DNA of 20,000 nucleotides from an uncultured virus (IMG/VR IMGVR_UViG_3300038318_000272) (lineage: Duplodnaviria; Heunggongvirae; Uroviricota; Caudoviricetes), in IMG/VR virus record IMGVR_UViG_3300038318_000272, positions 48,843 to 68,842 of that record. One strand, written 5' to 3'. The first letter of the stretch is position 1, and every line of letters begins with the position of its first letter. The notes below the pieces were generated by a model, which did no database searches, was not told where the DNA came from, and saw only the letters and a program-made list of their open reading frames with translations. Position numbers and translations under genes: made by a program. Below are positions 1 through 20,000 of the stretch, one piece after another.

Positions 1-537
1 GCCAACTACGATGAGAACACCACAACTGGTGAGGCGGAATTGAGAGTTCTCGACCTCGGTATGATAGATGCCATGTTCGCAAACTGCATCTACTACTGGC
101 AGATGGCCGAAAACTCCAGAAAGGTCTTGACGACTGGTACCGACACCCTTCAGAAGATGCAGACTATACTCCAGCCTCAACAGAGGTACCTTGGGTATGT
201 CGGCTCTGAGGTTGATGTCAACGGTATCAAGACTCTGCCTGGTAGGGACACTGGATTGATGGTCTCCACGTATCAGGGTGTACCCATGATATTCGATATG
301 TACCAGCCCAAGGGTTACGGTGCTACCGAGGACGGCCACACAATGGATGGTGTTTCGTCTATCTATCTTATGGATACGGACAACATCTTCTTTGGAGCTC
401 TCCGTGAGATTCAGGTCGATGCAACTGACAGCCCCCTGATAACCAACAGGTATGTCCGCCTTGCTGACATGAACTTGATGGGAGAGGTGCAGGCTACCAG
501 CTTCCGTGGTTCTGGTAAGATAAAGCACATAAAGTAG
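1..537 (+). CDS. Major capsid protein, HK97 fold, C-terminal part (5' end outside window)
   Basis: Frame 1 is open from base 1 to TAG 535-537, so the TTG at 40 is not the true start. Motifs VSTYQGVPMIFD, SIYLMDTDNI and terminal GEVQATSFRGSGKIKHIK resemble the C-terminus of HK97-type capsid proteins of archaeal tailed viruses. Lies upstream of neck genes. Confidence 0.82.
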   Translation, partial: ANYDENTTTGEAELRVLDLGMIDAMFANCIYYWQMAENSRKVLTTGTDTLQKMQTILQPQQRYLGYVGSEVDVNGIKTLPGRDTGLMVSTYQGVPMIFDMYQPKGYGATEDGHTMDGVSSIYLMDTDNIFFGALREIQVDATDSPLITNRYVRLADMNLMGEVQATSFRGSGKIKHIK

Positions 538-555
538 GCGCACAACACGCCAACT

Positions 556-580
556 AAACCCTTTACTTATTTTTACATTT
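556..580 (+). terminator. Oligo-T-rich putative archaeal-type terminator, copy 1 of a 25-bp direct repeat
   Basis: AAACCCTTTACTTATTTTTACATTT begins 19 nt after the capsid stop. 23/25 identical to 1833-1857. Confidence 0.55.
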
Positions 581-592
581 TAAAGTTTAATT

Positions 593-677
593 TGGAGTGG
601 GGGATGGGAATCGAACCCACGAACCTCTACGGAAAAGGTCTTAAGCCTTTTGCATTTGGCCACTCTGCAACCCCCAC
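593..677 (-). tRNA. tRNA-Leu (anticodon UAA), 85 nt, CCA encoded, no intron
   Basis: Minus strand folds as acceptor GTGGGGG/CCCCCAC, D arm GCA-GAGTGGCCAAA-TGC, anticodon arm AAAGG-CT TAA GA-CCTTT, long variable region TCCGTAGAGGTTC, T arm GTGGG-TTCGATT-CCCAT, then T-CCA. Confidence 0.95.
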
Positions 678-678
678 A

Positions 679-763
679 TGGAGCGAGGGAAGGGATTTGA
701 ACCCATGAACCTCTACAGATGGAGTCTTGAGCCCCACGCCTTTGGCCACTCAGCAACCCTCGC
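679..763 (-). tRNA. tRNA-Leu (anticodon CAA), 85 nt, CCA encoded, no intron
   Basis: Minus strand folds as acceptor GCGAGGG/CCCTCGC, D arm GCT-GAGTGGCCAAA-GGC, anticodon arm TGGGG-CT CAA GA-CTCCA, variable region TCTGTAGAGGTTC, T arm ATGGG-TTCAAAT-CCCTT (one T.T mismatch), then T-CCA. Confidence 0.93.
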
Positions 764-788
764 TTGTAATTCTTACACACTCTGTACC

Positions 789-803
789 TATTTAAACATT
801 TTC
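789..803 (-). promoter_or_regulatory. Archaeal BRE/TATA promoter for the tRNA pair
   Basis: Minus strand reads GAAAATG-TTTAAATA. The TATA box (796-789) ends about 25 nt upstream of the first tRNA 5' end at 763. Confidence 0.72.
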
Positions 804-812
804 ATTTCCCAA

Positions 813-826
813 ACTGTTTTTATATC
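813..826 (+). promoter_or_regulatory. TATA-box promoter for the 875..1819 gene, divergent from the tRNA promoter
   Basis: ACTGTTTTTATATC, near-identical to ACTGTTTATATATC at 1866-1879. AGGAG ribosome-binding site at 864-868 precedes ATG 875. Confidence 0.6.
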
Positions 827-874
827 CTAATATATATGGCCGTGTATGAGTGAGCAATCACTTAGGAGATTACC

Positions 875-1819
875 ATGGTAACAATAACCGCAAGCGCAGG
901 AACTGGAGGGACTATAGACCCTACTGGAGAAGTTACGGTTGAAGCGGGTGGAAACCAAGTCTTTACTTTCACCCCCTCAACTGGATATGAGGTTGATACT
1001 GTTCTCGTCGGGGGTGTAGCCGTCACAGTTACAGGCAACACCTACGAGATTGAGAACGTGACCGCAGATACAACTATCGCTGTATCTTTCAAAGAGACCA
1101 TAGTCTCTTACACCATCACCGCAACTGCTGGAACAGGCGGGACTATAGACCCGACTGGAGAAGTCACTGTCGTATCGGGTGAGGACCAGACCTTTACCTT
1201 CACGGCAGGGGCTGGATATGAGATAGATAAGGTACTTGTCGATGGGGTGGAAGTCACCATTTCTGGTAACACCTATACTATGACGAATGTGACGGAAGAC
1301 GGAACGATTGCTGTTTCCTTCAAAGAGACCATAGTCCCTTACACCATCACCGCAACTGCTGGGAATGGCGGAACTATTGCACCGTCTGGTGCGGTGGAAG
1401 TGGAAGCTGGAGCAGACCAGATTTTCACAATAACGGCTGGAACTGGCTTTGAGATAGATGATGTTCTTGTAGGCGGTGTTTCAGTTGGAAAGGTAGGAAC
1501 CTACACGTTCGAGGATGTGTCGGCTGATTCCACCATTGCTGTGTCTTTCAAGGCGGTTGAGCCCGAGCCCGTTGTCGTAGGCCCTCGGGCCAAAGTGATA
1601 CATGACGTGTTTGGAGCTACCCGTGTAGATGTCATACACCTTAGAGGCAGGTATGCTGTCGGCGGAGTCAAGATTGGCCTCAAACAGGGCATCGTCTTAC
1701 TCGATGGTGGATTCATAGGCAGTATAGTCGGTGGTGCCTTGGTCGTGTCTAACGGCAGTGGAGAGCTCTCTGCTGGGACTGTTGTAGACGGCATATCTGG
1801 GATTGTTTTCTATAAGTAA
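875..1819 (+). CDS. Putative capsid decoration/head fibre protein with three tandem ~77-aa beta-rich repeats (divergent InlB B-repeat/Flg_new_2-like) and a C-terminal ~80-aa virion-anchor-like domain
   Basis: Three copies of YTITATAGxGGTIxPxGxVxVxxGxDQxFTxTxxxGYEIDxVLVxG...YTxxNVTxDxTIAVSF, a PEPVVV linker, then a small domain with YAVGG...ELSAGT. No signal peptide or membrane anchor. Located between capsid and adaptor genes. Confidence 0.65.
   Translation: MVTITASAGTGGTIDPTGEVTVEAGGNQVFTFTPSTGYEVDTVLVGGVAVTVTGNTYEIENVTADTTIAVSFKETIVSYTITATAGTGGTIDPTGEVTVVSGEDQTFTFTAGAGYEIDKVLVDGVEVTISGNTYTMTNVTEDGTIAVSFKETIVPYTITATAGNGGTIAPSGAVEVEAGADQIFTITAGTGFEIDDVLVGGVSVGKVGTYTFEDVSADSTIAVSFKAVEPEPVVVGPRAKVIHDVFGATRVDVIHLRGRYAVGGVKIGLKQGIVLLDGGFIGSIVGGALVVSNGSGELSAGTVVDGISGIVFYK
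878..1555 (+). repeat. Three coding tandem repeats, 231-bp period
   Basis: 1088-1131 and 1319-1362 match at 43/44 nt. GGGACTATAGACCCnACTGGAGAAGT occurs at 908 and 1139. Both offsets are 231 nt. Confidence 0.92.
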
Positions 1820-1832
1820 ACACCCACCCCCC

Positions 1833-1857
1833 AAACCCTTTTCTTCTTTTTACATTT
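1833..1857 (+). terminator. Oligo-T-rich putative terminator, copy 2 of the 25-bp direct repeat
   Basis: AAACCCTTTTCTTCTTTTTACATTT begins 14 nt after the stop of 875..1819. 23/25 identical to 556-580. Confidence 0.55.
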
Positions 1858-1865
1858 GGGCTTTT

Positions 1866-1879
1866 ACTGTTTATATATC
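1866..1879 (+). promoter_or_regulatory. TATA-box promoter giving a probably leaderless transcript of the neck genes
   Basis: TTTATATA at 1870-1877 ends about 22 nt before ATG 1900. No Shine-Dalgarno sequence in between. Confidence 0.68.
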
Positions 1880-1899
1880 TCAAAAAGTATCCTGCCTTC

Positions 1900-3090
1900 A
1901 TGTCTTTAATCGTCTACCCGAGTGAATCTTGGGAGTTTTCATATAAGGGGTATGAGGGGATGGGACCCTATGTCGAGAATGGAGTAGAGGTTGCATCTCT
2001 CGAAGAGGATGAGAGCAACAGACAACTCAGAATGAACATCAAAGAGTTACCTAAAAACTTCAAACTTAAGGTGTATTTCAAAGACCCACTCGGCGCATCT
2101 ATAGCCATTGAGAACAAATTGATGGTTTCTTTCAAGGCAACGTCTACCCCTTCCGATTTCAATAAATTCGAGTTGTTCTTAGAGGATTTCAACGGCAAGA
2201 TTGCAACATACTCTTTCAACAACGAGGACTTAGGAAAAGAGACCAGAATCAACACCAAGGCACTGGTCAAGGAAACAGGATTCAACGATTCATACGTAGT
2301 CAAGATAGGATTCAACATAGATACGTGCAAAGTTGAGAGGAACGGGTTTATGTTCGTACTCGGCGGATTGGAGTTCTCTTCCGCACAGAACCCTTCTTAC
2401 TGCGACCCCCAAGAGGTCATAGAGTTCTTAGGCATGGTCGATAACAGAGGTCAACCCTTTAAGCTCACGGAAAGCTCAACCCCAACATATTCTGCGATAG
2501 CAAAGCGTATTGTAGAAGCCGAGGCATACGTTGAAGCTCAATGCAGACGGGCGTGGATAGAGAGAAGAGTGGTCGGAGAGATAAGAAATGCGTCTTATTT
2601 CGGAATCACTGCAACTCGGTATGCGAGGTTGGCGATGGATACTCATTCCGAATCTGGATTGAATATGCTGTTCAGAGGTATCCCCGTGAAACTCACGAAC
2701 AACTACATTCTCCCGATAGACAACTCTAAAGGAGATAAGGTTGAAGTGAGGAGATATGGAGCGCATTGGGTGGATGTGTCAGACCAAGCAGTATGGGAAG
2801 ACCCGTTGAAGGGGATAATATTCATTCAACAGTTCTTCGTTCAGGATGATACGTCCGTTCGTGTAACGTACAGACACGGCCACGGCCCCGTGCCCGATGA
2901 TATCAAGCGTGCTGTATTGCTCAAATGCGCCATGCAAATCATTCAGACGGATTGGTTCAGACAACACTTTCCACAAGCGTGGGAAGAGGGTTTCGCCCCT
3001 AACAAAGGAGATGTTTATCGTGCATGGACATGGGAGCTCAAGAACATACTCTCCGCCTATTCGTCTCACTTTGCGATAGGGGGAATGTGA
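1900..3090 (+). CDS. Head-tail adaptor (HK97 gp6/SPP1 gp15-like) with an extra ~165-aa N-terminal beta domain
   Basis: Adaptor-type motifs SYCDPQEVIEFL, RIVEAEAYVEAQCRR and VRVTYRHGHGPVPDDIKRAVLLKCA from about nt 2395 onward. Position after the capsid region fits. Confidence 0.75.
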   Translation: MSLIVYPSESWEFSYKGYEGMGPYVENGVEVASLEEDESNRQLRMNIKELPKNFKLKVYFKDPLGASIAIENKLMVSFKATSTPSDFNKFELFLEDFNGKIATYSFNNEDLGKETRINTKALVKETGFNDSYVVKIGFNIDTCKVERNGFMFVLGGLEFSSAQNPSYCDPQEVIEFLGMVDNRGQPFKLTESSTPTYSAIAKRIVEAEAYVEAQCRRAWIERRVVGEIRNASYFGITATRYARLAMDTHSESGLNMLFRGIPVKLTNNYILPIDNSKGDKVEVRRYGAHWVDVSDQAVWEDPLKGIIFIQQFFVQDDTSVRVTYRHGHGPVPDDIKRAVLLKCAMQIIQTDWFRQHFPQAWEEGFAPNKGDVYRAWTWELKNILSAYSSHFAIGGM

Positions 3091-3597
3091 GTGGCATCCA
3101 AGTACCCTAACGATTTCGTTGAGAGCGGGTATGTATATGATGATGTTCAGCTCCTATTCAAGATTCTTTCCACAAATTGGAGGAGAGAAGCTTTCAAAGA
3201 CGACGTTGTGATATTCTGGGACGAGGATAACGACATATCAACATTCAACTTCGGTACAGGAGAGATTGCAGTCAAGATACTCGATGAGGAGATGATTGTC
3301 GAGAAGAAAGGAATGGCAAGAGACTCGGAGCAGATTGACAGATTCATAAGTATTGATGTCAGAGCACTGGACAGGGAGAAGTTCTTATCTGTGATGGGGG
3401 AAGTCAGACGTATATTGAATCTTTATCGGTTGAGACCTGGGAACGAGTATGACGTTCTGGACTTTCAATCATACTATCCTAAGAGACCGAGCTACAAGTT
3501 CTATCACGGACAGATAAAGGTTGTTTTCAAAGCCTTCTACAAGATATTGCCCGTTGCGAATTGGTTAGGGTGTTCCGAAAGGCCGAGAAGCGGATAG
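3091..3597 (+). CDS. Putative tail terminator/tail completion protein
   Basis: 168 aa, GTG start abutting the previous TGA, G-rich RBS upstream. Immediately precedes the tail tube gene. ISIDVRA...VMGEVRRIL strand-helix pattern fits lambda gpU/SPP1 gp17-like proteins. Confidence 0.6.
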   Translation: MASKYPNDFVESGYVYDDVQLLFKILSTNWRREAFKDDVVIFWDEDNDISTFNFGTGEIAVKILDEEMIVEKKGMARDSEQIDRFISIDVRALDREKFLSVMGEVRRILNLYRLRPGNEYDVLDFQSYYPKRPSYKFYHGQIKVVFKAFYKILPVANWLGCSERPRSG

Positions 3598-3607
3598 GGC
3601 CCCAACG

Positions 3608-3620
3608 ACTAGTTTATATT
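3608..3620 (+). promoter_or_regulatory. TATA-box promoter of the tail operon
   Basis: ACTAGTTTATATT in the gap after TAG 3597. Followed by a TGTACT-CAAA-AGTACA inverted repeat (3642-3657) and an AGGATGA RBS-like sequence (3657-3663). Confidence 0.58.
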
Positions 3621-3668
3621 TCTCACACTATATGCAGTCATTGTACTCAAAAGTACAGGATGATTGTC

Positions 3669-5000
3669 ATGAGTGGATACAGATTTGCAGTTGGTTGGGG
3701 AGAACTCGATAGAACGAAAGCTACTGCTGGAGCCTATACGGGACCCACGGTAAAGGTTAACGGGGTAGAGCATACCCCCTTCAACAGGCTCCCCTTCTCT
3801 GGGAATGTCATGAAGACCCCCTCTCAGATTTTTGCAGAGAGGGAAACCACAGTTGAGGGTGAAAAACCCCTAATCAAAGACCTTTATGGAAGGTTCGGTG
3901 CTGGTGTCTCTGTATCTATCACTCGTAACCGCAATCTCAATCCTGTCTATGACCACGGCATAAGGCATTTCACTGCCGTATCGTCTGGGATGTATGATGT
4001 GGGTTTTGAGATAAATGGAAAATTCTCCCCTGAATTCTCTCAGTGGCTCGCATACATCTATGGCACGAATGAAGTAGAGATAAAAAGCGATACAACCTTT
4101 GCAAATATAAATTCTGTGATACCTGAGAAGATATTTAACTATCTTAAATCTGCTGAGACTGGCGTGACGAAGACCGTGTACGCTTTCAAGAATTGGGCAG
4201 TTCCTAGGATGTTCGACTTAGCGTATGTGCAAGTTAACTCTGTTACACCCGCTGGCGGTAAGAACATACTCGGTATTCTGGTCGGATGTGCCATTGACAG
4301 CGTAACCCTTACTTATGAGTCTGGAAATGATGCTACTGCTACTTTCAAGATAAGCGGTGTTGCACTCAACGATTTCGTACAGATGGCGGATGTCCCCTTC
4401 GACCTGAATTGCTACATAGCAGACATACCTCTCAACGTGCTGGTTGCGGGGTGCCTGAGCAAGGGTCAGGAAGACGGGACCGAGATGAAATACACCCCCA
4501 TAGCGCAGACTGAGCGTGCAGAGATTACCATCTCGAATAACCTCTATAAATTACCTCAGTGCCTGGATAACGTCTATTCGGGATACGCTTATGGGAATCT
4601 GGATTTCGGGATATCCACCAAAACTTACTCCAATGACCCCGATAAGTACCTGAAGCACCTGTACGGTGTTGACACTATTACGGCAAATCAGTTGTTCGTT
4701 ACAAAGAAGATACCGAAGCCGATACCCCACCTCCTGATTCGCTCCGATAACTCCTCGATAACAGAATCAGCTACTCATGCGCTGGAGATATTCCTTGAGG
4801 GCACCTATGTAGGGCAGTTGGATGTGGCTCCGTCCGAGGGTAACCCTATCATGGATGAGCCTGAGCTATCTCCCAGAAAGCTATATATAGCTGTAACTAC
4901 AACTGCTGGTCAGAACGAAGAGGAATACGTTCCCGATGCTGGCGACCCTACTAACGATGTTGCGCTGGATGCGGACTATTTCTATGGTTCTTTAGATTGA
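3669..5000 (+). CDS. Major tail (tube) protein, about 443 aa
   Basis: Start reassigned from 3561 to ATG 3669 (in frame, downstream of TATA and RBS; ATG 3660 is also possible). Beta-rich tube-like motifs SVSITRNRNLNPVY, LVGCAIDSVTLTY and AEITISNNL. Lies between terminator and chaperone. Confidence 0.78.
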   Translation: MSGYRFAVGWGELDRTKATAGAYTGPTVKVNGVEHTPFNRLPFSGNVMKTPSQIFAERETTVEGEKPLIKDLYGRFGAGVSVSITRNRNLNPVYDHGIRHFTAVSSGMYDVGFEINGKFSPEFSQWLAYIYGTNEVEIKSDTTFANINSVIPEKIFNYLKSAETGVTKTVYAFKNWAVPRMFDLAYVQVNSVTPAGGKNILGILVGCAIDSVTLTYESGNDATATFKISGVALNDFVQMADVPFDLNCYIADIPLNVLVAGCLSKGQEDGTEMKYTPIAQTERAEITISNNLYKLPQCLDNVYSGYAYGNLDFGISTKTYSNDPDKYLKHLYGVDTITANQLFVTKKIPKPIPHLLIRSDNSSITESATHALEIFLEGTYVGQLDVAPSEGNPIMDEPELSPRKLYIAVTTTAGQNEEEYVPDAGDPTNDVALDADYFYGSLD

Positions 5001-5014
5001 ATAGGTGAATAATA

Positions 5015-5428
5015 ATGAGTGGACAACTACCCAAACTACGCACAAAGGTGTTCTCTCTTGAGCCTTACGGAGGCGAGGGGGAATTCACTCTCAGAGAACT
5101 CTCTGGGATGACCAAGCAGGCTATAACCATGAACGTGCTCAGGAAAGCATCAATCGACCTGGGCAGAACGGACTTCCTTCCTAACAACACTTCTAAGAAG
5201 AAGGTGGAGGGTGGCGACCTATCCATTGAAGCTGTGCTGATGATATATAGTTTCGAGATTTACAAGGCACAGATTCTGGCAAGCGTTATAGATGGACCTG
5301 GGGTGGAGAACGGAAGATTGAGCGTAGAAGCAGTCAATTCCTTCAGGGAGGATTTGATAGAGGGGCTTATGGAGGCGATACTCGACTTCGATAAGTTCCC
5401 TTTAGTGCAGACAGGTGGGACGGAGTAG
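5015..5428 (+). CDS. Tail assembly chaperone (lambda gpG equivalent)
   Basis: 137 aa between tail tube and tape measure genes. AGGTGA RBS at 5003-5008. FTLRELSG motif near the N-terminus. Slippery heptamer near the 3' end. Confidence 0.8.
   Translation: MSGQLPKLRTKVFSLEPYGGEGEFTLRELSGMTKQAITMNVLRKASIDLGRTDFLPNNTSKKKVEGGDLSIEAVLMIYSFEIYKAQILASVIDGPGVENGRLSVEAVNSFREDLIEGLMEAILDFDKFPLVQTGGTE
5398..5404 (+). other. Programmed -1 ribosomal frameshift site C CCT TTA
   Basis: X XXY YYZ heptamer in the correct phase (codons TTC CCT TTA at 5396-5404). The -1 frame is open from here to TAG 5665-5667. Confidence 0.82.
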
Positions 5429-5667
5429 AAGAAAGAGCGATAGACGCATACGTGAGAGGTGTAGAGTTCGGCTCAGACAACCTCGAAATAAACTCTTTGA
5501 TAGTGATGGCAGACTGGATGGCTAACACAGGTAAGGGGTCTGCGGACTGGATGGATTTATCCGATTCAGACCGCAAACTCCTTATCGTAAACTATTTCGC
5601 AAGGGAGAGGAGAAATAAGAGCATGATGAAGTTGGCGATTCAGGAGGCTTTTAGTAAAAATGGGTAG
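5404..5667 (+). CDS. Frameshift extension of the tail chaperone (lambda gpGT equivalent), fusion about 217 aa
   Basis: The -1 frame reads SADRWDGVEERAIDAYVRGVEF... and runs into the tracked ORF 5452..5667. WMDLSDSDRKLL resembles gpT-like segments. It overlaps the tape measure start. Confidence 0.78.
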   Translation, partial: SADRWDGVEERAIDAYVRGVEFGSDNLEINSLIVMADWMANTGKGSADWMDLSDSDRKLLIVNYFARERRNKSMMKLAIQEAFSKNG

Positions 5668-8497
5668 AGGTCGTGCTGTTGATGAGGGGGCTAGTTATGT
5701 TGCCCGCTCTATTGAATCCGAAGAGGATTTAAGGAATGTCGTATCCTCACTCAGGGCGATGGAGGGAACCCTTTACAAATTATCCGACAATCTCAAAATA
5801 GCTGGAGAAGAAAAACGCCAAGATTCCCTGGAAAAGAACATCAAAACCCTTAACGATGGTATAAAGGATTTAACTAACATTGCCAGAACCAGAAAGGGGG
5901 AGAGAATAGACGAAAAGGAAATTCAGAGGTTATTCGGCAAAGCCGTAAGCGGTATGCTGAAAGACCTCCAATCCTCCAGCCCCATAATAGATAAGAAACA
6001 CATTTCTCATGGGTTGGACATCTCCCCTCAAGACATGGATGTTCTGAGAAAGAAATTCCTGAATTTCATCTCGACCACATTCACTTATCTTCCTCACTAT
6101 AAATCATCCAAACCATCTGCTGGATTTGGAGCAGATAATGAGTTGGCTGATGATTATAACAAATTGATGGATGAACTCATCAGTATAAAAGAGAGAGAGG
6201 TAAAACAAGCTGATAAGGCAAAGGCCCTCGAGAAGATTGAATTAGATAAGACTAAAAGGCTTATTAAGGCGAAAACCGAACAGACTGAAGCAATCGAAGA
6301 AGAAACCAAAGAGATAAAGAAAGTCAAAGGGAGACGCAGGAAGCTGGGCAGTGAGCCCCTGACTCCAGAACAGCAATCTGCTAATGAAAGACGGGCAAAA
6401 AATCACGAGGTGGCGGTAGAGAAAGAAAAAGCAAACCAGAGAAGCACATCTATCCAGAATGCCGTAGTGCGTCTGAATATGAATAATATCAAGCGTGCTG
6501 AAGAAGGAGCAGAAGAGATTCTGAGCAACATGAGTCAGAATAAAAAACCCCTCAACAGTTTTATTCATGGGATGCAGAGGGCAATGCTACGGCATGCCAA
6601 TGATGAGGATAAAGAGGAACTGCAAGCTCAATCCCCATATGGTCAGACTATGTTAAAAAGACTAATCCCTGGGATTGTGAAGCTTTCTGGGGCAGGACCG
6701 ACAGACGAAGATTTAGCCAGCCCATATTTGTATAAGAACAGCAAGACTGGAGCTGAAGTCAAACTACCATATTCTTTACAAACAGCAATAGATGTAATCA
6801 ATGGCAAAATCCAAGAGGTGGTCTCTTCAGTAGAGGATGTCGTTGAGAAACAAGAAGATGTTGTAAAAGCCGTTCAAGAAAGCACGACCGTGATGGAGAG
6901 GGTGGTAAGTAAAGATGGTAAATTCGAGAAAGTAGATGGTAATTGGAGAAGGATTCAGAGAGAGGATGGTAAACAACCCCCGACTCTAGCTGAAGCCCAA
7001 GGTGCGATGATGCAAGCCATAGGTGCGATGCTTCAAGCCCCTACTACAAAGGGAGTAGTAGATACTTCTTCTCAATCAATTAACTCGGTTGTTAATTCTC
7101 CTATAACTAAATCTTGGACGACGGGTGGTTTCGTCCGAACCCCTATTACAGACAGAGATAAAGCTCGACCACCTCGGGCCTTCACTACTTCTAACCCCCA
7201 CACCAAAACTCACGGGGGTGGAAGTACCCAAACAACTCCGACCCAAAATCCAATCCCCACATTTCCAAGGGGATACCCATCTCTTTTACCCCCATTTCCA
7301 GCAGGACCTACTCCACCCTCGCCCCCACCCCCTCCATTATGGGATAGATTTAAAACGGGAGTTAAGGACCAATATGGAGCTGTTAAAAAAGGGATGGCTG
7401 ATGCTAAACGAGATAGGTATATCAGGTGGGCATCATCTCAATTTAGTAAGGGTAAATCCATCTCTGGTGGTCCTTCTGCTTTGGCCAGATTCGGTATGTG
7501 GTCGGGAGACCAATTAAACACGGGCGTGAATATAGGCAAGAGTGCAGTCCAGACAGCTACCAACATAGGAGATAAAGCAAAAAGTGGTTCTGTATCTCAA
7601 TCTATTGCTAAGTCATCCAAAATATCCAGTGCGCTATGGAATCTGGGTGGCGGAGATGAATCAGAGGAGAAGGGTGAGGAGAAATCGGGCATGGCTAAAA
7701 TGGCCGTGGGGTTAGGTATAGTCATTGCTATTCTAAAGAAACTCACCGAATCCTCCCCCATCCTCAAAGCAGTATTAGAATTGTTCAACCTAGGTATGAC
7801 CCTATTCTTCATGCCGTTCGGTAATATGCTGGGAGAGGTCCTACTCCCCTTCATGATGCAGTTCATAGACCTCATGGTGAAGTGGAACATCTTCATGTCA
7901 GACCTTCCTGCTAAATTGGGAGAGTGGTTTGCACAAATACCTGAACGGATAAAGAATTGGTGGGATGGGGTCAAGGCTTGGTTCGTTGGGCTAAGGTCTA
8001 TGTTCATAGATTGGATTGTGGGCGGTCTATTATGGTTATGGGATAAACTTAATTTTGCATTAAGTGTCTATAAGAAAATCTTTCTTGACTTGCCAGTTGC
8101 GATTGCACTCAAAATATGGGATTATATGAAACAGATTCCCACGATGATAGCAAATGTAATCAAAGGCGCACTTGGCATGGGTGAGGGAGGGGTAATTGAT
8201 ACTGTAACTGGTACGGTAGGGAACGCCGTATCATCTGTTAAAGGTCTCCTTGGGTTCGCAGAAGGTGGATATGTTCCTGCCAAACCTGGTGGAACACCCA
8301 TTATAGTGGGAGAGGGTGGTAAAGGTGAGTTCATAGTACCCGAAGGCTCCGCAATCAAATCTATAAGTGGAAACACGGGTTCCAGCGGTAGTGTGGTCAA
8401 CATCTCTATCTCAGGGAACGTGTACGGTGTCAATGACTTGGAAAGAGTAATCAAGAACGCCGTAGATGATTCAATGAACAAGGCGAGGTATAGATAA
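5660..8497 (+). CDS. Tape measure protein, 945 aa
   Basis: Follows the chaperone pair. Charged helical N-terminal half, hydrophobic segment with periodic Trp/Phe, and typical C-terminal motifs FAEGGYVP...IIVGEGGKGEFIVP and VVNISISGNVYG. GGAGG RBS upstream. Confidence 0.9.
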   Translation: MGRGRAVDEGASYVARSIESEEDLRNVVSSLRAMEGTLYKLSDNLKIAGEEKRQDSLEKNIKTLNDGIKDLTNIARTRKGERIDEKEIQRLFGKAVSGMLKDLQSSSPIIDKKHISHGLDISPQDMDVLRKKFLNFISTTFTYLPHYKSSKPSAGFGADNELADDYNKLMDELISIKEREVKQADKAKALEKIELDKTKRLIKAKTEQTEAIEEETKEIKKVKGRRRKLGSEPLTPEQQSANERRAKNHEVAVEKEKANQRSTSIQNAVVRLNMNNIKRAEEGAEEILSNMSQNKKPLNSFIHGMQRAMLRHANDEDKEELQAQSPYGQTMLKRLIPGIVKLSGAGPTDEDLASPYLYKNSKTGAEVKLPYSLQTAIDVINGKIQEVVSSVEDVVEKQEDVVKAVQESTTVMERVVSKDGKFEKVDGNWRRIQREDGKQPPTLAEAQGAMMQAIGAMLQAPTTKGVVDTSSQSINSVVNSPITKSWTTGGFVRTPITDRDKARPPRAFTTSNPHTKTHGGGSTQTTPTQNPIPTFPRGYPSLLPPFPAGPTPPSPPPPPLWDRFKTGVKDQYGAVKKGMADAKRDRYIRWASSQFSKGKSISGGPSALARFGMWSGDQLNTGVNIGKSAVQTATNIGDKAKSGSVSQSIAKSSKISSALWNLGGGDESEEKGEEKSGMAKMAVGLGIVIAILKKLTESSPILKAVLELFNLGMTLFFMPFGNMLGEVLLPFMMQFIDLMVKWNIFMSDLPAKLGEWFAQIPERIKNWWDGVKAWFVGLRSMFIDWIVGGLLWLWDKLNFALSVYKKIFLDLPVAIALKIWDYMKQIPTMIANVIKGALGMGEGGVIDTVTGTVGNAVSSVKGLLGFAEGGYVPAKPGGTPIIVGEGGKGEFIVPEGSAIKSISGNTGSSGSVVNISISGNVYGVNDLERVIKNAVDDSMNKARYR

Positions 8498-9054
8498 TGA
8501 CTGTAACATCACTTAAACACGCAGATAAATATTCTATATGGATTTCTACGGGTCCTGCATCCTCTTCTAATTCATTCGTCTATGTAGGCAGTGAGGCTTC
8601 AATCTCCTATGGTGTGAACTACGGGGGGACTGTAATGGGCATACTCGGAAAGAGGCCGAGTGGCGCAATCTACATGGACGGAACAGGCGGTGCAGTAGGT
8701 AACATCAAGATAAGTGGAGCAAAAAGGGCGAACCCCAAGACCACATCAACATTAGATGATGGAGAAACCGTCGCTCAATCAGACTTAATCGGAAAGGGTG
8801 TTGTTTCCAATAAGAAATTCATAGAGACAATGGAGGATTTGATATCGGCAACACAGATGTTTCAAAACGCATACATCATCAGGTTATACGGCCTTTCCAA
8901 AACAGAGGAGAGGACAGACAAAAAGGGCTATAGGGAATTGTATTTCTTCATAACATCATGTAATACCTCTATAGATTTTTCAAGACCCAATGAGCTAAGC
9001 GTAGACTTATCAGGATACATCAGGAACAAAGAGCCTAAATTCGGAGGGAGATAA
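8497..9054 (+). CDS. Distal tail (Dit-like)/tail-tip tube-fold protein, paralogue 1
   Basis: 185 aa directly after the tape measure gene with TAATG coupling. Beta-rich, and shows collinear similarity to the next ORF. Confidence 0.55.
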   Translation: MTVTSLKHADKYSIWISTGPASSSNSFVYVGSEASISYGVNYGGTVMGILGKRPSGAIYMDGTGGAVGNIKISGAKRANPKTTSTLDDGETVAQSDLIGKGVVSNKKFIETMEDLISATQMFQNAYIIRLYGLSKTEERTDKKGYRELYFFITSCNTSIDFSRPNELSVDLSGYIRNKEPKFGGR

Positions 9055-9590
9055 TGGGGAGATACGATTTCTATCTGGGTCCGTCCGACCGCACATATTC
9101 TCTTTGGAAACTGAATAACATCCTGTCTATAGATATGGAGTTCTCCAAGAAGAGCACACCGTTCGGAGTGCCTACATATCCCGCAAGGTCTGCAATGATG
9201 TTCGATATGGAAGGTCCTGTGAGGAAAATCTCTATCAAAGGAATCAGGAACGAGCAGACGGAAGCCGTATCGAATTGGGATTTCATATTCACCAAGAACA
9301 ATCTCATCCCAGGGGATTTCTCTCTCATGGGAAGGCCAAAAAAGAACCCGATATACATGGGATTGGAATGGGCAACATCTGTTATGCAGATAACATATCC
9401 TTTCACATTAATCATAGATTACGTTCCCGATACATCAGTATCCGACCCAGACGTTAATCTGGATGATAATGCTTATATACAAGGAGAATATTGTGTATCT
9501 GTGTCAAATCTTTCTTTCAAATTCGACCCGAAGGACATAGGTTTACTTTCCTATCAGATTGATTTAATTGAGAGGAGGCCGTGGAAATGA
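9054..9590 (+). CDS. Distal tail (Dit-like)/tail-tip tube-fold protein, paralogue 2
   Basis: 178 aa with TAATG coupling. MFDMEGPVRKISIKG and LLSYQIDLIE motifs resemble Dit/tube-initiator proteins. Confidence 0.58.
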   Translation: MGRYDFYLGPSDRTYSLWKLNNILSIDMEFSKKSTPFGVPTYPARSAMMFDMEGPVRKISIKGIRNEQTEAVSNWDFIFTKNNLIPGDFSLMGRPKKNPIYMGLEWATSVMQITYPFTLIIDYVPDTSVSDPDVNLDDNAYIQGEYCVSVSNLSFKFDPKDIGLLSYQIDLIERRPWK

Positions 9591-12500
9591 GTCTGATTAA
9601 AATCACATATTACAAATTCAGAAAGGATGTTATGGCGGGGGTGGAATCCCATGAGGATTTCTACGATTCAGAGGAATTATATTTGATTCCGCCTGCGATA
9701 TTCGATACGGAAGCCTATGAGGTGGATTACTATTATACGTGGGTGAATGGGGCGATAGGAGAGATATTCTATCCAGGCACTCTGATTCAACCACCCGAAT
9801 CCCCAAACCCCCCGATATTTAATGCAGACACGGAACTCTATACAGCATGGAAGGACGGAACGAGGGGGAATCTGGTTCTGGTCTACGATGATATTTCAAT
9901 AGACATCTCTGATTTGTTATTGGGTGCAGGCGTGGCATACGGAAAGAATCAACCGTTCCCTTATGGAGAGGTATCCATTTCTAAACAGATGTTCAATTCA
10001 GATGATTATTGGGCATCGAGGGCGGAGATGAGTGCTTATCAAGGAGAATCCCCTCCGATAACGAACAAGCCAATCCTCATCCAAGGCTCTACCAGAATAA
10101 AGATAGGGGTGTACGGAATAGAGGGGGAATGGGAATTCCAGAAGACCAAGGATGACGGGCAGAAATACTCTCTCGTATGCGTACATCCTGCTCACAGGCT
10201 TAAGGATTTGAAATTAGATACGTTATTCGAGGTAAAGGACTATAACGAGGGTGGGCCGTCTGTCAAGTTCCCTAATATATTCGGAGATGCCCCATTCGCT
10301 CTGAATCCAAATTCATCTATTACGGGCCCACCCAAAATATGGGAGATTACTAATTTCATGGGGTCGAATGTAACTGTGTATGTAGAGGTCGGTGTACCCA
10401 CATCCCCCACCGTAAGCAGGATAGAGGGTACTCACGCCAACATATTCAAACTATTGGTTCATTTAGGATTAGGAATAGATTACAGCGATATGATGGTGGA
10501 TGCAGGCACCACATACATCTCTCAAGGATACACATTCAATACCACATACACCTCAACAGAGATGGACGCTTTAAAAGCAAACAAATCACCTGTGAGTTCT
10601 AACTCTCAATTAGCGACCACGTCCCTGCGTGCTCAAGGCAATGCATGGGAAGCATTACTCTCTCTGGGTTATATGGTCAATGCCGATATATTCTTCTACG
10701 ACAAAGCGTATTTCGTAGATTATCAATCCCCCGACACAGTAGTAGATAAACTGCATCTGAATTACGGGAATGAAGCGGTAGACGGATGGGTTACGGAAGA
10801 GGTAATCAATATCGTTAAGAATAAGGACCAAGGCTCTCAGGCGATTCAGACCGCTCAAACCGTGCATTCTGAGAACTATTCAACCTCTATTTCCGTGAGC
10901 GGGGGTGCGAATACTATCATAGAAGGAGCGGATGTGAAGTGCCTCATACCTGACTACATCCCAACCTTTGACGTACCCTCATCTAAGGACAATAAGATTT
11001 ATCAGGTAAAGACTATCGCTCTTAATCTATTATTGAAGAACTATCTGCCTGGAGATGTTATCTCCTACAGCACATCAGAGATAAGACGTGCTGATGTTCA
11101 ATACCCTGAAGATTTTAATATTCAATCAGTTACTGATAAAGCAGTAGGTACGATTGCACAGGTCGGTACGGGATATTTCTCAGATTACTACATCTATGTT
11201 CAGAATCCCGATGAGAGCAAGGTATGGATAGAGTATAAGTTCAACGTAACTCCTCAGAGAAAAGAGAAATATTCGATTTATTCCTTTGCGAATGAGATAC
11301 ACGATGCACAGAACAACCTGGATTTAGTTGACACAAAATTAGCGTTGACGCACATCTCTTATCCTTCGTGCATCACTACTTACGTCTGGGGTAATCCTGA
11401 GTTCCTAGATGCGGAACAGGCAATGACTGATGTGGAGATGGGGGTGGCGGATGCTACTATATCGGGAACGGATGATACGCAGATATCAGATAAATACTCT
11501 GCGATGATGGTGTACGGAAATCTGGGCGTGAGTGAATTACCTGAAGACAGGGACGGATTCACTGGGATGATATTGGAGAAGAATTGGGATAAGGAATTGT
11601 ATCGGTTTGTCGGATATGAAGATGGTAAAGAGCAGGCAATGTTCGATACAGATGGAAGGATAACGGCTGGTGGCGGAGATGTTACTCTCGATGAAGATGG
11701 GCTGACAATCCATTACGATTCCACGTCTGAAGAATTCACATCAAAAAACGCTTTAAAATTCAAAAGGACAACGGATGGAATAGACACCTTCAGGTTGTTT
11801 GTAACTCGGTTTTATGACAACATTGCAGGGTTGGGGTTAGCTGGTAATATAACATGCCCCCCAGTGGGTGATGCGTATTCTGAAATTAGACTTTTTAACA
11901 GAAAATATATATTGGAAGGTCTTGGAGGGTATAAATTCCTTGAAAAGGCTCTTGTTTCCACAAACTCACTCCCTGGTACAAAGGGTGCAGTATGTGTCGT
12001 TTATGATGAAAATGGAGCATTTCAAAGTACCCATTCTTTTAATGGTGACACTGCCTTTTCTGGGATGTACTCTTCTGAGGGACAACTCTTTTCCCCCCAC
12101 GATACTATCGGAGGAAGCCATTGGGCCATATATACCTTTGGATTAACTAGCTCAGCCGTTGCCCCTCTGGGGGGCGAAAGGCCGTGGTTAATTGAATTTG
12201 ATATCCGAAATAATGGGTCCGTCGGATTAGAGGTGTTTATAAGTTATTTTCCATATGCAGTGGGTGGTGCAGATTCAGAAGAATACACAACCCCTTCTCA
12301 ATTCGTTTCTTCTGGGGAAAGAAAAACAATGACATTTGAATTGGATAGGATGCCCCACGATGGTCTCACCGAATTATCAATCTGTGTGAAAGGCTATAAC
12401 ACATATGGAGGCACCAGATATATGCCGTCGATTTACATATATAACTTGAAAAGAAGAACTTACGACTCTCTTAATCTCCCCTCTACTGCAGGAGGGGCAG

Positions 12501-12883
12501 ATTTAAGAGTATCTGAAGGGAAGATTACGATTAATGGATATTTAGATGGGGCGTTTCGTTTAGGTGGGGGTGCGGTTTCTTCTTTTAAAGATTATTTCAA
12601 AACAATAAATCTTTACAACAAATCCTCAGCAACATATTCAGCAAACACCTGGTATAAGAACGACGCAATTCACCCCCTCTTTATTATGAGAAGTAGGGCA
12701 AGTCAATGGGGAAGCGTATATATTGCAAGACTTCCTGGCGTAGATGCAGAACTAATATCTGGCCATAGTGATATATACAATGGAGATGGTCGACACTCAA
12801 TTTCGATAATCGTTCCGCCCCAGTGGTATTTTAGATTCACAGAGAATTATTCATCTGGTATGAAATTTCATTTGGGGTTGTGA
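9587..12883 (+). CDS. Tail hub/tip (central fibre) protein with C-terminal receptor-binding-like domains, about 1098 aa
   Basis: ATG 9587 is preferred (ATGA overlap, GGAGG at 9574-9578). Position after Dit-like genes. Hub-like NAWEALLSLGYMVNADIFFY, spike-like FDTDGRITAGGGDVTLDEDGLTI, and fibre-tip-like end NTWYKND...SISIIVPPQWYFRF. Confidence 0.68.
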   Translation: MSLIKITYYKFRKDVMAGVESHEDFYDSEELYLIPPAIFDTEAYEVDYYYTWVNGAIGEIFYPGTLIQPPESPNPPIFNADTELYTAWKDGTRGNLVLVYDDISIDISDLLLGAGVAYGKNQPFPYGEVSISKQMFNSDDYWASRAEMSAYQGESPPITNKPILIQGSTRIKIGVYGIEGEWEFQKTKDDGQKYSLVCVHPAHRLKDLKLDTLFEVKDYNEGGPSVKFPNIFGDAPFALNPNSSITGPPKIWEITNFMGSNVTVYVEVGVPTSPTVSRIEGTHANIFKLLVHLGLGIDYSDMMVDAGTTYISQGYTFNTTYTSTEMDALKANKSPVSSNSQLATTSLRAQGNAWEALLSLGYMVNADIFFYDKAYFVDYQSPDTVVDKLHLNYGNEAVDGWVTEEVINIVKNKDQGSQAIQTAQTVHSENYSTSISVSGGANTIIEGADVKCLIPDYIPTFDVPSSKDNKIYQVKTIALNLLLKNYLPGDVISYSTSEIRRADVQYPEDFNIQSVTDKAVGTIAQVGTGYFSDYYIYVQNPDESKVWIEYKFNVTPQRKEKYSIYSFANEIHDAQNNLDLVDTKLALTHISYPSCITTYVWGNPEFLDAEQAMTDVEMGVADATISGTDDTQISDKYSAMMVYGNLGVSELPEDRDGFTGMILEKNWDKELYRFVGYEDGKEQAMFDTDGRITAGGGDVTLDEDGLTIHYDSTSEEFTSKNALKFKRTTDGIDTFRLFVTRFYDNIAGLGLAGNITCPPVGDAYSEIRLFNRKYILEGLGGYKFLEKALVSTNSLPGTKGAVCVVYDENGAFQSTHSFNGDTAFSGMYSSEGQLFSPHDTIGGSHWAIYTFGLTSSAVAPLGGERPWLIEFDIRNNGSVGLEVFISYFPYAVGGADSEEYTTPSQFVSSGERKTMTFELDRMPHDGLTELSICVKGYNTYGGTRYMPSIYIYNLKRRTYDSLNLPSTAGGADLRVSEGKITINGYLDGAFRLGGGAVSSFKDYFKTINLYNKSSATYSANTWYKNDAIHPLFIMRSRASQWGSVYIARLPGVDAELISGHSDIYNGDGRHSISIIVPPQWYFRFTENYSSGMKFHLGL

Positions 12884-12887
12884 TAAT

Positions 12888-13277
12888 ATGATTTATTTCG
12901 ACATAAACAAGACAGCATACGGGTTTGAAATACCAGACCCATTAGCAACGATAGATGAAGAGACTTGGAGAACCTATAGCGATTCATTGTTGGGCACAGA
13001 TTATGATATACTTGATGGAGTTTTCACAACATTTACTTCAAAGGAAGATTTGGAAAAAAGGAGTTTAGATTCAGTACGAGAGTCTGAACGTAAGGCTAGA
13101 TACGTAGAAGCAGAAAACCACATTGCAAAACATGATGATTTTATTTTCTTGGGAGTGGATATGGGTTCACACACTCAACAAAAAACAATGTGGATGCAAT
13201 ACAAGATGGCAGTAAGAGAAACGGTCAACCAACCCAACTATCCCTATGAAGTAGAATATCCTGAGCAACCACATTGA
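12888..13277 (+). CDS. Tail fibre assembly chaperone (Tfa/XkdW-like)
   Basis: C-terminal WMQYKMAVRETVNQPNYPYEVEYPEQP matches the WxxYRxALRDxxxQxxFPxxVxWPxxP signature of phage fibre chaperones. Follows a fibre-tip-like domain. Confidence 0.8.
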   Translation: MIYFDINKTAYGFEIPDPLATIDEETWRTYSDSLLGTDYDILDGVFTTFTSKEDLEKRSLDSVRESERKARYVEAENHIAKHDDFIFLGVDMGSHTQQKTMWMQYKMAVRETVNQPNYPYEVEYPEQPH

Positions 13278-13286
13278 CCTTTGAGA

Positions 13287-13298
13287 TTTATTATATAT
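13287..13298 (+). promoter_or_regulatory. TATA-box promoter of the long fibre gene (near-leaderless)
   Basis: TTTATTATATAT in a 49-nt intergenic gap. TTATATAT ends about 28 nt before ATG 13327. No clear SD sequence. Confidence 0.6.
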
Positions 13299-13326
13299 CA
13301 CGCAATACATCCCAACCTGAGTAATC

Positions 13327-16300
13327 ATGCACATCAGAAAGACTTATATAGGTAGCGATACACGCAGACTTCTCCCTGAAAAAGTAGAGTTCGCAGGAGT
13401 GTCAGGAGACAACGAGACTGCTACGCTCATATTCGAGTTCCCTGAGACCTATGCAGATTATGATAAGTATATAGAGTGGAACATTGAGATTCCTTTCCCT
13501 GATTCTAAAAAGACCTTTAAACCCCTCTATCCCCTCACAGATGATTCGTTCGTAATCCCTCGCAGACTGACCAAGGTCTGCAACGGATTGGATGTTGATT
13601 TCAATCTGGTATTCGTCAAGGATAACACACTCATTGAAAAATCACTGCAATCTACAGTGCATTTTGCAACTTCGGCGAACGGAGATGCGATAGATGATGA
13701 AACAGATGAGACATCGCCTCTCTATATGTTAATCGCTAATGCACACATAAAGGCAGAATATTCAGAGAATGACGTATCGTACAGACCTCAAATCACATTC
13801 ACAGCCCTAGACGGCTCAACACAGACCTTAACTCTTAACATGCCTTATCTGAACGATGCAGGCAAGATTCCCGACTATTTCCTAGACAAGGTATTCGTAG
13901 TAGAGATATTCTCTATTGCCTCAGTCAATGACCTAATATCCCTCACGGAGGCACGTAAGTCGGATTGGGCAATCACGCCCGAACAAGACCTATATCTGCT
14001 CACGGGCGAGGACTACAGCATCAGTTCCAATTGGCTGAAAGTCTATTCTCACGACCCGACCTACAACTCAATCACCATAAGCAACAAATCTACTACGGGC
14101 TCTTTAGAAGTATTAGGCAATACTAGATTAATCGGGGATTTAGACGTAGATAGTAACTTAAACGTATCCCAAGATGTCTCAGTAACAGGAAGTGTCACCA
14201 CGGGCACGCTAGAGGCCCTACAGGACGTTCTGATAGGAGGCAATGCGGAAGTAGGCGGAGACCTCTTAGTGAACGGGAGCATCAACACAGTTATAGATGT
14301 TCACGCAAGCAATGATTTATCTTCTGCAAGAGATACGACCGTCGGAAGGGATTTGAGAGTGGATGGGAACGCCTCGGTTGGCGGAGATTTGTTGGTGGAA
14401 GGTAGCATTAACACTGTTATCAACGTCAACGCACAGAATGATTTGACCTCGGTGAGAGACATCAAATCTGGCAGGAATCTCGAAGTAGAGGGCACAACCC
14501 TGCTCAAAGGAGATGTAACGGCATTATCGAGAGTAAATATTACAGGAGATGTGCTGATTGGCGGTAACACCGAGATAAAAGGAGATTTAGACGTAGACGG
14601 TAGCATAGATACAGTTATTAACGTCAATGCGCAGACAGACCTTACAGCAGGACAAGACCTCAAAGCAACAAGGAATCTGGAGATAGGCGGAACGTCTACC
14701 TTGAAAGGAGATGTGCTTGTCGAGGCTGATTTACAGGCAGGTGGAGGTATAAATACTTCCCTCAGTGGGAATTCTCCCGTTGTTACTGATGCAAATGGGA
14801 AATTGACTGTTGCAAATATCTCAGTATCGGACTTAGAGAATTTAACGGGGATTGAGGGGAACGTTCAACTACAGATTGATACGAAAGAAGATAAAATCAA
14901 CAAAGTTAATAGTTGGGCTGGAACCCCAAGTGATGTTTCTTATCCCTCTGAGAAATTAGTTAAGTCCTCTCTGGATACAAAGGTTGATAAGAACACAGCA
15001 ATAACCTCCGATACCAAATGTAAAGTAACCTATGATGCAAAAGGATTGGTTACAGGTGGTGCGGATTTAGCAGACACGGATGTTCCACCTCTCTCCACAT
15101 CCAAGATTGTCGGACTTGATACAACTCTGTCGGGGATTAATACCACATTGGGGACAAAGGTTGATAAGAATGATACAATTGTGGGAGCCACCAAAGCCAA
15201 GATAACCTACGATTCCAAGGGGTTGGTTACCGCTGGAGCAGATTTGGTTGCATCCGACATCCCTAACCTCAATGCAAGTAAGATTAACGCAGGCACTCTG
15301 GGTGTCGACAGGATACCTAACATTTCTGCCAACAAAATCACATCCGATACTTTAACCGATGCAAGAATTCCCTCAAACATAGAAAGAAATACAAATAAGA
15401 TTCAAGACATCCAAAGTACAATAGGATATACTGGTTCTGATACAGATTACCCCTCCGTTCACGCAGTACAGAAATATACATCAGGAGTTTCAACCCCCAT
15501 ATTAGAGGCAATCTCTGACCTGCAAGATGATAAGGCAGATGATGATAAAGTTGTTCATAAAGCTGGAAATGAAACAATAGCTGGCATTAAGACCTTCTCA
15601 GATAACGTAGAGATAGGCACTACTCTTGTACCTAAACAGCTCTCGATTAAAGGCAACCTGCTGATAGACGGCAATATCACACAGAATGGTAGCTCGTATG
15701 AAACTCATGCACAGCAGGTTTACACCACTGATGATAAGATTATAATGCGTGATGGTGCGACTGCTGGATTGATTGCAGGAGACACATCTGGTCTGACATT
15801 CAAGAAATACGATGGAACGAATGATGGAGAACTGTCCGTGGATTCGTCTGGTACTGCAAGGGTTGGAGATGTAGGAGATTTACAGCCACTTGCCACCAGG
15901 GATGAAATTGGGTTGATGTCGGACGATACACCCGTAGTCTGGGATGCTGACAACCTCAAATTGGTAACCAGGCAACTGACCAAGGGCGACGTAGGGCTTG
16001 ACAATGTTTCTAATCTAGCACCTGCCGACTTAGGGATATCTACGGCAACACAGACTGCGTTGGATAACACCGTGAAGAAGACGGGTAATGAGGAAATCGC
16101 AGGAATAAAGACATTTACAACGGGTATATATCAAAAATCCACCCAGGATATAGGTGTTGCTGGCTATAACTCCCGTATTATTAATAGACTATATGATGTT
16201 AATAACGAGTTATTATTTAATGACCAAATAACAAAAGAATCAAATATAGGGACGGGCAGAAAGGTCCTATTGGGTAATAAAGATACAAGTGGTACATATT

Positions 16301-19300
16301 TCTCAGTTCAACATCTTGAGTTTGTGGAGCAAAACGGGGGTTATAAAGAGTATATAGTTACCCCAAGTGGTGTCTGGAAACTATATAGAACTCTGAACGG
16401 AGATGGAACAGGATACTCCAGCACGCCATACCGTTCGTATGCTCAAGCAACCGATACCGATATTTTGACAAAAGGGCATGTGGCGGACATTTTAGCCCCA
16501 AAACAGGATAAGCTTACCTTCGATACTGCCCCCACCACATCCTCCACCAATCCCGTCACCAGTGATGGGATAAAGACTGCTTTAGATGCTAAACAAGACA
16601 CCTTGACTTTCGATACTGCCCCCACCACATCCTCCACCAATCCCGTTACAAGCGGTGGCGTGAAGACCGCTTTAGATGCTAAACAAGATACAATCACTGG
16701 TGGTGCAACTACAATCGCTACAACCAACCTTACAGGTTTACGTGCTTTAGTGTCGGATGCCAGTGGAAAGGTTGGTGTAAGCACTGCAACGGCTACACAA
16801 TTAGGATACCTTGTAGGAGTTACTTCTGCAATACAGACACAGCTCAATTCAAAACAAGCCACTCTGACGTTCGACACCAGCCCTACATCTGCTTCGACCA
16901 ATCCCGTGACAAGCGGTGGAGTGAAGACCGCACTCGATGGTAAGGTGTCGAAGACAGGTTATGAAACAATAGAGGGGGTAAAGACGTTTACGGATACGCC
17001 TATTGTATCGACCAACTATAGTAGTATACAGCTAAAGAGCAAACTAGAAAATTCTAACATATATTTTTACACACAAGACCAGTCAGCCCCGACAACAATG
17101 ATAAGAGGCGAGGACTATGGCTCAATAACTGCGTATACGCAAATACGAACGAGAAATAACCGTACGACCCAGACCGCTGAGATTACTATAGGCGTTGAAG
17201 ATAACGGAAGAACATACGCCACCGCACCTCTGACAAATAACACACCAACGACATATGAGATAATCACAGGTGGTTGGATAACCTCTAAACTCGCATTGAA
17301 ACAGGATAAACTTACTTTCGATACCACCCCAACAGCATCTTCGACCAATCCTGTTACCTCAGGTGGTATCAAGACCGCTCTGGACACCAAGCAGAATAAC
17401 ATTACAGGAGGAGCTACTACAATCGCTTCCTCTAATCTGACCGCATCAAGGGCATTGATATCCGATGGGAGTGGAAAGGTAGCTGTTAGTGCAGTAACCG
17501 CTACAGAGTTGGGATATGTCGATGGCGTGACCAGCCCCATACAGACGCAACTGAATGGGAAACAACCCAACTTAACATTCGATACAACTCCAACAGCTTC
17601 TTCCTTGAACCCAGTCACATCTGGGGGTATAAAGACTGCATTGGATGCTAAGCAGAACAGCATTCCACAGCTCACCTGCGCTACTGCTGTCTCAACGACG
17701 GCGAAGGTCATAACAGGCACATACACTCCGCAGATAGGGGATATATTCGCAGTCAAATTCACATCGGGAAACACTGCGAACTCGATTACGCTGAACATCA
17801 ACGGAGGGGGTGCAAAGCAGGTCCGCACTTCGGCAGGTCAACCTTCCTCCAACTCCAACGCTGGAGCCACTTACGCTATCGCGAATGGGACCATGCTGTT
17901 CTATGCAACTCCCAATTCCGCTGGAACCAGCATAGAATATTATAATCTGTTGGGTTCTCAGGACCTTTTCGATGCTGACACCACGATGATTAACAACGTA
18001 AGGTTGGCAGGTCAGGCATTGAAGGTTTCCTCGTCGTCCATCGTAGGCTCGACCGCATCCGAATCCAGGGACATTCGTGCATACTACCCCTTTTTAGGGA
18101 CTCTAGCCGATGGAACTGTGGACAAGGTATCTGTAACTGGAGTTTATATCGACCCCACTACAGGAGAAACGTCCGCCACACAAGGAACCAAGGTGGTGGG
18201 AAATACTGCAGGAGAAAGGATATTCACAACAAATCCGATTGATTTATCTCTGCCGATATATTATCTCGACTCAGGCACCAGTGCATTTGTATCCAATGGA
18301 GTCGTGTACGATTCGATAATGTGTATTGAGGCAGTGGGCACCACAAACTGGAAATATTCAATCGGTAGATTCTACGATGCATCTGGAACGCTAAGAGATA
18401 ACTCATATATGAGTGTGGATTTAGCACAGCAGAATTTGTACATCGGAGGGATATTATCTGTAGATGCGAATGGGAAACAGTTCATGACACCGATGGAATA
18501 CTCGATGTCCCTTAGAAATACGGATTATGTCTATAAAATGATTGGAGGTACAACCTCAGGGACGGCATCTACAAGCCCATACTATAATCATTCCATATTC
18601 TCACAACCTGTGTTCAGGTATGTCGATGGGGCATGGATACAAGGCGATGGGATTAGCACGGTCACACCTGCCGATTTAGCTAAGATTGCAAATCTGCCTG
18701 CAAATACAATCTCTGACTTAAGTGGTAAAGTGTCTAAGACGGGCGACGAGACGATAAGCGGGACAAAAACTTTTACATCATCGCCTATTATTTATCAAAA
18801 TTATGGAAATTTGATATTAAAAAGTAAGTTGGCTAATAGCAACGTTGTTTTTCATAACGGCGATTCTTCAGACCGTACTACTCTTTTAAGAAGCCAGGAC
18901 GATGGGGCCACCTATGCTTATTCCCAACTACATACAGTGAATAACCGTACTGGAAAAGTAGCTGAAATAGTAGTTAGAGTCAATGACGCTGATAGTGAGG
19001 GGTATGTGACGGCATCCAGGCGGTCTAATCCAGGGTCTTACGATGTCGTAACAAAAGGGTATTTAGACACACGACTTACAGATAAGCAGGATAACCTCAC
19101 TTTCGACAGTGCGCCAGCAAGCGGTAGCACTAACCCTGTTACGAGCGGTGGCGTGAAGACCGCTTTAGATGCTAAACAAGATACAATCACTGGAGGAGCG
19201 ACTACAATCGCCTCCTCTAATTTAACTGCATCCAGAGCATTGATATCCGATGGGAGTGGAAAGGTAGCTGTTAGTGCTGTAACGTCAACCGAACTTGGGC

Positions 19301-19923
19301 ACTTGGATGGGGTAACGTCGGCTATACAGTCACAGCTCAACGCCAAACAGGCTACGCTGACCTTCGACTTAACCCCTACGGCATCATCTACGAATCCTGT
19401 TACCTCTGGTGGAGTTAAAACAGCGTTAGATGCTAAGCAGGATACTATTAACTTTACACCCCATAGGGTGTTGGTTACAGGCACGGACGGTAAAGTGGCT
19501 ACAACGAATATAACAACTACACACTTAGGATACCTGAGTGGGGTGACATCCGCTATCCAAACACAACTCAATGGTAAGCAGGACAAATTCAGCCTATACG
19601 AGCATACTGTAAGGGTTTGGACTACCGTAGCACCACACAAATTTAGATTTTCTTTGACAATACTAAATCAATCCCCGACAGAGTTTACTCTTCCTACTCT
19701 TCGGGACTACCTCGGTTCGTCAGCGGGTGACTTTAAGCAGTGCTCTGGTTTGACACGGGAACTTTCGGGCACCACGAGAATTTTAACGGGTGTACGTGGG
19801 GGCAACACAACCGAGTTTGTTTTTGAGGGAGTTAATAAGTCCACGGGGGCAATCGACAGCTTGTCGCTTGACTGGATGCTGGTCGAGGTACTAATTGCAG
19901 ACAAGGTACGCCAAATAGTGTGA
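13327..19923 (+). CDS. Long mosaic side tail fibre/adhesin, 2198 aa
   Basis: N-terminal BppU-like attachment domain (GDNETATLIFEFP), a 6-residue-periodic beta-helix-like region (~14090-14750), two KxTYDxKGLVT repeats, four KxGxExIxGxKTF motifs, seven LTFDxxPxxxSxNPVTSxGxKTALDxK repeats, and interspersed globular modules. Thr/Ser/Gly-rich. Confidence 0.88.
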   Translation: MHIRKTYIGSDTRRLLPEKVEFAGVSGDNETATLIFEFPETYADYDKYIEWNIEIPFPDSKKTFKPLYPLTDDSFVIPRRLTKVCNGLDVDFNLVFVKDNTLIEKSLQSTVHFATSANGDAIDDETDETSPLYMLIANAHIKAEYSENDVSYRPQITFTALDGSTQTLTLNMPYLNDAGKIPDYFLDKVFVVEIFSIASVNDLISLTEARKSDWAITPEQDLYLLTGEDYSISSNWLKVYSHDPTYNSITISNKSTTGSLEVLGNTRLIGDLDVDSNLNVSQDVSVTGSVTTGTLEALQDVLIGGNAEVGGDLLVNGSINTVIDVHASNDLSSARDTTVGRDLRVDGNASVGGDLLVEGSINTVINVNAQNDLTSVRDIKSGRNLEVEGTTLLKGDVTALSRVNITGDVLIGGNTEIKGDLDVDGSIDTVINVNAQTDLTAGQDLKATRNLEIGGTSTLKGDVLVEADLQAGGGINTSLSGNSPVVTDANGKLTVANISVSDLENLTGIEGNVQLQIDTKEDKINKVNSWAGTPSDVSYPSEKLVKSSLDTKVDKNTAITSDTKCKVTYDAKGLVTGGADLADTDVPPLSTSKIVGLDTTLSGINTTLGTKVDKNDTIVGATKAKITYDSKGLVTAGADLVASDIPNLNASKINAGTLGVDRIPNISANKITSDTLTDARIPSNIERNTNKIQDIQSTIGYTGSDTDYPSVHAVQKYTSGVSTPILEAISDLQDDKADDDKVVHKAGNETIAGIKTFSDNVEIGTTLVPKQLSIKGNLLIDGNITQNGSSYETHAQQVYTTDDKIIMRDGATAGLIAGDTSGLTFKKYDGTNDGELSVDSSGTARVGDVGDLQPLATRDEIGLMSDDTPVVWDADNLKLVTRQLTKGDVGLDNVSNLAPADLGISTATQTALDNTVKKTGNEEIAGIKTFTTGIYQKSTQDIGVAGYNSRIINRLYDVNNELLFNDQITKESNIGTGRKVLLGNKDTSGTYFSVQHLEFVEQNGGYKEYIVTPSGVWKLYRTLNGDGTGYSSTPYRSYAQATDTDILTKGHVADILAPKQDKLTFDTAPTTSSTNPVTSDGIKTALDAKQDTLTFDTAPTTSSTNPVTSGGVKTALDAKQDTITGGATTIATTNLTGLRALVSDASGKVGVSTATATQLGYLVGVTSAIQTQLNSKQATLTFDTSPTSASTNPVTSGGVKTALDGKVSKTGYETIEGVKTFTDTPIVSTNYSSIQLKSKLENSNIYFYTQDQSAPTTMIRGEDYGSITAYTQIRTRNNRTTQTAEITIGVEDNGRTYATAPLTNNTPTTYEIITGGWITSKLALKQDKLTFDTTPTASSTNPVTSGGIKTALDTKQNNITGGATTIASSNLTASRALISDGSGKVAVSAVTATELGYVDGVTSPIQTQLNGKQPNLTFDTTPTASSLNPVTSGGIKTALDAKQNSIPQLTCATAVSTTAKVITGTYTPQIGDIFAVKFTSGNTANSITLNINGGGAKQVRTSAGQPSSNSNAGATYAIANGTMLFYATPNSAGTSIEYYNLLGSQDLFDADTTMINNVRLAGQALKVSSSSIVGSTASESRDIRAYYPFLGTLADGTVDKVSVTGVYIDPTTGETSATQGTKVVGNTAGERIFTTNPIDLSLPIYYLDSGTSAFVSNGVVYDSIMCIEAVGTTNWKYSIGRFYDASGTLRDNSYMSVDLAQQNLYIGGILSVDANGKQFMTPMEYSMSLRNTDYVYKMIGGTTSGTASTSPYYNHSIFSQPVFRYVDGAWIQGDGISTVTPADLAKIANLPANTISDLSGKVSKTGDETISGTKTFTSSPIIYQNYGNLILKSKLANSNVVFHNGDSSDRTTLLRSQDDGATYAYSQLHTVNNRTGKVAEIVVRVNDADSEGYVTASRRSNPGSYDVVTKGYLDTRLTDKQDNLTFDSAPASGSTNPVTSGGVKTALDAKQDTITGGATTIASSNLTASRALISDGSGKVAVSAVTSTELGHLDGVTSAIQSQLNAKQATLTFDLTPTASSTNPVTSGGVKTALDAKQDTINFTPHRVLVTGTDGKVATTNITTTHLGYLSGVTSAIQTQLNGKQDKFSLYEHTVRVWTTVAPHKFRFSLTILNQSPTEFTLPTLRDYLGSSAGDFKQCSGLTRELSGTTRILTGVRGGNTTEFVFEGVNKSTGAIDSLSLDWMLVEVLIADKVRQIV
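16501..19582 (+). repeat. Dispersed coding repeats in the fibre shaft: seven ~30-aa LTFD units and three full plus one partial ~57-aa ITGGATTIA...IQxQLNxKQ units
   Basis: Exact DNA matches: 16519-16556 = 16609-16646 (38 nt), 16651-16700 = 19144-19193 (50 nt), 17452-17492 = 19237-19277 (41 nt). Confidence 0.92.
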
Positions 19924-19963
19924 GGGTGTAACAAACTCCTCTCACCCCATCCCCCCCTCCTTC

Positions 19964-20000
<37 letters not shown>

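Follow-up and report, generated by a model that had tools for sequence, protein, structure and literature searches.

Very probably, the DNA described here carries a tail assembly chaperone locus of the lambda G/GT type, in which the heptamer C CCU UUN itself, read by host tRNAs, would be the conserved signal for a -1 slip, and the tRNA genes of the virus would be a lineage-specific gain that compensates for codon usage. The comparative evidence for a programmed -1 slip at the G/T junction is strong, and its product is predicted. The locus thus appears to be a known kind of system with a motif not met in the literature searched. The window, that is, the whole stretch of 20,000 nucleotides analyzed, makes up the final 20 kb of a virus record of 68,842 bp whose completeness is rated at 100%. 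It comprises the end of the capsid gene, two tRNA genes, an Ig-like gene, genes of the neck and the tube, the chaperone pair, a long probable tape-measure gene, and genes of the tail tip. The features around the junction are as follows:

3660 to 5000, plus strand: tail tube (major tail) protein; tblastn to the major tail protein of vir335, E 4e-4; Pfam Phage_tube_2, E 0.008, below the cut-off
5015 to 5428, plus strand: tail assembly chaperone G, 137 aa; open reading frame with an AlphaFold model of pLDDT 83 (21 sequences)
5398 to 5404, plus strand: -1 slippery heptamer C CCT TTA, encoding Pro-Leu in frame 0 and Pro-Phe in frame -1, 10 codons before the G stop
5398 to 5667, plus strand: T domain in the -1 frame, 89 codons; open frame, homologous from the slip onward, with a predicted GT fusion of 217 aa
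5660 to 8497, plus strand: probable tape-measure protein, 945 aa, by position and length; its start overlaps the end of T, and a homolog follows T in relatives

Methanomassiliicoccales are the most likely hosts of this virus and its relatives, as the viral RadA has its nearest matches (46-48%) mostly in genomes of this order, vir335, the sole tube match among 50,697 phage records, is listed with a Methanomassiliicoccales host, and tube homologs were found in 11 of 261 Methanomassiliicoccales genomes. In one of these genomes (G059), the contig bearing the tube homolog is syntenic with this virus over the stretch between RadA and the tape-measure gene. Elsewhere in the virus genome (G000:C1:2900-5515, 41177-42232, and 28998-31040) lie genes for an anaerobic ribonucleotide reductase, the archaeal RadA, which is common to the whole clade, and a terminase of 680 aa that is longer than those of the relatives and may contain an intein. 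The gene following the capsid gene (window positions 875-1819) encodes three Ig-like repeats (Flg_new_2); in three runs, contigs lack 231-260 nt of this gene, and the number of Ig-like repeats therefore varies among strains.

The original prediction had read CCCTTTA at 5398-5404 as C CCT TTA, with UUA in the A site, as the slip site of a G/GT pair; the sequence bears out this reading of the letters, and the frameshift itself is well supported by the open T frame, by conservation, and by the chaperone-like fold of G. The pair lies between the tail tube gene, assigned by weak matches, and the tape-measure gene, assigned by position; the tape-measure candidate at 5660-8497 has no Pfam or PHROG profile match, so that its name is a probable one. 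Among 48,161 solved chains, the G model has 2ob9, the HK97 tail assembly chaperone, as a joint best match (Z 7.0, with 91 residues aligned at rmsd 3.3), a Z value below 8 being no proof by itself, and its matches in BFVD include many entries named tail assembly chaperone at E values of 0.01-0.1, none of them under 0.001. Profile searches with G gave no Pfam or PHROG match at the cut-off, and PHROG scans of G and T family members returned single weak matches only. From 5395, the -1 frame stays open as far as the stop codon at 5665-5667, overlapping the next ATG, and thus ends at the start of the tape-measure gene. The T model is all-helical (pLDDT 92), and the fold search with it gave no clear match, with nothing under E 0.9. 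Transcriptional slippage at the site was rejected because the runs are short.

Eighteen lineages with the junction in hand were drawn from GenBank, IMG/VR, and Methanomassiliicoccales genomes, and C CCT TTN stands at the junction in 16 of them, with the A-site codon distributed as follows:

TTA (8 lineages): this virus, G001, G059, G265, G266, G267, G268, G047
TTG (5 lineages): vir335, G176, G178, G174, G275
TTT (2 lineages): G154, G161
TTC (1 lineage): G141
Exceptions (2 lineages, same position): G175, C CCT TCG (L134:3374-3380); G037, T TTT TTC (L135)

The T frame spans 86-101 codons and is homologous from the slip onward, with no start codon shared among the 17 of 17 lineages aligned. Given the amino acids encoded, the chance of such a slippery codon choice was 0.01-0.19 per lineage in 17/17 lineages tested, which are not independent of one another. 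Among close lineages aligned as DNA, CCCTTTA is invariant (7/7); in the seven first found, position 7 always stays A, while positions 8-9 vary, and the chance of eight TTA lineages would be about 1e-3 if they were independent, so UUA itself seems favored. In the tube tree, the lineages with the TTA site fall into a single supported clade, made up of AT-richer viruses, and one long branch, and the site is therefore most simply taken to be older than the tRNA genes of this virus. Before counting, we dropped G199 (the contig stops before the junction), the second of the tube-like matches in G175 (not followed by G/T), G273, G274, and L186 (junction outside the DNA examined, in which no tRNA was seen), and vir519 and halovirus records (likeness in the capsid only); G002 was merged into G001, and G269-G272 into vir335. 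The homologs P0001-P0006, P0011, and P0012, whose sequence is known as protein alone, all end in F-P-L and were left out of the codon counts. Single-protein scans of IMG/VR with G, with the tube protein, and with alignment A1 found no relative, nor did a GTDB scan with the tube alignment A3.

From these comparisons, a course of events can be proposed for the locus. Most ribosomes would finish G at 5428, and a minority would slip back one base on C CCU UUN; in the P site, tRNA-Pro would move its pairing from CCU to CCC, and the Leu tRNA in the A site might or might not follow onto UUU. The predicted product is the 217-aa GT, with the junction peptide FPLSADR or FPFSADR, which would link the chaperone bound to the tape-measure protein with the tube protein. 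What the family conserves as a signal would be the heptamer as such, decoded by tRNAs of the host. Together with a tRNA-Gln(UUG), the two Leu tRNAs would be a lineage-specific gain that helps to translate the AT-richer virus genome at large, UUA and CAA being codons that its host seldom uses, and any effect of these tRNAs on the slip rate would be a side effect.

Neither of the usual stimulators was seen around the site, which confirms what the original prediction had said of a downstream hairpin and a spaced Shine-Dalgarno (SD) sequence. No downstream hairpin was detected at the site of this virus (minimum free energy [MFE] z -0.6 and +0.07), and no SD-like sequence lies 7-21 nt upstream of the slip. 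Across relatives, the hairpin was rejected as a conserved stimulator, with z below -2 in only one of 17 lineages (G037). An upstream SD-like stimulator was likewise rejected: seven of 17 lineages reached values of 0.08 or less against the gene background, but only 2/17 reached 0.1 or less under a synonymous-codon control. With no conserved hairpin or SD sequence, codon pausing is left as a possible stimulator of the slip.

Such pausing could come from the host alone. It is possible, though we would not call it probable, that the AT-rich clade keeps UUA because scarce host tRNA-Leu(UAA) stalls the ribosome and drives a slip of one tRNA, that in the P site, with the viral tRNA being incidental. 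TTA occupies the site in seven of eight clade members and in provirus G047, whose own TTA share is 2.6%, and one-tRNA slippage under tRNA limitation has been described as independent of stimulators (PMC8211752). In G175, the exceptional C CCT TCG would scarcely allow the A-site tRNA to re-pair, which suggests that only the P-site tRNA slips there. Against this, the GC-rich clade, in which TTA would be rarest (1-3% of Leu codons), uses TTA in 0/8 members, and easier re-pairing of a U34 tRNA on UUU may also explain the preference for A. Since the host-based reading concerns the route of the slip, it is compatible with the favored explanation of a conserved heptamer read by host tRNAs.

The tRNA genes of the window were considered next to the codon usage that they might serve:

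593 to 677, minus strand: tRNA-Leu(UAA), second gene of a tandem pair (ARAGORN; Rfam RF00005, 52.4 bits)
679 to 763, minus strand: tRNA-Leu(CAA), first gene of the pair, 1 nt upstream of the UAA gene (ARAGORN, Rfam), overlooked in the original prediction
789 to 796 (796-789), minus strand: TATA-like box TTTAAATA, 26 nt upstream of the CAA gene, read by eye

The TATA-like box may serve the tRNA pair as a promoter, a reading based on general archaeal promoter spacing. A tRNA-Leu(UAA) in the same late region, as first reported, is thus present, but the TATA promoter of its own that had been ascribed to it is not, because the box precedes the CAA gene and the UAA gene comes second in the pair. The tRNA-Leu(CAA) is identical to the viral UAA gene at 65/85 positions and to the host tRNA-Leu(UAA) at 68/85. 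Together with the tRNA-Gln(UUG) elsewhere in the genome, the virus has three tRNAs. A tRNA-Leu(UAA)-type gene was found in four of five host genomes searched, two of them confirmed by ARAGORN. Four runs were compared; contigs of X12 and X14 extend over the tRNA pair as well as the junction. Among the contigs listed for the RNA run X15, no viral one covers the tRNA genes, which carries no weight either way. Between window positions 751 and 807, where the 5' part of tRNA-Leu(CAA) and the promoter region lie, run X12 has about 20 differences from the window, the remainder being 98-99% alike; this stretch may be a variant or recombined tRNA allele. At the position of the tRNA pair, G001 has a long-stemmed sequence of 120 nt, preceded by a TATA-like box (L007:7725-7855, minus strand; MFE -46.6, z -2.1), which had no Rfam match over the cut-off and is possibly a non-coding RNA.

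The codon UUA is not reserved for the slip. TTA accounts for 163 of 913 Leu codons in 27 confident virus genes, for 16 of 71 in the tape-measure gene, and for 91 of 356 from that gene onward; a second TTA lies inside the -1 frame itself, and in G266 the share is 29.5%. The earlier observation that the G frame (5015-5428) has a single TTA among its 16 Leu codons is correct as a count, but as a signal it falls within chance, the probability of at most one in 16 being 0.19-0.40 at the virus's own TTA rate. Likewise, the visible capsid segment does lack TTA among 14 Leu codons, but the whole capsid gene has one in 30, and TTA is frequent from the tape-measure gene on. The presumed rarity of the codon in the host was upheld: UUA makes up 1.6-3.0% of Leu codons in four host proxies and 0.7-13% in 22 radA loci, these being proxies rather than the identified host. 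UUA being rare in candidate hosts, tRNA supply could alter the slip rate as a side effect.

When the 61 codons were ranked by how far the virus over-uses them relative to the four proxies, TTA came 1, 1, 1, and 2; CAA, which the tRNA-Gln reads, came 4, 2, 3, and 16; and TTG came 32, 10, 17, and 24. Against the 22 pooled radA loci, CAA came second and TTA third. The viral tRNAs thus read codons that the virus over-uses (TTA against 4/4 proxies, CAA against 3/4). The top rank of TTA points to codon compensation, which has been called the most widely accepted explanation of phage tRNAs (PMC10264068) and fits the UAA and Gln tRNAs well; the CAA tRNA is explained less well, as TTG is only weakly enriched. 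Viral tRNA-Leu(UAA) therefore probably helps to read a codon that the virus often uses. We consider it unlikely that the viral tRNAs instead make up for host tRNAs that an antiviral anticodon nuclease has cleaved, as proposed for phage tRNAs in general (PMC10264068): the viral tRNA-Leu(UAA) does differ from its host counterpart at 20 of 85 positions, but the two have the same 7-nt anticodon loop, and the codon enrichment fits compensation without any nuclease.

The original prediction further proposed that, by way of the A-site codon, the G:GT ratio could be set or timed by the level of the tRNA-Leu(UAA) that the virus itself encodes. The comparison asked for there, whether CCCTTTA occurs together with tRNA-Leu(UAA), turned out otherwise: only this virus among the eight TTA lineages has the tRNA, and the other seven lack it in the DNA examined, five of them being partial records and two being rated 100% complete. 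The latter two are G266, of 52,984 bp with inverted ends of 127 nt, and G267, of 46,348 bp with inverted ends of 75 nt. Each has the CCCTTTA site, neither Rfam nor ARAGORN detected a tRNA in them, and their gene order matches that of this virus between terminase and tail fibre; ends of this inverted type may arise as artefacts of assembly, and this genome is longer than either record. As a positive control, the same Rfam search recovered all three tRNAs of this genome. The stretch after the capsid gene, where the tRNA pair lies here, is present and tRNA-free in G266, G267, G001, G059, G265, and G268. For TTG, the cognate tRNA-Leu(CAA) was found in one of five lineages (G275); vir335 (83 kb, circular) is among the four without it, combining CCCTTTG with a tRNA-Met only. 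The tRNA scan covered 20 of 45 kb of the G161 contig and 20 of 91 kb of the G175 contig. G275, whose record is 45% complete, lies within the TTA clade as its only UUG member, and its atypical tRNA-Leu(CAA) is unrelated to that of this virus (38/84 identical). It is one of seven tRNAs among viral genes in G275:C1:4523-5940 (L193, L194); it has C at position 33, and the array includes a tRNA-Ile(UAU). A tRNA-Ile(UAU) is unusual for archaea.

Since relatives keep the site without the tRNA, an outcome that the original prediction had itself named as a refutation, and 8 of the 16 C CCT TTN lineages use another A-site codon, a circuit in which viral tRNA-Leu(UAA) sets or times G:GT is not supported, and we regard it as unlikely. 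It draws on the rarity of UUA in host proxies, on the missing stimulator, and on the fact that both clade members seen with a tRNA-Leu can read their own A-site codon (UUA in this virus, with UAA and CAA tRNAs; UUG in G275, with a CAA tRNA). However, the G275 match is one event, expected about 2 times in 8 by chance, and this virus, having both tRNAs, would match either codon; the 91 TTA codons in the tape-measure and other tail genes would, moreover, compete for the same tRNA. Its general premise, that A-site tRNA supply can change -1 slippage, holds in principle. At the HIV-1 gag-pol site U UUU UUA, cognate Leu-tRNA lowers slippage in vitro from about 50% to 12% (PMC6547452), and the lambda G:GT ratio is shifted by modification (thiolation) of host tRNA-Lys (PMC3296357). 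These precedents share with the present site the dependence of slippage on A-site tRNA supply or state and, for HIV-1, UUA in the A site, but they involve host rather than virus-encoded tRNAs, the effect here being putative only, and the HIV-1 study describes a second route that keeps the ratio constant and stresses this constant final ratio (PMC6547452). By analogy with these systems, the viral tRNA might plausibly influence the slip rate as a side effect, and a dedicated circuit is not indicated. We give correspondingly little credence to a narrower version, in which members with a gained Leu tRNA (this virus and G275) would use it to lower late slippage at a stimulator-less, hungry-codon C CCU UUR site, setting G:GT. 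Least likely is the absence of any frameshift, with T translated separately from GTG 5452 or a later ATG, since, although a 71-aa ORF starts at that GTG and the vir335 record annotates two separate ORFs, homology in the -1 frame already sets in before 5452, the lineages do not share the positions of Met in T, and the heptamer is conserved beyond the needs of codon choice.

A G/GT locus with a conserved heptamer agrees with what is known of tail assembly chaperones. The G/GT -1 frameshift is widely conserved and has already been proposed for haloarchaeal viruses (PMC5009743, PMC8211752, PMC7911831). As in lambda gpG/gpGT and HK97 (PMC5009743), overlapping ORFs lie between the tube and tape-measure genes, a heptamer of the form X XXY YYZ lies near the 3' end of G, and G has a chaperone-like fold; unlike there, the slip is C CCU UUN (Pro plus Leu or Phe) rather than G GGA AAG, the host is probably an archaeon, and G has no profile-level sequence similarity to chaperones of the lambda and HK97 type. 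A pair of the lambda type would be expected to yield the GT fusion at a few percent and to need it for tails. The haloarchaeal siphoviruses HVTV-1, HCTV-1/2/5, and Hardycor1 share an archaeal G/GT -1 frameshift, proposed from sequence, and a capsid protein distantly related to that of this virus (21-23%); the HCTV-1 chaperone is among the fold matches of G, albeit weakly (E 0.12). Their slip sites differ, being G GGA AAG in HVTV-1 and G GGA AAT in Hardycor1. Another counterpart is Caudoviricetes sp. vir335 (NC_134205), a Methanomassiliicoccales virus with the same tube-G-T order, a C CCT TT site, and related tube, capsid, and portal proteins, but with UUG in the A site, 58% GC, only a tRNA-Met, and a frameshift left unannotated in its record. 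A -1 frameshift in a methanogen virus has been described for the MSTV1 capsid (PMC11375127). Our search, mainly of open-access literature, found no paper that deals with the C CCU UUN site or with tuning of G/GT by a virus-encoded tRNA; the 2004 survey of Xu, Hendrix, and Duda or the description of vir335 may list the site.

Were the tRNA circuit true, it would give viral tRNAs a regulatory role, and the comparative evidence stands mostly against it. With the conserved junction, the G/GT frameshift would reach a further family, probably of Methanomassiliicoccales viruses, that has a conserved slip motif of another kind, C CCU UUN, and in which gene callers split the G/T pair into two hypothetical genes. 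Slipping by archaeal ribosomes has been reported for only one cellular archaeal gene, according to a 2021 review (PMC8211752), and the family may offer natural A-site variants (UUA, UUG, UUU, UUC, and UCG) for its study.
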